Below are positions 1-64,000 of a stretch of 64,000 bases of DNA, one piece after another (position 1 is the stretch's first letter; each line of letters starts with the position of its first letter). The position numbers were made by a program, and so were the translations under genes. Below the pieces are notes generated by a model, which was given only the letters and a program-made list of their open reading frames with translations, did not search any database and was not told the DNA's origin. The DNA lies in assembly GCA_025359845.1 (NCBI GenBank), contig JANYDT010000052.1:8325-72324 (forward strand), given 5' to 3'. Origin of the DNA: Acidimicrobiia bacterium (lineage in GTDB: Bacteria; Actinomycetota; Acidimicrobiia; Acidimicrobiales; JANYDT01).

Positions 1-555
1 CGAGCCCAGCAACGGCCGCCTATCCAACACTTTCAACATCGGCAGGCTCCGGCTCGCATACAACGTGATTCATTTGTGGGACGAGGCGCCGGGTCCCCTC
101 CTGGCCGACCTCGGCCTGAGCCCCCTCGCCGTCCTGCCCACCGCACTACCCAAGAAACCGCCATCGATCGGGTCGCGGCCGTGCTCGATCGCATCAACAC
201 CGTCGCGGAACCACAGCGGCGCCGACAGTTGGCCCTCGACGCCGTTAGCTTCGGCACAATCATCCTGGACCGCCCTACACTAATAGAACTCCTCAGGAGG
301 TACCCTGCCATGCCGCTCTACGCCGAAGAAATGCCGCTCTAACAAGAAGGCCTCGAACGCGGCCTCGAACAAGGCCTCGAACGGGGGGAGGCACGAGCGT
401 TGACGCGAATCCTTCAGCACCGATTCCCACTCCTGGCCGCCGCCGAAACCGAGGACATCGCTACACTCGATCGAACCCGTCTCGATCGACTCGCTGAACT
501 CGCCTTGGAGTTCGCCACGCTAGAAGACCTGCGCGAATGGCTCGGCCGGGCTTGA
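1..555 (+). pseudogene. Rpn-family recombination-promoting nuclease / putative transposase, 3' remnant with DUF4351-type C-terminus, disrupted
   Basis: Frame 2 reads FNIGRLRLAYNVIHLWDEAPGPLLADLGLSPLAVLP to ~150. Frame 1 then continues TQETAIDRVAAVLDRI...LLRRYPAMPLYAEEMPL. An in-frame TAA lies at 340-342. The same frame then reads QEGLERGLEQGLERGEARALTRILQHRFPLL...LEDLREWLGRA, with stop at 553-555. The EGLE(R/Q)G repeat plus this tail matches the DUF4351 pattern as I remember it. The 5' end lies outside the window. Confidence 0.5.
349..384 (+). repeat. 12-nt x3 tandem repeat ggcctcgaacNN (encodes GLER-GLEQ-GLER)
   Basis: Direct reading: ggcctcgaacgc / ggcctcgaacaa / ggcctcgaacgg. Confidence 0.9.
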
Positions 556-666
556 TCGTGGCGGCCCACCAACCGCAAAGGCCGCGCCCATAGATCGCCA
601 GGTGCAATGATCGACCGCCATGGGCGGACCTCGACACAGCGGCCCTGACCAGATCGTAGGCAGCCG

Positions 667-3600
667 GTGATCCCGTCCCTCGTCGCGTTGGAGTTGCGCA
701 GGGCGATCGTCGAGTACCTGTCGACCACCTTTGCCATCGGCGACGAGCGTACCCGTGAAGCACTCGCCGCCTTCCTGGCCGATCCGGCCGAGGGAATCTT
801 CCGGGGACCGTACGTCCACGTCCGGTTGCCGTACCGCTCGGTCGAGGCGGGTTGGCGCTCGCCGCTCGGATGGACGCCGCCCGGTTTCAAGCCATTCATG
901 CACCAGGCTCGGGCGTGGGAACGGCTGTCGTCGAACGGTCGGACCCCGCAACCCACAATCGTGCGCACCGGTACCGGATCGGGCAAGACCGAGGCTTTCC
1001 TGTTTCCGATTCTCGATCACTGCCGACGAGCACAGCAGCGCGGTGAAAGAGGGATCAAGGCGCTGCTGCTGTACCCGATGAACGCGCTGGCCACCGACCA
1101 AGCCGGACGGCTCGCGCAGCTCATTGCCACACACCCGGAGTTGGCCGGATTGACCGCCGGCATCTTCATCGGCAATGACCGATCAGGAGGCGGTACGGCT
1201 GGTCGCAATCTCGGGATGGATGCCACACATCTGATCGACAGTCAAGACCAATTGCGGGCCTTTCCACCCGACATTCTCCTCACCAATTACAAGATGCTCG
1301 ATTTCCTCCTGTTTCGCGGTCGCGACTCCGGGCTATGGGTCGAGAACACGCCGTCCACCCTTCAGTATGTCGTGCTCGACGAATTGCATACCTACGACGG
1401 TGCGCAGGGCACCGATGTAGCCATGCTGCTGCGTCGGCTAGGTGATCGATTGTCGATGTCGACGCCCGACCGTCCGCTCGGCACCGCGACGCCGGTCGAA
1501 CATCGGCCACCCTCGGGGCCGGAGCCGAGGCCACCGAAGCGCTGGCCGAGTTCGCCGCCCGTCTTTTCGGCTCACCGGTCGACCCTGATGCCATTGTCGG
1601 TAACGACTTCTTGAGCGCAGCCGAGGCGTGCGGCGCGACCAACTTCGACATGCCCATCCCCGACATCGAAGATCTCCCTGCGGGCCCCGCGCTCGACCTT
1701 GACGAGTTGGCTGCGTGCTTCCTCGGGCGGCCCCTGCTGGGGAACTCGACGCCAAGCGCGACGGGACCGACAGGCACATCGGCGGTGACAATCGTCGACA
1801 GCCGTGTCGAGCTGGGCGAGGCGCTGCGGTCCCATCACCTCACCCGAGCGATCGTCGAGTCGGCCGGCGATCGCCCACGGGCTTGGCACGACGTGATCGA
1901 ACGCATCGTCGGACGCGTTCCCAACTGGGGACGGGTGCACCGCCGCGCCCCCGAACGCGTCAGCGATGCGGTTGCAAAATACCTGGCCCTGCTGTCGGTG
2001 GCCCGGGTCGGCAGCGACCGCGGCCCCGTGCCGCTGTTCAGCATCCAAGTGCAGTTGTGGGTCCGAGAAGTGTCGCGACTGCTGCGAGCGGGCACGAGCG
2101 AACCGGCATTCCGCTGGAACGATCGCGCCAGCGCCGCGCACGACGCCGGTGTCGGCCCAGATGGGTCCGCCGACGGCCATGGACGGACCGATCTCGACAG
2201 CGCGAACTCCCCGCCCGACATGATCTGTCTCCCGGCCGTCTACTGCCGCCATTGCGGCCGAACGGGTTGGGCCAGCGTCATCTCGGAGTCGGACGGTTCG
2301 CTGGTGGTCGCACCGGCGGCGGCATACAAAGCGTCGATCGAGCGGTCGCCCCGATTCCGGGTGCTGCTGCGGGCCGAACCAGCCGAAGTCGACGCCCAAT
2401 GGTTCGACCCGCGCGACCGCCGCACCACCACCGTGGTGCCGAGGTCATCGCCGCACGCGAGTTGGGTGTGCGTGCTCGTGACCCCCGACAACGACGACGC
2501 CAAACGCGACGAATGCCCGTCGTGCGGCGCGGGCGACGCCATCCGATTTCTCGGTTCGCAAGTGGCGTCGCTGGCCTCCGTCACGCTCGGCCAGATGTTC
2601 GGCTCGGCGTATGTCGACGTGGCCGAGCGAAAGCTGCTGGCGTTCACCGACTCGGTGCAGGACGCATCTCATCGGGCGTCGTTCTTCGGCGCCCGTACCT
2701 ACCGCTTCAACCTCCAAGCCTTGCTGTCGAGGGTGATCCAGGATCACGACGGGATGATCGATCTCGGGTCGCTCGGTTCGCTGCTCCTGACCACCGCCCG
2801 CGACCGCGGCGCCGACGTGGTCTTCGGGCTCGTGCCCCCCGATCTGGTGGCCCATCCGACGGTGAAGACTCTGTGGACAGAACGTCCATCGGAACCCGGC
2901 GCGGCGCTGTTGTCACGAAGACTGTCGTTCGAGGCGGCCCTGGAGTTCGGCTTGCTGAGTCGAGTCGGGCGGACGTTGGAACTCACCCGTTCCGCGGTGG
3001 CCGCGGTCCGGATCGACCATCTCGACGAAGTCGTCGCCCTGGTGCGGGAAGGGATCGAGACCGCCACCGGCCGATCGCGCTTCGACGGCGCCACCGGAGA
3101 TGGGGCGGCCCGCGACGCAATGAGCCCCGATGAACGCGTCGGCGAATACGTCCGCGGCGTCGTCGAACGGTTGCGGACCCGGGGCGCGATCTTTGATCCG
3201 CTGCTCGACCCGTACGTGGCCAACGACGGCCGGACGTGGTTTCTGTGGGGCGGCCGCAGCGAGGGCGCTCCCGTGTTCACCGACCGCCAGTCCCGTCCGA
3301 CATTCGTCACCGATGCCGCCCGCCCGCCGAGCTTTGACACACTGGCCCGCACCGCGGCCCGAACCTGGTGGGTCGACTGGGCCATGCGGTCACTGGGTAT
3401 CGAAGCGGGCGAAGCTCCCGAGGTGAACCGGAAGACGTTCGCACTGCTTGATTCGCTCGATGTGATCACGAGCCGCCGGTCGAAGTCGGGCGACATCGTG
3501 TACGGGCTCCTACCCGCCCACGTTCTGGTGGAAGACGTGCCCGACTTCGAGCCGGACGAGGAGCCCGCCGATCAACCGTCGGGGCACGACCACAACGCGT

Positions 3601-6600
3601 CGGATCACCTCGCGCCAGTTCAAGTCGCTCCGGCCCCGAGCCTCATGCGCTGCCGACTTTGCTCTCATAGGTTCGCCGCGCCGACGGGAACGGTGGCCGA
3701 ATGGGTCGGCGCGCTGTGCCCGAAATTCCGGTGCACGGGCACGCTGGCGATAGCGCCCTTCGAAGGATCATCGTTCTACCGCACGCTGTACCGATCGGGT
3801 TCGACGCGTCGCGTCGTTGCCGCTGAGCACACCAGTCAGCTCAGTCGCAGCGAACGCGAGCACGTCGAGCAGCGATTCAAGTCCGGTGGACGACCCGACG
3901 ACCCGAATGTGTTGACGTGCACGCCCACACTCGAAATGGGCATCGACATCGGTGACCTGAGCGCCGTGATGCTCACGTCGATCCCCCGCGGTGGTGCGGC
4001 TTCGTACGTACAACGGGTGGGCCGGGCCGGGCGTAAGACCGGCAACGCGTTGGTCACGGCGTTTGCCGGGAGCGACCCGACGAGTCTCTATTTCTTGGCC
4101 GATCCCCTGCGGATGATCGCCGGCGAGATCCGTCCACCGGCCTGCCATCTCGATTCGGTCGAGATCCTGAGCCGCCAGTATCTGGCGTTCCTGCTCGATC
4201 GGACGGCGAAGGGCTCGATCGAAGCGCCGTCGGCCCCGAATCAGATCGCCGACGTTTTCGCCAAGAAGGTGCCGACTCAGGCAACCCAGACATCGGGAAC
4301 GCTGACGTGGCTCGGCGCCGTCGTCACCGCCGGTGAACTCGAACCGATGCACGCGGCCCAGTTCCTCGGCCTCCTCAGCTCGGAGATCAGCCCGTCCACC
4401 GGTGATGCGCTTCGCGAGTTCGCCGCGACCGGGCTCGCCGGAGCGGTGAAACTGGCCGGCAGCCGCTGGCAAGAACAGGTTACCGACCTCGAACTCCGCG
4501 TCCGACGCATCAACGAGCGGATCAAGGAACTCACCTCCAAGACGACACTCGACCCCGACGAAGTAGAGGATTTGCACGGGTTGCGGGGCGGGCGGTGCTC
4601 GGTCGCCGGATCACGGAGCTGCGTTCGGAGTACACCTATTCCGCACTGGAGCGGCTCGGTCTGCTGCCCAACTACACGCTCACCGACGAAACCATCCGCC
4701 TCGACGCAGTGTTGTGGGGCATCGACGGCGACAGTGAGAAGTTCCGCAACGAGAGCTCGTTCGATCGCCCTGCGGAGTTCGCGCTCAGCGAGTTCGCGCC
4801 GGGCAACACGTACTACGCCAAAGGCCACCGCTACCTGATCGACGCCCTCGACATCGGCACGCCGACCGAACCCATCCTGGAGTCGTGGAGACTGTGCCCC
4901 GACTGCGGCTACGGTGCCCTCGACGTGGCGCAGACCACGTGGGTCCGCTGTCCACGGTGCGCCCGCGTTGGCATCGCCGATCTCGGCGCCCGCCATCAGC
5001 TGTTGCGCGTGCGGCGGGTCATGTGCATCGACAGCGAGGAGCAGGCCCGCGTGTTCGACGAGACCGACGAGCGCGAACGCGAGCGGTTCGCGCGGGTTAC
5101 GACCGTCGACGTCGACCCAGCGAAGGTCGAGAAGCCGTTCAAGCATCTTCATGTCACGTTCGGGTCCGAATTGGCCCGCGAGACGCGGAACCGCTTTCTC
5201 AACTTCGGCTCAGTCGAGCGCCCGGGCGCAACGATCAAGGTTTCGGGGTTGGAGGTACCGCACCACGGTTCGCGACGTGTCGCCATTGCGGCATCGTGAA
5301 AGGGGCGAGGCCCACCGCGCCCGGTCGCGACACCCGCCATCTCGGTTGGTGCAAGACGCGCTCGGCGGTGAAAGCGCAGTGGGAGGAGTTGGCCCTGGTG
5401 CACGAGTTGACCACCGACGCCATCCGCATGCTCGTTCCTGTGGCCGTGGTCGAAGCCCACGAACGGCTGGCCACGTTTCAGGCCATCCTGCGCCTGGGGC
5501 TGCGGGTGAGCTTCGGCGGCGACCCCGACCACCTTCGCGTGGTCACGGCCGACATGCCCGCACGGGCGGGTAGCACGACGACCCTCGAAGGTGTGCGCCG
5601 CCGGTTTGTGGTGCTCTAGACACCATTCCCGGCGGCACCGGCTATCTCGACCGCTTGGCCGATCCCGACCGGCTGCGCGACATCCTTCTCGGCGCCCGGG
5701 CGCTGATCGCCGCATGCCCGTGCAAAGACGAAGGGCTGCTGGCGTGTCACCGATGCCTGCTCGGGGTCACCGACCGGCCCAGCGTGTCGCTCGTGACCCG
5801 GCCTCTCGCCCTCGAACAGCTCGACGAACTCTTGTCGGATTGGGCGACCGAACCCGTGGCGACGGTGGCCGATCTGCAGATCGACGAACTCGAGGAATCC
5901 GAACTCGAGCGACTGTTTCGGGCCGCGCTCGTGGCCTGGGACGCGAAGCGCAACGACGTGCTCATCACGGCCGCTCCGGGCGGCCGCCACTACGGGTTCG
6001 AGGTCCGCATCACGACCACCCTTCCGAGCGGCGGAGCCGACGCCCCCGCCCGCGAGGAGGTCGTGCGGTGGCGTATCCGCGAACAGCAGGACGTGGTCAC
6101 GGGCGGCATGTCCTGTCGACCCGACTTTCTGTTCACCCGACTGGACAGCAACCCACAGGAGATCGCCGTATTCGTCGACGGTGAGCAGTTCCATGCGTCG
6201 CCCGAGCATGATCGCCTCGCCGACGACGCAAACAAGCGCAACACGTTGCGCTCCGGCGGAAGGCTCGTCTGGAGCCTCACATGGACCGACATCCAAGCGT
6301 TCCTCAACGCGCAGACCTCCGACGTCGACCGAACGGTGCGCCGGAGCGGGTTGCTCTCGCCGGAGGTGGTCCAGCGGACCCAGCACCTCCAGCAATCGTT
6401 TTCAGGAACGCTGACCGGAGCGGTCGCCGGCATGAACGCCATGGAGCAATTGGTGCGATTTCTGAGGGCGCCGGTAACCGGCGATTGGGAGCAGCTCGCC
6501 TGTTCCGCCGGGGCCGCTGCGGCGAAAGACAACGTCGTACTCGTCGATGACTCCGGCTTGGTCGACACGCTGCGCGGCTTTCTCGACGGCCACCCGGTCA

Positions 6601-7249
6601 CGACGCCGCCGGTCGCGCCCACCTCCGCGACGGGAGCGGTCGGTGTCGTCGGCGGCCTGGCCGTGATACTCGATCTGCGCAGCGGCAAAGGCCCCAACGA
6701 GCAGCGCTGGACGGCACTGGCGCTGACGCCCGACGGTGTTCAGCTCGGCCCGCCCGATGCATCCGATAGATGGAAGGAGTGGCTGCTCTGGTCGAACCTC
6801 GCCCAGTTCCTACAGTCCGAGGACCGCCAATTCGTCATGACCACGACATCATTGGCGAAGGACTTCGATCTCACCAATCTTTACCTCGTCAATCCCGCCA
6901 CAGCTCAGCCCATGTCGAGCTCGTCTCCCGGCTCCGCCATCGACTCAGCCGAACTCGCAGACGTGAAGCCCTCGGCGGAAGCGCTGCTGCAAGCGACACG
7001 GGCGTTGGGCGTCGTGCCTGCGCCCATTCCTGGCTTCGAACCGGACTCACCTGGCGGATGGCCGATCGAGCTGGGTTGGCCGTCTGCGCGTGTCGGGGTC
7101 GTGTCCACCACGACCCGGAACGCGACACGTGGCTCGCCGCACACGGGTGGAGTGTCAAGATGGTCGACCTGTGGACACCGGCCGAACTCTTTATGGCCCT
7201 GAGTCCGCAGCCCGGCGCCTCCCACGGTCACGCCACGGCGCAGGACTGA
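667..7249 (+). pseudogene. Giant SF2 DEAD/DEAH-box helicase - DUF1998 (MrfA-type Zn-binding) - Vsr/DUF559-like nuclease fusion, ~2,195 aa if five net -1 frame breaks are repaired
   Basis: Six collinear ORF segments. (1) 667-~1497, frame 1: TGTGSGKTEAF, LLLYPMNALATDQ, VLDELH. (2) ~1497-~4590, frame 0: TSATLG, CRHCG/CPSCG Zn-ribbon insert, LLAFTDSVQDASHRASFF, TPTLEMGIDIGDL, YVQRVGRAGR. (3) ~4590-~5255, frame 2: LLPNYTLTDE, EFAPGNTYYAKGHRY, CPDCG..CPRC. (4) ~5255-5619, frame 1: CRHCG. (5) 5619-~7105, frame 0: DTIPGGTGYLDRL, ACPCKDEGLLACHRCLL, RPDFLF..VFVDGEQFH. (6) ~7105-7249, frame 2. The protein sequence reads through sensibly at each junction if one nt is added. Confidence 0.8.
5895..6300 (+). 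other. Vsr/DUF559-like PD-(D/E)xK-type nuclease module inside the giant helicase
   Basis: ESELERLFRAALVAW...WRIREQQDVV..RPDFLFTRLDSNPQEIAVFVDGEQFHASPEHDRLADDANKRNTLRSGGRLVWSLTWTDI. The PDF...VDGxxxH...D..K/R...L...G pattern is the one I associate with DUF559/Vsr-like domains. Confidence 0.55.
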
Positions 7250-7252
7250 ACG

Positions 7253-9366
7253 ATGGCCAGCATGAGCATGGCCCGCGATTTCTTGACGTCCTTCGGGCGG
7301 CGATCGTCAACTGAGCAAAGCCAGATCCGGTCGATCATCGACAAGTTCCAACGCGACCCCACCAATGCTTCGCTCAACCTCGAAACCCATCATCGCCAAC
7401 GCGACCCACGGATGCGCACCGTTCGGGTAAGTCAGTTCTGGCGCGCGGTGGTGATCGCCCCGGAACGCGGCAATAGCGACTACATCCTCGTCGACGTGCT
7501 CCCCCACGACGCTGCCGGCGATTGGCTCGAGCGCCACGAACTCACCGTCAACCTGATGACCGGCGGCCTGGAGTTGTGCGACATCCCGACCGTCGAACGC
7601 ACGGCCGCCGAGTTCAACGCTCCGAGCGCGCCGGCGGCACCTGACATGTTCCACGGGGCCAAGGATCGCGACTTCACGCGGCTCGGCGTGGATGAGCGCG
7701 TCGTCCCGCGGCTGCGCAGGGTGGGCAGTGCCGAAGAACTCGACACGCTCATGATGCTGCTGCCGCAGTTGCAATCCGACGCCGTCGGCTATCTGGCCAG
7801 TGGCTGCGGCGTCGACGAGGCGTACGGCTTCATTCTCGGCGCCATCGATGCCACCGCACCGACCACCGACATCGACCCCACCGACATCGTCGCGGCAGTG
7901 GCCCGTCCCGCGTCGTCGGCGTTCTTCCACACCGTCGATGGCGAAGATGAACTCAACGATATCCTGGCGAAGCCGCTCGACCTGTGGCGGGTGTTCCTGC
8001 ATCCGACGCAAAGGCGACTGGCACAAGCCAAGACCAAGGGCGCAACGCGTGTGCTCGGTGGTCCCGGTACCGGCAAAACCGTCGTTGCCCTGCACCGAGC
8101 CCAATGGCTGGCCAAGCAAAATCCGAAAGCCCGCCTGCTTCTCACCACGTTTACGACCACAATGGCGGCCGAATTGTCCGCTTTACTGCGCAACCTCGCC
8201 GGCCCCGAAATCGCCGATCGTGTCGAGGTCCTCGGAATCGACAAGCTCGCGTCCCGGCTGCTGCGCGAGACCGACTCGGGCCGAGGCACCAACCCGCCGA
8301 AGGACCAGGAGCTGGATCGCATGTTTGCTGACGCGTGCGCCGCAATCGGATTCGAACTCCCAGCCAGTCTCGTCCGCCACGAGTGGGAGCAGATCGTGCT
8401 CGCCGGCGGCATCGAATCACGGGCCGACTATTTCAACGCGCCACGACCGGGCCGTGGTGTGCGGCTGAACCGGGCCCAGCGGGCCCAGGTGTGGGAGGTG
8501 ATCGAGCTGGTCACCGGAAAACTCGGCCAGCAGCGAACCTTTCTCCAGCTCGCCAGCAACGCCGCCGAACTCGCCCAGCGGGAAAACCGGGCTCGGTACG
8601 ACCACGTCATCGTCGACGAGGCGCAGGATCTCCATGCGTCGCATTGGCGACTGTTGCGGGCGCTCGTGGCCGAGGGCCCCGATGATCTGTTCATCGTCGG
8701 CGACGCCACACAGCGAATCTATGACCGGCGCGTCGTGCTCTCCCGTTACGGCATCAGCGTCCGAGGGCGGCGTTCGACGACACTCAAGCTCAACTACCGT
8801 ACGACTGGCGAGATCTGCGTTGGTCACTGCGGCTCATCGGTGACGACCCGGTCGACGATCTCGATGACGGTACCGTCGATGGCACGGGCTACCGATCACT
8901 CCGGCGGGGAGAGGCCCCGAAAGTCAGCGGACACCCGTCGGCGGGGGTCGAACTCGACGCACTTGTGGCGGAACTCAAGACGCTGATCGAGGGAGGGCTC
9001 GGCGCCGACGAGATCTTGGTGGCGGCGCGCACTAGGAGCCTGGTAGAACTCATCCAGCGCCATCTCAGCGAATCGGGGCTGCCGGCCGTTTTCCTGGCGG
9101 ACGACCGGTCAGGTGAACACGACGCCATCCACGTCGCCACCCTGCATCGGCTCAAAGGCCTCGAGTATCGCCATGTGTGCCTGGTCGACATCTCCCAGGG
9201 CGTGGTCCCGCTCGAGAACGCGGTGACGGCCGAGGCCAACGACGCGCTCCAGCACCGCGCCGACCTCGGACGCGAACGGGCCCTCCTCTTTGTCGGTGCG
9301 ACGCGGGCCCGTGATTCGCTCAGCGTCAGTTACCACGGCCGGCCCAGCCCGTTCCTCCCAGCCTGA
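7253..9366 (+). pseudogene. UvrD/PcrA-like SF1 helicase (~704 aa if one -1 break near 8817 is repaired) with an unassigned ~250-aa N-terminal region
   Basis: Motifs before the break: VLGGPGTGKT (Walker A), VIVDEAQDL, FIVGDATQRIY, LNYRTTGEI. After the break: RWSLRLIGDDPVDDL...VATLHRLKGLEYRHV, LLFVGATRARDSL. The ATG is 3 nt after the stop of the giant helicase. Confidence 0.8.
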
Positions 9367-9412
9367 CCACTTCCCGCGCCGCGAGAACACCTTCCGACCG
9401 GCGCCGCCTACG

Positions 9413-10516
9413 ATGCAAACGATGCGGCCCGAAGAGGTGTTGAGGCTGAGAATGGCGAGCCTGCTGCTCGGCCGCCGCGAGGCCCGCACTCCTCGCCAAG
9501 TCGTCACGTGGTTCGGCGCTATGCAGGCCCAGGACTTGGCGAGCGGCGAGTGGTCTTTCGGTCTGCGCATTCCCGGGGCCACCCAGGGCGCCGTCGATCA
9601 GGCGACTCATGATCGCGAGATCTTGCGAACATGGCCGATGCGCGGCACCGTCCACTTCGTCGCGCCCGAAGACGCCAAGTGGCTGCTAGCGCTGACCGGG
9701 GTGCGCGCCCTCGCCGGGGCGGCTGGTCGTCGGGCCCACCTCGGCCTCGATGAGGCCACGGTGAACAAGGCCGCCGAAGTGCTGGCCGGCGCACTCAGCG
9801 GGGGGAAGCGCCTCAGCCGAGCCGAGTGCGTCGACCTTCTGATCGAGGCCGGCGTCCACACCGCTAAAGAACACGGCTATCACCTCCTCTGGTACACGTC
9901 GCAGATCGGGGTGACCTGCATCGGTCCACAGCAAGGGAAGGAGCAGACCTTCGTGCTGCTCGACGAGTGGGTTCCTAATCCTCGGACGCTCAGCCGGGAG
10001 GAGGCGCTGGCGGAGTTGGCTGTGCGGTATTTCCAGTCCCACGGCCCAACGACCCGCCAAGACTTCGCGGGTTGGACCGGGCTGGCGATGGCCGACGTCA
10101 GGTTGGGGATCGACGGGGCCGCGACCGCTCTGCAGACGATCGACGTCGAGGGCTCGCCGTATGTTATGGCGGCCGCGTTGCGTGACGAGGCGTCACGGAT
10201 TCTCGCCGAAGCGGAAGACACCGAGGTCTGGATCCTGCCCGGATTCGACGAGTATCTGCTCGGGTTCAAAGACCGGTCGCTGATGGTGAGCCGCGACCAC
10301 ATGAAGACGATCATCCCCGGCAGCAACGGAGTGTTCATGCCCACGATCGTGTCCGGCGGTCGCGTCATCGGCACATGGAAACGGGAAGTCAAACGCACCC
10401 GGGTCGATGTGCGACCGCTACCCTTCGCCCCGTTCACGCCCGCGCAGCAGTCAGGATTCAGCGACGCGGCCGAAACGTACGGTCGCTATCTCGGACTGGA
10501 CGCGAACTGCGTATGA
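9413..10516 (+). CDS. AlkZ-like (HTH_42 / DUF1006 winged-helix) DNA glycosylase
   Basis: MQTMRPEEVLRLRMASLLL...PRQVVTWFGAMQAQDLASGEWSFGLR...ILRTWPMRGTVHFVAPEDAKWLL. The QAQ triplet is at 9524-9532. The listed ORF starts at 9290, but the in-frame ATG at 9413 (or 9422) avoids overlap with the upstream gene. Confidence 0.75.
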   Translation: MQTMRPEEVLRLRMASLLLGRREARTPRQVVTWFGAMQAQDLASGEWSFGLRIPGATQGAVDQATHDREILRTWPMRGTVHFVAPEDAKWLLALTGVRALAGAAGRRAHLGLDEATVNKAAEVLAGALSGGKRLSRAECVDLLIEAGVHTAKEHGYHLLWYTSQIGVTCIGPQQGKEQTFVLLDEWVPNPRTLSREEALAELAVRYFQSHGPTTRQDFAGWTGLAMADVRLGIDGAATALQTIDVEGSPYVMAAALRDEASRILAEAEDTEVWILPGFDEYLLGFKDRSLMVSRDHMKTIIPGSNGVFMPTIVSGGRVIGTWKREVKRTRVDVRPLPFAPFTPAQQSGFSDAAETYGRYLGLDANCV

Positions 10517-10637
10517 GCACTTCGGCGCGCCGATCGTGGTCGGGGTCGTCTGTTTTCTATCTTGTACAAATGGCGGCGCCACCTCCGGCGTGCGCTCATC
10601 GACAACCCGCGTTACGGCGCAAAAACAAGGAGTTCTC

Positions 10638-11393
10638 ATGAGTTTGGTCGGACGCGTGGCCCTCATCACCGGATCGGCGCGCGGCATCGGCGCCGCCATC
10701 GCCGACCGACTAGCGGCCGACGGGGCCAAGGTGGCCGTGGCCGACCTCAGCGAGGCCGAGGCTCGAACCACCGCGGTGAACATCGGCGGTCGTCGGGGCG
10801 TCGCCTCGATCGGACTGAGTGTCGATGTGTCGTCGAGCGCCAGTGTCGGCGCCGCGGTGACCCGCGTGGCGCAGGAACTCGGACCCATCGACATTCTCGT
10901 CAACAACGCCGGTATCGATGTGATCAAGCCCTTCATCGACTCGACGGAGGAGGAGTGGGACGCGATCATCGCCGTCAACTTGAAGGGGCCGTTCATCTGT
11001 ACCCGGGCCGTGCTCGACTCGATGATCGAACGCAAGCAGGGCCGCATCATCAACATTGCGTCGGACGCGGGTCGAGTCGGATCCTCCGGGGAGGCGGTGT
11101 ACTCGGCCACCAAGGGGGGCGTAATCGCGTTCACCAAGACCATTGCGCGCGAAGTTGCCCGGTTCGGGATCACGGTCAACTGCGCCTGCCCCGGTCCGAC
11201 CGAAACCGCCTTGCTCGGCCAACTGGCGGCCTACAGCCAGAAACTGTACGACGGCCTGGCCCGTGCGATCCCCCTCGGACGGACCGGGCAGCCCGAAGAC
11301 ATCGCTCACGCCATCGCCTTCCTCGCCAGTGACGGCGCCGGCTACATCACCGGCCAAACCCTCTCGGTGAGCGGCGGACTTACCATGGCCTGA
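10638..11393 (+). CDS. SDR family oxidoreductase (FabG-like 3-oxoacyl reductase type)
   Basis: ALITGSARGIGAAIA, NNAG, YSATKGG. An aaggag RBS lies 6 nt upstream of the ATG at 10638. Confidence 0.9.
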   Translation: MSLVGRVALITGSARGIGAAIADRLAADGAKVAVADLSEAEARTTAVNIGGRRGVASIGLSVDVSSSASVGAAVTRVAQELGPIDILVNNAGIDVIKPFIDSTEEEWDAIIAVNLKGPFICTRAVLDSMIERKQGRIINIASDAGRVGSSGEAVYSATKGGVIAFTKTIAREVARFGITVNCACPGPTETALLGQLAAYSQKLYDGLARAIPLGRTGQPEDIAHAIAFLASDGAGYITGQTLSVSGGLTMA

Positions 11394-11510
11394 CTTCGGT
11401 GACCGCGCTTACCGAAGCGCGCCGGCGCGCCCCCTCGGCCGGCCGACTCGTCGGCGGGCGCCTCAATCCGCGATACTGGTGCGACACCATTTCGAACGAG
11501 GAGAACAGCT

Positions 11511-12803
11511 ATGTGGGATTTTGCGACCGACCCCGAATTTCAAACGGAACTCGACTGGATCGACGCCTTCGTGCGAGAGGAGGTCGAGCCTCTCGACTAC
11601 GTGTTCGAGACCCCTTATGACCTCTCCGACAAGGCCATGGTGGCAGCCACCAAGCCACTGATGCAAAGGGTTAAGGATCGGGGCCTCTGGGCTTGTCACC
11701 TCGGCCCTGATCTCGGCGGCCAAGGATTCGGACAGTTGAAGCTCGCTCTGATGAACGAGCTCTTGGGCCGTTCGCACTTCGCGCCCCGGGTGTTCGGCTG
11801 CCAGGCGCCCGACTCGGGCAACGGCGAAATTCTCGCGCACTACGGCACCGACGAGCAGAAGGCGAAGTGGCTTCAGCCCCTACTCAACGGCGAGATTGTC
11901 TCATGTTTCTCGATGACCGAGCCCCAGGGCGGCGCTGACCCGACGCAATTCCGCACCACCGCAATCAAAGATGGCGATGAATGGGTCATCAACGGATACA
12001 AGTGGTTTTCCTCAAATGCGCGGTACGCAACGTTCATGATCGTCCAAGTCGTCACCGACCCCAACGTGAGTGCATATCACGGCCAGTCGATGTTCGTGGT
12101 GCCCGCAAACACGCCCGGCGTGAAGATTCTGCGCAACGTGGCCGTGGGCGAGCCGGACGCTCAAGGCAGCCACGCCCACATTCACTACGACAATGTTCGG
12201 GTGCCGGCCGATCACCTACTGGGTGGGCCTGGTCAGGGTTTCGCGATCGCCCAGACCCGACTTGGCGGCGGCCGCATCCATCACGCCATGCGCACCGTGG
12301 CGCAAGTCCGCAAGGCCTTCGACATGATGTGCGAGCGGGCGCTTTCTCGCACCACGAAGGGCGAGCTGCTCGGGGCCAAGCAGATGACGCAGGAGAAGGT
12401 GGCCGATTCGTGGGTCCAAATTGAGATGTTCCGACTGCTCGTGTTGCGTACAGCATGGAAGATCGACAAAGAGAAGGACTACATGAAAGTGCGCAAAGAT
12501 ATTGCCGCCGTCAAAGTGGCAATGCCCGACGTTTATCACGATGTGGTTCGCCGGGCCATGCAGCTTCATGGTTCTATGGGTGTCTCCAATGATCTACCTT
12601 TTGCCGGAATGATGCTCGGGGCTATGAGCCTGGGACTGGCTGACGGTCCTTCTGAAGTACACAAGATAACCATTGCCCGTCAGGTGCTGCGGGAGTACAA
12701 GGCCGGCGACGAGATCTTTCCGAGTGGGCATATTCCGACCCTGCGCGACCGAGCCCTCGTGAAGCTGGCCGAGTTCATCGACCACGACATGGCCGAGGTG
12801 TAA
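11511..12803 (+). CDS. Acyl-CoA dehydrogenase family protein
   Basis: 430-aa ORF with a gaggag RBS. ACAD-type motifs present: CFSMTEPQGGADP, WVINGYKWFSSN, GGGRIHHAMR. Confidence 0.9.
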   Translation: MWDFATDPEFQTELDWIDAFVREEVEPLDYVFETPYDLSDKAMVAATKPLMQRVKDRGLWACHLGPDLGGQGFGQLKLALMNELLGRSHFAPRVFGCQAPDSGNGEILAHYGTDEQKAKWLQPLLNGEIVSCFSMTEPQGGADPTQFRTTAIKDGDEWVINGYKWFSSNARYATFMIVQVVTDPNVSAYHGQSMFVVPANTPGVKILRNVAVGEPDAQGSHAHIHYDNVRVPADHLLGGPGQGFAIAQTRLGGGRIHHAMRTVAQVRKAFDMMCERALSRTTKGELLGAKQMTQEKVADSWVQIEMFRLLVLRTAWKIDKEKDYMKVRKDIAAVKVAMPDVYHDVVRRAMQLHGSMGVSNDLPFAGMMLGAMSLGLADGPSEVHKITIARQVLREYKAGDEIFPSGHIPTLRDRALVKLAEFIDHDMAEV

Positions 12804-12814
12804 GACCGTTCGAA

Positions 12815-12850
12815 GGGGTGGGTGAGCCGGCTTCTCACTCACCCCGTTCT
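12815..12850 (+). terminator. Stem-loop after the ACAD gene (12-bp stem, one G-U pair, 7-nt loop)
   Basis: The stem is ggggtgggtgag / ccggctt / ctcactcacccc, followed by gttct, 12 nt after the stop. The U-tract is weak. Confidence 0.45.
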
Positions 12851-12973
12851 AGCGGTACGCTCCCGATTGGTCTCCCGCCTGACGCCGAGCGATACTCCAG
12901 TCAATCACTTTGTCCAGTTTCCTGCATCGTAAAGTCAGCTGCCCAATCAACGCCCATCTGGGCAGGAGTTCAC

Positions 12974-13837
12974 GTGAAGCCCGCGCCATTTCGCTACCAC
13001 GCACCCGAGTCACTTGAAAACGCCGTCGCTCTGTTGGCCGAACACGGCGACGAAGCCAAACCCCTCGCCGGCGGTCAAAGCCTCGTGCCCATGCTCTCGC
13101 TACGACTGGCCAGCTTCGAACACCTCGTCGACCTGAATGGGGTGGCGTCGTTGTCGAGCATTGCCCGCACCAACGGTTCCCTTCGGATCGGCGCGATGGT
13201 GCGCCAAGCCACGGCCGAACATTCGCCAGAAGTAGCCGGCGCCGTTCCCCTGCTAAGCCGAGCGTTGCCGCTCATCGGCCACTTTCAAATCCGTAACCGG
13301 GGCACGATTGGCGGATCGATTGCGCACGGCGACCCTGCATCGGAACTTCCGGCCGTCGCGCTCGCGCTCAGGGCGACCGTCGAAGCCGAGGGTCCGTCGG
13401 GCACTCGACGCATCGCGTCAGAGGATTTCTTCGTGTCGACGTGGGAGACCGCGCTACGAGACGGCGAAATCCTTGCGGCGGTCGAGTTTCCGGTGTGGAG
13501 CGGCACGTGCGGATTCGCCATCGAAGAAGTCGCTCGCCGGCACGGCGACTTCGCCCTCGTGGGGGTGGCCTGTGGTGTGGAGGTCAACGGCCCGTCGGTG
13601 GTCCGCGCCGGCATTGCGATGTTCGGAGTGGGGCCGACGGCAATACGTGTGGCCGCCGCCGAGCACGCGCTGATAGCCGGCGGAACTGGCGCGGATCTCA
13701 CCGAAATCGGCCGGATTGCGGCCAACGATCTCACCCCGCCCGACGATGTGCACGCGTCGAGCGCCTACCGAAAGCAGGTTGCCGCTGTGGTTGTCCGTCG
13801 AGCTCTTTCCCGTGCGATCGCGGAGGCCACCAAGTGA
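12974..13837 (+). CDS. Xanthine dehydrogenase/CoxM-family FAD-binding subunit
   Basis: VKPAPFRYHAPESLENAVALL..AKPLAGGQSLVPML...RNRGTIGGSIAHGDPASELP. I chose the GTG at 12974 over the listed upstream start. Confidence 0.85.
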   Translation: MKPAPFRYHAPESLENAVALLAEHGDEAKPLAGGQSLVPMLSLRLASFEHLVDLNGVASLSSIARTNGSLRIGAMVRQATAEHSPEVAGAVPLLSRALPLIGHFQIRNRGTIGGSIAHGDPASELPAVALALRATVEAEGPSGTRRIASEDFFVSTWETALRDGEILAAVEFPVWSGTCGFAIEEVARRHGDFALVGVACGVEVNGPSVVRAGIAMFGVGPTAIRVAAAEHALIAGGTGADLTEIGRIAANDLTPPDDVHASSAYRKQVAAVVVRRALSRAIAEATK

Positions 13838-14337
13838 GCGATGTCACCACGTTGAGTCTGCGGGTGAACGGCCGCGACCAGCGCGTCACCGTCGAGGCCC
13901 GCAAGCTGCTCTCGGATGTACTGCGTGAAGACCTGCACCTCACCGGTACGCACATCGGTTGCGAGCACGGGGCATGCGGGGCATGCACCATTCTCGTCGA
14001 CGGCGCCGCGGTGCGGTCGTGCCTGATGTTCGGTGTCCAGGCCCAAGGGTGCGAGATCACGACCGTCGAGGGTGTCACACCTGGAGATGGGGGCCTTAAC
14101 GCGGTTCAACAGGCCATGCAGGACTGCCACGGGTTGCAGTGCGGGTTCTGCACGCCAGGCATAGTGGTGTCGCTCACGGCGTTCTTGCGCGACAACGCCA
14201 GTCCGTCCGATGACGAGATCCGCGAAGCATTGTCAGGCAACCTCTGTCGCTGCACGGGGTATCAAGGCATCGTCAACGCCGCCCGTCAAGCGGCCGGAAC
14301 CCTCCAGACCGCCGCCCATCAAGGGAGTCACATATGA
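13834..14337 (+). CDS. (2Fe-2S)-binding small subunit (CoxS-like)
   Basis: GCEHGACGACTILVDG and CGFCTPG..CRCTGY. GTGA overlap with the upstream stop. Confidence 0.9.
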   Translation: MSDVTTLSLRVNGRDQRVTVEARKLLSDVLREDLHLTGTHIGCEHGACGACTILVDGAAVRSCLMFGVQAQGCEITTVEGVTPGDGGLNAVQQAMQDCHGLQCGFCTPGIVVSLTAFLRDNASPSDDEIREALSGNLCRCTGYQGIVNAARQAAGTLQTAAHQGSHI

Positions 14338-16694
14338 GTACTGCAGTCACCGCCGCCGGGCGCTACGTGGGCCAGTCCGTCAAGCGCATAGAAGATCCCC
14401 GCTTGTTGTCCGGCCGGGGGCGCTACGTCGACGACGTACAACTCGTGGGCATTCTGCACGTCGCTTTCGTTCGCTCCCCCGTCGCCCGCGGCACGATCAC
14501 CCGCCTCGACGTGACCGCGGCGCGCGCCCTCGAAGGCGTCCACGCCGTTTACACCGCGGATGACCTCAACCCGATGGCGCAACAGATGTGGCATACGTTG
14601 ATGGGCCCGCCCATTGAAATGGGTGGGACCGGCGTCTACCCGCCGTCGCGGCCGTTGGCGCATGGCGATGTGCGCTTCGTCGGCGATCCGATCGTACTGA
14701 TCGTGGCCGAGAGTCGTTACATCGCCGAAGACGCGGCCGACCTCGTCGAGCTCGACATTGATGCGCAGCCGCCCATCCTCGGCCGTGCGAACACCGGCAA
14801 CGACACCACCAACCTCGTGCATCCCGAACTCGGCAGCAACATAGCGGCCACCATGGCGGCCTTCGAGATTCCTCCGCTCGAGGAGGCGTTCGCCAACGCC
14901 GCCCACGTCGTGAAGCGGTCATTCCATCAAGCCCGGGCATCCAACGTGCCCATGGAACCGCGCGGTGTCATCGCCCAGTACGACGCCTTCACCGGCGAAC
15001 TACAGATATGGGCGGCCACGCAGAGCGCCCACGAGGTCAAAGCCTTCGCGTCGCGACTGACAGGCATCTCGGAGAACAAGGTCAGGGCCATCGCCAATGA
15101 CGTGGGTGGCGGGTTCGGCCTCAAGATGATGGTTACGCGTGACGAGGCGGCGTTGTTTCTCGCCGCCGTTAAGTACGGCGACCGGCCACTGAAGTGGATC
15201 GAAGATCGCCGCGAGAATCTCATTTCGGCCTGCCAGGCCCGCGAGGAAGACATCGATCTCGAAATGGCGGTTGACGCCGACGGCCATATTCTCGGTATGA
15301 AGGTCCACTTCTGGGAGGACTGCGGTGCGTTTCCGGCGGGTAGCGGCAGCACCGCGGCAATGGCCATCGGCATCATTCCGGGGCCTTACAAGATTCCGAT
15401 GGTCGGCCCGTCCAGCGATGCCGTGTTCACCAACACCTGCGGTAAGGCTGCGTATCGCGGTCCTTGGATGATGGAGACGGTCGGGCGCGAGCAGATGATG
15501 GATCACGTGGCCCGCGAGATTGGCATGGACCCGATCGAGTTCCGCCGCCGCAACCTCGTGATGGCCACCGACCTGCCTTATACCACCTGCACCACGATGG
15601 TCTATGACAAGATTACCCCCAGCGAGACCATGGAACAGGCGCTGCAAATCCTCGACGTCGACGCCTTCCATCGCGAGCAAACCGAAGCCCGCGCCTCAGG
15701 GCGCCTGCTGGGTATGGGCGTGAGCGTATACGTCGAACCCTCAGCCATCGCATTCGGCATGCTTTCCACCGATGGAGCGACCATCCGGATGGATCAGAGC
15801 GGCAAGGTGGTCGTGGCCGTGAGCACTGGCAGTCATGGGCAGAGTGTCGAAACGACGCTGTGCCAAGTGGTGGCCGAACACTTGGGGTGTGACATCGCCG
15901 ATGTGACCCTCATGCAGGGCGATACTTCGTCGTCTCCGTTGGGTCCTGGAACGGGGGGAAGCCGCACGGCCGTGATCGCCGGCGGCGCCGCTCAGATGGC
16001 GGCGACACGACTGCGCGACAAGCTCATCCAGATAGCCGCCCACACGCTCGAAGCGGCACCCGAAGACCTCGAGGTGAACCGCAGCGTCGTGTCGGTGAGA
16101 GGAACCCCGACCAAAGCCGTCCCGTTCGTCCAATTGGCCGGGATGGCCTACCAGATGCCCGAGATGCTCCCACCGGGCATGGAGCCGGGACTGGAAGCCA
16201 ATGCCCGGTATGCGCCGCCGGCCCCGTTCACGTGGTCGAACGCCTCACACGTGTGCACAGTGGAGGTGGACCCCGAGACAGGGATCGTAAAGATCCTGCG
16301 CTACATCGTGTCGGAGGATTGCGGACGGATGATCAACCCCATGGTCGTCGAAGGCCAGATCGCCGGCGGGGTTGTCCAAGGCATCGGCGGTGTGCTTTTC
16401 GAGCACATGATCTATGACGATATGGGCAACCCTCTGGCCACCACTTTTCTCGACTATCTCCTGCCCAGCGCGCCAGAGATCCCTGATATCGAGTATGGGC
16501 ACATCGAGACTCCAGCCGACAATCTGGCCGGGTTCAAAGGTATGGGTGAAGGCGGTGCCATTGGTGCCCCGCCGGCCGTGGCCAACGCCATCCACGACGC
16601 GTTGGCCCACCTCGGAGTGCATCCGACCTCATTCCCACTCGGGCCCTCGCAGATCCGTGACTTGATCGTCGAGGCGGCCGCCGCCGTTAGGTAG
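14334..16694 (+). CDS. Molybdopterin-binding large subunit of a xanthine dehydrogenase/aldehyde oxidase-family hydroxylase
   Basis: 786-aa ORF with ATGA overlap to the FeS subunit. The active-site loop reads GKAAYRGPW (15447-15467). GFKGMGEGGAIGAPPAV lies near the C-terminus. Confidence 0.9.
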   Translation: MSTAVTAAGRYVGQSVKRIEDPRLLSGRGRYVDDVQLVGILHVAFVRSPVARGTITRLDVTAARALEGVHAVYTADDLNPMAQQMWHTLMGPPIEMGGTGVYPPSRPLAHGDVRFVGDPIVLIVAESRYIAEDAADLVELDIDAQPPILGRANTGNDTTNLVHPELGSNIAATMAAFEIPPLEEAFANAAHVVKRSFHQARASNVPMEPRGVIAQYDAFTGELQIWAATQSAHEVKAFASRLTGISENKVRAIANDVGGGFGLKMMVTRDEAALFLAAVKYGDRPLKWIEDRRENLISACQAREEDIDLEMAVDADGHILGMKVHFWEDCGAFPAGSGSTAAMAIGIIPGPYKIPMVGPSSDAVFTNTCGKAAYRGPWMMETVGREQMMDHVAREIGMDPIEFRRRNLVMATDLPYTTCTTMVYDKITPSETMEQALQILDVDAFHREQTEARASGRLLGMGVSVYVEPSAIAFGMLSTDGATIRMDQSGKVVVAVSTGSHGQSVETTLCQVVAEHLGCDIADVTLMQGDTSSSPLGPGTGGSRTAVIAGGAAQMAATRLRDKLIQIAAHTLEAAPEDLEVNRSVVSVRGTPTKAVPFVQLAGMAYQMPEMLPPGMEPGLEANARYAPPAPFTWSNASHVCTVEVDPETGIVKILRYIVSEDCGRMINPMVVEGQIAGGVVQGIGGVLFEHMIYDDMGNPLATTFLDYLLPSAPEIPDIEYGHIETPADNLAGFKGMGEGGAIGAPPAVANAIHDALAHLGVHPTSFPLGPSQIRDLIVEAAAAVR

Positions 16695-16842
16695 AGGTTT
16701 CGCCCGTTCCCGCCGTCGAGGTCTCGGCCGATCGTTTGCGCACGCACTCGACAGATCGCCAGGAACGCTCCATCACAGTAGGATCGCCGCCACAACGAGC
16801 AACCAACCGCAAATTAACTGCCGCAATTATGAGGAGCGCGAA

Positions 16843-17919
16843 ATGACTTCAGCCGGTTCTCCCATCCTTCCTGGCCGTTTGGGCACACCAACGATGGTGC
16901 TCAACGAAGATCCTCGAGCCGACCCCCGCATGATCGCGGCCCTCGCTCCCCTCGGGATCGGCGGACCGGCCGAAGTGTTGTCCTTCAACCAGGACGCGCC
17001 TCCGGAAGTACTGCTCGAATACTGCGCAACCGCCGAAGAGGGGTTCAGCGGGCTCGGCGGCATGATGTGCGCAAGCTCGCCGGCGGTGACCGGGGTGACA
17101 TCGAGCGCGGAGGTCGTCCGAGGCGTCGACGGCAACGACATCACGTTGTTCGTCCATCGACCGACGAGCGTCACCGGACCGCTTCCGGCCGTCTTGCATA
17201 TTCACGGCGGCGGCATGGTGATTCTCGAAGCCGCAGGCGAGGGATACGTCCGTTGGCGCGACGAGTTGGCCGCGACTGGCATGATCGTCGTCGGTGTGGA
17301 GTTCCGCAACGGCGCAGGAAAACTTGGCCCTCATCCGTTTCCCGCGGGGCTAAACGACTGTGTGTCCGCGCTGCAATGGATCACCGACAACAAAGCCCGA
17401 TTAGGGATCGCGAAAGTGATCGTGTCCGGTGAATCGGGTGGCGGAAACCTCAGCCTAGCCACCACACTAAAGGCAAAGAAGGATGGCCGGATCGATCAGA
17501 TCGATGGGGTCTATGCCCAGTGCCCGTACATCTCCGGAATGTACGGAACGAAGTCGCCCAATCTACCATCCCTCTACGAAAATGACGAGTACTTCCTTGA
17601 CTGCAAACAAATGGCGGTCATGGCGAAGGTCTACGACCCGTCCGGCGAGCACGAAATGAACCCGCTGGCGTGGCCGTATCATGCGACGCCGAACGACCTC
17701 GAAGGGCTCCCCCCGCACGTTGTGTCGGTGAACCAACTCGATCCGCTTCGCGACGAGGGACTCGCCTACTTTCGCAAGCTTCTCGATGCCGGGGTGCAAG
17801 CGGTGAGCCGAACCGTAAATGGAACATGTCACGCCGGCGACTGCATTTTCCGCGACGCTCTGCCCGACGTCTACCTCACCACCATTCGCGACATCAAGAG
17901 CTTCGCCGACTCGCTCTAA
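16843..17919 (+). CDS. Alpha/beta hydrolase (HSL-type esterase/lipase fold)
   Basis: HGGGMV oxyanion motif and GESGGGNL nucleophile elbow. gaggag RBS. Confidence 0.85.
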   Translation: MTSAGSPILPGRLGTPTMVLNEDPRADPRMIAALAPLGIGGPAEVLSFNQDAPPEVLLEYCATAEEGFSGLGGMMCASSPAVTGVTSSAEVVRGVDGNDITLFVHRPTSVTGPLPAVLHIHGGGMVILEAAGEGYVRWRDELAATGMIVVGVEFRNGAGKLGPHPFPAGLNDCVSALQWITDNKARLGIAKVIVSGESGGGNLSLATTLKAKKDGRIDQIDGVYAQCPYISGMYGTKSPNLPSLYENDEYFLDCKQMAVMAKVYDPSGEHEMNPLAWPYHATPNDLEGLPPHVVSVNQLDPLRDEGLAYFRKLLDAGVQAVSRTVNGTCHAGDCIFRDALPDVYLTTIRDIKSFADSL

Positions 17920-17947
17920 GACCCGTCACGGCCCGCAGCCGACCGAA

Positions 17948-18607
17948 CTAGTGCACGGTGGCGACCATCCAGATCATAGCGAAGTGGCTGGCTCCGGCCA
18001 GCACGGTGAAAGCGTGCCAGATCTCGTGGAACCCGAAGACCATCGGGGCCGGGTTCGGGCGATGCAGGAAGAACACGATTGCGCCGATCGTATAAGCCAA
18101 CCCACCCGTCAACATTAACGTAAGACTGGCTGAGGGCAGTCGATGCACCATGACCGGTAAACCGACGATGGCGGCCCACCCGAGCACTAAATACATGATA
18201 TTCGAGATTCGTCGGAACCGATCGACGCCGATTAATTGCAAAGTAATTCCTACCGCAGCGCCGGTCCACAGCACGGCCAGCAATGGAATACCCCAAGCCC
18301 GCGGGAGCGCCAAAAGACACAACGGTGTGTACGTCCCGGCGATGAGCACGTAAATCATTGCGTGGTCGAGGCGACGCATGCGCCGCCGGGCCGTGATGCT
18401 GCGAGCGAGGCGGTGGTAAGCGGCCGAAGTACCGAACACGGCGGCGAGGCTCAACGCGTAAATCGCCACCGAGGTGCGGGCCGCGGCTCGGTGCGATGAC
18501 AAGAGCAGCAAGATTCCGGCTGGGATCGAAACTACGAAGGCCCAAGTGTGGATACGACCGCGCCACGACGGGCGAGGGTTGATAACGAGGTTTCGGCTGT
18601 CAGCCAT
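17948..18607 (-). CDS. Hemolysin III / PAQR family channel protein
   Basis: Multi-TM protein with WRGRIHTWAF...HEIWHAFTVLAGASHF. The ATG at 18607 is preferred. The listed start at 18691 would leave only 27 nt to the divergent gene. Confidence 0.8.
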   Translation of the reverse strand: MADSRNLVINPRPSWRGRIHTWAFVVSIPAGILLLLSSHRAAARTSVAIYALSLAAVFGTSAAYHRLARSITARRRMRRLDHAMIYVLIAGTYTPLCLLALPRAWGIPLLAVLWTGAAVGITLQLIGVDRFRRISNIMYLVLGWAAIVGLPVMVHRLPSASLTLMLTGGLAYTIGAIVFFLHRPNPAPMVFGFHEIWHAFTVLAGASHFAMIWMVATVH

Positions 18608-18718
18608 GCACCAAGGGTACCGGCGGCCGGCAGTTGCGGTGACGAGTGGCCTCTCGCTCCAGGCCACCGGACCGTCACGAATCGACGCCACCGCCTCCGG
18701 CCCGCTAGAGAGAGGGCC

Positions 18719-20275
18719 GTGTCATGGGAACCGGAAATCGAAGAGCTGCATCGGCGTCGAGCCATGGCGGCCGAGATGGGCGGGGCCGAACGAGTGGCGC
18801 GCCAACGCGACGCCGGCAAACTCACCATTCGAGATCGCGTTGCGGCCATCTGCGATCCTGGCACTTTCGACGAAGTGGGCTCGGTGTCAGGAGTCGGCCA
18901 GTACGACGAGCAGGGCCGACTGGTCGGCCTGACCCCGGCCAACCTTGTGTGCGGAATCGCCCAGGTGGACGGGCGCGCCTGCGTGATCTCGGGCGACGAC
19001 TTCACCGTCCGCGGCGGGTCGGCCGAGGCCACCATTCCAGCCAAGCGGGATTTCGCCGAACGCATTGCGATAGAGCTACGCCTCCCTCATATTCGGCTGG
19101 TCGACGGCATGGGAGGCGGCGGATCGGTGAAGTCGATCGAGATCAAAGGACGCACGCTCATCCCCGCGCTGCACGGCTGGGAAGCGGTCGTAGAACATCT
19201 CGCCATCGCTCCGTCAGTGGCGTTGGCGCTCGGGTCGGTGGCTGGGATCGGCGCCGCCCGCGTGGCCACGTCGCATTACTCGGTAATCGTGGCCGACACG
19301 GCGCAAATGATGATTGCCGGTCCTGCGCTCGTCGATCAAGCGTCGCTCGGCGATGTGACCAAAGAAGAGCTTGGACACGCCCGCATTCACACCGCCAACG
19401 GCGCGATCGACGACATGGTGGCGAGCGAAGTTGAGGCCTTCGCACGGGCGAAGCGGTTTCTGTCGTATCTACCGCAGAACGTTGATTCCCCTCCGCCACG
19501 GTCGCCCTCGACCGACGATCCGTCGCGCCGCGACCAGCAGCTCATCTCGATAGTCCCTCGTGATGCCCGTCGGGTTTACAAGATGCGCGAGATCATCAAC
19601 TCGATTGTCGACGCGGATTCATTCTTCGAAATAGGCAAAGGATGGGGCCGATCGATAATCACCGGATTTGTCCGGTTCGATGGGTGGCCCGTCGCCATAT
19701 TTGCGGAAGACCCGTACGTGTATGGCGGTGCGTGGACTGCATCGGCGTCACGCAAGGTGACCCGCTTCATCGACCTCGCGTCGATGTTCCATATGCCCCT
19801 TCTTCATCTCGAAGATTGTCCCGGTTTTCTCATCGGCAAGCAGTCCGAAGAGGACGCCACGATCCGCTTCGGATCGACCGCTCTCGCCGCGCTCGGGCAG
19901 TCTCGAAGCCCGTTCTGTTGCGTGGTTGTGCGCAAGGCCTTCGGAGTGGCCGGCGCGGCCAATCAAAAGCCGGGCTCGGTCCATTTTCGCTACGCCTGGC
20001 CCTCGGCTGACTGGGGATCGCTCCCGATCGAAGGCGGCCTGGAGGTCGCCTACCGAGCTGAGCTGTCGCCGTTCGAAGGTGACGCGCTGAAGGCCGAGAT
20101 CGAAGTGATCCGGGGGCGGCTGAATGGCTTTCGCAGCCCATTCCGGTCGGCTGAAGTGTTCGAGATCGAAGAGGTGATCGACCCGCGTGACACCCGGGCG
20201 GTCATGTGCCGTTGGGCCAACCTCGTCGCCCCCGTCCGGCCCGTCGGCCCAACCTCGTGGACCTACCGGCCCTAA
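18719..20275 (+). CDS. Acyl-CoA carboxylase carboxyltransferase (beta) subunit
   Basis: VSWEPEIEELHRRRAMAAEMGGAERVARQRDAGKLTIRDR, then GGSAEATIPAK and RKAFGVAGAA. A GTG start at 18719 is inferred. Confidence 0.85.
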   Translation: MSWEPEIEELHRRRAMAAEMGGAERVARQRDAGKLTIRDRVAAICDPGTFDEVGSVSGVGQYDEQGRLVGLTPANLVCGIAQVDGRACVISGDDFTVRGGSAEATIPAKRDFAERIAIELRLPHIRLVDGMGGGGSVKSIEIKGRTLIPALHGWEAVVEHLAIAPSVALALGSVAGIGAARVATSHYSVIVADTAQMMIAGPALVDQASLGDVTKEELGHARIHTANGAIDDMVASEVEAFARAKRFLSYLPQNVDSPPPRSPSTDDPSRRDQQLISIVPRDARRVYKMREIINSIVDADSFFEIGKGWGRSIITGFVRFDGWPVAIFAEDPYVYGGAWTASASRKVTRFIDLASMFHMPLLHLEDCPGFLIGKQSEEDATIRFGSTALAALGQSRSPFCCVVVRKAFGVAGAANQKPGSVHFRYAWPSADWGSLPIEGGLEVAYRAELSPFEGDALKAEIEVIRGRLNGFRSPFRSAEVFEIEEVIDPRDTRAVMCRWANLVAPVRPVGPTSWTYRP

Positions 20276-20340
20276 AGCTAGGTTGCCTCGGCCAACCTCG
20301 TTGCGTGGCATTTGGAGCCGGCGCATGGCAGGCTTCGGCG

Positions 20341-21282
20341 GTGCCGCTCCTCCTCCAACGATTGTTTGACGCGTTGTCGAACGGGGCCGTGTACGCCGCG
20401 TTGGCGGTCGCGCTGACCATCGTGTACCGCAGCTCGTCGATGCTCAATTTCGCGCTCGGAGAAATGTCGATGGTGGCGACGTTTGGGGCCCTCATCTTGT
20501 CGTCGAAGCGCACGCGTCTACTGCCCGGCACCACGTGGGCGACCGAGAAGCTACACACGCCTTGGCCGTTCTGGATCGTGATTCTGGTTGTCATGGGGGC
20601 GGCGATGGTGGTGGGAATGATTGTGGAACGCGTCTTCGTGCGGCTTGCGGAACGGCGCTCGGCTATGGCCGTTGTCAGCGTTACCCTCGGCGTGGGCATG
20701 CTCTTCAACGGACTGGCCAGCCAGCAGTACGGTTCGCGCTTCTACTCGTTTCCCACCCCCTTTCCGAAGGGCCCTCGGGCCCGATGGAAGATCGGCGGGG
20801 CATCACTCAGATTCGAAACCGTCGGAACCGCAGGTGTCTTGCTCGGGGTGCTCGCCCTGTTGTGGTTGGTGCAGCGACGAACCAAGATAGGACTGGGTTT
20901 TCGGGCCGTCGCAGCGAACCGTTCGAGCGCCGAGCTAGCGGGAATTCCGGTCAATCGGGTGCTCGCCTTGGGCTGGGGAACGGCCGGCGCGTTGGGCGCA
21001 TTGGCTGGTGTTCTGGTGTCGAACAGCACACTGGTTTCGAGCACCATGATGACGCGGTTGTTGGTGTTTGCCTTGGCCGCCGCCACCGTCGGTGGACTCG
21101 AAAGCCCGGCCGGCGCGGCGCTCGGCGGGCTCCTGCTGGCCCTGCTCGAAACGATGCTGGGTGGCTACGTGCCTTCGATCGGTGGCGAGTTCAGTCTCGT
21201 GGCGGCCATCACCGTGTTGCTGATCGTGTTGGTCGTCCGCCCGAGCGGGCTGTTCGGACGAGCCAACGTGGGACGGCTGTGA
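20341..21282 (+). CDS. livH: Branched-chain amino acid ABC transporter permease (LivH-type)
   Basis: LLQRLFDALSNGAVYAALAVALTIVYRSS...AANRSSAELAGIPVNRV. The start is uncertain; I chose the GTG at 20341. Confidence 0.8.
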   Translation: MPLLLQRLFDALSNGAVYAALAVALTIVYRSSSMLNFALGEMSMVATFGALILSSKRTRLLPGTTWATEKLHTPWPFWIVILVVMGAAMVVGMIVERVFVRLAERRSAMAVVSVTLGVGMLFNGLASQQYGSRFYSFPTPFPKGPRARWKIGGASLRFETVGTAGVLLGVLALLWLVQRRTKIGLGFRAVAANRSSAELAGIPVNRVLALGWGTAGALGALAGVLVSNSTLVSSTMMTRLLVFALAAATVGGLESPAGAALGGLLLALLETMLGGYVPSIGGEFSLVAAITVLLIVLVVRPSGLFGRANVGRL

Positions 21283-22325
21283 AGGCACTCGACGGCGAAG
21301 TGGCGGTCGAGGTAGCGATGGCCGTCGACCCGCACCGGTCGATCGACCGAAAGATGTCGAACCTCCTGAAATCGTCGCGACAACGCCTATGGCCGGTGGG
21401 TTCTGCAATCGCATTGCTCCTTTCGGCCTTCGTGGTTCCGCAGTTGCGACTGGGGATGGCCAGCGACGTAGTCACGTACGCGGTCGCCGTCCTGGGCCTC
21501 AACCTGTTCGTCGGATACACCGGACAGATTTCACTCGGCCACGGCGCCTTCATCGGGCTCGGCGCGTACACAACGGTGATCTTGTCAGCCGATCACCACT
21601 GGCCGCTTGTCGCTACGGTCCCTGCGTCCGCGTTGCTCGCCTTCGCCGTCGGGGTGATCATCGGCGTGCCATCGCTGCGCATTCGCGGCCTCTATTTGGC
21701 GCTGCTCACCCTCGGGTTGGGCGCCGCGTTCGGGCCGATCGTGAAGCGGCTCGATCACCTCACCGGGGGTACCAACGGCAAGGGCAGCCACGCCACTGTC
21801 GTCGCCCCCACCTGGTTCGGCGAGAGCCGCATCGCCACCGCCCGATGGAGCTATCTCACTATCGCGTTGATCGCCGCGATTATGTTCGCGCTTGCTCGCA
21901 ATCTGGTCAACGGACGGGTAGGTAGGGCATTGGCGGCGATCCGGGAGAACGACCTGAGCGCGGTCACATTCGGCGTCAGCGTGAATCGTTACAAGGTCGC
22001 CATGTTCGGCGTCAGCGCGGCCGTCGCGGCTGTGGCTGGATCGATGTTCATGATCCAGCACCCTTACGCGCTCGACTCAAACTACTCACAACAGTTGTCG
22101 ATCGTGCTTTACACCGCGGCGTTCATCGGCGGCGTCGGAACCATCTGGGGTTCGGTCGTGGGGGGCGCGGTCATCGTGTCGGTGCCATTCGCATTCGAAA
22201 AGCTGGGTTTCAGCCTGGATCCTAATCTCGTTTATGGGTTCGCACTCGTAGCCATCACCTTGTTCGCGCCAGACGGCATCGCAGGAAGTGTGCGAGCGTT
22301 GCGGGTTCGTAGGCGCGCCAGGTGA
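21279..22325 (+). CDS. livM: Branched-chain amino acid ABC transporter permease (LivM-type)
   Basis: LNLFVGYTGQISLGHGAFIGLGAY...RENDLSAVTFGVSVNRYK. The start is either GTG 21279 (GTGA overlap) or ATG 21354. Confidence 0.8.
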   Translation: MKALDGEVAVEVAMAVDPHRSIDRKMSNLLKSSRQRLWPVGSAIALLLSAFVVPQLRLGMASDVVTYAVAVLGLNLFVGYTGQISLGHGAFIGLGAYTTVILSADHHWPLVATVPASALLAFAVGVIIGVPSLRIRGLYLALLTLGLGAAFGPIVKRLDHLTGGTNGKGSHATVVAPTWFGESRIATARWSYLTIALIAAIMFALARNLVNGRVGRALAAIRENDLSAVTFGVSVNRYKVAMFGVSAAVAAVAGSMFMIQHPYALDSNYSQQLSIVLYTAAFIGGVGTIWGSVVGGAVIVSVPFAFEKLGFSLDPNLVYGFALVAITLFAPDGIAGSVRALRVRRRAR

Positions 22326-23128
22326 TCGGCCTCATTCTCATCGACATCGACGGCACCCTCGTGGGGGCCCGAAACCAGGTACCGCCGGGCTCGTGGACGG
22401 CCATCGCCGCGGCCCAAGCATCGGGGCGCAAAGTCGCGCTGTGCACCGGACGGCCGTGCGCCGGCAACGCTGTTGCGTACGCACGGCGCGTCGATCCTCT
22501 CGCTGCCCACGTGTTTCAGTCGGGTGCCGTCGTTTGCCGCCCCGACGGGCACACGGTTCATTCCGTCGCACTCCCACCGCTCAGTTATGCCCGGCTTGTC
22601 GGACTGGCCCGCGCCCACGATCAGCCACTGGAGGTATACACCGCGACCTCGGTGTACGTGGAGCGCCCGAATGAACATACGCGGGCCCATGCCCAGGCCA
22701 TCGACCTGGACGTGATCGAGGGCGATCTACTTGCGCTGCCCGGTGACGAAACGATCGTACGGGTGCAGTGGATCGTGGCCTGGGCCCATTGGCCGATCAT
22801 CGAGGCGCTCACCGCGCAAGACACGGCGCTGCAAATCAGCGTGGCCACGCATCCCGACTTGGTCGAGACATGTTTTTCCAGTGTGACGGCTCGGGGCGTG
22901 AGCAAAGCCAGCGCGGCTGCGTGGCTGGCCACCCACTACGGTCTCGGGCTCGAAAACGTGGCCATGATCGGTGACGGCGATAACGACCTCGAAGGGATCC
23001 AGGCGGCCGGTCTTGGCATCGCCATGGGCAACGGCACCGAAACGGTGCGACGGGCCGCCAATCTGGTGGTGGCCACGCTGAATCATGGAGGGTTGGCGGA
23101 GGCCATCGAAGCGGCCCTGGCTTGGTAG
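22322..23128 (+). CDS. HAD-superfamily hydrolase, Cof-type
   Basis: ILIDIDGTLV motif I and GDGDNDLEG motif IV. GTGA overlap with the livM stop. Confidence 0.85.
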   Translation: MIGLILIDIDGTLVGARNQVPPGSWTAIAAAQASGRKVALCTGRPCAGNAVAYARRVDPLAAHVFQSGAVVCRPDGHTVHSVALPPLSYARLVGLARAHDQPLEVYTATSVYVERPNEHTRAHAQAIDLDVIEGDLLALPGDETIVRVQWIVAWAHWPIIEALTAQDTALQISVATHPDLVETCFSSVTARGVSKASAAAWLATHYGLGLENVAMIGDGDNDLEGIQAAGLGIAMGNGTETVRRAANLVVATLNHGGLAEAIEAALAW

Positions 23129-23132
23129 AACT

Positions 23133-23408
23133 TCAGTGTTCGTCTACAAGGGTCCCAATGTGGATGATCACGATTCCTGTACCGATCGGCGCGAGCCACA
23201 CAACGTATTCGGTGCCCGTGACCCAATAGTGGAAGAACTTTTCGTCATCGATGAGATCCTCGTGCCCAACGTAGGTCAGCCCGGAGTCGTACCAGCCTTG
23301 ACTTTCGAGCAGATCAATCGAATCCGCGATCGCCTTCGCCCCGGCCAAGTCGAGGCCCATGATCCGCGCGAGGCCGCGTTGTGCCTCATCAGTCAAGGCC
23401 ACCTCCAC
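23133..23408 (-). CDS. Small protein with a RelE/ParE-toxin-like sequence pattern (tentative)
   Basis: 91 aa. VALTDEAQRGLARI...AKAIADSIDLL...FFHYWVTGTEYVVWLAPIGTGIVIIHIG resembles the toxin beta-sheet core. GC is about 54% in my hand count of its first 200 nt. Confidence 0.45.
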   Translation of the reverse strand: MEVALTDEAQRGLARIMGLDLAGAKAIADSIDLLESQGWYDSGLTYVGHEDLIDDEKFFHYWVTGTEYVVWLAPIGTGIVIIHIGTLVDEH

Positions 23409-23499
23409 ATGCCGAAGCTAACATGTCGACGTTCCATTCGCGTCGTTGGCGCGTTGTGTCATATGGCCCGACGGGAGGACAGTCTGTTACAGTCGGTCC

Positions 23500-23781
23500 A
23501 TGCCATCGGAAGCGATTGTCGAAATCGATGCCCGTAAGCGCGTGAGCTTGGCGAGGGCCGGCGATGAGCTATCGCAGCGATACGCAATGTCGGTCGCGGG
23601 CGACGGCACGATCACGCTTACGCCAGTCGTTGTGTTGACTCAACGCGAACTCGCGATGCTCAAGAATCCCGATTTGATGAAGCGCATTCGGACGGGGCTC
23701 GGACAAGCAAGCCGGGGCGAGACCAGGCCCTGGTCCGAAGTGAAGCGGTCTGTAGAAGCAGTCTCGATTCCCGTCAAGTAG
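23500..23781 (+). CDS. AbrB/MazE/SpoVT-type antitoxin-like DNA-binding protein (tentative)
   Basis: MPSEAIVEIDARKRVSLARAG...DGTITLTPVVVLTQRELAMLKNPDLMKRIRTGLGQASRGE. The ATG at 23500 is inferred. The gene is divergent from the RelE-like gene. Confidence 0.5.
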   Translation: MPSEAIVEIDARKRVSLARAGDELSQRYAMSVAGDGTITLTPVVVLTQRELAMLKNPDLMKRIRTGLGQASRGETRPWSEVKRSVEAVSIPVK

Positions 23782-23850
23782 AACGCCCGTGACTGCACCA
23801 GATCGGTCGATGGCACGAACGCCATCAACGTGCGATCGAACACGCCAACC

Positions 23851-24528
23851 TCAGACCCTTACCGGCGGCTCGTTCGAGACCGAGTGCAAGAACCTCTCGT
23901 CCGGCGTACGCAGGATCGCTTCGTAACGCTCCGGTGAGTACGCCATGTGCGGTTTGGTCGGGTCGTTGGCCGGTTGCGGGACGGGCTTGGCCGGGCGCTT
24001 GTAGTCGGCCGGGGTGACGTAATTGGCGACCTCCTCGTCGCTGATACCGGCGAGCGCCTGCACCTCGGGGTCGATCCACGCCCGCGCGTCGATGTTGCTC
24101 CCCGTAGCCACTTCGAGGCTCAGACCCTCGGGCCCGGCGAAGTAAATCGAGTGGCACAAGCCGTGGTCCATCGGGCCCAGAACGACCACGCCGCGCGAAC
24201 GAATGCGGTCGCGCATCTCGTACAGTTCTTCAAGCGAATCGACGCTGAACGCGACGTGCTGCATGGTGCCGGCCGGCACCGGTCCGGCGCCGCTGCCGGC
24301 GTGAGTAACGCCCAACTCATAGCGGTCGGAGTTCTCGGGGTGCTGCACGAAGGCCACATAGCTCGACCCATTCAGTTCCACGAATCCATGAAACGTGTTC
24401 TCGACGCCGTGCATCCAGTAGAGAGCCTTCAGCTCGGCGCCGAGCACGTCGGTGAAGAACTCGATCTGCTTCTTGATGTCGCGGGTCGATAACGCCAGAT
24501 GATGAACGCCATTGGGATGCAGGGTCAT
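23851..24528 (-). CDS. VOC (glyoxalase/bleomycin resistance/extradiol dioxygenase) family protein
   Basis: VHHLALSTRDIKKQIEFFTDVLG...MQHVAFSVDSLEEL...HSIYFAGPEGLSLEVA. Confidence 0.8.
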   Translation of the reverse strand: MTLHPNGVHHLALSTRDIKKQIEFFTDVLGAELKALYWMHGVENTFHGFVELNGSSYVAFVQHPENSDRYELGVTHAGSGAGPVPAGTMQHVAFSVDSLEELYEMRDRIRSRGVVVLGPMDHGLCHSIYFAGPEGLSLEVATGSNIDARAWIDPEVQALAGISDEEVANYVTPADYKRPAKPVPQPANDPTKPHMAYSPERYEAILRTPDERFLHSVSNEPPVRV

Positions 24529-24557
24529 CGTGAGTCCTTCAGTTCGGGCCGGGGCGT

Positions 24558-25946
24558 CTACCTCGGATCACGGTGAACGATACGTCCACCGACCATGGTC
24601 ATGACAACCGAGGGCTGAAGCGACCCTAGGACGGCGGCCATCGGGCGGTCGAGCATGCACAGATCGGCCGCCTCGCCGATGGCGATCCTGCGCACCGGAC
24701 CGCCCGGCGAATCGGGCGACGACAGAAACAAGTCCATGGCCGCTCGGGCACCGATCCGTTCATGCGGTCCGACCGGGCGCCCATCGGGAGCGACCCTGGC
24801 GACGGCGGCGCGCATGGTTGCCCAAGGGTCGGGACGCCCGAACGGTGCGTCGGTGCTGCCGCCCACACGCGTTCCGGCGGCCAACAACGAGCCGCACGGA
24901 TACAGGTGATCGAGGTCGGCCGGGTCAACCTCGTCGAGATAGCGATCACCGCGTTCGGCCACGAAGTTGGGCTGCGTCACGACCACGAGCCCGAGTTCGT
25001 GTACGCGGGCCGCCAGCTCCGCATCGATAATCGCGCCATGCTCGATTCGGTCGCCCTCCCGACTGCCGACTTCGTCCCAGGCCGCCAGCGCGAGGATGAG
25101 GGCGACCCGCGTCACGCAGTGCACCGCCACCGCCCGTTCCTTTCGTCGGGCTACTCGCATGGCCGCCACCAGCTCATCGACCGTCGGAAGGGCGTGATCA
25201 CCAACCACGATTTTGGCGGGGCCGACCTGCAACCCTTGCGGGACCCGGCTCACATCGAGGGGCGGCGCCCCCATCACCATCACACGTTGCGGTACAGCAC
25301 CGGCCAAGACCATGACGTCGTCGATCGACTCGTATGGGGTCGCGTCGGTTACCCCGGTAACGCCGAAGCCGGCCAGTAGCGCGCCGACCGGCGCGAGGTC
25401 GAGCGAGCCCTCCGACCAGCGCGAACGCAGCTGTGTGTCGAGGCCCCGAACCCGACCAGTGGGGCGATCGTGGTCGTCGCGTTCCACGCCAGGATGACGG
25501 ATCCCGTCGAGTTGCACCATCTCCACGGCCCGGCTGTTGAGCACCCACTCGACCCCTGAACGGTGTTGAACCCTCATCGGTCGGTCGGCGACGATGGCAT
25601 CCAATGCGTATCGATCGAGCGGTCCGACGACCGACTCATGATAACCGACGGCCCGGACCCAACCGACGCCCGGCCCCGATCTCAGGGCCGCCGATACCTC
25701 TTCCGGGGTCCGCCGAGAAGCACCGAGGTCGACCGACGCCAGGCTCGCGCCGAGCGCCGCAAGGTGCAGGTGATGATCGTGCAGGCCGGGCAACAACGCC
25801 GCGCCTCGCGCGTCGATAACTTCATCGGCTCGATCTGGGCGCGACGAGTCGAGCGACACGACGATCCCGTCGACGACTCGAACGCAGACGATCCGCCCAT
25901 CGAGATCGGCCCGGACGATGTTCACGCCTCCGGACGTGCGGTTCAT
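24558..25946 (-). CDS. Amidohydrolase family protein (YtcJ-like)
   Basis: LLPGLHDHHLHL metal-binding motif and GGSTDAPF. ATGA overlap with the stop of the upstream CoA-transferase. Confidence 0.8.
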   Translation of the reverse strand: MNRTSGGVNIVRADLDGRIVCVRVVDGIVVSLDSSRPDRADEVIDARGAALLPGLHDHHLHLAALGASLASVDLGASRRTPEEVSAALRSGPGVGWVRAVGYHESVVGPLDRYALDAIVADRPMRVQHRSGVEWVLNSRAVEMVQLDGIRHPGVERDDHDRPTGRVRGLDTQLRSRWSEGSLDLAPVGALLAGFGVTGVTDATPYESIDDVMVLAGAVPQRVMVMGAPPLDVSRVPQGLQVGPAKIVVGDHALPTVDELVAAMRVARRKERAVAVHCVTRVALILALAAWDEVGSREGDRIEHGAIIDAELAARVHELGLVVVTQPNFVAERGDRYLDEVDPADLDHLYPCGSLLAAGTRVGGSTDAPFGRPDPWATMRAAVARVAPDGRPVGPHERIGARAAMDLFLSSPDSPGGPVRRIAIGEAADLCMLDRPMAAVLGSLQPSVVMTMVGGRIVHRDPR

Positions 25947-27067
25947 CGCGCGAACCACGCGGCCACGCGGGCCATCGCCACGTCGAGCACGCCACCCTGG
26001 CCTGTGGCCCACGCCCGCCGAGCAGCCAGCGCGGCCGTCATGCCCGTGAGCGGATCGGCGATCGCGTCAGCCAGAAAGCAGGGCCCTTGCTCGTCATAGG
26101 CGACCAGCCCGCCGGCCACCGCGGCGTCGTCGCCAAAGGCAATCCGGTTCCGTCCTGGCCCGGATCGACCATGTCCGGTGATGGAAACCCACACCTGGTT
26201 TGGCTTCGCGGTGATGCCCAGCTGCTCGAGGGCACGCGGTCGGGAGGCCTCGATCACCACGTCAGCGGCGCCGACCGCGCGTCGCAACGCGTTGAGGTCA
26301 ACGGCGTCGGCAAAGTCGAGGCGGAGCTGGCGGTGACCGGCGTGCAGCGCCGCGAAGAACCCGGGCGGCCCCTGCCGAGCCCCATCCGGGCGGCCCGTGC
26401 TCTCAACCTTCACGACCTCGAAACCCGAGACACCGAGCAGATGGGCGCACACGGGACCGGCCCACAACGACGAAAGATCGGCGACGAGCGGACGATCCCG
26501 CTGGGGCCGGTCGACACCGCTCGGGCTCCATTCCACGGCTGGCACTCCATCGGTCGCCCAATCCAGCGCGGTTTCGCCGATGGAGGCGAGGGCCAGGCCA
26601 AGCAGCGCGCCCCGCTCGACCAGCGCCGCGATGGCCCGCGTCGAGGCAAGGTGTTCGATAGTGATCCACGGATCGGCCTGAGCGGCTCCATCGAAGTCCG
26701 ACTCGAACAACGCCGGCAACAGTTCTCGGTCGTCCGGGCGGGCCAGCGAGAGCGCAAGCCATCCATCGCGAGTCGCTACCAGGCGGGTGGCCCCTCCGCA
26801 ACTCTGCGGACTCCGGCGGGTCAGTCCGCCATAGCCGGCCCGAGTGCTCAGCAGGCGGAAGGCGTCGATGCCGAGACGGTCGCCGATCGCCGCAATCCGG
26901 GGCGCCACCTGCGATGGCGGCGCGACTGGTGGCCGGTCGGCGCGTCCCGTCAGGGCCAACGCCCCCCCGAGCACCCACCCCTCGTCGGCTCGCTGCTGCT
27001 CGACGAACAGACCGCTGCCTTCTGGTGCGCCGAGGTCACCCAAGAGCGATCTGAGGTCGACGAGCAT
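25943..27067 (-). CDS. CoA transferase, family III (CaiB/BaiF-like)
   Basis: DLSSLWAGPVCAHLLGVSGFEVVKVESTGRPDGAR. I chose the ATG at 27067. The listed N-terminal extension is antisense to the crotonase gene. Confidence 0.8.
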   Translation of the reverse strand: MLVDLRSLLGDLGAPEGSGLFVEQQRADEGWVLGGALALTGRADRPPVAPPSQVAPRIAAIGDRLGIDAFRLLSTRAGYGGLTRRSPQSCGGATRLVATRDGWLALSLARPDDRELLPALFESDFDGAAQADPWITIEHLASTRAIAALVERGALLGLALASIGETALDWATDGVPAVEWSPSGVDRPQRDRPLVADLSSLWAGPVCAHLLGVSGFEVVKVESTGRPDGARQGPPGFFAALHAGHRQLRLDFADAVDLNALRRAVGAADVVIEASRPRALEQLGITAKPNQVWVSITGHGRSGPGRNRIAFGDDAAVAGGLVAYDEQGPCFLADAIADPLTGMTAALAARRAWATGQGGVLDVAMARVAAWFAR

Positions 27068-27112
27068 GACTCCGATCGTAGGATCCGCTCGTACCCGGTA
27101 GCGTCGCGCGAC

Positions 27113-28153
27113 GTGGGCACTTGGCCGTGGCGAGAACTCGACATCGACGAGCTCGTGACCGTGCTCGCCGATCCCATGGCCAGCGAATCCCTCTCGCCCC
27201 TTTTGGGCCAACCGGCCTGCCTGGTGCACCGAGGCGACCGCAACCCCGAAACGGCGCCACCCACACCGGCGACGCTGGACCGGATCGCGTCGCTTGCTTG
27301 CGTATTGGTCGGGGCGCCGGGCGAGGATTGGTCGGGGCCCACCAAAGAGTTGATCGATGTACTCCCCGACGATCCGGATGCGCTGATCGAGCCGATCGGC
27401 CAGCACCCCATTGGCGCAGTGGCCCTTACTCTGCTCCTTCGGGCCAGCGAACGACGCGGGATCGGCGACGGCCTCCACGCCGAGTCGAGCGTCTACTCGC
27501 TGCTTCAATCCGGCCCTGAGTTCGGTACGTGGCTGGCGGCCAGACGAATGCGCAAGTCGGCGCCGGCCCCGCCTCCCCCGGGGTCAGAATCGCCGGGGTC
27601 AGAATCGGGAGAACCGGTGGTCTTGGTCGAACGTGACGGCGACACGCTGAACATCACCCTCAATCGTCCATCCAAGCACAACGCGTTCAGCCGAGAGATA
27701 CGAGACGCATTGGCCGAAGCGCTGTCGATGGCCGTGAGTGACGAGTCGATCGTCGTCGCGTTACGAGGGGCCGGACCATCATTTTGTAGCGGCGGTGACC
27801 TTGACGAGTTTGGCTCTTTCGCCGACCCTGCGATAGCCCACCTCACGCGGTTGACCCGGTCACCGACGCGCGTCGCCGCCGAGTTGGCCACCCGGACGAC
27901 AGCCCATCTCCATGGCGCCTGCCTGGGGGCTGGGATCGAGATCACGGCCTTTGCCGCCACGATCGTGGCTCATCCTGGCGCTTACTTCGGCCTTCCCGAG
28001 ATCGGTCTCGGCCTGGTTCCAGGCGCGGGTGGAACGGTAAGCCTTCCCCGCCGCATCGGACGCCACCGCACCGCTCTCCTCGCGCTTACGGCCACACCTA
28101 TCGACGCCACGACAGCGTTCGCCTGGGGCCTCATCGATGAGATTCGAACATAA
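27113..28153 (+). CDS. Enoyl-CoA hydratase/isomerase (crotonase) family protein with a ~170-aa N-terminal extension
   Basis: C-terminal half: LNITLNRPSKHNAF...GAGPSFCSGGDL...HGACLGAGIEI...LPEIGLGLVPGAGGT. A GTG start at 27113 is inferred. The upstream part of the listed 688-aa ORF is an antisense shadow. Confidence 0.75.
   Translation: MGTWPWRELDIDELVTVLADPMASESLSPLLGQPACLVHRGDRNPETAPPTPATLDRIASLACVLVGAPGEDWSGPTKELIDVLPDDPDALIEPIGQHPIGAVALTLLLRASERRGIGDGLHAESSVYSLLQSGPEFGTWLAARRMRKSAPAPPPPGSESPGSESGEPVVLVERDGDTLNITLNRPSKHNAFSREIRDALAEALSMAVSDESIVVALRGAGPSFCSGGDLDEFGSFADPAIAHLTRLTRSPTRVAAELATRTTAHLHGACLGAGIEITAFAATIVAHPGAYFGLPEIGLGLVPGAGGTVSLPRRIGRHRTALLALTATPIDATTAFAWGLIDEIRT
27578..27607 (+). 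repeat. Perfect 15-nt tandem duplication (ccggggtcagaatcg x2), in frame, encoding PGSES-PGSES
   Basis: Direct reading of 27578-27592 and 27593-27607. Confidence 0.95.
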
Positions 28154-28193
28154 CCTACAAAGCCGACAGGAATAGTCGGGAATTAGTGCTACC

Positions 28194-29078
28194 GTGCACG
28201 GCATGCGCCCCGGACTTACGCTCGCAGGACTGGCCGCCGGCCTCGTCATCGGTCTCACGGGCATGGGCGGCGGCGCGCTCCTGACCCCGATGTTGGTCTT
28301 GCTCTTCGGCGTCGATCCCCTAGTGGCGGTCTCGAACGACATCGTCGTATCGCTAATTCTGAAGCCCATCGGGGGAGCCGTCCACTTGCGCCACGGCGAC
28401 GTGGATCGCCGCATCGTCGGGTGGCTGGCTTTGGGATCCGTTCCGGCCGCCTTTTCTGGAGTGTTGCTGCTCCACGCCATCGGCGGTCAACGCACGCACA
28501 TCCTCAGGCCGCTTCTGGGGTTCGTACTCTTCGTGGCCGCCGCCGCCATCGTGGTCAAAGAACTGCTGGGACGGGCCAAGGGCTCGGAGGCGCGGCCCAA
28601 CCTACGGGTCAAGCGAACAGTGGCGATTGGCGTCATTGGCGGACTCATGGTCGGGCTCACGTCGGTGGGCTCCGGGTCGCTCATGATCGTGTTGTTGATG
28701 ATGCTCTACCCCACCCTCGACGGGCGAGTACTGATCGGTACTGACCTGGTGCAAGCTATTCCCCTCGTGGCGTCCGCGGCGGCCGGCCACTTGATCTTCG
28801 GCGAGTTCCGCATGGCCATCGCCCTGCCGCTCCTACTCGGCGCGGTGCCTGGCGTCTACTTCGGAGCGCGGGTCAGCGCGCGGGCCAACAACCGTTGGCT
28901 TCGACCGCTCCTCGCTTTCGTCTTGACCGCTTCTGCGTTGAAGTTGCTTAATATCAGCGGTCCGAGGTTCGCGGCTGGACTGGTCGCAGCTACGGCGCTT
29001 ATCGGCGTGGCTGCGGTGCGGACCGGACGGGCGGCGCGCGTCAGCCGTGCGGCGGGCGTGAGCGTGCTCGTCAGTTGA
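28194..29078 (+). CDS. Sulfite exporter TauE/SafE (DUF81) family membrane protein
   Basis: GLTGMGGGALLTPMLVLLFG and multiple TM segments. Confidence 0.85.
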   Translation: MHGMRPGLTLAGLAAGLVIGLTGMGGGALLTPMLVLLFGVDPLVAVSNDIVVSLILKPIGGAVHLRHGDVDRRIVGWLALGSVPAAFSGVLLLHAIGGQRTHILRPLLGFVLFVAAAAIVVKELLGRAKGSEARPNLRVKRTVAIGVIGGLMVGLTSVGSGSLMIVLLMMLYPTLDGRVLIGTDLVQAIPLVASAAAGHLIFGEFRMAIALPLLLGAVPGVYFGARVSARANNRWLRPLLAFVLTASALKLLNISGPRFAAGLVAATALIGVAAVRTGRAARVSRAAGVSVLVS

Positions 29079-29288
29079 GACCCGAAGACACGTGAATCCG
29101 AAGACGCCGCGAGGGCCGCCCGACAGACTCGGTACTTTGCGGGTGACCGCTAACGTCCGCAACAAGCCTACGCTTCGTCCCTTGCCACATTTGTCCTGGC
29201 AGCGCCGCTGCCGGACGAGCGGTGGGTTTGTGGTGGAAGCACTAGGCTGGTAGCCGCATGGATTGTTTTCTCCGGAGAGGATGGCGCA

Positions 29289-31121
29289 ATGGCTGACGGG
29301 GGCGGGCGTAGCCGCGGGTTGTTCCGTCGCCAACGAGACACCCCGGCCGATCCGAGTCGTCCGACGCCGACCCGCCCGGGCGACGCCGAATCGTCTGACG
29401 CGCCCCGCCTGGCGCCACCCGCCGATGGGTGGGATGGCGAGGACGACCTTTGGGACGACGAGGTGTGGCCCGATCCCGCCCCCAAGCGGCGGGGGGCCCG
29501 TCGTACCGGCGAAATGTTCGACAACCGCGCTCCCCGCACCAGCCCTTGGGACGAAGAAGAGACCGATACATCGCCGGCCGGCCTCGCCCAAACCGAACAA
29601 CTCGACGCCTGGGTCGAAACCGAGCCCGAAGAGTCGTGGGACGCGCCCGCCACCAACAAGTCATCGCGGCTGCGAGCCCAACGAACGGAACGCGAATCTG
29701 GCGATCAATCCCCACCCACAAAAGTGTCTCGGGGGGCGAAAACCGCGAAGTCCACGGGGCCACGCGAAGAACCGTCGAACGAGCGGCCTGCCGAGAAACC
29801 GATCGAACAGCCCACTGTGACCGCGAACGACGATCAGGCGGTGTTCTCGGTCGTCGAATCTGAGGCCCCGGCCCCGCCGAGTAGCGCCGCTATCGCAGCC
29901 CCCGGAGTCGCCACCCGCCAAGCCGAACCCACCCCGGGTCTCCGGCCCGAACTCAACGAGCTCGTGAATGTCGACGAACTCGATGATACCGATTGGGAGC
30001 CGGTCGGCGCGTCGACCTCGACTGGCCCGTCGGAGCCCAATCTCCAAGGTCCGGTCGTGGCCGAAAGTCCGGTCGCATCCCCGGTCCCGGCCCCTTCGCC
30101 GCGTTTCGCGCCCGCCGTACCAGCGCCCGAAGCGCAGGTCGAACCGGCCAAGGCGCCGGCGCCGTCCAACGCGTTGCCTAGCTGGACGGGGTATCGACCG
30201 AACCCGCCGAAATCCACGCCCGAGCCGGTTCTGTCTGAGGCTCATGAATCGGACCCACCCGTCGCTACCGAAGCGACCCCAACGACGATGTTGAGCGAGT
30301 CGCGCGGCGTTGGACCGTTCGACGGTGGCGGCTATCTGACCAGCCCCGACGCCGTGCCGCCAGACAGCTGGCGCACCGATGAGGAGGAACTTTCCTTGGC
30401 CGGCACCGCGGCGGCCGCCGAAATGGTCGCCCGCGAGTCGGGCTGGGATGACGACGAGGCCGCGCCAGAGACTTCTAATTGGTCCGACGATCCGCCCCTG
30501 GCCGCCGATTCTGATACTGGTGCAGTGGTGAATGGCGACGACTCCCGGGTCGACTACGGCCAACTCTACGAACCGCGTGCGCCCGAAAAGGTGCTCTCCG
30601 CGGCCCCGGCGACGACGAGCTTCACCGAACTCCCCAGAGGCGTCCTGATCGCCAACAACAGCTGGGCCAACCTCGTGACGACAAGTGGTCTCTGCCTGGC
30701 CGTCGTGGGCGGAATCTGGCAGCTTCTGGCCATGGCCAGCGGCGTCTCGAGCCGCTCATTCGACAGCAGCACCGATTTTCTCCACAAGGTCGGCGCCGGC
30801 CTCGGCCGCACTGGGCCCGTCCACGGGCTCGTCCTCCTCGTCGCCGCGGTTCTGGTCGCTTTGCCGTCGTTTTTTGGCGACCGCAACGCCAGGACGCTCG
30901 ACGACGCCGCCGGCACGGCTTTGGGGATCTGTGCTGCGAGTGCCATCCTCGGCGCCATCGGGGCGGTGATGACGTTCCGTTACGGAATCCACACCGCCGA
31001 CACGAACGGACAGGTCACCACCGCGATCACCCTCAGCTTCCTCTCCGATCTGGTCGCGACGGCCGGAGTCGCGCTCGCCGCATTCGCCACCGCGCTCATG
31101 GCGCTTCGTACGCGCCGCTGA
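29289..31121 (+). CDS. Hypothetical membrane protein: ~450-aa acidic/Pro-rich low-complexity N-terminus plus C-terminal multi-TM domain
   Basis: 610-aa ORF with repeated Trp-acidic motifs. Hydrophobic segments begin around LCLAVVGGIWQLLAMA and continue to the C-terminus. Confidence 0.7.
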   Translation: MADGGGRSRGLFRRQRDTPADPSRPTPTRPGDAESSDAPRLAPPADGWDGEDDLWDDEVWPDPAPKRRGARRTGEMFDNRAPRTSPWDEEETDTSPAGLAQTEQLDAWVETEPEESWDAPATNKSSRLRAQRTERESGDQSPPTKVSRGAKTAKSTGPREEPSNERPAEKPIEQPTVTANDDQAVFSVVESEAPAPPSSAAIAAPGVATRQAEPTPGLRPELNELVNVDELDDTDWEPVGASTSTGPSEPNLQGPVVAESPVASPVPAPSPRFAPAVPAPEAQVEPAKAPAPSNALPSWTGYRPNPPKSTPEPVLSEAHESDPPVATEATPTTMLSESRGVGPFDGGGYLTSPDAVPPDSWRTDEEELSLAGTAAAAEMVARESGWDDDEAAPETSNWSDDPPLAADSDTGAVVNGDDSRVDYGQLYEPRAPEKVLSAAPATTSFTELPRGVLIANNSWANLVTTSGLCLAVVGGIWQLLAMASGVSSRSFDSSTDFLHKVGAGLGRTGPVHGLVLLVAAVLVALPSFFGDRNARTLDDAAGTALGICAASAILGAIGAVMTFRYGIHTADTNGQVTTAITLSFLSDLVATAGVALAAFATALMALRTRR

Positions 31122-31144
31122 AGCACCGACCCTCGCTCCCGCGA

Positions 31145-31801
31145 TCAGGGTTCCGGCAGAACCCATAAGTCAAGGAGTTCGCCGCGCCGCCGCTGCCATT
31201 CCTCGACGGTGATCGCGAATCGAACGTGGTCTTCCCAAACCCCGTTTATCTCGAGAAACCGTAAAGCCACCCCCTCGTCGCGGATGCCAAGCTTTTCGAC
31301 AACCCGTCGGCTGGCGGAGTTTCGGGGGACAATCGCGATTTGCACCCGATGCAGCCCGAGGTCTTCGAAGACGTGGCGTAACAAGGCGACCACACTTTCG
31401 GGCATGTATCCACGACCGGCGAAGTGCTGATCGATCCAGTAACCGATGTCGGCGTACTGGGCCGCCCCGCGCACGATGTTGTTCACGTTTACTTCGCCGG
31501 CCAGTCTGTCGTCGACAAACAGTCCGAGGCCGCACGACGTTCCCATGGCCCGATCACGGTCGCGTTGGTCACACCGCGCCTCAAAAGATCGCCTGTGTTC
31601 GGCCACATCGGGTTGATCCGGCGGACGGCGCGGCTCCCAACGCGTCAACCACTCGCCATTGCGACGACGAACTTCTTGCCAAGCCAGAAAATCCGATGGC
31701 CGCAACGGCCTCAGAACAACCCTACGCCCCCGCAAAGTAGGGCCGACCGCCGCCTGCACGAGTCGATCGCTCAGACTGCCGGCCACACGCCACCTACTCA
31801 T
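31145..31801 (-). CDS. GNAT family N-acetyltransferase (RimJ/RimL-like)
   Basis: GRRVVLRPLRPSDFLAWQEVRRRNGEWLTRWEP...IGYWIDQHFAGRGYMPE...LHRVQIAIVPRNSASRRVVEKLG. Confidence 0.85.
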   Translation of the reverse strand: MSRWRVAGSLSDRLVQAAVGPTLRGRRVVLRPLRPSDFLAWQEVRRRNGEWLTRWEPRRPPDQPDVAEHRRSFEARCDQRDRDRAMGTSCGLGLFVDDRLAGEVNVNNIVRGAAQYADIGYWIDQHFAGRGYMPESVVALLRHVFEDLGLHRVQIAIVPRNSASRRVVEKLGIRDEGVALRFLEINGVWEDHVRFAITVEEWQRRRGELLDLWVLPEP

Positions 31802-31828
31802 CGCCGCCTCATCGCCGACTCATCGCCG
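31796..31828 (-). repeat. 11-nt x3 tandem repeat (minus strand CGGCGATGAGN) spanning the GNAT start codon
   Basis: The plus strand reads actcatcgccg / cctcatcgccg / actcatcgccg. Each unit carries an ATG on the minus strand (31823, 31812, 31801). Confidence 0.95.
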
Positions 31829-31938
31829 GGCTGTCGACGCCGCGCTGGACTGCCGATCCCGCGCTGGCCTTGAGTCACCGCCCGAGCGTAGCGGTCAGAT
31901 TTTACCGGCTCCACAATTGAAACTAATTTGTTTGGTAG

Positions 31939-31952
31939 TGAAAGCGTTTGCA
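31939..31952. promoter_or_regulatory. LacI/GalR-family operator-like site TGAAAGCGTTTGCA
   Basis: All fixed positions of the TGNAANCGNTTNCA consensus match. The site is 45 nt upstream of the LacI-family gene start. Confidence 0.5.
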
Positions 31953-31996
31953 GTAGAAGTTCGACCGGCGAAGTACCCTGCGCCTCAGCGACGCGG

Positions 31997-33064
31997 ATGA
32001 GCTCGCCCCGACCGCGGGCCCGGGCGACGATCGACGACGTCGCACAACTCGCCGGGGTCTCGCTGGCCACCGTCAGCCGGGCGCTGCGCGGCCTTCCCCA
32101 CGTGCGAGCCGAACTGCGCCAGCGGGTGGAAAAGGCCGCAGCCGAGCTGCGCTACGTAGCTGACGGAAACGCGGCGCGACTAGCTTCGGGCCGGTCGCGA
32201 ACCATCGGGCTCGTCGCCCCGCTGCTCACCACTTGGTATACGAGCCAAACGATCGCCGGCATCGAAGACGTTCTCCAGGCCGCCGGATACGACCTGCTCA
32301 TCAGCGCTCTGAGTTCGGTCGATCATCGTCGAAAACTCGTCCAAGGTCGCCTTGCTTTTCAACAGCGCGTCGATGGCGTAATCCTCATTGATGTTTTCTA
32401 CGGACGAGAAGGAGCGCGAAAACTGCAAATCGATCATCCGGTTGTGGTGGTGGGCGAAGCCGTAGACAGCACTCCCTCGGTGGCTATCGACAATGAAAAA
32501 GGGGCCCGTCTCGCGGCAGAGCACCTTGTGGATTTGGGCCATGAAAGGGTCGGCATAGTCGGGGGAATGCAGCCCAAAACGCGCTATTCACCGGTACCGG
32601 CGCAGCGACGATCAGGCTTTCGCAAAGTGTGCGAAGAGCGAAGCGTGACCGTGACCGCGGAACTGGACGGCGAGTTCACTGTCGGAGGTGGACGCCGCAC
32701 GTTCGACGCGTTTCTCGCACAGCGACGGCCGCCCACGGCACTGTTCTGTTTTTCCGACGAGATGGCATTCGGCGTCTTGCAAGCGGCCAGGGAACGGGGC
32801 GTGCGCGTCCCTGCCGAGATGGCCATTGTAGGGTTCGACGATCATCCAGTCGCCGAGGCAATGGGTCTTACGACAGTTCGCCAACCGGTTCGTGAGATCG
32901 GGCGAAGAAGTGCCCAGCGTATCCTCGAAGCGATCGAGGGTAGCCGCCCGACCCAGTTGCACGACCAAATCCCGGTGGAGTTGGTCGTGCGCGAATCCAC
33001 GGCCGGGCCGTCGAAGAATGCCCCTCACTCGATCTTGACGTCGACCGCCACGTCGATGCCCTGA
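31997..33064 (+). CDS. LacI family transcriptional regulator
   Basis: [26 protein letters not shown] motif, followed by a periplasmic-binding-fold domain. I chose the ATG at 31997. Confidence 0.9.
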
Positions 33065-33182
33065 GCTTCACGAAACCGCTCCCGACCAACCTTTCGGCAA
33101 CGGAGTCTGGCCTCCTTGGGTAACAGCGACGCCGCGCGTGTTCCCGTTCTCCTCGACGAGCCACTACGGTTCCAGCTTTGTC

Positions 33183-35921
33183 GTGACTCCTCTCACTTTC
33201 GTCGATCGCCACATCGGGCCACGAGCAGCAGAAAGCGGCGTGATGACGCGGCGCCTCGGTTTCGCGTCGGCCGAAGCGCTCGTTGACGCCGCGATACCAC
33301 CCGCCATTCGCAACACCGCGGCTATGGCGCTTCCCGCCGCGCGTAGCGAAGCCGAGGCCCTGCATGACCTGCGGAGCCTCGCGTCACGCAATCAGGTAAT
33401 GCGATCGATGATCGGCCAAGGGTGGTACGACACGTGGACCCCCGCCGTCATTCGGCGCAACCTGTTGGAAAATCCGGCCTGGTACACCGCATACACCCCC
33501 TACCAACCCGAAATCAGCCAAGGACGACTCGAACTTCTACTGGTGTTTCAAACCATGGTGGCCGACCTGACCGGGATGGATCTGGCCGGCGCGTCGATGC
33601 TCGACGAAGCCACGGCCGCGGCCGAGGCGATGACCATGGCTGCTCGGGCCCGCCCCAAGGGCTCGGTTTTCGTGGTCGACCCTGACTGCCATCCGCAGGT
33701 CATCGAGGTCGTCAGGACCCGGGCCCAGCCGCTCGGAATCGAGATAGCGCTGACCCCCGCGCCGGTCGAGGGCGTGTTCGGCGGGCTCATCGCCTATCCC
33801 GGATCGTCTGGCAACATTGCCGACCTTGGCGGTCGCGCGGATGCATTCCACACCGCCGATGCCGTCGTCTGCGTGGCGACCGACCTACTGGCTTGTTGCC
33901 GACTAGAGGCGCCGGGGGTGCTCGGGGCCGACATCGTCGTGGGATCGGCGCAGCGCTTCGGTGTGCCTATGGGTTTCGGAGGGCCGCATGCCGGATTTCT
34001 GGCGACTCGCGAGAGTTTCGCCCGGTCGCTACCGGGACGCCTCGTCGGTGTTTCCGTCGACGCCAACGGTCGGCGGGCGCTGCGGCTCGCACTGCAAACC
34101 CGCGAGCAACACATCCGCCGGGAAAAGGCCACCAGCAACATCTGTACGGCGCAGGTGCTGCTGGCCGAGATGGCCGCGGCCTACGCCATGTGGCACGGAC
34201 CCGATGGACTGGCGGCCATAGCCGACCGAGTCCATGGGTTCGCCAGTGAACTGGCCGCGTATTTTGCCGACTGTCGTGTTCATGATTGTTGGTTCGACAC
34301 GATCACGCTGCGAGTGCCCAAGAACGCTGCCGCATTGGTCGCGGCGGCGGCTGATCGGGGTGTGAACGTGCGTCTCGTCGATGCCGACACGGTGGGGCTC
34401 AGCTGTGACGAGACCACGACGGCGGCCGATCTAGCAGCCCTGAAAGGCGCCGCCGCGACGCTCGGGATCGGCGGAGCCTTCGGGGTCGACCGGCCCCAAA
34501 AGGTCGTTTCCCTTCGTACGGCCGCGCTCCTCCCCCATCCCGAATTCTCGGCCGTCCGTTCGGAGACCGACATGATGCGCATACTGCGGCGATGGTCGGA
34601 CCTTGACCTAGCGCTCGATCGCACGATGATTCCCCTCGGTAGCTGCACCATGAAATTGAATGCCGCCGCGGAACTCGAACCCATCTCGTGGCCCGAATTC
34701 GCCAACATGCATCCGTTTGCTCCTCCCTCCCAAACCGAGGGCTACGCAACCCTCATTGCCGACGTCGAAAGTTGGCTGGCCGAGATCACCGGCTATGACC
34801 GGGTCTCGGTTCAGCCCAACGCCGGCTCTCAGGGTGAATACGCCGGCCTGTTGGCCATCCGCAACTACTTCCGGTCACGCTGCGAATCGCATCGCGATAT
34901 CTGTCTCATTCCGGCATCGGCCCACGGGACCAACGCCGCCAGCGCGGCCCTCGCCGGCCTACGGGTAGTCGTCGTGGCTTGCCTCGACGAGCCGGGCGGG
35001 ACGGGCGAAGTCGACCTCGCCGCGCTCCGAAAGGCCATCGATACCTACCGCGATCGGTTGGCCGCGATCATGGTGACCTATCCGTCGACGCACGGGGTTT
35101 ACGAGGGGGCCATCACGACAATCTGCGATCTCGTCCACGAGGCGGGGGGCCAGGTTTACGTCGACGGCGCCAACCTCAACGCGTTGGTCGGTCTCGCCCG
35201 TCCGGGCGCATTCGGCGCTGATGTCAGCCACCTCAACCTTCACAAGACTTTCTGCATCCCCCACGGCGGCGGCGGCCCCGGTGTCGGTCCGGTGTGCGTT
35301 CGCGCTCATCTCGCCCCGTTTCTCGAAGCTCATATTTCTGCCGCACCGTTCGGATCGGCCGGGATTCTGCCGATCACGTGGATGTACATAGCCATGATGG
35401 GGCCCGACGGATTACGGGCGGCCACGGTGCAGGCCGTCCTCAATGCCAACTATGTCGCTCACCGATTGCACGACAGTTTTCCCGTCCTCTATCGCGGCGA
35501 GCGCGCCCTGGTGGCCCACGAATGCATTCTCGACCTTCGCCCCCTCACCAAGGCGACCGGAGTCACCGTTGACGATGTGGCCAAGCGCCTGATCGACTAC
35601 GGCTTCCACTCTCCGACCATGAGCTTCCCGGTGCCGGGCACGCTCATGGTCGAGCCGACCGAATCGGAGGGTCTCGCCGAACTCGATCGGTTCTGTGATG
35701 CGATGATCGCGATCCGAGCCGAAGCCGAAGCCCAACCGGAAGCCCTCAAAAATGCGCCCCACACATTGGCCGAGGTAACCGCCGATGTCTGGGATCGCCC
35801 GTACCCCCGTTCGCGAGCCCATCCAACCAACTCGCCGTATTGGCCTCCGGTCGCCCGTATCGACGGGACGTACGGCGACCGCAACCTGTTCTGTTCGTGC
35901 GCCCTGCCCGAAGCCGACTAA
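33183..35921 (+). CDS. gcvP: Glycine dehydrogenase (decarboxylating), single-chain P protein
   Basis: [40 protein letters not shown] (PLP lysine region). A GTG start at 33183 is inferred. Confidence 0.95.
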
Positions 35922-36001
35922 GGCAGCCCCACCAATTCCACGGTTCCTGGGCCGCGTAAGTCGTTGTCGGCCCGCTCCTGAGGCCTCGTAGGCTTGACCT
36001 T

Positions 36002-37117
36002 GTGGCGAAGCTGAGTATCGGACCGATCGAGGTGTGGCCTCCTGTGGTGCTGGCCCCCATGGCCGGCGTCACGAACGCGCCGTTTCGTCAGTTGTGCCGC
36101 GAGCAAGGGGCAGCCATCTACGTCAGTGAAATGGTCAACTCCCGTGCGCTGGTGGAGGGTTCGGACAAGTCGTGGCGACTCTCATCATTCGCGCCCGACG
36201 AGCCGATCAAGTCGCTTCAGTTGTACGGCTCCGATCCCGCCATAGTCGGCGAGGCCGTGCGCATCTTGGCCGATCGAGACGTCGTCGATCACCTCGACTT
36301 CAACTTCGGATGCCCCGCCGCGAAGGTCACACGCAAGGGCCACGGATCAGCGGTACCGGCCAAACCGAAGCTCCTACGCAAGATCGTGGCCGCGGCGGTG
36401 GCCAATGCCGGGTCCATCCCGGTCACTATCAAGTTCCGCAAGGGTCTCAGCGACACAATGCTGACGTTCGAAGAGACGGGCCGCATCGCCGAAGGCGAAG
36501 GCTGTGCCGCTATTGCTTTGCATGCCCGCACCACCGAGCAGCTCTATTCGGGCCACGCCGATTGGGCCGCCATCGCTCGACTCAAAGAGGTCGTAACGTC
36601 AATTCCGGTGCTCGGTAATGGTGATATTTGGACCGCCGAAGATGCGCTCGACATGATGGCCGAAACCGGATGCGATGGAGTCGTAATCGGCCGCGGCTGC
36701 CTCGGTCGTCCGTGGTTGTTCGCAGACCTGGTGAACGTGTTCGCCGGAAAGGCGTCAGCGCCGATTCCTGCACTGGGCGAGGTCATAGCCGTCCTGCGAC
36801 GCCACGCCCAGTTACTCTCGGACTGGAATGGAGAAGATCGTGGCATTCGCGATTTACGCAAACATATCGGGTGGTATATGACCGGGTATCCGATCGGGCC
36901 GGTCATGCGCGGGCGCATGGCCATGGTGTCGACCTTGGGGGAACTCGACGACATGCTGGCGCTCCTCGACCCCGCCGTGCGGGCCCCGTCGGTGTTGCCA
37001 CGCGGCCATGTGCAGGGGCCGCGGCCAGTCCACCTTCCATACGGCTATCTCGACCAGCTCGACGACGACGCTCCCCCTCCGGCCGATGCCGAAGAAGCGG
37101 CCGCCAGCGGTGGATAG
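36002..37117 (+). CDS. dus: tRNA-dihydrouridine synthase
   Basis: VLAPMAGVTNAPFRQLC, DFNFGCPAAKV, IALHARTTEQLYSG. Confidence 0.9.
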   Translation: MAKLSIGPIEVWPPVVLAPMAGVTNAPFRQLCREQGAAIYVSEMVNSRALVEGSDKSWRLSSFAPDEPIKSLQLYGSDPAIVGEAVRILADRDVVDHLDFNFGCPAAKVTRKGHGSAVPAKPKLLRKIVAAAVANAGSIPVTIKFRKGLSDTMLTFEETGRIAEGEGCAAIALHARTTEQLYSGHADWAAIARLKEVVTSIPVLGNGDIWTAEDALDMMAETGCDGVVIGRGCLGRPWLFADLVNVFAGKASAPIPALGEVIAVLRRHAQLLSDWNGEDRGIRDLRKHIGWYMTGYPIGPVMRGRMAMVSTLGELDDMLALLDPAVRAPSVLPRGHVQGPRPVHLPYGYLDQLDDDAPPPADAEEAAASGG

Positions 37118-37121
37118 CGGC

Positions 37122-37688
37122 GTGATCATTCTGGCTTCGGGATCGCCGCGCCGACGGGAGCTGTTGACCAACGCTCGGGTTGCGTTTGTTGTGCGCGCGG
37201 CCGACATCGATGAGACCCGATTGACCGGCGAGGCCCCGGCCGAGATGGTGGTCCGTCTAGCCGTGGCCAAGGCTCGGGTCGTGCATGCAGGGCGCTCGGC
37301 GGTCGAACTCGGTCTCGCGGTATTGGCTGCGGATACGACCGTGGATCTCGACGGACGCGAACTCTCGAAGCCCGAGTCGATGGCCGATGCCGCCGCCATG
37401 CTGAGCGCCCTCTCCGGCCGCTGGCATCTGGTGCATTCGGGCGTAGCCATCGTCGACCCGGCCGGCCGTGAGCACGCGTTTCGGGTCACCACCGAGGTGG
37501 AGTTCGCGAGCTTGTCCCGAGCCGACATCGACGACTACGTAGCGACCGGCGAAGCGTTCGACAAAGCCGGCGCGTACGGCATGCAAGGTGGCGGCGCGGT
37601 GTTCGTCACTCAGGTCCTCGGCAGCCCAACGAACGTGATCGGATTACCCTTGGCCGAGACGCTCGCCCTTTTACGGCTGGTGTGCTAA
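37122..37688 (+). CDS. maf: Maf-like nucleoside triphosphate pyrophosphatase
   Basis: ILASGSPRRRELL...DTTVDLDG...DKAGAYGMQG. A GTG start at 37122 is inferred. Confidence 0.9.
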   Translation: MIILASGSPRRRELLTNARVAFVVRAADIDETRLTGEAPAEMVVRLAVAKARVVHAGRSAVELGLAVLAADTTVDLDGRELSKPESMADAAAMLSALSGRWHLVHSGVAIVDPAGREHAFRVTTEVEFASLSRADIDDYVATGEAFDKAGAYGMQGGGAVFVTQVLGSPTNVIGLPLAETLALLRLVC

Positions 37689-37705
37689 AGGTCTTCCGTC
37701 AATGT

Positions 37706-38536
37706 TCAGGCGAGAGCAGCGTAGGTGCCGGCTGCTTCCATGGCGGCGTGAATGGGGGCAATCAATTCCGCTAGGCGGGCCGCGCCGCGGTCGCCCACGG
37801 GCCGCCACATGGGCGTGCAGAGCCGGTCGGTCTCGGCCTCGATCCGTTCGCGCTCCTCAACACCCGCCGGGGTCATGGCGCCGGCCGCATCGACCCAGCC
37901 CCGTCCGGCGAGCCGGCCGATGGCGGCCGCCCACTCTTGCTGGTCCCATTGCCGGCTCGCCTGTGCGAGCCCGAGCGGAAAACGTCCGGTGCCGACCTGC
38001 AAGACCAGGCAGTCGCACGGCCCCACCTCGTTGACCACCAACAGGGCGATGTGGACGTCGCCACGCCATTCCCGCAGCACCGTCAACTGTTGCCATAGAC
38101 CCACCAACGGATCGTCGGGGAGCGCCACGCCAGCATTGGCCGCGGCGAGTGCCTTGCCGGCCAGATCGAGGCCGCCCACGACGAGGTCAACGAGCGAACG
38201 GGCCTCGGCGATCTGGCCGCTCGACACGTCGGCCCCTACACGCTCCAAAGCGCGGTGCACGACCCGGAAGCGAGCGGCCTGCAATGACTCGGGCGATGCC
38301 GTATTCCACACTCCCGGCATCGCGGAGGTAATGGCGCGCGGGCTGAAGTTGTAGAAGGTCGCGAGGACAACCTCGTCAGGCACCGGTCCCATGGGCGCGG
38401 CCCGCGACCCGAAATAGCCACCCCTGCCCGTGACGCCCAGGGATGCGTATTCCTCGGCGGCCTCGGGGACGAAGTAGACCAACCGGTGAACCAAGTTGAT
38501 GGCCATATGCGCGTCGTGAATGATCGAACGATCCAT
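37706..38536 (-). CDS. Conserved actinobacterial hypothetical protein (resembles the SCO6745-type family; assignment from memory, unverified)
   Basis: 276-aa ORF. LVYFVPEAAEEYASLGVTGRGGYFGSRAAPMGPVP...ATFYNFSPRAI. Confidence 0.6.
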   Translation of the reverse strand: MDRSIIHDAHMAINLVHRLVYFVPEAAEEYASLGVTGRGGYFGSRAAPMGPVPDEVVLATFYNFSPRAITSAMPGVWNTASPESLQAARFRVVHRALERVGADVSSGQIAEARSLVDLVVGGLDLAGKALAAANAGVALPDDPLVGLWQQLTVLREWRGDVHIALLVVNEVGPCDCLVLQVGTGRFPLGLAQASRQWDQQEWAAAIGRLAGRGWVDAAGAMTPAGVEERERIEAETDRLCTPMWRPVGDRGAARLAELIAPIHAAMEAAGTYAALA

Positions 38537-38592
38537 GGACCGGGACTGTAGCGGTAGGGCTCCACGACTACGAGCCGCTTAAACCCGGATAC

Positions 38593-39207
38593 CTACACTC
38601 CATGCAACAAGTCTCGCTCCGAGATCAGACACGATGACCAGCCGAAGTGGCGCAAAGTCGTCACGAGGATGAGCGCCCCGGCGACGATCGTATCGACGCG
38701 GTCGGCCGCCAGCCCGGGGTTGTAGGCCCGATCAGATCGCGCCTCCGTCGCTACCGTCCGAAACACGTCTTCGGCCGCCGCCCTGGTCAACTCGAAATGA
38801 CGGAGCCGGGCGACGTCGTAGGCCCCCAACTCTATCGCCGCAGCGGTCAAAATCGACCCGCCCGCTCCGATCATCCGAGTGGCCTCCTTCACGGTTGGCA
38901 GCTCGCGGGCCACGTCATCGAGGTGCGCGCGAACGACCGAGACGGCCTGACTCAGCGCCTCCGCGCCGGGCGGATCGAGGTGCCAGAACTCCTCGCCGAG
39001 GAGCAAACAACCGGTTTCGATTGAAAACGCGCCTTCGCACTCGCCGATGCGTCCGACGCTGAACTCACACGATTGCGCCCCAATGCGAAGCACGACATCG
39101 AGCCCGTCGTCGTTCTTCGGGGGCAGCGCCGAAGAGACCGCGCCAAAATCCGCGCGGGCCTCGAGCAGCCGCTTCGAATCGGCCCCAAATTCGGCGGCGG
39201 CTTTCAC
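38593..39207 (-). CDS. Ppx/GppA-family protein, N-terminally truncated and motif-degenerate
   Basis: The second ASKHA half is present (MIGAGGSILTAAAIEL...DRVDTIVAGALIL). The position of the DIGGGS-type loop reads RIGAQS. No DxGxNS N-terminal subdomain is present. The GTG at 39207 forms a GTGA overlap with the DUF501 stop. Confidence 0.65.
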   Translation of the reverse strand: MKAAAEFGADSKRLLEARADFGAVSSALPPKNDDGLDVVLRIGAQSCEFSVGRIGECEGAFSIETGCLLLGEEFWHLDPPGAEALSQAVSVVRAHLDDVARELPTVKEATRMIGAGGSILTAAAIELGAYDVARLRHFELTRAAAEDVFRTVATEARSDRAYNPGLAADRVDTIVAGALILVTTLRHFGWSSCLISERDLLHGV

Positions 39208-39692
39208 GGAAGCCGCTCGTGCACCCAGCGCCCGACAGGATCGTCGCCCCCGGCCAAAAACCAGGCGTAGTGGGCATGGAGACACTTGACGCCGGTGCGC
39301 GTACCGGCCACTCCACCGGACGGTCGGGGACCGACGTAAGACGGCGCGATATCGGCGTCGCGCTCCGCCGCGTAACGGGCGTGGGCGGCCGCGATATCAA
39401 GGGCCGGGATGGCCGCCTCAGCCGCCCGCACCCCGCCTGCCGCTTCGATCCGTCCGATCCCGGCGATCAACGTCGGGTCCACGAGCCAATAGCGTGTAGG
39501 CATGGGCGTTCCGTCGTGTTCGAAAGGGGCATTGCGCAGGACAGAGGGGAACCCCGACGGGTCGCGCACGGCGATCTCGTAGTCGGTGCGCGGCTCTCGT
39601 CCCAGCCGAGCCACAACTGCGGCTCGATCGGTGTCAACCGAAACCGACGGGCGCCCGGCCGAACTCACTTCTTGCGACGACGCAACAGCCAC
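39204..39692 (-). CDS. DUF501 domain-containing protein
   Basis: GTPMPTRYWLVDP...GVKCLHAHYAWFLAGGDDPVGRWV. Confidence 0.8.
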   Translation of the reverse strand: MAVASSQEVSSAGRPSVSVDTDRAAVVARLGREPRTDYEIAVRDPSGFPSVLRNAPFEHDGTPMPTRYWLVDPTLIAGIGRIEAAGGVRAAEAAIPALDIAAAHARYAAERDADIAPSYVGPRPSGGVAGTRTGVKCLHAHYAWFLAGGDDPVGRWVHERLP

Positions 39693-40396
39693 ACGAGGAG
39701 GAACACGATCGCGGCGATCGGCGCGGCCCGTTTGATGACCGGCGCGCCGGCCGTTTCGAGGATGTTGACCGGCGCGGCCGGCTTGTAGTCGATCTTTCGA
39801 ACCGTGGGCCGTTCCGGCTCACCCAACGGAGCCGCGGCGCCCGAAGCCGGCGCATTCGCGCCTGCGGAACTACCCGCGACGCCGCCAGAACCAGGCGTCG
39901 CTTCGGAAACCGAAGCACTTTCCTTGGCCACGGCGGCCACCGTCTCTTCGGGCGTCGAGAGCACGTCATGTTCGAGGCAGTGGACAAACTGTTCGAGGAG
40001 TTTCTTCGACACGTCCGCCATTACGCCGCGGCCGAACTGCGCCACCTTGCCGGTGACGGTGAGGTCGGTGGTCACCGTGACGTTGGTGCCGGTGCCGACA
40101 CTCACCAAGACGGCCGTGACCGTGGCTGATGCGTTGCCTTGACCCTTCGTGTCCCGGCCCTCCGCCTTCAGCACCGCTTTGTGATTGACGTCATCCTTTT
40201 CGATGAAGCTCGCTTTGCCCTTGTACTGCGCCGTGATGGGGCCAACTTTGATCTTGACCCCGCCCCGGTACTCGCTGCCTTCGACCTCTTCGAGCTGCGC
40301 GCCAGGCATGCAGGGGGCGATGCGTTCTACGTCGGTGAGCACGGCCCACGCCCGCTCAAGGGGCACAGGGACATGGAATTCGTTGGTCAGCTCCAT
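39665..40396 (-). CDS. SRPBCC / CoxG-like carbon monoxide dehydrogenase subunit G family protein with C-terminal extension and TM anchor
   Basis: MELTNEFHVPVPLERAWAVLTDVERIAPCMPGA...GKVAQFGRGVM. The C-terminus AAPIAAIVFLLVWLLRRRKK is hydrophobic then basic. Confidence 0.8.
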   Translation of the reverse strand: MELTNEFHVPVPLERAWAVLTDVERIAPCMPGAQLEEVEGSEYRGGVKIKVGPITAQYKGKASFIEKDDVNHKAVLKAEGRDTKGQGNASATVTAVLVSVGTGTNVTVTTDLTVTGKVAQFGRGVMADVSKKLLEQFVHCLEHDVLSTPEETVAAVAKESASVSEATPGSGGVAGSSAGANAPASGAAAPLGEPERPTVRKIDYKPAAPVNILETAGAPVIKRAAPIAAIVFLLVWLLRRRKK

Positions 40397-40956
40397 CGGG
40401 CGAGATCCTCCAGGGTGTCAATATCAGCGGGCGAACCGGTACACGGTACTTCGACAAGAAGGTCTCGGTGACGGGCCAGGAGCGATCGGGCCCCCGCGTC
40501 GCCAGTCGTCGGAATCTCGGCCCACAGCGACGCGTGGATGGCGACCGGCTGACCGGCCACGCCGTCGTAGGTGGCGGTCGCCAACGGACGCTCCTGGCTC
40601 ACCGCAGCCGCGACGGCGCGCCACGCTTCGGGAGTCAGGAAGGGTTGGTCTCCGAGGCCCACAACTACGGCGTCGTGACTACCGAGGCGGCCCCGTTCGA
40701 CGGCCAGGGCCAGCGACGTGGCCTGGCCCTCCGTCCAGCGATCGTTGTGCAGCACTCGTACGCCGGCCGGGACGGGCAACGCGACCGAGCCCGTGACCAC
40801 GACCAGCTCATCGAAGCCCGCGGCGAGGGCCGCGTCGATGGCCCAGGCTACGACCGGTCGGCCCCTAACCGGCACGAGGAGCTTGTGTTCGGTCGCTCCA
40901 CTCGCCCGAAACCGGGAACCGGCCCCGGCGGCCAGCACGACGGCCATAACGGTCAT
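40387..40956 (-). CDS. Molybdenum cofactor cytidylyltransferase-like nucleotidyltransferase (MocA-type)
   Basis: VLAAGAGSRF...KLLVPVRGRPV...LGDQPFL. A ggaggg RBS precedes the ATG at 40956. Confidence 0.75.
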   Translation of the reverse strand: MTVMAVVLAAGAGSRFRASGATEHKLLVPVRGRPVVAWAIDAALAAGFDELVVVTGSVALPVPAGVRVLHNDRWTEGQATSLALAVERGRLGSHDAVVVGLGDQPFLTPEAWRAVAAAVSQERPLATATYDGVAGQPVAIHASLWAEIPTTGDAGARSLLARHRDLLVEVPCTGSPADIDTLEDLARWS

Positions 40957-40990
40957 CGGGCACCCTCCGGGAACCAAGCCCGCAGAACGG

Positions 40991-41785
40991 TCACCGGCGG
41001 TGGATCGGGCCGTCGGTGTCACGCAACGACGCCACCAACTTTCCCGTCCGCATGGCGATGATCTCGGCCACGATCGCGATAGCGGTCTCCTCCGGCGTGC
41101 GGGCGCCGATGTCGATCCCGATCGGACCCATGACGCGGTCGATGTCGGCCTCGGAAAGGCCCACCTCTCGCAAACGCTCGTTACGTGTCAAGGTCGTTTT
41201 GCGGCTGCCCATCGCCCCGAGGTAGCCCACCTTCGTCATTACCGCCGATTGGATGGCCGGCACGTCGAATTTGGGATCGTGGGTCAGCACGCACACCGCG
41301 TCGAGCGGTCCGAGCGCGGCGCCGTTGGCGGCGAGATAACGGTCGGGCCAGTCGTTGACAACCTCGTCGGCCAGCATGAACCGCTGCTTGGTCGCAAAGA
41401 CGGGACGGGCGTCGCATACGATCACCCGGTAACCGAGCAACTTGGCCGCCCGCACGAGCGCGGCGGTGAAATCGACGGCGCCGAAGATGACCATCCGCGG
41501 TGGGGGAGAAAAGCTCTCGATGAACACGGCCACGCCCTCCTCTCGGCGCGCCTCACCGTGAGTGCCGTAGTGGCGGGTCGAAGTGAGCCCCGAAACGAGT
41601 TCGCCTTCGGCGTCGCGGGCCACGACCCGATCGAGTTCCGGGTGCCCAAGCGTTCCCAGGGGTTCCACACCCGGGCGAACCAACAGCTTGCCCCCTAACG
41701 GGGTGCCGGTGGGCCCTTCGATGATCGTGGCCAGCGCGACAGGCTGCTCGGCCTTGATGGCATCGCGCAGAGCCTCGTAAATCAC
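40991..41785 (-). CDS. XdhC/CoxI family Mo-hydroxylase accessory protein (N-domain + Rossmann C-domain)
   Basis: PVALATIIEGPTGTPLGGKLLV...RMVIFGAVDFTAALVRAAKLLGYRVIVCDARP. The GTG at 41785 forms a GTGA overlap with the upstream stop. Confidence 0.8.
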   Translation of the reverse strand: MIYEALRDAIKAEQPVALATIIEGPTGTPLGGKLLVRPGVEPLGTLGHPELDRVVARDAEGELVSGLTSTRHYGTHGEARREEGVAVFIESFSPPPRMVIFGAVDFTAALVRAAKLLGYRVIVCDARPVFATKQRFMLADEVVNDWPDRYLAANGAALGPLDAVCVLTHDPKFDVPAIQSAVMTKVGYLGAMGSRKTTLTRNERLREVGLSEADIDRVMGPIGIDIGARTPEETAIAIVAEIIAMRTGKLVASLRDTDGPIHRR

Positions 41786-42108
41786 CAATTGAGTTCCTCT
41801 ATGAAGAGATGGATCGTGCCGCCACAGGTCAGGCCGACGGCGAACGCGTCGTCGTCGCTGTAGCCAAATGTCACGATCCCGGGCGGGCGGGTGCCGTCGA
41901 GAATCGAGAGTGCTTCCGTCAGCACGGCGCCCTCGACGCATCCTCCCGAGACGGAGCCGGCCACCTCGCCGCTATCGCTCACGGCCATAGTCGCCCCCGG
42001 ATCGCGCGGGCCCGATCCTTCGACCTCGACCACACGAGCCACGGCCACCCGCTTGCCTTGCTTGCGCCACCGCTCGATGTCGTTCAACACTTCCTTCACG
42101 GCTCCCAC
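41782..42108 (-). CDS. XdhC/CoxI N-terminal-domain-only protein
   Basis: RVAVARVVEVEGSGPRDPGATMAV...GSVSGGCVEG...GLTCGGTIHLFIE. Confidence 0.8.
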   Translation of the reverse strand: MGAVKEVLNDIERWRKQGKRVAVARVVEVEGSGPRDPGATMAVSDSGEVAGSVSGGCVEGAVLTEALSILDGTRPPGIVTFGYSDDDAFAVGLTCGGTIHLFIEELNW

Positions 42109-42226
42109 CTTCTCACGCCCCGATCACTCGCTCGTACCCCACGACTTCCGGATTGCGCCGGTTTGGGCCGTTTGAGGCCCACCGCCACCCGACGCAGGTC
42201 GAGCCGGCTGCTCACCCGGCCATTGC

Positions 42227-43438
42227 TCACGCCGCGATTACCTGGGCGAGTTCTTGGAGAGACGCCAGTGAGTGCCCTTCGACGAACGCGTCGACATGGG
42301 GAAGGGCGGCCGCCATCCCACGAGCTAGGGGCGCGTAGCCGGGCGCAGCTTTGAGCGGATTCACCCAGATAACCCGGAACGCGACGCGGTGAAGACGGGC
42401 CATCTGCTCGGCCAGGAGCTCGGGCTCGCCCCTGTCCCACCCGTCCGACAAAATCACGACGATCGCGCTGCGGGCCATCCCTCGGACACCCCACTGGTCG
42501 TTGAAGGCGCGCAGCCCCTCGCCCAGTCGGGTCCCTCCCGACCAATCGAGTACCCGTTTGGCGGCCTTGGCCAAAGCCTCGTCGGGGTTACGGGAACTGA
42601 GTTCACGGGTGATTCGGGTGAGCCGGGTGCCGAGCGCAAAGGCCTCGACCCGCCCCCGGCCGACCACCGCGGCCTGGCAGAAACGCACCAGGGCTCGGGC
42701 GTAACTCTCCATCGACCCGGACACGTCGCACAGCAACACTATGCGGCGAGGTTTCAGACTCTCGGTAAGAAAGTGGCGTCGGATGGGCACGCCGTCGGAA
42801 CGCAGCGCCCGGCGCACGGTACGGCGCAGATCGGGACGGCCCTTGACCCGCGAACCCGTCGCCGGCACGAGACGGCGACAGCGGCGAGGCGATCCGTTCA
42901 GTCTGAGCGACGCCATCACCTCTCGGGCTTCAGCGAACTCTTCGGCGGTGTAATCGGCGAAGTCTTTATCGCGCAGAACTTCCTGGCCCGACCATCGCAC
43001 CGCCAACGTGTCGTCGGAAGGCCCGTCGTCTTCGCCCTCGCCCTCGGCCGGCGGTTCGTCGTCGGCATCGAGGGCCAAAGTGATCTGGTGGACCATCTCG
43101 GGCCCCGGCTCGGTTCCGACCATGCGGGCCAACCAGAAGGCCGCAAACGCCCTGTCGAACAACGCGATGTCTTCAGGACGACGCACTAGAACTGCCCGAC
43201 CGGCCCAATAGACGTGCTGACGGCTTTCCAATCCCACCGCCGCCAACGCCTCCGCGAACGTGATCACATTGCCCAGCGCGACCGGCAGGCCGGCCGCCCG
43301 CAACGCCACCGCGAAGGCGACCGCCATCCGTTCGGCTGTCGTGTTGGGCGCATCGAGCGCCAGCGCGGGACGGGCCGGAACCGCGTTCGGGGCGAGAGCT
43401 TGAAGCACATCGCCAAAGTTGAAGGACATGGCGGCCAT
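42227..43438 (-). CDS. VWA domain-containing protein (CoxE-like)
   Basis: RIVLLCDVSGSMESY (MIDAS region). The ATG at 43438 is 7 nt after the MoxR stop. Confidence 0.8.
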   Translation of the reverse strand: MAAMSFNFGDVLQALAPNAVPARPALALDAPNTTAERMAVAFAVALRAAGLPVALGNVITFAEALAAVGLESRQHVYWAGRAVLVRRPEDIALFDRAFAAFWLARMVGTEPGPEMVHQITLALDADDEPPAEGEGEDDGPSDDTLAVRWSGQEVLRDKDFADYTAEEFAEAREVMASLRLNGSPRRCRRLVPATGSRVKGRPDLRRTVRRALRSDGVPIRRHFLTESLKPRRIVLLCDVSGSMESYARALVRFCQAAVVGRGRVEAFALGTRLTRITRELSSRNPDEALAKAAKRVLDWSGGTRLGEGLRAFNDQWGVRGMARSAIVVILSDGWDRGEPELLAEQMARLHRVAFRVIWVNPLKAAPGYAPLARGMAAALPHVDAFVEGHSLASLQELAQVIAA

Positions 43439-43445
43439 GGCCTGG

Positions 43446-44360
43446 CTACCCGGCTCGCAAGACTGCGGCACGTACCAATTCAGCCACGCCATGCTGCTGC
43501 AACCGGTCGGCATCTTCGCGGTACTTCAGAACCGATCCAAGCGTGGCCACGACGGATTTCTCGTCGAGCTGCGACCGGCCCAACGCGGCCAAAGCCGAGG
43601 CCCAGTCGATCGATTCGGCCACGCCGGGAGGCTTGAACAACTCGAGGGTACGCATGGTCTCGACCGCGGCCGCCACTTGACGAGCGAGAGGTTCAGCCAC
43701 CTGAGGCGCTCGGAGGCGAACTATGGCTACCTCCCGCTCGAAGCCCGGATGCTCAACCCAGTGGTAGAGGCAGCGCCGCTTGAGGGCGTCGTGGACGTCG
43801 CGTGTGCGGTTGGAGGTGAGAATCACCAGCGGCGGCGTCTGGGCCGTGAACGTGCCGAGCTCGGGGACGGTGATCGAGTAATCGGACAGCACTTCCAGCA
43901 GGAAGGCCTCGAACTCGTCGTCGGCCCTGTCGACCTCGTCGATGAGCAGCACGGGCACCGGTCCTTCGCCATGGGCGATGGCCCGCAACAATGGCCGCCG
44001 CACCAGGAAGCGCTCCGAATACAGCTCGTTTTCGGCTTCGGCGGCCGAGCCGACGGCCTCGGCCGCTCGGAGATGCAGGAGTTGGCGGGCGTAGTCCCAT
44101 TCGTAGACGGCCTGGGCCACATCGATGCCTTCGTAACACTGCAACCGCAGCAGCTCACCGCCCGTCCATCGCGACAACACCTTGGCCACTTCGGTCTTGC
44201 CCACGCCGGCTTCGCCTTCGAGCAACAGCGGGCGGCGCAGTGCGATCGCGAGGAAGATCACCGTAGCCAGGCCTTCGTCGGCCAGATAGCCGTGGGCCCC
44301 CAGGGCGGCGCGCACTTCGTCTACGGACGCGGCGCTCGAGACGACGGATTGATGGGTCAC
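43446..44360 (-). CDS. MoxR-family AAA+ ATPase (CoxD-like)
   Basis: LLLEGEAGVGKT Walker A, VLLIDEVDRA Walker B. Confidence 0.9.
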   Translation of the reverse strand: MTHQSVVSSAASVDEVRAALGAHGYLADEGLATVIFLAIALRRPLLLEGEAGVGKTEVAKVLSRWTGGELLRLQCYEGIDVAQAVYEWDYARQLLHLRAAEAVGSAAEAENELYSERFLVRRPLLRAIAHGEGPVPVLLIDEVDRADDEFEAFLLEVLSDYSITVPELGTFTAQTPPLVILTSNRTRDVHDALKRRCLYHWVEHPGFEREVAIVRLRAPQVAEPLARQVAAAVETMRTLELFKPPGVAESIDWASALAALGRSQLDEKSVVATLGSVLKYREDADRLQQHGVAELVRAAVLRAG

Positions 44361-44423
44361 GAAAGCACAAGGTTAGTGCCGGGGTTGGGCATCTCGGCCA
44401 CTCCTCACTATCGTTACGTGTTT

Positions 44424-45677
44424 ATGCCCCGCATGCGCTTCGGCGCCTTTGTCGCACCCCATCATCCGGTCGGGGAGCATCCGATGCTCCAGTTCCGACG
44501 CGATCTCGATCTCGCCGAGCAACTCGACAAACTTGGGCTCGACGAGTTCTGGTGCGGAGAACACCATTCGAGCGGATGGGAGATGATCGGATCACCCGAG
44601 ATGTTCCTGGCCGCGGCGGGCGAACGGACCCACCGAATCATGCTTGGTACCGGCGTAACTTCCCTGCCGTACCACCACCCGTTCAACGTCGCCCAGCGAC
44701 TCGCCCAGCTCGACCAAATGACCGGTGGACGGGCCATGTTCGGCTCAGGGCCGGGCGCGTTGCCCTCCGATGCCCGCACGCTCAACATCGATCCCATGAC
44801 GCAGCGCGACCGTCAGGACGAAGCTCTCGGCGTCATCATTCGGCTCTTGAACGGAGAGGAGCGCTTCGATTACAAGAGTGAATGGTTCGAGTTACGGGAA
44901 GCCGCGATTCAGATTCTGCCACTCCAGGAAAAGCTACCGATGGTGACGGCATCGTCGATCAGCCCATCGGGAATGAAGATCGCCGGAAAGTATGGTATCG
45001 GCGTCTTGTCCATCGCCTCCAACTCCACCGAAGGCCTGCTCGCCCTTCCCACCCAATGGGCGTTCGCGGAAGAGTCTGCAGTCCAGCACGGGTCATCCGT
45101 AAACCGCGCCGACTGGCGAGTGATGATGGCCTTTCACCTGGCCGAAACGGAGGAGCAGGCCCGACGCGAAGCCGTCGATGGACTGGCGCGTTGGAACAAT
45201 GAATACAACTACCGCATACTCGGACGCCCCGACGCGGTGCATTACGACGACAAATGGGAGTTGATGGATCGCACCGCGGGCGGGCCTACTGCAGCCGGGA
45301 CGGCCGTCATCGGAACACCTGATCAGCTGGTTGCGTCGATCCGCTCACTTCAGAAAACTGTCGGCGGATTCGGGGCCGTGATCGGATTCGCCCACGACTG
45401 GGCCAATCGGGAGGCCACGCAACGCAGCTGGGACCTCTTGGCCCGTTACGTCGTGCCCGAGATCAACGGATACACCCGATCGATGCGTGAGTCGAGCGAA
45501 TATCTCGTGAAGCACCAGGCCACACTCATGGCCGGGGCCAGCGCCGCGATCGTCGCCCAGATCAAGCGTGACCCGAAGGCCAAGGAGGCGATGGCCATCA
45601 CCATCGCCCAACGGTCCACTGCCGGAGCGGGCTCTTCGGCCGCCGCGGCGGCCGCGTTGGCGGCCGACCACGGTTGA
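44424..45677 (+). CDS. LLM-class flavin/F420-dependent oxidoreductase
   Basis: MRFGAFVAPHHP...LGLDEFWCGEHHS...TSLPYHHPFNVAQRLAQLDQMTGGRAMFGSG. The upstream part of the listed 752-aa ORF is an antisense shadow of the MoxR gene. Confidence 0.85.
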   Translation: MPRMRFGAFVAPHHPVGEHPMLQFRRDLDLAEQLDKLGLDEFWCGEHHSSGWEMIGSPEMFLAAAGERTHRIMLGTGVTSLPYHHPFNVAQRLAQLDQMTGGRAMFGSGPGALPSDARTLNIDPMTQRDRQDEALGVIIRLLNGEERFDYKSEWFELREAAIQILPLQEKLPMVTASSISPSGMKIAGKYGIGVLSIASNSTEGLLALPTQWAFAEESAVQHGSSVNRADWRVMMAFHLAETEEQARREAVDGLARWNNEYNYRILGRPDAVHYDDKWELMDRTAGGPTAAGTAVIGTPDQLVASIRSLQKTVGGFGAVIGFAHDWANREATQRSWDLLARYVVPEINGYTRSMRESSEYLVKHQATLMAGASAAIVAQIKRDPKAKEAMAITIAQRSTAGAGSSAAAAAALAADHG

Positions 45678-45725
45678 CGATTTCCGGTTAGAGCAGTTTC
45701 AGGCGTGATCCGCCGGAGGGGTGCG

Positions 45726-46547
45726 CTACGCGCACTCCTCCAGAGCTCGACGCACCAAGACGCGAGCCAAGTGTTGGCGGTACTCGACTGAAGCGTTGAG
45801 GTCAGCCGGCGGCTCGCAGCCGTCGGCGGCGTGGGCGGCCGCATCGGCGGCTGAAGCACCCGATGCGACGGCCGACTCGACCGTGGAAGCGCGGATCGGG
45901 GTGGAGCCCATGTTCACAAGCCCGACGCCCGACTTGGCGCCCAGTTTCCAGGCGGCCACGCCCACGATCGCCCAGTCCTGGGCCCGGCGGTTGAACTTCT
46001 GGAAGCTCACTTTGGCGCCGGTGATCTTGGGCACCCGGATCTCCGTGAGGAGTTCGTCGGCGGCTAAGGCCGTGGTGAGAAAGCCCTGGAAAAAATCGGA
46101 AGCGGCGATGGTCCGCTCCCCCTTGGGGCCCTTCACCACGAATGAGCCGCCGAGGGCCAGCACCGTGGCCGGGAGGTCGGAGGCGGGGTCGCCGTGGGCG
46201 ATCGAGCCGCCGATGGTGCCGCGGTGGCGGACCTGGTTGTCGCCCACTTCGCCGGCCGCCAGCGCCAGCAGCGAAACGTGCTGCTTCAACATCTCGCTGA
46301 TCTCGACGTCACGGTGACGGGTGAGGGCACCGATGGCGATGTGGTCACCGGCGTCGCGAATATACGACAAGTCCTTTACTCGGCCGATGTCAACGAGGAC
46401 TGACGGCGAGGCGAGACGGAGCTTCAGCAGAGGAAGAAGCGAATGCCCACCGGCGAGCAACTTGGCGTCTTCGCCGTGGGTAACGAGTTGAGCGACGGCG
46501 GCATCGGCCGAATCGACGCGGACGTAATCAAAGGCTGCGGGGATCAC
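45726..46547 (-). CDS. Xanthine dehydrogenase/CoxM-family FAD-binding subunit (second copy)
   Basis: AKLLAGGHSLLPLLKLR...RHRGTIGGSIAHGDPASDLP. The GTG at 46547 follows a gaggag RBS. Confidence 0.85.
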   Translation of the reverse strand: MIPAAFDYVRVDSADAAVAQLVTHGEDAKLLAGGHSLLPLLKLRLASPSVLVDIGRVKDLSYIRDAGDHIAIGALTRHRDVEISEMLKQHVSLLALAAGEVGDNQVRHRGTIGGSIAHGDPASDLPATVLALGGSFVVKGPKGERTIAASDFFQGFLTTALAADELLTEIRVPKITGAKVSFQKFNRRAQDWAIVGVAAWKLGAKSGVGLVNMGSTPIRASTVESAVASGASAADAAAHAADGCEPPADLNASVEYRQHLARVLVRRALEECA

Positions 46548-46557
46548 GAGTAACTCC

Positions 46558-47013
46558 TCAGTTGCTAGCAGCCGCGAGCACGGCCTTGACGATGTTGTGG
46601 TAGCCGGTGCAGCGGCACAGGTTGCCTTCGAGTCCCAGGCGCACCTCGCGCTCCGTCGGATGGGGGTTCTCATCGAGAAGACCGATCGCGGCCATGACCA
46701 TGCCGGGCGTGCAATACCCGCACTGGAGCGCGTGGTTCTGGCGGAACGCCTCTTGCATGGGATGCAGCACGCCGTCTTTGGCGAGACCTTCGATGGTCGT
46801 AAGTGCTTGCCCATCGGCCTGCACCGCCAGCACCGTGCAACTCTTCACCGACTCGCCGTTCATATGGATCGTGCAGGCACCGCACGAGCTGGTGTCGCAG
46901 CCGACGTTGGTTCCTGTTAATCCGCAGTTCTCACGAATGAAGTGCACGAGCAACGTGCGGGGCTCCACGTCGTGAGAGTGGGTTTGGCCATTGATGGTCA
47001 TCGAGACTTGCAC
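46558..47013 (-). CDS. (2Fe-2S)-binding small subunit (second copy)
   Basis: [29 protein letters not shown]. Confidence 0.9.
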
Positions 47014-47103
47014 GGAGGCGTTCTAGCACGAGTAGTGACGGTCACGCCATGTCCGCGGGTGAGCACGCCGCGACTCCCGAGCCGGCCGGGCGCTCGCCGG
47101 GGC

Positions 47104-48824
<1,721 letters not shown>

Positions 48825-48878
48825 TCAAGCACCACGAAATAGCACGAACGTTAGTTCGCCACCTTCAACCGTCGCGGA

Positions 48879-50120
48879 ATGCCTACATTCATGACTATGA
48901 CCTCCCTTCCCGGTAACCCCCACGACGTGGTCAATTTCGACGACGTTGTCACCGCCCGGGCGAGACTCGTTGGGGTCATTCGCCCGACGCCGAGCCGGTT
49001 GGCCGACGCCATTTCGCGAGCCGTCGGACGCGCCGTGATCTTGAAACCCGAGCATATCCAACGCACCGGTTCGTTCAAGATCCGTGGGGCCTACAACTGC
49101 ATCAGTCAGCTGCCGCCGGGAGCCGCCGTAGTGGCCGCTTCTGCTGGAAACCATGCCCAAGGCGTGGCCCTGGCCTCGCGATTGACCCATCGATCGGCCA
49201 CCATCTTCATGCCCGACAACGCTTCGCTGCCGAAGATGCAAGCAACCCAAGACTACGGCGCAACCGTTCTTTTCGGGGGCCCGACATTGGACGATTGCCT
49301 CGACGCAGCCAGAAATCTCGCGGCCGACACCGGCGCCATTTTCGTTCCCCCGTTTGACCATCCGCACGTAATTGCGGGGCAGGGAACGGTTGGACTCGAG
49401 ATCGCCGACGAGGTGCGCGAACCGGCTGTCGTGCTCGTTCCGATCGGCGGCGGAGGACTGATCTCCGGCACGGCCCTCGCCCTAGCGGCCGTCCGCCAAG
49501 ACCTCCCGGTGGTCGGGATCGAGGCGGAAGGAGCGGCGTCAATGCGTCGATCGCTCGATCTCGGCACGCTCACGCGGCTCCCGTCGGTAGCCACCATGGC
49601 CGACGGCATTGCCTTGAAGGCGCCATCCGAACTCACCTTGGCGCTCACCCGGCGCTACGTCACAGATGTCGTGACCGTGACCGAGGAGGAGATCAGCCAG
49701 GCCGTCCTGCTCCTCCTGGAGCGGGCCAAAGCCGTGGTCGAGCCTAGCGGCGCCGTGGGACTGGCCGCCGTCATGGCCGGCAAGGTCGCGGGGAACGGCC
49801 CCGTGGTCGTCGTTGTTTCGGGCGGCAACGTCGATCCGCTGCTCCTCACCCACATCGTTCAACATGGCCTCTCGGCGGCCGGGCGCTACCTCCGGCTGCG
49901 GGTGGTCTTCGCCGACCGTCCTGGCTCGCTGGCGGCCTTGACGGCCGAAGTGGCCCGGCTCGGCCTGAATGTGCTCGATGTGGATCACCATCGCACCGGG
50001 GCCGGGCTCGGCATCGATCAAGTCGAGGTGGAACTCACTGTCGAAACTCGCAACCCCGGCCATTCGGCTGAAGTGCAAGAAGCCTTGGCCGCCCAAGGGT
50101 TCACGGCCACGCTGAGGTAG
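48879..50120 (+). CDS. ilvA: Threonine ammonia-lyase (PLP-dependent, C-terminal ACT-like domain)
   Basis: SFKIRGA PLP-lysine motif, GGGGLISG. Confidence 0.85.
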   Translation: MPTFMTMTSLPGNPHDVVNFDDVVTARARLVGVIRPTPSRLADAISRAVGRAVILKPEHIQRTGSFKIRGAYNCISQLPPGAAVVAASAGNHAQGVALASRLTHRSATIFMPDNASLPKMQATQDYGATVLFGGPTLDDCLDAARNLAADTGAIFVPPFDHPHVIAGQGTVGLEIADEVREPAVVLVPIGGGGLISGTALALAAVRQDLPVVGIEAEGAASMRRSLDLGTLTRLPSVATMADGIALKAPSELTLALTRRYVTDVVTVTEEEISQAVLLLLERAKAVVEPSGAVGLAAVMAGKVAGNGPVVVVVSGGNVDPLLLTHIVQHGLSAAGRYLRLRVVFADRPGSLAALTAEVARLGLNVLDVDHHRTGAGLGIDQVEVELTVETRNPGHSAEVQEALAAQGFTATLR

Positions 50121-51198
50121 GAGGCTTCCGTTTGGCCCGCGCCCAATTGGCCACGACATCGGCGGAGGTCTCGATCTTGGCATCGAAACCTTCCCGAGGA
50201 AACACCCAAGGGTGTCGATATACCAATTTGTCGTGCTGTGATTGGGCGATATCGGCCAGCGTGAACCAGCCGTTCTCGGCTCCAATGCAGGCGTGGAAAA
50301 CGACCTGTAGCAGCAGATCGCCGAGTTCGTCTTGAAAATGGTCGATCGCTTGACCGCTCGGTTCTGCACCATCGGCCCCGAGCTCCGCGATGGCCTCGGC
50401 CACCTCATGGGCCTCCTCGATGGCGAACCCGGCCAGCGACGCGTGGGTTTGCTCTCGATCCCACGGACAGGCCAACCGCAATCGATGCATGAGTTCATCC
50501 AAACGGACCAGCTCATTGGCCACCGGCGCCGTCAGTCGGGGGATATATACCGATGTGAGGTGATCGGGCTCTATCGCTCGATCAAGGTCGGCCCAGGCCA
50601 CCGCGCGCACAGACTCGTCGGGTAATCCGAGCCGTTGCAGCACCATAACCGGGCCAGACGGTGGCCCTTCGACCGACAGCTTCATATCGGAGAGAACCGC
50701 CCTCGAGTGACATTGCGTCACCAGCAAAGGGCCCCGGTCGCCGGCCGCCTGGGTCGCGAATCGATGGCCGTCGATGATCCTGACACCCTCGGCCAGCGGA
50801 TCGACGCCGAGTCGGCTCCAGGCCAGATCGACGAACGAAAGGGCGGGCTGAATCTCCAGCTCGATCCCGTGAAGGGGAGCCTCCTTGCGCAGCATTTCAA
50901 CAGTTCGTTCGGCCACCATCGGTGATCCGGGCACGGCGTACAGCACCTCGCGCCCGTCCGGCCCCGCCGAAGCGGATGCGATCAATTCGTCGACGATGCC
51001 CCGGTACACCGCTTCGAAGGTGTCACCCGACTCGTAGAGCGCATCGAACGCGGTAGCTCCGACCACGCCGGCAGCGGCGCTATGACGGGCCGTGCGCAAG
51101 AATTTGGTCGGCACGCGGTGGATGGCGGCCGACGCCTCCCCAGTGAGGAACTCCGGTCCGGCCGGTCCGAGCCCGACGATGACTATTCGCCCAGCCAC
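50101..51198 (-). CDS. mazG: Tetrapyrrole-methylase-like domain fused to a MazG nucleoside triphosphate pyrophosphohydrolase domain (YabN-type architecture)
   Basis: N-terminal IVIVGLGPAGPEFLT...LYAVPGSPMVAE. C-terminal LRLACPWDREQTHASL..EEAHEVAEAI..ELGDLLLQVVFH. A GTG start at 51198 is inferred. Confidence 0.75.
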   Translation of the reverse strand: MAGRIVIVGLGPAGPEFLTGEASAAIHRVPTKFLRTARHSAAAGVVGATAFDALYESGDTFEAVYRGIVDELIASASAGPDGREVLYAVPGSPMVAERTVEMLRKEAPLHGIELEIQPALSFVDLAWSRLGVDPLAEGVRIIDGHRFATQAAGDRGPLLVTQCHSRAVLSDMKLSVEGPPSGPVMVLQRLGLPDESVRAVAWADLDRAIEPDHLTSVYIPRLTAPVANELVRLDELMHRLRLACPWDREQTHASLAGFAIEEAHEVAEAIAELGADGAEPSGQAIDHFQDELGDLLLQVVFHACIGAENGWFTLADIAQSQHDKLVYRHPWVFPREGFDAKIETSADVVANWARAKRKPPTSAWP

Positions 51199-51223
51199 GA
51201 TCAGAAGGGCGACGACGCGAAGA

Positions 51224-52312
51224 TCAATGCGCCACCGGAGCGGCGGCCACGGTGGCTGGAGCCTGCGGGCCCGGCGCCTTGATCTCCGGCAACCCCCGTC
51301 CGCCGTCGGCCACATACGTCCCGAAGGCTGGGTCGACCGTTACTTTCGCTGACTTGAGGCGAGCCGAAAGCTCCGTGCTCAGCTTGGCGTTGGCCACCTC
51401 GTCGAGCTTGGTCTGGACGATTGCCTGTTGGTTCTTGTCGAATTTCGGTGCTTCCCGCTTGGTCACTTTGAGAATATGGAATCCGAACTGGGTGTGCACC
51501 GGCTGACTGAGTTCGTTGACCTTGAGTGCCGTCGCCGCTACCGCAAACTCCTTCACGTATTGCGTCACGCTGCCGCAGCCAAGGGCCCCACCCTGGACTT
51601 TGGAGCCCGTGTCACTAGAGACATCCTTCGCGACCGCACCAAAGTCTTCGCCCTTTTCGATACGCGTTCGGGCCGCTACCGCCTTAGCTTCGCTATCGAC
51701 AAGCAGGTGACTGATGCACGTCTGGGCGAAATCGGCCTGGTGAGCGTCGTAGTACGCCTTCGGATCGAGCCCTCCAACGGCGTGCGTTCGGAGGGCTCCA
51801 ATTTCCATTTGGCGTCGGACGGCGGAGTCTCGGAACTTCTGCGGCAACTTGTCAAAAACCGCCGCCCCCCCGTAATTGGACGCGGCATCGCTGGCCGCCT
51901 TCTGATCGACAGCTTTTGCCAACGACAGCTTCTTCGACACAAAGTCAGCGTGAATGATTCGGCTGTACAGCTGGTTGGTGAGGGCCTGTGCCGTGATCGT
52001 GGCGCCAAAAACCTTGGGTTTCGTCGGGGCCACAGCGGGGGCCTTTCCCCCGGTAGTGGCCGCCTGTGTCCCTTCGATGCTCGAGAGGGTCTCCAGGTCG
52101 GTCTTGAGATCGCCCCGCGAATAGGTCGATCCATCGACAGTCATCGCTGGTCGGGTGACGCCCCCGCACGCCACGAGCCCGGTGAGGACGATGGTTAGGG
52201 CGCCAAGCGTGAGGACGAGTCGGGGCGTGGATGAGGCGACACGAGAAGAGGGGCGCACAAATAACAGACTATCGGTGATCCACCGATAGATCCGGCGACG
52301 AAAGGCCGACAT
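51224..52312 (-). CDS. Parvulin-type peptidyl-prolyl isomerase lipoprotein (PrsA/SurA-like)
   Basis: Lipobox LTGLVACGG. PPIase core ISHLLV...GGALGCG...FGFHILKV. Confidence 0.8.
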   Translation of the reverse strand: MSAFRRRIYRWITDSLLFVRPSSRVASSTPRLVLTLGALTIVLTGLVACGGVTRPAMTVDGSTYSRGDLKTDLETLSSIEGTQAATTGGKAPAVAPTKPKVFGATITAQALTNQLYSRIIHADFVSKKLSLAKAVDQKAASDAASNYGGAAVFDKLPQKFRDSAVRRQMEIGALRTHAVGGLDPKAYYDAHQADFAQTCISHLLVDSEAKAVAARTRIEKGEDFGAVAKDVSSDTGSKVQGGALGCGSVTQYVKEFAVAATALKVNELSQPVHTQFGFHILKVTKREAPKFDKNQQAIVQTKLDEVANAKLSTELSARLKSAKVTVDPAFGTYVADGGRGLPEIKAPGPQAPATVAAAPVAH

Positions 52313-52410
52313 GGAGGGGGCATCGGTGTAGTGCGACTAGGAACAACGTCCTAATGGTGACTACCCTGCAACGTATGCCGCAGCAGGACCTGACTGGCGC
52401 CGGAGTCGAA

Positions 52411-52987
52411 ATGAACCCGACCGCCCGTGATGCGTTGCTTGTCGCGAGAGTGATCGCCGGCGACGAAAGGGCGTTGGGCGATGTCTACGACCAGCACTCT
52501 TCGCTGGTGTACGGCCTCGCTCGTCGAGTCACCCAAAACGAAGTGGCGGCCCAAGACATCGCCCAAGACGTGTTCGGCTGGTTCTGGGAACGACCTGACA
52601 AATTCGATCCAGCGCGTGGATCGTTGAGGGCTTACTTGGGGGTCCTGACCCACCGTCGGGCCGTCGACTGGATCCGGCAGGAGTCGGCGACCAAAGCCCG
52701 TGAAGAGCGCGTGAAGAGCGCGTGTTCCGCCGCTGCGTCTCGATTGCCGTCGACTCAAGCGATCGGCCGGTGGTTGACGACTTGGCCACTCGGATCCGGA
52801 GGTGTGTTGATGCCCTACCCACGGATCAACGCGAGGCCGTCGTTCTGGCCTATTTCGGTGGGCACACCACAGAGAAGTGGCTGGCATCTTGCAGATTCCT
52901 GAAGGCACGGCGAAGAGTCGGCTTCGCCTCGCGCTGGCCAAACTGAGCAAGTTACTTACTGCGCAGGGTTTGACATCGTGGAGTTGA
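52411..52987 (+). pseudogene. ECF-type sigma-70 family factor, disrupted by an 11-nt tandem duplication and a 1-nt deletion
   Basis: Region 2 (DVYDQHSSLVYGLARRV...AQDIAQDVFGWFWE) is in frame 1. Region 4 first half (VDALPTDQREAVVLAYFGGHT) is in frame 0. The HTH (REVAGILQIPEGTAKSRLRLALAKL) is in frame 2. Removing 11 nt and adding 1 nt gives a 188-aa ORF. Confidence 0.8.
52700..52721 (+). repeat. Perfect 11-nt tandem duplication gtgaagagcgc x2 inside the ECF sigma gene
   Basis: Direct reading of 52700-52710 and 52711-52721. Confidence 0.95.
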
Positions 52988-53925
52988 ACGAGGAGTACTC
53001 AGGTGTCACCGAGGCGTTGGCGGAACTGGCCGCCGATGCGCCTCCGGATTGGCTCCGCTCGAGTGTTTTCGCCAACGCGCTCACCCGTCGGCGCGCCAAA
53101 CAACAGTTACGAGAGACTCAACCCACGGGTCCGGTGGCTGGCTTCATCGCGACAATCGACGAGTTTCGCAACCTACTCAAACGACTCGACCCTCAGGATT
53201 GGGTTCGCCCCCTCCTCAACGTCGGCCCGGGGGCCGACACGGTTGACGGCTGGACTATCAAAGATCTCGTTTCCCATCTCATCGCCATCGAGTCGTACTT
53301 CGGCGCGGCGATCGGGCTGGCGCCGTGGGTGGCCCCAGAGGGAACCGAAGCCGACCATCGGGGCATGACCATGGCCACAATCGCCGAGATGAACGGTCAC
53401 TCGTACGAGGTCGTGTTCCAGACCTGGAACGAACGGGTGGAGGCACTCCGCGCCCGCCTCGAGGTACTCACCGTCGCCGAACTCTCCCAGAGAACCCGGC
53501 TGCACTCACTCCATTTGCCGCTTCATCAAGTTCTGACCATCCGGACCTTCGAGGTCTGGACGCACGTCGAAGATGTCGCCCGAACCATTGGATTGCCGCC
53601 GCCCGGACTGGACGAGGGGAGATTGCCGGCCATGACTGCATTCGCAGTCGGCCTTGTGCCCTTTGGCCTGGCTCTCAACCAGCTAAACTTTTCGGGCAAG
53701 ACCGCCCGGATCGTCTTGACCGGCATCGGGGGAGGGGCGTTCGATCAAGCCCTGGCCTGGGGCGAGCAAGCGGGCGAGCCCGACGTGGTCCTCATTGCCG
53801 ATGCAGTCGACTTCTGCCGTCTGGCGGCCAAGCGCCTTTTCCCGTCCGAGTTGCGCCATCAGGGCGAGGGCGAGGTCGGCCTCGTGGCGGACATCCTCGT
53901 GGGCTGCGCCGTGCTGGCCGCATAA
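52978..53925 (+). CDS. DinB-fold / mycothiol-dependent maleylpyruvate isomerase N-terminal-domain family protein
   Basis: WTIKDLVSHLIAIESYF...EADHRGMT...VWTHVEDV. The GTG overlaps the sigma gene end by 10 nt. Confidence 0.65.
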   Translation: MELNEEYSGVTEALAELAADAPPDWLRSSVFANALTRRRAKQQLRETQPTGPVAGFIATIDEFRNLLKRLDPQDWVRPLLNVGPGADTVDGWTIKDLVSHLIAIESYFGAAIGLAPWVAPEGTEADHRGMTMATIAEMNGHSYEVVFQTWNERVEALRARLEVLTVAELSQRTRLHSLHLPLHQVLTIRTFEVWTHVEDVARTIGLPPPGLDEGRLPAMTAFAVGLVPFGLALNQLNFSGKTARIVLTGIGGGAFDQALAWGEQAGEPDVVLIADAVDFCRLAAKRLFPSELRHQGEGEVGLVADILVGCAVLAA

Positions 53926-53956
53926 AAGCCAGGCCGGCGGTTCGACGGGGGCAACC

Positions 53957-55348
53957 TCATGACGCCAGCGCTTCAGCCAACTTCAACAGCGCCTGCTCGA
54001 CCACCTCGCTGAGCGCAGGGTGGATCCAGATCTGGCCTTCAGCCAACTCTTCGACCGTGGCGCCAAGGTGCATGCCTTGCACGAGCAGCTGCACGAGCAC
54101 CGATGCCTGCGGGCCGATGATGTGGGCTCCGAGCAGTCGATGAGTAACCGGATCGCCGAGCAATTTCACGAAACTCGTGGTGTCTTCCATTGCCCACCCG
54201 TACGCCGCACTTGCGTAGTCGTGCCGGATGACCACGTGGGGCACCCCGGCCATCATCGCTTGACGCTCCGTCAGGCCGACCGACCCAATCTGGGGGGTCG
54301 TGAACACCGCATGGGGCGCGGCCCTGTCGTCCAAGCGCTTCGGCGCGTCAGGGTGCAACACGTTGTGTTGCACCAGGTAGGCCTCGAGATTGGCCATGTG
54401 CTTGAGCTGATGGCGACCGACGATGTCGCCCAGCGCCCAGATGCCTTGCACCCCCGTAAGGTTGGTGTCGTCGACCACCACAAAGCCACGGGCGTCGAGT
54501 TCGACACCGGTCTTCTCCACCTCGAGTTGGCGGCCGTTGGGCACCCGACCAGTGGCGATGAGCAGCATGTCACCTTCGACGCAGCGCCCGTCCCGTAGAT
54601 CGATCGCCACGCCGTCACCCGAATGGCGGAGGCGCACAGCCACCGGCTGAGCATCGAGCACCAATTCGAAGCGCTCTCTGACCATCTCTGTAAACCGGGC
54701 GCTGATGTCGTCGTCTTCGGCGCGTAGCACGACGTGAGTCCTGGTCACGATCGTGACCTTGGTGCCGAGGGCCTCGAAGACATGCCCGAACTCGGCGGCG
54801 ATGAACCCCGAACCGAGGATGATGAGATGGGCAGGTAAGGCTTCGATCCGCATGATCGTGTCGGAGGTGTGAAACGGCACCGCCCCCGGACCGCTCAGCC
54901 CCGCAATCTTAGGGATATTGGGCCGAGCCCCCGCGGCCAGCACAATGCGCTCTGCCGAAATGGTCGATCCGTTCACTTGCAGCTCGCGAAGCCCGGTGAA
55001 ACGGGCGTCTCCCGTGAATACATCGACGTTGGGCAGACCCCGCCGGTAGTCCTCGCCGCCCATGGCGATCGGATCGATGCGCCCGAAGACCCGATGCACG
55101 ATAGCCGGCCAGTCGGCCACGGCCTTGGTGGGCGGATCGAAGCGGAGCCCGTAACGACTGAGGTGGCGGGTCTGCTCGCCCACCTCAGCCGCATAGATGA
55201 ACATTTTGGATGGGATGCATCCGACGTTGAGACAGGTACCGCCGAACTTGTCGCGCTCCACGATGGCGATATTCCACTCGTCCATCTCCGGGGTGATGAG
55301 CGAGTTGCCCGAACCGGCGCCGACGATGAGCAGGTCATAGTGAGTCAC
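53957..55348 (-). CDS. mtr: Mycothione reductase-like pyridine nucleotide-disulfide oxidoreductase
   Basis: HYDLLIVGAGSGNS...FGGTCLNVGCIPSKMFIYAAEV. A GTG start at 55348 is inferred. Confidence 0.8.
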   Translation of the reverse strand: MTHYDLLIVGAGSGNSLITPEMDEWNIAIVERDKFGGTCLNVGCIPSKMFIYAAEVGEQTRHLSRYGLRFDPPTKAVADWPAIVHRVFGRIDPIAMGGEDYRRGLPNVDVFTGDARFTGLRELQVNGSTISAERIVLAAGARPNIPKIAGLSGPGAVPFHTSDTIMRIEALPAHLIILGSGFIAAEFGHVFEALGTKVTIVTRTHVVLRAEDDDISARFTEMVRERFELVLDAQPVAVRLRHSGDGVAIDLRDGRCVEGDMLLIATGRVPNGRQLEVEKTGVELDARGFVVVDDTNLTGVQGIWALGDIVGRHQLKHMANLEAYLVQHNVLHPDAPKRLDDRAAPHAVFTTPQIGSVGLTERQAMMAGVPHVVIRHDYASAAYGWAMEDTTSFVKLLGDPVTHRLLGAHIIGPQASVLVQLLVQGMHLGATVEELAEGQIWIHPALSEVVEQALLKLAEALAS

Positions 55349-55379
55349 ACGTGCACCGTATCGGGGCTGCGCCCTCTCG

Positions 55380-56255
55380 TTACACGTTGACGGAAAGGTC
55401 GCCAGTGAGCGCGTTGGCCTCGCCACCCACCGCGTAGTACGAAAGCCACATATTGCGCGGCAACCATTGCATGCCTTTGTCGGCCCGAAGGTCATCCAAT
55501 AGGCTTCCGCTGGCTTGGTTGCTCTGCTGCAGTGTGAGCGCACCTCCTCCGTGCTCATACGATTTGGGCTGACGATCAGTCATGACAAATACATCTGCAT
55601 CGACGATCTCGCGATTGGACTTGCCAAGCGTCAAGATGTGCAGCGGGACCCATGGCTTCTTCATCGGGATTTGAATGTGGATCGGCGTGCCTTGACCGGT
55701 AACTTGATTGCGCTCCGCGGCGCGCCGCGCATCAAAGCGTGCGGCGAGGAAGTATGGACTCTTCCTGGCGTAATGGTTGAGCACCTTCGGGGCATCGTTG
55801 GAGAGGCGGAAGTCGTGCTGATTGGCCCAACGGATCACCTCCGCGGCGCCCCCTTGCAACACGGTGATATCGAGCGCGTCGATCTTCGTTTCCAAGATGA
55901 CTTTGGCCGTGCCCACGGCCGAGGGGGCCGCCGCCGCCAACGTGTCTTCGGCGAACACCGGACGCACCTCGCGCAACAGTCGTTGGAGCGTCCAGTCGCC
56001 GCCCCGATCGACTTTGGTCGGTCGACCGGGCAACGGGATGATCGAGCCGAACTCGGTGGATCCGCCCTCGTATTGAAAGCTCGTGATGTAATGCTCGATG
56101 CCCCGGTGGAAGGCGGCGAGCGTCGAGGTTCGGGCGAGGCGGATCGTGCCGTTGGGATCGACCAGCCCGCCGCACGCGAAGGCAGGGGCGGAAGCCAAGC
56201 CCAGGGCGGCGAGGGTGAGAGCGGCAAGGGAACGGGTCGTGGCGCTTCGTTTCAT
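55380..56255 (-). CDS. Secreted hypothetical protein (possibly DUF2330-like; unverified)
   Basis: Signal peptide MKRSATTRSLAALTLAALGLASAPAFACGG. 291-aa ORF. Confidence 0.6.
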   Translation of the reverse strand: MKRSATTRSLAALTLAALGLASAPAFACGGLVDPNGTIRLARTSTLAAFHRGIEHYITSFQYEGGSTEFGSIIPLPGRPTKVDRGGDWTLQRLLREVRPVFAEDTLAAAAPSAVGTAKVILETKIDALDITVLQGGAAEVIRWANQHDFRLSNDAPKVLNHYARKSPYFLAARFDARRAAERNQVTGQGTPIHIQIPMKKPWVPLHILTLGKSNREIVDADVFVMTDRQPKSYEHGGGALTLQQSNQASGSLLDDLRADKGMQWLPRNMWLSYYAVGGEANALTGDLSVNV

Positions 56256-56332
56256 GCAGACTCTGACGTCACCGCGCTACACCTGGGTTCCCGCGGGGAG
56301 CCGGTTTGTTCGAGCAATTCGGGCGAGGAGGG

Positions 56333-59300
56333 TCAGTCGGGCGGATACAACTCGGCCAGAAAGGCCAGCAGCGCATCGGCCACGACCGTGCCTTTGCCAC
56401 TCTTGAGAGGGTGGATGATCAGCTTCTCGGGGCGCTTGTAGACCCCGGCGCGCGAAAGCCGCTGCAAGCGAATTTCTTGGCTGGCCTTCAGCTCGACGGG
56501 TGACAGGCGAGCGGCCAACATGCCCGGAATCATGCCCGATGCCTTAGTGACAACGATCTCACGAATCCCGGTACGCACGCATTCGGCCCGCAACCGAGCG
56601 ACCGCAAGCAGCGCCGCGGCACGCTCGGGGATGGGCCCATATCGATCAACCCATTCGGTGGCGACGTCGTCGACGTCGGTCTGCGAAGTGACCTCAGCAA
56701 GGCGGCGATAGGCTTCTAGCCGTAACGGCTCTTTGGCGATGTAATCGTGCGGAATGTTGGCATCGACGGGCACTTCAAGTTTGATCTCGGCCGCTTGACG
56801 GGGAGTTTCACCTTTGAGTTCGCCGACGGCTTCGATCACCATTTGCGAGTAGAGGTCGTAGCCGACGGCGGCTATATGGCCGGATTGGCTGCCGCCCAAC
56901 AAGTTGCCCGCCCCCCGAATCTCGAGGTCGCGCATCGCAATCTTGAACCCCGAACCCAGCTCGGTGTGCTCGCCGATGGTCTTCAGCCGTTCGTAAGCCT
57001 CTTCGGACAATGACACATCGGGCGGAAAGAACAAATAGGCATAGGCCCGTTGCCCGGCTCGTCCTACCCGGCCCCGCAGCTGGTGCAGTTGCCCGAGGCC
57101 GAGGCGATCGGCCCGGTCGACGACCATGGTATTGACCGTGGGCATGTCAATTCCCGATTCGATGATGGTCGTGCACACGAGCACGTCGGCCTTACCCTCC
57201 CAGAAGTCATAGACGACTTGCTCCAGCGTTCCTTCGTCCATCTGGCCGTGGGCGATGACGACCCGCGCTTCGGGCACCAGCGACCGGACGCGGTCGGCGA
57301 CCATTTCGATGTCGACGACACGGTTGTGGACGAAGAAGACCTGCCCTTCACGCAGCAGTTCGCGGCGGATGGCTTCGGCCACCGCCCGTTCGTCGTACTC
57401 ACCGACGAACGTCAATATCGGTTGACGCTCGGCCGGGGCCGTGTTTAGGAGCGACAAGTCGCGGATGCCGGTGAGGGCCATCTCGAGGGTCCGGGGGATC
57501 GGCGTGGCCGACAGCGTGAGGACGTCGACGTTGGCCTTCAGCTGCTTCATGGTTTCTTTGTGCGTGACCCCGAAGCGCTGTTCTTCGTCGACCACAAGCA
57601 GCCCGAGTTTCTTGAATTTGATATCGGAGCCGAGCAGCCTATGGGTGCCTATGACAACGTCGACTTCTCCGTCACGCACACCGTTGACGACGCGCTTGGC
57701 TTGGGCCGGGGTGAGAAATCGTGACAACACTTCGACCCGCACCGGGTAATTGGCGAACCGGTCGCTGAAGGTCTGGAAATGTTGCTGGGCCAACAACGTG
57801 GTGGGCACGAGGATCGCCGCTTGTTGGCCGTCTTGAATGCACTTGAACACGGCCCGGATGGCCACTTCGGTCTTACCGAACCCGACGTCGCCGCACACCA
57901 GTCGGTCCATGGGCGACTCCGACTCCATATCGGCCTTGACGTCGGCGATGGCTCGCAGCTGATCGGGCGTCTCGGCAAACGGAAAAGCCTCTTCGATCTC
58001 GGTCTGCCACGGCGTGTCACCACCAAAGGCGTGCCCGACCGCGGTGATCCGGGTTTGGTACAGCACGACCAGTTCTTGGGCAATCTCACGCACCGCGGCT
58101 CGCACTCGGGCCTTCGTTTGCGCCCAATCCTTGCCCCCAAGTTTGTGCAGTGAAGGGGGCTCACCGCTGTAGGGACGCACCGCGTCGATCTGATCGGAGG
58201 GCACGTACAGCTTGTCGTTGCTCTTGTATTCAAGCAGCAGGTAATCACGGTCGACGCCGCCGATGGCCCGCTTCACCATCCCCGCGAAACGCCCGACGCC
58301 GTGCTGGTGGTGCACGACGTAGTCACCCGGTTTGAGGTCTTCGAAGAAGCCTTGAGCGGCCCGTTTGCGAGCTTTGACACGGCGATGGGCCCGACGGCGA
58401 CCGGTCAGATCGGCTTCGGCCAACAGCGCCAGCTTGATCGACGGGAGGATAAACCCACGTTCGATGGCCTGAACGGCGATCTGGACCCCGGCGCGCCGAT
58501 CGTGGCCCGAGAGCGTCACCTCGTGGCCGGGCGGCAAAACGTCGGTACGCATGCCTTGTTCACGCAGGATCGCTTGTATCCGGTCGCCCGAACCCTCTCC
58601 GTCGGCGCACACCACGACCCGGTAGCCGTCGTCGACCAACCGGCGCATTTGGCTCACTATCACCCCCGGGTCGCCGAGCACCGGCGCCCATCCCATAGCC
58701 TGAACAACAGTCGTGTCGGGGCCTTCGGGGGCCGCGGCCAGCGTCCAAACGGGGGCCTTGGTATGGACGAGCAATCGATCGAAGGGCATGTGCAACCGGG
58801 GAAACTGGCTGCCCGTCGCGTCCCAAGTGCGGGCCAACGTGTAGGCCAGCGCTGCCTCCTCATCCAAAAGTTCGGCGGCGCGATCACGTATGCGGCGGGG
58901 CTCCACCAACACCACCAGCGCGTCGGGCGACAGCAAGTCGAGCAGGACGTGCTCATCCGTGGTGAGCCACGGCAACCAGCTTTCCATGCCGTCGAATACC
59001 AACCCGTTGGCCAGTTTGTCCCACTGATCCACCGCCCAGGGTTCCGTGGCGATAAGGCTCTCGGCCCGGGCCCGAACTTCGGGTGTCGGCCGCAGCTCGC
59101 GGCAACCGAAGAGCACCACCTCGGCGAGATCGATGGTCGCCCGTTGGTCGTGCACGCTGAACTCGGTGAGGCGTTCGACCTCATCGCCCCAAAGGTCGAT
59201 GCGCGCCGGGGCGTCGGCCGTGGCCGGATACACGTCGACGATTGAGCCGCGAACGGCCACTTCGCCACGGTGCTCAACCTGGTATTCACGCCGGTATCCG

Positions 59301-59770
59301 AGGCCGACCAAGGCCTCGACCAGTGCTTGGGGGTCGATCGTGTCGCCCGGTCGTACAATTATGGGGTCGGTGTCTTCGACGTGCGGACCGAGTCGCTGCA
59401 GCAGCGCCTTGATCGGGGCGACGACCACCGCGGGCGGTTCGTTGGACCGAAGCTTCCACATGGCCCGTAGCCGTAGCGCCATGGTCTCGAAGCTCGGAGA
59501 GACCCGTTCGAACGGCAGCGTTTCCCACGCCGGAAAAACGTCGACTTCGTCAGGGCCGAGGTACGCCCGCAGATCATGGGCCAGGCGATCGGCGTCGGTT
59601 CCGGTAGGAGTCACGACCACCAGCGGTCGGCGCGTGCTGGCTGCGGCCAGTCCAGCCAACACGAACGCGCGGGCCGGCTCCGCTACGGCCAGCAGGCCGT
59701 GACGGGAGCCGAGCACACCGGCAAGTTCAGGCTCGCGTCGAAGCAGCTGCGGGAGTGCGGTGAGGGTCAT
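56333..59770 (-). CDS. mfd: Transcription-repair coupling factor
   Basis: 1145 aa. RLVCGDVGFGKTEVA, LLVVDEEQRFG, QLRGRVGRAGQRAYAY. Confidence 0.97.
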   Translation of the reverse strand: MTLTALPQLLRREPELAGVLGSRHGLLAVAEPARAFVLAGLAAASTRRPLVVVTPTGTDADRLAHDLRAYLGPDEVDVFPAWETLPFERVSPSFETMALRLRAMWKLRSNEPPAVVVAPIKALLQRLGPHVEDTDPIIVRPGDTIDPQALVEALVGLGYRREYQVEHRGEVAVRGSIVDVYPATADAPARIDLWGDEVERLTEFSVHDQRATIDLAEVVLFGCRELRPTPEVRARAESLIATEPWAVDQWDKLANGLVFDGMESWLPWLTTDEHVLLDLLSPDALVVLVEPRRIRDRAAELLDEEAALAYTLARTWDATGSQFPRLHMPFDRLLVHTKAPVWTLAAAPEGPDTTVVQAMGWAPVLGDPGVIVSQMRRLVDDGYRVVVCADGEGSGDRIQAILREQGMRTDVLPPGHEVTLSGHDRRAGVQIAVQAIERGFILPSIKLALLAEADLTGRRRAHRRVKARKRAAQGFFEDLKPGDYVVHHQHGVGRFAGMVKRAIGGVDRDYLLLEYKSNDKLYVPSDQIDAVRPYSGEPPSLHKLGGKDWAQTKARVRAAVREIAQELVVLYQTRITAVGHAFGGDTPWQTEIEEAFPFAETPDQLRAIADVKADMESESPMDRLVCGDVGFGKTEVAIRAVFKCIQDGQQAAILVPTTLLAQQHFQTFSDRFANYPVRVEVLSRFLTPAQAKRVVNGVRDGEVDVVIGTHRLLGSDIKFKKLGLLVVDEEQRFGVTHKETMKQLKANVDVLTLSATPIPRTLEMALTGIRDLSLLNTAPAERQPILTFVGEYDERAVAEAIRRELLREGQVFFVHNRVVDIEMVADRVRSLVPEARVVIAHGQMDEGTLEQVVYDFWEGKADVLVCTTIIESGIDMPTVNTMVVDRADRLGLGQLHQLRGRVGRAGQRAYAYLFFPPDVSLSEEAYERLKTIGEHTELGSGFKIAMRDLEIRGAGNLLGGSQSGHIAAVGYDLYSQMVIEAVGELKGETPRQAAEIKLEVPVDANIPHDYIAKEPLRLEAYRRLAEVTSQTDVDDVATEWVDRYGPIPERAAALLAVARLRAECVRTGIREIVVTKASGMIPGMLAARLSPVELKASQEIRLQRLSRAGVYKRPEKLIIHPLKSGKGTVVADALLAFLAELYPPD

Positions 59771-60540
59771 CGAATGACGCGCTCGCGCACGGTTTTGCAG
59801 ACTCTTTTATTTTTTACTGTCCGGCACCGGCGCACGGTCCGGAAACGCGCCGCCGGCTTCGATTTTGCCGTCTTGGCCACGGTCGGTTTCGCCAATACCA
59901 CAGTCGTGGTATTGGCCGGCAGCGGGGGCGGCGGCGGCTGTGTCGTAGAGGTTGTGGGCGCGGGCGTTGTCGTTGGGGATGCGATTATAGGCGGCGCAAT
60001 GGTGGTTGTGGGGCGAGTCGTCGTGGGCGACGTAGTGGTCGTAGTGGTCGCCACGGTTGCAGTGACGACAGGCAGGCCGAAGAGCGCGTCAGTCTCACGC
60101 GTGACCGCCACCGCATCGGACTCGCCCACGGATTGAGGATCGACGGCCTGCCCGTTCACCGTGGTCGGAAATGTCACCGCCCGGACTCCACCTCCGATGA
60201 TGAATCCCGTTCCGAAGATACCGCGGGCGCCCGTACCCAGAACCGTCAAACGGAATACACAGTTGGTCGAAGGACCTAATGGATACAGGGCCTTCGCCGA
60301 GCCTCCGGCGGCCGTGAAGCTGAAGGACTGTGTCCACGGGGCGCCGGCCGGCAGTCCAATCAGGTCCTTGCATATGACATCGACCGTGAAGCCGGATACG
60401 TTGGCGGGAGGCAAGGGAAAGTTCACAACCAGGCGGATCTCTTGGATCGGCGAAAGCGTCGTGGTGGTCTGGGCCGTAGCCGAAAAACCTAACCCGGCCA
60501 CAAGACCGAGAGCACACGTGAAAACGAGCTGGCGTCTCAT
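59767..60540 (-). CDS. Secreted hypothetical protein with Thr/Pro-rich linker and highly basic C-terminal tail
   Basis: Signal peptide MRRQLVFTCALGLVAGLGFSATA. T/P run TTTTTSPTTTRPTTT...PPPPPLP. Tail RFRTVRRCRTVKNKRVCKTVRERVIR. ATGA overlap with the mfd start. Confidence 0.7.
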   Translation of the reverse strand: MRRQLVFTCALGLVAGLGFSATAQTTTTLSPIQEIRLVVNFPLPPANVSGFTVDVICKDLIGLPAGAPWTQSFSFTAAGGSAKALYPLGPSTNCVFRLTVLGTGARGIFGTGFIIGGGVRAVTFPTTVNGQAVDPQSVGESDAVAVTRETDALFGLPVVTATVATTTTTTSPTTTRPTTTIAPPIIASPTTTPAPTTSTTQPPPPPLPANTTTVVLAKPTVAKTAKSKPAARFRTVRRCRTVKNKRVCKTVRERVIR

Positions 60541-60562
60541 CCGTTGCAGGTTAGTGCCTTAC

Positions 60563-60606
60563 TTCCCGTGTTCACTCGGTTCACTTTCCCGTGTTCACTC
60601 GGTTCA
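60563..60606. repeat. Perfect 21-nt direct repeat with 23-nt period (ttcccgtgttcactcggttca x2) at the 3' end of pth
   Basis: Copy A is 60563-60583 and copy B is 60586-60606. The pth stop (60581-60583) lies in copy A. Confidence 0.95.
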
Positions 60607-61183
60607 TGGTTCGCTCGAAGCCGTCGGTCACGATCGCCTCAACCGCGTCGGCGGCCTCCTGCACGGCGACGTCGAGGAGACCCCGCTCGGCCTTACCCGG
60701 GCGTTTCAGCACGTATTCGATGGCTTGCCCGGCACCGGGCGGGCGCCCGATACCAATGCGCACCCGCGCAAAGTCGGCACTGTTGAGATGGGCATGGACG
60801 GACTTGATCCCGTTGTTGCCGGCCGTCCCGCCCCCGAGCTTGAGCTTCACCCGAGCGCTGGGAAGATCGAGTTCGTCGTGCACGACGACAACCTGGGCGA
60901 GGTCTTCGATTCCGTAGCGCCGCACGAGCAGTCGAGCCGATTGGCCGGATTCGTTCATGTACGTCTGCGGAAAGGCCAGAGCCACCAGTGCACCGCCGAT
61001 TCGCACCTCGCCCGTGAGGGCCTTCTCTTTGCCCATTTTCAAGCGGGCCCCATGGCGCTGCGCCAAGAGGTGCACGCATTCGGCCCCAAGGTTGTGACGC
61101 GTGCCTGCGTACTCGGCCTCGGGATTGCCCAACCCGATGACCAAGAGCGCGGCCGGAGTACCGGATCGCTCCCGGCCGAACAT
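60581..61183 (-). CDS. pth: Peptidyl-tRNA hydrolase
   Basis: LLVIGLGNPEAEYAGTRHNLG, HDELDLP, GGGTAGNNGIKS. Confidence 0.95.
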   Translation of the reverse strand: MFGRERSGTPAALLVIGLGNPEAEYAGTRHNLGAECVHLLAQRHGARLKMGKEKALTGEVRIGGALVALAFPQTYMNESGQSARLLVRRYGIEDLAQVVVVHDELDLPSARVKLKLGGGTAGNNGIKSVHAHLNSADFARVRIGIGRPPGAGQAIEYVLKRPGKAERGLLDVAVQEAADAVEAIVTDGFERTMNRVNTGK

Positions 61184-61198
61184 CGGAAACCGGGTGGA

Positions 61199-61489
61199 CT
61201 AGACGAAGACGAAATCGAGATGCGCGGCGTTGCGGCGAACCGGGTCGCGCTGGATCTGATGCAGCCTGACGCGATGACTGGAGCCGTCGACGATGAGCGT
61301 CATCTCACCTTCTCGACTGGCTGGATCGTGCAGCGCCTTAGAAACATCGTGGTGGTTGAGCATTAAATTCACAGTCTCGTGGCCTTTGCCATAGGCGATG
61401 GCCGGAAGCTTGCCGGCGGCGCGCAGGCGTCCGGCCGGCCGAGAACCCGTCTCGGTGCGGAGTTCCGCGTGCAACGTGATGTCAGCCAT
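61199..61489 (-). CDS. rplY: 50S ribosomal protein L25, short (single-domain) form
   Basis: MADITLHAELRTETGSRPAGRLRAAGKLPAIAYG...HLDFVFV, 96 aa. I chose the ATG at 61489. Confidence 0.85.
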   Translation of the reverse strand: MADITLHAELRTETGSRPAGRLRAAGKLPAIAYGKGHETVNLMLNHHDVSKALHDPASREGEMTLIVDGSSHRVRLHQIQRDPVRRNAAHLDFVFV

Positions 61490-61638
61490 GGCAAGTTCCT
61501 TTTGGGTTGGTTCGGGGCGCCGAGCGGCCGGCGAAAGCCGGACGAGTCTAGCGGCCACAACTACCAGGCGTGAACGATGCCCCCAACAACGTGTGACTGC
61601 ACCTGGCCATGACGATCGTCACAAGGTAGACTTTAGCT

Positions 61639-62448
61639 ATGCGCCGACACATTGATCCCTCGGAATTGGCCCGCGATGACCGCTTCAATCGGGTCTCGAC
61701 CGAAATGCGGTTCAGCGATCAACGTCAAGTCGAACAGAACAACCGCATCGACGGCTCGGCCATTGACGTGCACGACCGGGCTCGCCGCTTGATGCACGGC
61801 ATCTTCGTGGGCGAGATCCAGGCCCTCGAAGGCGCCGGACGGACGTGCTTCGACTTTCCGGTGGCGGGCGAGAACGGTGCCGGCGCCGATCCTATGGCGG
61901 TGCCCTTTGCTCTCAAGCTCGACATGGCTCGCCAATGTTGGGACGAAGCCCGCCATTGTGAGATTTCCGTCAAGCTTGGCGATCACATGGGCATGGACAT
62001 CGGCGAATTCTTCGAGTCGACCACGTTGTTCGAGGCCGCCTGCCACGCCGATCCCGTCTTCCGTCTCGCCGGAGTAAATCGGGCCTTGGAGGGCTTGGCC
62101 ATCGACGTGTTCAACAGCATGAAAGAATTCGGGGCAGCAATGACCGACCCGGTACTCGAATTCTGTGAGGACTGGATGTTGGCCGATGAAGTCACCCACG
62201 TGAAGATGGGCTCGACCTGGCTGCGCGAGGTGACGAAAACCGACAAAGAACGCCAAGCCCGTGCGCTGGAGTTTCAGAAGGTGGTCGACGGACTGTTCAA
62301 CTTCCGTGGTCAGCGGGGCGAAGACGCCGATTCGTCGATTCGTCTCGCCCGCAAGTTCCGTGAGATGGCGGGTTTCACCTCGTCCGAGGTCGATGTCATC
62401 GCCGAAATGAGTCGCCAATCGAGGGCTGAGGTTCTCACGCCGGTGTGA
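61639..62448 (+). CDS. Ferritin-like di-iron superfamily protein (DUF455-like)
   Basis: Helix motifs GEIQALE, WDEARHCE, ALEGLAIDVF, ADEVTHVKMG. Confidence 0.65.
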   Translation: MRRHIDPSELARDDRFNRVSTEMRFSDQRQVEQNNRIDGSAIDVHDRARRLMHGIFVGEIQALEGAGRTCFDFPVAGENGAGADPMAVPFALKLDMARQCWDEARHCEISVKLGDHMGMDIGEFFESTTLFEAACHADPVFRLAGVNRALEGLAIDVFNSMKEFGAAMTDPVLEFCEDWMLADEVTHVKMGSTWLREVTKTDKERQARALEFQKVVDGLFNFRGQRGEDADSSIRLARKFREMAGFTSSEVDVIAEMSRQSRAEVLTPV

Positions 62449-62467
62449 AATCGACGTAAATGTTGAG

Positions 62468-62532
62468 AGGACCGGCACCCTGGGCCCCATCCCGCGATCG
62501 GCGGCGAAGATGGGAAGCGGGGTGCCGGTCCT
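62468..62532 (+). other. Long imperfect hairpin 20 nt downstream of the DUF455-like gene
   Basis: The outer 12-bp stem is aggaccggcacc / ggtgccggtcct. Nested pairs are cccatc/gatggg and ccgc/gcgg. A second hairpin (ggga.ggtctt / aagacc.tccc) lies at 62540-62570. There is no U-tract. Confidence 0.4.
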
Positions 62533-62933
62533 TCTCGGAGGGACGGTCTTTGAGGGGGAAAAGACCTCCCGGAAAAATCGGGGTGAACTTCGTCTACACG
62601 CGGGCGCGCCCGGCTGGATGAAGGCTACGGGCGCCAGCCAGTCCAGACAGCATGCGGGTCGCGCCCCGCCAGACAGGCTCGTCATCGCTGCGGCAATGAG
62701 AAGTCGGCTCGGGGAGGGGCTCGACGGGAAGCTCCTGACGATGTTCGACGTGGGGAAGCGGGGCGTGAACAGCCTCTGTGGATTGACCAGCCGAGGGTGA
62801 ACCGACTTGGTGGGCTCCGGTGATCTTGAGTGTGGATGTGTGGTTCATGGTTGGCTCTCTTGGTCTTTACGTCGGTCGATGCGCTTGTTCGGATGTTCGG
62901 ATGTGATGTAGAGCAGTCAACCGGGCGTTTCTT

Positions 62934-62965
62934 ACAACTTTTCGAGAAAAACATTCGGAAGTTGT
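62934..62965. promoter_or_regulatory. Inverted repeat ACAACTTTTCGA-N9-TCGGAAGTTGT in an AT-richer stretch upstream of the SDR gene
   Basis: Perfect 7-bp arms (acaactt/aagttgt) plus imperfect extension, about 180 nt upstream of the ATG at 63144. Confidence 0.35.
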
Positions 62966-63143
62966 GATGGATCTGATCATGACGGATCGCAGACGGGCTT
63001 TCGATGGCGCGAACGACACGTCGTGATGTGACTCACGCCATACCCCCGCTCTGCGCCCCGCAAACTTCGGGCTTGGCCATCTGTCGAGGTCACGGCTACC
63101 GTTCTTCGTCCCGTTCTCACATCTCAGAGGAGCAGTTCCGATT

Positions 63144-64000
63144 ATGACCAAGTTGTCGTTCGAAAATCGTGTCGCCGTCATCACCGGTGCGGGCGGGGGC
63201 CTAGGGCGCGAACATGCGTTGCTGCTGGCCAGTCGGGGCGCACAGATCGTCGTCAACGACTTGGGCGGCGGGATCGACGGGTCCGGCGGCGACGGTGGCC
63301 CCGCGGCCACGGTGGCGAAAGAAATCAACGACGCCGGCGGCGTGGCCGTCGCCAATGGCGATACCGTTTCGACCCCGGAGGGCGGAGCGGCCATCATCAA
63401 GACCGCCCTCGATGCGTTCGGTCGGGTCGACATCGTGATCAACAACGCCGGCATCCTGAGGGACAAGACGTTCCACCACATGGGGTCAGCCGAAATCGAT
63501 TCAGTGATCGACGTTCACCTCAAAGGCGCCTTCTACGTGACCCAGCCGGCATGGATAAAAATGCGCGAGCAGGGCTACGGCCGAATCGTGAACACCAGCT
63601 CGAGTTCAGGCATCATCGGCAACTTCGGACAGGCCAATTACGGGGCGGCCAAGATGGGTTTGGTCGGGCTGACCCGAGTCTTGGCGCAAGAGGGAAGCAA
63701 ACACAATATCAAGGTCAACGCCCTGGCCCCCGTGGCCAAGACCCGTATGACCGAAGAAATACTCGGACCAATGGTCGACAAGGTAACTCCCGATCTCGTC
63801 GCCCCCATTGTGGCGTGGCTCTGTCATGAGGACTGCCCCGTTTCGGGTGAGATCTATTCGGCCGCCGGCGGTCGCATTGCCCGCATGTTCATTGGCCTAA
63901 CCCCGGGGTACTACAACCCGAAACTCACGCTCGAAGACGTCCGCGACAATTTCGAGCAGATCCGCAACGAAGAGGGCTACATCGTGCCCGTGAAGACAGG
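63144..64000 (+). CDS. SDR family oxidoreductase (MFE-2-type 3-hydroxyacyl-CoA dehydrogenase-like), 3' end outside the window
   Basis: This ORF is absent from the track because it has no stop in the window. VAVITGAGGGLGREHALLLASRGAQIVVNDLGG, NNAGILRD, YGAAKMG. A gaggag RBS lies at 63127-63132. Confidence 0.85.
   Translation, partial: MTKLSFENRVAVITGAGGGLGREHALLLASRGAQIVVNDLGGGIDGSGGDGGPAATVAKEINDAGGVAVANGDTVSTPEGGAAIIKTALDAFGRVDIVINNAGILRDKTFHHMGSAEIDSVIDVHLKGAFYVTQPAWIKMREQGYGRIVNTSSSSGIIGNFGQANYGAAKMGLVGLTRVLAQEGSKHNIKVNALAPVAKTRMTEEILGPMVDKVTPDLVAPIVAWLCHEDCPVSGEIYSAAGGRIARMFIGLTPGYYNPKLTLEDVRDNFEQIRNEEGYIVPVKT

What the first reader, a model, noticed from the sequence alone, without database searches (positions are those of the whole stretch)
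667..9366. Two-helicase locus: ~2,195-aa SF2 helicase / DUF1998 / Vsr-like nuclease fusion plus a UvrD-like SF1 helicase
**Seen in the sequence.**
- One collinear reading unit spans 667-7249. It carries DExH helicase motifs I-VI, two ~350-400-aa insertions around the RecA2 lobe, and four Cys clusters (CRHCG/CPSCG, CPDCG/CPRC, CRHCG, ACPC..CHRC).
- It also carries the LLPNYTLTDE / PGGTGYL signature of DUF1998-type modules and a PDFLF..VDGEQFH Vsr/DUF559-like nuclease module.
- About 300 aa of unassigned sequence follow, ending GWPIELGWPSARVGVV-HHDPERDTWLAAHGWSV.
- Three nt after its stop, a UvrD-like helicase gene begins. An intact AlkZ-like glycosylase follows 46 nt later on the same strand.

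**Established knowledge.**
- Very large DUF1998 helicases are the hallmark of Druantia (DruE).
- Helicase plus DUF1998 defines DISARM DrmA/DrmB.
- Helicase-Vsr fusions have been reported as single-gene defences (Hhe).
- SF1 helicases with N-terminal effector domains occur in Nhi-like systems.

**Inference.** None of the usual partners (DruA-D/H/M, methyltransferase, PLD nuclease) is in the window. The pairing of DruE-sized helicase-nuclease with a UvrD-like helicase could therefore be a distinct anti-mobile-element architecture.
Basis: partly seen in the sequence, partly recalled or inferred. Interest (0 to 1): 0.8.

Follow-up and report, generated by a model that had tools for sequence, protein, structure and literature searches.

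The report
Decayed half of ARMADA phage defence
The two broken helicase genes are the armC and armD genes of ARMADA type II, a four-gene anti-phage system already described and tested in E. coli; this copy appears to have lost its two partner genes and is decaying into pseudogenes, so it is ordinary.

Summary
Window 667-7249 is one collinear giant SF2 helicase gene, 2196 aa once five frame breaks are repaired. Window 7253-9366 is a UvrD-like gene, 704 aa after one repair.

The interpretation as a distinct architecture is not supported.
- The repaired proteins align end to end with the validated E. coli O157 ARMADA type II proteins ArmC (705 bits, against 116 bits for DruE) and ArmD (35% identity, E 3e-134).
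- The predicted ArmD N-terminus has a RelE-like fold.
- In 76 of 80 orthologous loci armD directly follows armC. In 57 an ArmB-type methyltransferase lies upstream, and in 49 an ArmA SNF2 helicase as well.
- A sister lineage about 95% identical in the flank carries armA and the start of armB at the syntenic site. The window's lineage shows no trace of either in 9 kb upstream.
- The frameshifts recur in separate assemblies and differ between strains. A relative 94-95% identical keeps both reading frames open. dN/dS is 0.14-0.18.

The locus is therefore a recently inactivated armCD remnant in an uncultured Acidimicrobiia genome. The AlkZ-like gene is only a neighbour. This is a degraded member of a known kind, of low interest.

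The parts
667..7249 (+). armC pseudogene: ARMADA type II YprA-family helicase-nuclease, 2196 aa after repair of five frame breaks
   Evidence: Collinear tblastn to intact orthologues. Repair. Aligns over aa 1-1879 with E. coli ArmC ECs_5263 at 705 bits, against 116 bits for DruE. Falls in the ArmC clade.
901..1514 (+). RecA1 / DEAD domain, with Walker A K107 at 985-987 and DELH at 1378-1389
   Evidence: Pfam PF00270, 1.2e-17. Coordinates mapped.
1498..1499 (+). Frameshift 1: a 1-bp deletion inside a GCA (Ala) codon
   Evidence: Frame 1 to frame 3 against the orthologue motif PVATSATLG. Shared by L081 and L082. Absent in L087.
1563..3785 (+). About 740 aa inserted between RecA1 and RecA2, holding the first two CxxC pairs. 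The published family analysis describes this region as BrxA-like + Zn beta-barrel + MarR-like.
   Evidence: Sequence. Domain names come from the literature only and were not tested here.
3813..4037 (+). RecA2 / Helicase_C
   Evidence: Pfam PF00271, 3.7e-12.
4587..4588 (+). Frameshift 2: a 4-bp deletion (GCGA) relative to L084
   Evidence: Shared by L082.
5257..5258 (+). Frameshift 3: a 1-bp deletion
   Evidence: Shared by L082.
5479..5759 (+). MZB / DUF1998 four-Cys zinc module, spanning frameshift 4
   Evidence: Pfam PF09369, 41.1 bits against a cut-off of 24.2, on the repaired protein.
5618..5619 (+). Frameshift 4: a 1-bp deletion, polymorphic. The 99.97% identical contig L082 has a T here and reads through.
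5895..6314 (+). Vsr/MTES_1575-like PD-(D/E)xK nuclease module (PDF at 6120-6128, DGEQFH at 6177-6194)
   Evidence: D162, F163, D180, G181, H185, D196, R200 and D217 are invariant in 16 homologues. PF18741 hits this segment in 6 of 16 homologues, best 4.9e-8 and below the gathering score. The window's own sequence is not hit. Foldseek was not significant.
6315..7249 (+). Conserved C-terminal ~310 aa. The published family analysis describes it as an inactive EEP-like domain plus a second, inactive Vsr-like domain.
   Evidence: Aligns full length with homologues. Domain names come from the literature. The model here has low confidence in this part.
7102..7103 (+). Frameshift 5: a 1-bp deletion
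   Evidence: Absent in L083 and L084.
7253..9366 (+). armD pseudogene: RelE-like N-terminal domain + GajB/UvrD-like SF1 helicase, 704 aa after one repair
   Evidence: 35% identity over the full length to E. coli ArmD ECs_5264, E 3e-134. Pfam. Intact 704-aa orthologues at 97% identity.
7253..7582 (+). RelE/YoeB-like toxin-fold domain of ArmD
   Evidence: AlphaFold2 model with pLDDT 83. The top 50 Foldseek PDB matches are almost all RelE/YoeB/YafQ/HigB/ParE toxins, probability 0.99-1.0 for the best dozen, TM(target) 0.67-0.74. R58 and R64 are invariant.
8003..9366 (+). UvrD-like helicase core of ArmD (Walker A K275 at 8075-8077, DEAQD at 8615-8629)
   Evidence: Pfam PF00580, PF13245, PF13361. 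Coordinates.
8814..8815 (+). Frameshift in armD: a 1-bp deletion
   Evidence: Absent in L083 and L084.

Best explanation
The locus is the distal half (armC-armD) of an ARMADA type II anti-phage system, in an uncultured Acidimicrobiia bacterium.

**The intact system, from the literature.** A SNF2/BrxHII-like helicase (ArmA) and a PglX-like adenine methyltransferase (ArmB) work with ArmC and ArmD. ArmC is a YprA-family DExH translocase with a DUF1998 canopy and a C-terminal Vsr-type nuclease. ArmD is a RelE-like domain fused to a GajB/UvrD-like helicase. Together they block phage replication directly, without killing the cell. All four genes are required in E. coli.

**This copy.** armA and armB are absent from the 9 kb upstream, while a sister lineage still carries them at the syntenic site. 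armC carries five frameshifts and armD one, all small deletions. The copy is therefore non-functional: a recently inactivated remnant.

**Shown here.**
- Orthology of both genes to validated ArmC and ArmD.
- The DUF1998 and RelE-like domains.
- The conserved operon in relatives.
- The lesions and their polymorphism between strains.
- Intact close orthologues.
- The absence of armAB nearby.

**Inferred.**
- The loss of armAB preceded and caused the decay of armCD.
- The nuclease is of the Vsr type.
- The ancestral system worked like the E. coli one.
For: **Orthology.**
- The repaired ArmC aligns over aa 1-1879 with E. coli O157 ArmC (705 bits), against 116 bits for the adjacent DruE.
- ArmD aligns over its full length at E 3e-134.
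- Walker residues sit at positions equivalent to the mutated K110/D234 of ArmC and K266/D454 of ArmD in the paper.
- A distance tree puts the window inside the ArmC clade, far from DruE.

**Domains.**
- MZB/DUF1998 passes the Pfam cut-off.
- The ArmD N-terminus folds as RelE/YoeB.

**Operon in relatives.**
- armD directly follows armC in 76 of 80 loci. ArmB lies upstream in 57 and ArmA+ArmB in 49.
- The upstream proteins are SNF2 and type IIG/DrmMI-like methyltransferases, homologous to E. coli ArmA and ArmB.

**Published description.** It matches the literature on gene order, the RelE-GajB fusion and the Vsr C-terminus.

**The sister lineage.** L249 is about 95% identical in the flank. It has armA and the start of armB right after the DUF6855 gene.

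**The window's lineage.** No armA or armB signal in 9 kb upstream or in the 64-kb window.

**Reality and age of the lesions.**
- They recur in separate assemblies and vary between strains.
- A third lineage has a CAA>TAA stop at codon 95.
- L084 keeps the armC frame open over the 1926 codons it covers and has an intact armD. L083 also has an intact armD.
- dN/dS is 0.18 for armC and 0.14 for armD, and all catalytic motifs are unchanged. Inactivation is therefore recent.
Against: - Only 9 kb upstream of armC could be read. In a Nocardia clade armAB sit 8.7-25 kb upstream of armCD, separated by other defence genes. A distal armAB in this genome is therefore not excluded.
- The genome is a metagenome-assembled contig. 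The assemblies that share the frameshifts may come from related samples.
- L249 ends inside armB, so its linkage to armCD is inferred from synteny. Its armA is itself frameshifted.
- The Vsr fold could not be confirmed for the window's own sequence.
- No experiment exists for any actinobacterial ARMADA.
Confidence: 0.8

Rival explanations
1. ArmC+ArmD form a self-sufficient two-helicase defence module that works without ArmA or ArmB. The window's copy is simply one recently broken allele of that module.
For: - dN/dS of 0.14-0.18 shows purifying selection on both genes in this species group.
- A contig 94-95% identical keeps both reading frames open.
- Four loci show no armAB within 8.5-10 kb. 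These are two Planctomycetota, Granulicoccus and Nocardia sp. NBC_01388. None of them appeared in the ArmB scan.
Against: - All four genes are essential in two independent E. coli studies.
- Five of the nine apparent 'CD-only' loci turned out to have armAB 8.7-25 kb upstream on the same contig.
- A sister lineage has armAB at the syntenic site.
- At least two lineages have inactivated armC independently, as expected once it is useless.
- The purifying selection may date from before the loss of armAB.
Confidence: 0.1
2. The frame breaks are sequencing or assembly artefacts and both genes are intact and functional in the organism.
For: - The source is a metagenome-assembled contig.
- One difference between near-identical contigs lies in a C6/C7 homopolymer.
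- An orthologue 94-95% identical keeps both frames open.
Against: - Five of the six lesions are not in homopolymers, and one is a 4-bp deletion.
- The lesions at 1498, 4588 and 5258 recur in contigs from two further sequencing runs.
- The flanking genes in the same contig are intact, with dN close to 0.
- An adjacent DUF4351 gene is also broken, and a relative carries a clean nonsense substitution in armC.
Confidence: 0.06
3. It is a Druantia type III system (DruE), with druH lying off the left edge of the window.
For: PADLOC's best model for the N-terminal and RecA2 fragments is DruE3. The protein is of DruE size and has DUF1998.
Against: - PADLOC-DB 2023 predates ARMADA, and the match covers only the helicase core.
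- Head-to-head, E. coli ArmC scores 705 bits and DruE 116 bits.
- No DruH-like gene lies in 9 kb upstream.
- There are no PLD domains. The downstream RelE-UvrD gene is the ARMADA II signature.
Confidence: 0.02
4. It is a DNA-repair operon: helicase-nuclease + UvrD-like helicase + AlkZ-like glycosylase acting together on damaged DNA.
For: All three genes lie on the same strand with short spacing, and the arrangement is kept in the close relatives L083 and L084. YprA/MrfA relatives act in repair.
Against: - No AlkZ-like gene occurs in any of the 80 ArmC loci.
- The helicase belongs to the defence branch of the family, with the ArmA/ArmB context.
- The AlkZ-like gene stays intact while the two helicases decay.
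Confidence: 0.02

Closest known systems
ARMADA type II (ArmA-ArmB-ArmC-ArmD), E. coli O157:H7 NCTC 12900 / EDL933 z5899-z5902 / Sakai ECs_5261-5264
   Same: - ArmC and ArmD are full-length homologues with the same lengths (ArmD is 704 aa in both).
- They share domain order, adjacency and catalytic motifs.
- ArmD has the RelE-like N-terminus.
- ArmC has DUF1998 and a C-terminal PD-(D/E)xK module.
- Orthologous loci in Actinomycetota have the same four-gene order.
   Different: - Only 30-35% identity to the E. coli proteins.
- armA and armB are missing from the neighbourhood.
- Both remaining genes are pseudogenes.
- The host is an uncultured Acidimicrobiia bacterium.
- The locus is not on a satellite-like island with Druantia and Zorya.
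Druantia type III DruE (with DruH)
   Same: A giant YprA-family DExH helicase with DUF1998 and the same large insertion between the RecA lobes. It is the best PADLOC 2023 model and the nearest solved structures (9tu7 series).
   Different: - Similarity is confined to the helicase core (116 bits).
- DruE ends in PLD-like domains, not Vsr.
- The partner is DruH, not a RelE-UvrD helicase.
- No methyltransferase is involved.
DISARM class 1 (DrmD, DrmMI, DrmA, DrmB, DrmC)
   Same: In the full ARMADA operon, the SNF2 helicase, the N6-adenine methyltransferase and the YprA helicase + DUF1998 correspond to DrmD, DrmMI and DrmA+DrmB.
   Different: - Here the helicase and DUF1998 are fused.
- The nuclease is a fused Vsr-type module rather than a separate PLD protein (DrmC).
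- ARMADA II adds ArmD.
Gabija GajB
   Same: The ArmD helicase core matches the GajB profiles.
   Different: There is no GajA OLD-family nuclease partner. ArmD carries a RelE-like N-terminal domain that GajB lacks.
Hhe / helicase-Vsr single-gene defences
   Same: A helicase fused to a Vsr/MTES_1575-type nuclease.
   Different: As recalled, Hhe uses an SF1 helicase and acts alone; this was not tested here. ArmC is an SF2 YprA helicase within a multi-gene system.

Membership tests
ARMADA type II | ArmC is a YprA-family DExH helicase with the DUF1998/MZB zinc module | tested here: met
   Pfam DEAD, Helicase_C and MZB (41 bits against a cut-off of 24) on the repaired protein.
ARMADA type II | ArmC groups with validated ArmC rather than with DruE or DrmA | tested here: met
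   705 bits over aa 1-1879 against E. coli ArmC, 116 bits against DruE. The NJ tree agrees, but it is a distance tree without bootstrap.
ARMADA type II | C-terminal predicted active Vsr-type nuclease on ArmC, often followed by inactive EEP and Vsr domains | tested here: inconclusive
   For: an invariant PDF...DGxxFH...DDxxKR motif is present in the window, and PF18741 hits 6 of 16 homologues at that segment, below the gathering score. Against: no Pfam hit for the window's own sequence; Foldseek best E 0.06, to PD-(D/E)xK enzymes; the profile search of PDB sequences and hhalign against E. coli Vsr were negative.
ARMADA type II | ArmD is a GajB/UvrD-like SF1 helicase encoded directly after armC | tested here: met
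   3-nt spacer. Pfam UvrD families. Full-length match to E. coli ArmD. Adjacency in 76 of 80 loci.
ARMADA type II | ArmD has an N-terminal RelE-like domain | tested here: met
   Model with pLDDT 83. Foldseek top hits are almost all RelE/YoeB/YafQ/HigB/ParE toxins.
ARMADA type II | ArmA (BrxHII/SNF2 helicase) and ArmB (PglX-like methyltransferase) encoded upstream in the order A-B-C-D | tested here: not met
   No hit in the 64-kb window or in 8.3 kb to its left. They are present in 49-57 of 80 orthologous loci and at the syntenic site of sister lineage L249. A location more than 9 kb away cannot be excluded.
ARMADA type II | Intact genes conferring non-abortive phage resistance | not testable with these tools
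   The reading frames are broken, 5+1 lesions. Activity would need experiments.
Druantia type III | DruH encoded next to DruE, and DruE ending in PLD-like nuclease domains | tested here: not met
   The upstream genes are a DUF4351 pseudogene, SocA_Panacea and DUF222. No PLD domain was found in Pfam.
DISARM | Separate DrmA and DrmB genes plus the PLD nuclease DrmC | tested here: not met
   Helicase and DUF1998 are fused in one reading unit, and there is no PLD gene.
Gabija | GajA (OLD-family ATPase-nuclease) adjacent to GajB | tested here: not met
   The neighbours are armC upstream and an AlkZ-like gene downstream.

The most novel reading that the evidence does not exclude
ArmC-ArmD may be a separable effector module. 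It could be maintained and remain active without a linked ArmA-ArmB methylation/SNF2 module, either alone or supplied in trans across many kilobases. The window would then be one eroding example of such a reduced two-helicase system.
Probability: 0.1. Interest if true: 0.5.

Novelty: new member of a known kind. Interest (0 to 1): 0.15.

Why it matters
It matters little beyond correct annotation.

- **Tool coverage.** PADLOC-DB 2023 and NCBIfam 2026 do not name ArmC or ArmD. PADLOC labels the fragments DruE3 and GajB, which invites the false idea of a new Druantia-like or Gabija-like hybrid.
- **Natural loss of the system.** The partner genes are gone and the two remaining genes pick up different inactivating mutations in sibling lineages. 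This agrees with the experimental finding that all four genes are needed.
- **Possible follow-up.** In several actinobacterial lineages other defence genes sit between armB and armC. That may deserve a separate look.

Tried and rejected
- **Window's genome.** An exact-match search for it in genome contigs found nothing.
- **Source organism.** I first guessed Mycobacterium from the DUF222 gene and the G+C content. A housekeeping protein instead places it in uncultured Acidimicrobiia.
- **Vsr fold.** Four attempts gave nothing significant: Foldseek of the 536-aa C-terminal model, a profile search against PDB sequences, hhalign against E. coli Vsr, and Pfam on the window's own segment.
- **First alignment for the ArmD N-terminus.** I rebuilt it from a protein search.
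- **'ArmCD-only' classification.** I first classed nine loci as a stand-alone architecture. I withdrew this for five Nocardia loci once armAB were found 8.7-25 kb upstream on the same contigs.
- **Extending the left flank.** Cluster members then gave L249 and L251.
- **First ArmC tree.** It timed out, so a faster distance tree was used.
- **NCBIfam.** It has no ARMADA models. The validated E. coli proteins are also unnamed.
- **Rejected readings.** Programmed frameshifting, Druantia III, Gabija, DISARM and an AlkZ repair operon were considered and rejected, as set out under the rival explanations.

Full report
**1.

ORF listing shows the region broken into overlapping pieces on the + strand. 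tblastn with intact 2084-2146-aa orthologues from other genomes shows that these pieces form one collinear gene across 667-7249, read in frames 1, 3, 2, 1, 3, 2. A second gene spans 7253-9366 with one frame change.

Alignment to an intact orthologue 94-95% identical (L084) pins the lesions down:
- a 1-bp deletion after nt 1498
- a 4-bp deletion at 4588
- 1-bp deletions at 5258, 5619, 7103 and 8815

Restoring them gives proteins of 2196 and 704 aa. Pfam then finds DEAD, Helicase_C and MZB/DUF1998 above threshold in the first protein, and the UvrD families in the second. An intact AlkZ-like gene follows.

**2. The lesions are real and recent.**

- The lesions at 1498, 4588 and 5258 recur in contigs assembled from other sequencing runs (L081 at 100% identity, L082 at 99.97%).
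- L082 reads through at 5619 but has an extra C at 2835, so the decay is polymorphic.
- A relative about 92% identical (L087) lacks the 1498 lesion but has a CAA>TAA stop at codon 95.
- L084 has an open armC frame of at least 1926 aa and an intact 704-aa armD. L083 also has an intact armD.
- Five of the six lesions are outside homopolymers.
- The flanking housekeeping genes are intact.
- Between the window and the intact orthologues, dN/dS is 0.18 for armC and 0.14 for armD. Walker A, DExH, the nuclease motif and the invariant RelE-domain arginines are all unchanged. The genes were under purifying selection until recently.

**3. What the genes are.**

PADLOC-DB (2023) gives DruE3 for the helicase core and GajB-type models for the second gene. 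The context in relatives points elsewhere.

Among those 80 loci:
- The UvrD-like gene directly follows the giant helicase in 76. In the other four the contig ends within 100 nt of the helicase.
- A ~1500-1650-aa type IIG/DrmMI-like methyltransferase lies upstream in 57.
- That methyltransferase together with a ~930-1120-aa SNF2/DrmD-like helicase lies upstream in 49.

This four-gene operon is ARMADA type II. It was defined by Bell et al. (bioRxiv 10.1101/2025.09.15.676423):
- ArmA is a BrxHII-like SNF2 helicase.
- ArmB is a PglX-like methyltransferase.
- ArmC is a YprA-like helicase with a C-terminal Vsr nuclease, often followed by inactive EEP and Vsr domains.

The system gives direct, non-abortive protection in E. 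coli, and all four genes are required. A second study in EHEC EDL933 agrees (PMC13463889).

I retrieved the E. coli O157 Sakai genes (ECs_5259-5264) and compared them directly:
- The repaired window helicase aligns over aa 1-1879 with ArmC (29.6% identity, 705 bits) but scores only 116 bits against the neighbouring DruE.
- The repaired second protein aligns end to end with ArmD (35% identity, E 3e-134).
- The upstream proteins of the actinobacterial loci match ArmA and ArmB.

A distance tree puts the window and all 76 full-length relatives in one clade with E. coli ArmC, on a long branch away from DruE.

An AlphaFold2 model of the window's ArmD N-terminus (pLDDT 83) matches almost only RelE/YoeB/YafQ/HigB/ParE toxins in the PDB. 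This confirms the signature fusion.

The Vsr assignment is supported only indirectly. The PDF...DGxxFH...DDxxKR motif is invariant in 16 homologues, and 6 of them hit PF18741 there, below the gathering score. Fold and profile searches with the whole C-terminal region were not significant.

**4. Where the partner genes are.**

The source is an uncultured Acidimicrobiia genome: a housekeeping protein is at most 75% identical to Acidimicrobiia MAGs. The source contig is 74.6 kb.

No ArmA or ArmB homology exists in the 64-kb window. None exists in the 8.3 kb to its left either, recovered from an identical contig (L081). That stretch encodes cydBA, an SDR, a luciferase-like protein, DUF6855, DUF222, a SocA/Panacea antitoxin and a broken DUF4351 gene.

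A sister lineage (L249) is about 95% identical across cydA-SDR-luciferase-DUF6855. Immediately after DUF6855 it carries armA, itself with two frameshifts, and the start of armB, where the contig ends.

The simplest reading has three steps. A complete ARMADA II system sat at this site. The window's lineage lost armAB. The now useless armCD are eroding, independently in at least two lineages.

One caveat applies. Nine loci first looked 'ArmCD-only'. In five of them, all in a Nocardia clade, armAB turned out to lie 8.7-25 kb upstream on the same contig. The intervening DNA carries other defence genes such as DarT with a macrodomain protein. A distal armAB in this genome therefore cannot be excluded.

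**5. Other points.**

- The AlkZ-like gene is not part of the system. No AlkZ homologue occurs in any of the 80 loci.
- NCBIfam has no model that names ArmC or ArmD, not even for the validated E. coli proteins. This explains why the locus looks unassigned.

**6. Verdict.**

The proposed novelty is not there. The locus is a degraded, partial member of a system named in 2025 and validated in 2025-2026.

The only reading with some novelty is that ArmCD can persist or act without linked ArmAB. The evidence does not favour it, and I rate it at about 0.1.

Noticed in passing
window 1-555 (+), extending left of the window; intact orthologue at L087:207-1079: The 3' part of a DUF4351-containing gene lies directly upstream of armC. 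From memory it resembles the Rpn/PD-(D/E)xK 'transposase' type. It is also broken in the window, by a frame change and by TAA where the 290-aa orthologue in L087 has Tyr.
   Followed up: partly
L033/L183, L046/L184, L045/L187, L063/L204, L027/L209 (Nocardia); L003:5148-8335 and L007:4701-6971 (Acidimicrobiales): ARMADA II operons can be split between armB and armC by 1-25 kb of other defence genes. Nocardia has DarT + macrodomain, an HTH-TPR protein and an SF1 helicase there. Acidimicrobiales have a GmrSD-like DUF262 + AlbA_2 gene, and L003 has McrBC just downstream. The armB|armC junction may be a hotspot for cargo insertion. The published description stresses a strict gene order.
   Followed up: partly
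L033:17251-19455, L035:9385-11613, L061:11162-13408, L027:17064-19307(-): Several Nocardia loci carry a second, diverged armD-like gene (RelE-like N-terminus + UvrD core) next to the first.
   Followed up: no
window 667-9366 compared with 9452-14337: Synonymous divergence between the window and L083/L084 is 0.17-0.20 for armC and armD. It is only 0.035-0.09 for the adjacent AlkZ-like, SDR, acyl-CoA dehydrogenase and CO-dehydrogenase-type genes. This suggests allele exchange or a different history for the defence genes.
   Followed up: no
L249 (reverse strand) about 6747-9552: In the sister lineage that retains armA and armB, armA is itself read in three frames, which implies two frameshifts. 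The whole system may be decaying across this Acidimicrobiia population.
   Followed up: partly
L081:5433-7887 (1.4-3.6 kb left of the window): A DUF222 gene, a SocA/Panacea-domain antitoxin gene and a following 74-aa ORF that could be its toxin sit between the housekeeping cyd cluster and armC. This fits a small variable, defence-type island.
   Followed up: no
window 5569 and 4281: There are in-frame length differences of 57 bp and 15 bp between the window and the intact orthologue L084 inside armC. The 57-bp segment in L084 looks like a local tandem duplication.
   Followed up: no
window 9290-10516: The start of the AlkZ-like gene is ambiguous: TTG at 9290 (408 aa), ATG at 9413 (367 aa), or the 354-aa call used in the related contigs (start 9452). 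The Pfam match begins at residue 72 of the longest form.
   Followed up: no
L008:17700-19130: A Ser/Thr kinase-TPR protein that matches the PADLOC PD-T4-6 and mad6 models is encoded directly after armD in Luedemannella.
   Followed up: no
PDB entries 9tu7-9tuc (2108-aa chain) and 9wae series (1970-aa chain): The nearest solved structures to ArmC by sequence are recent giant 'DEAD/DEAH box helicase' entries, at 142 and 72 bits. I presume they are DruE proteins. No ArmC structure appears to be deposited.
   Followed up: no
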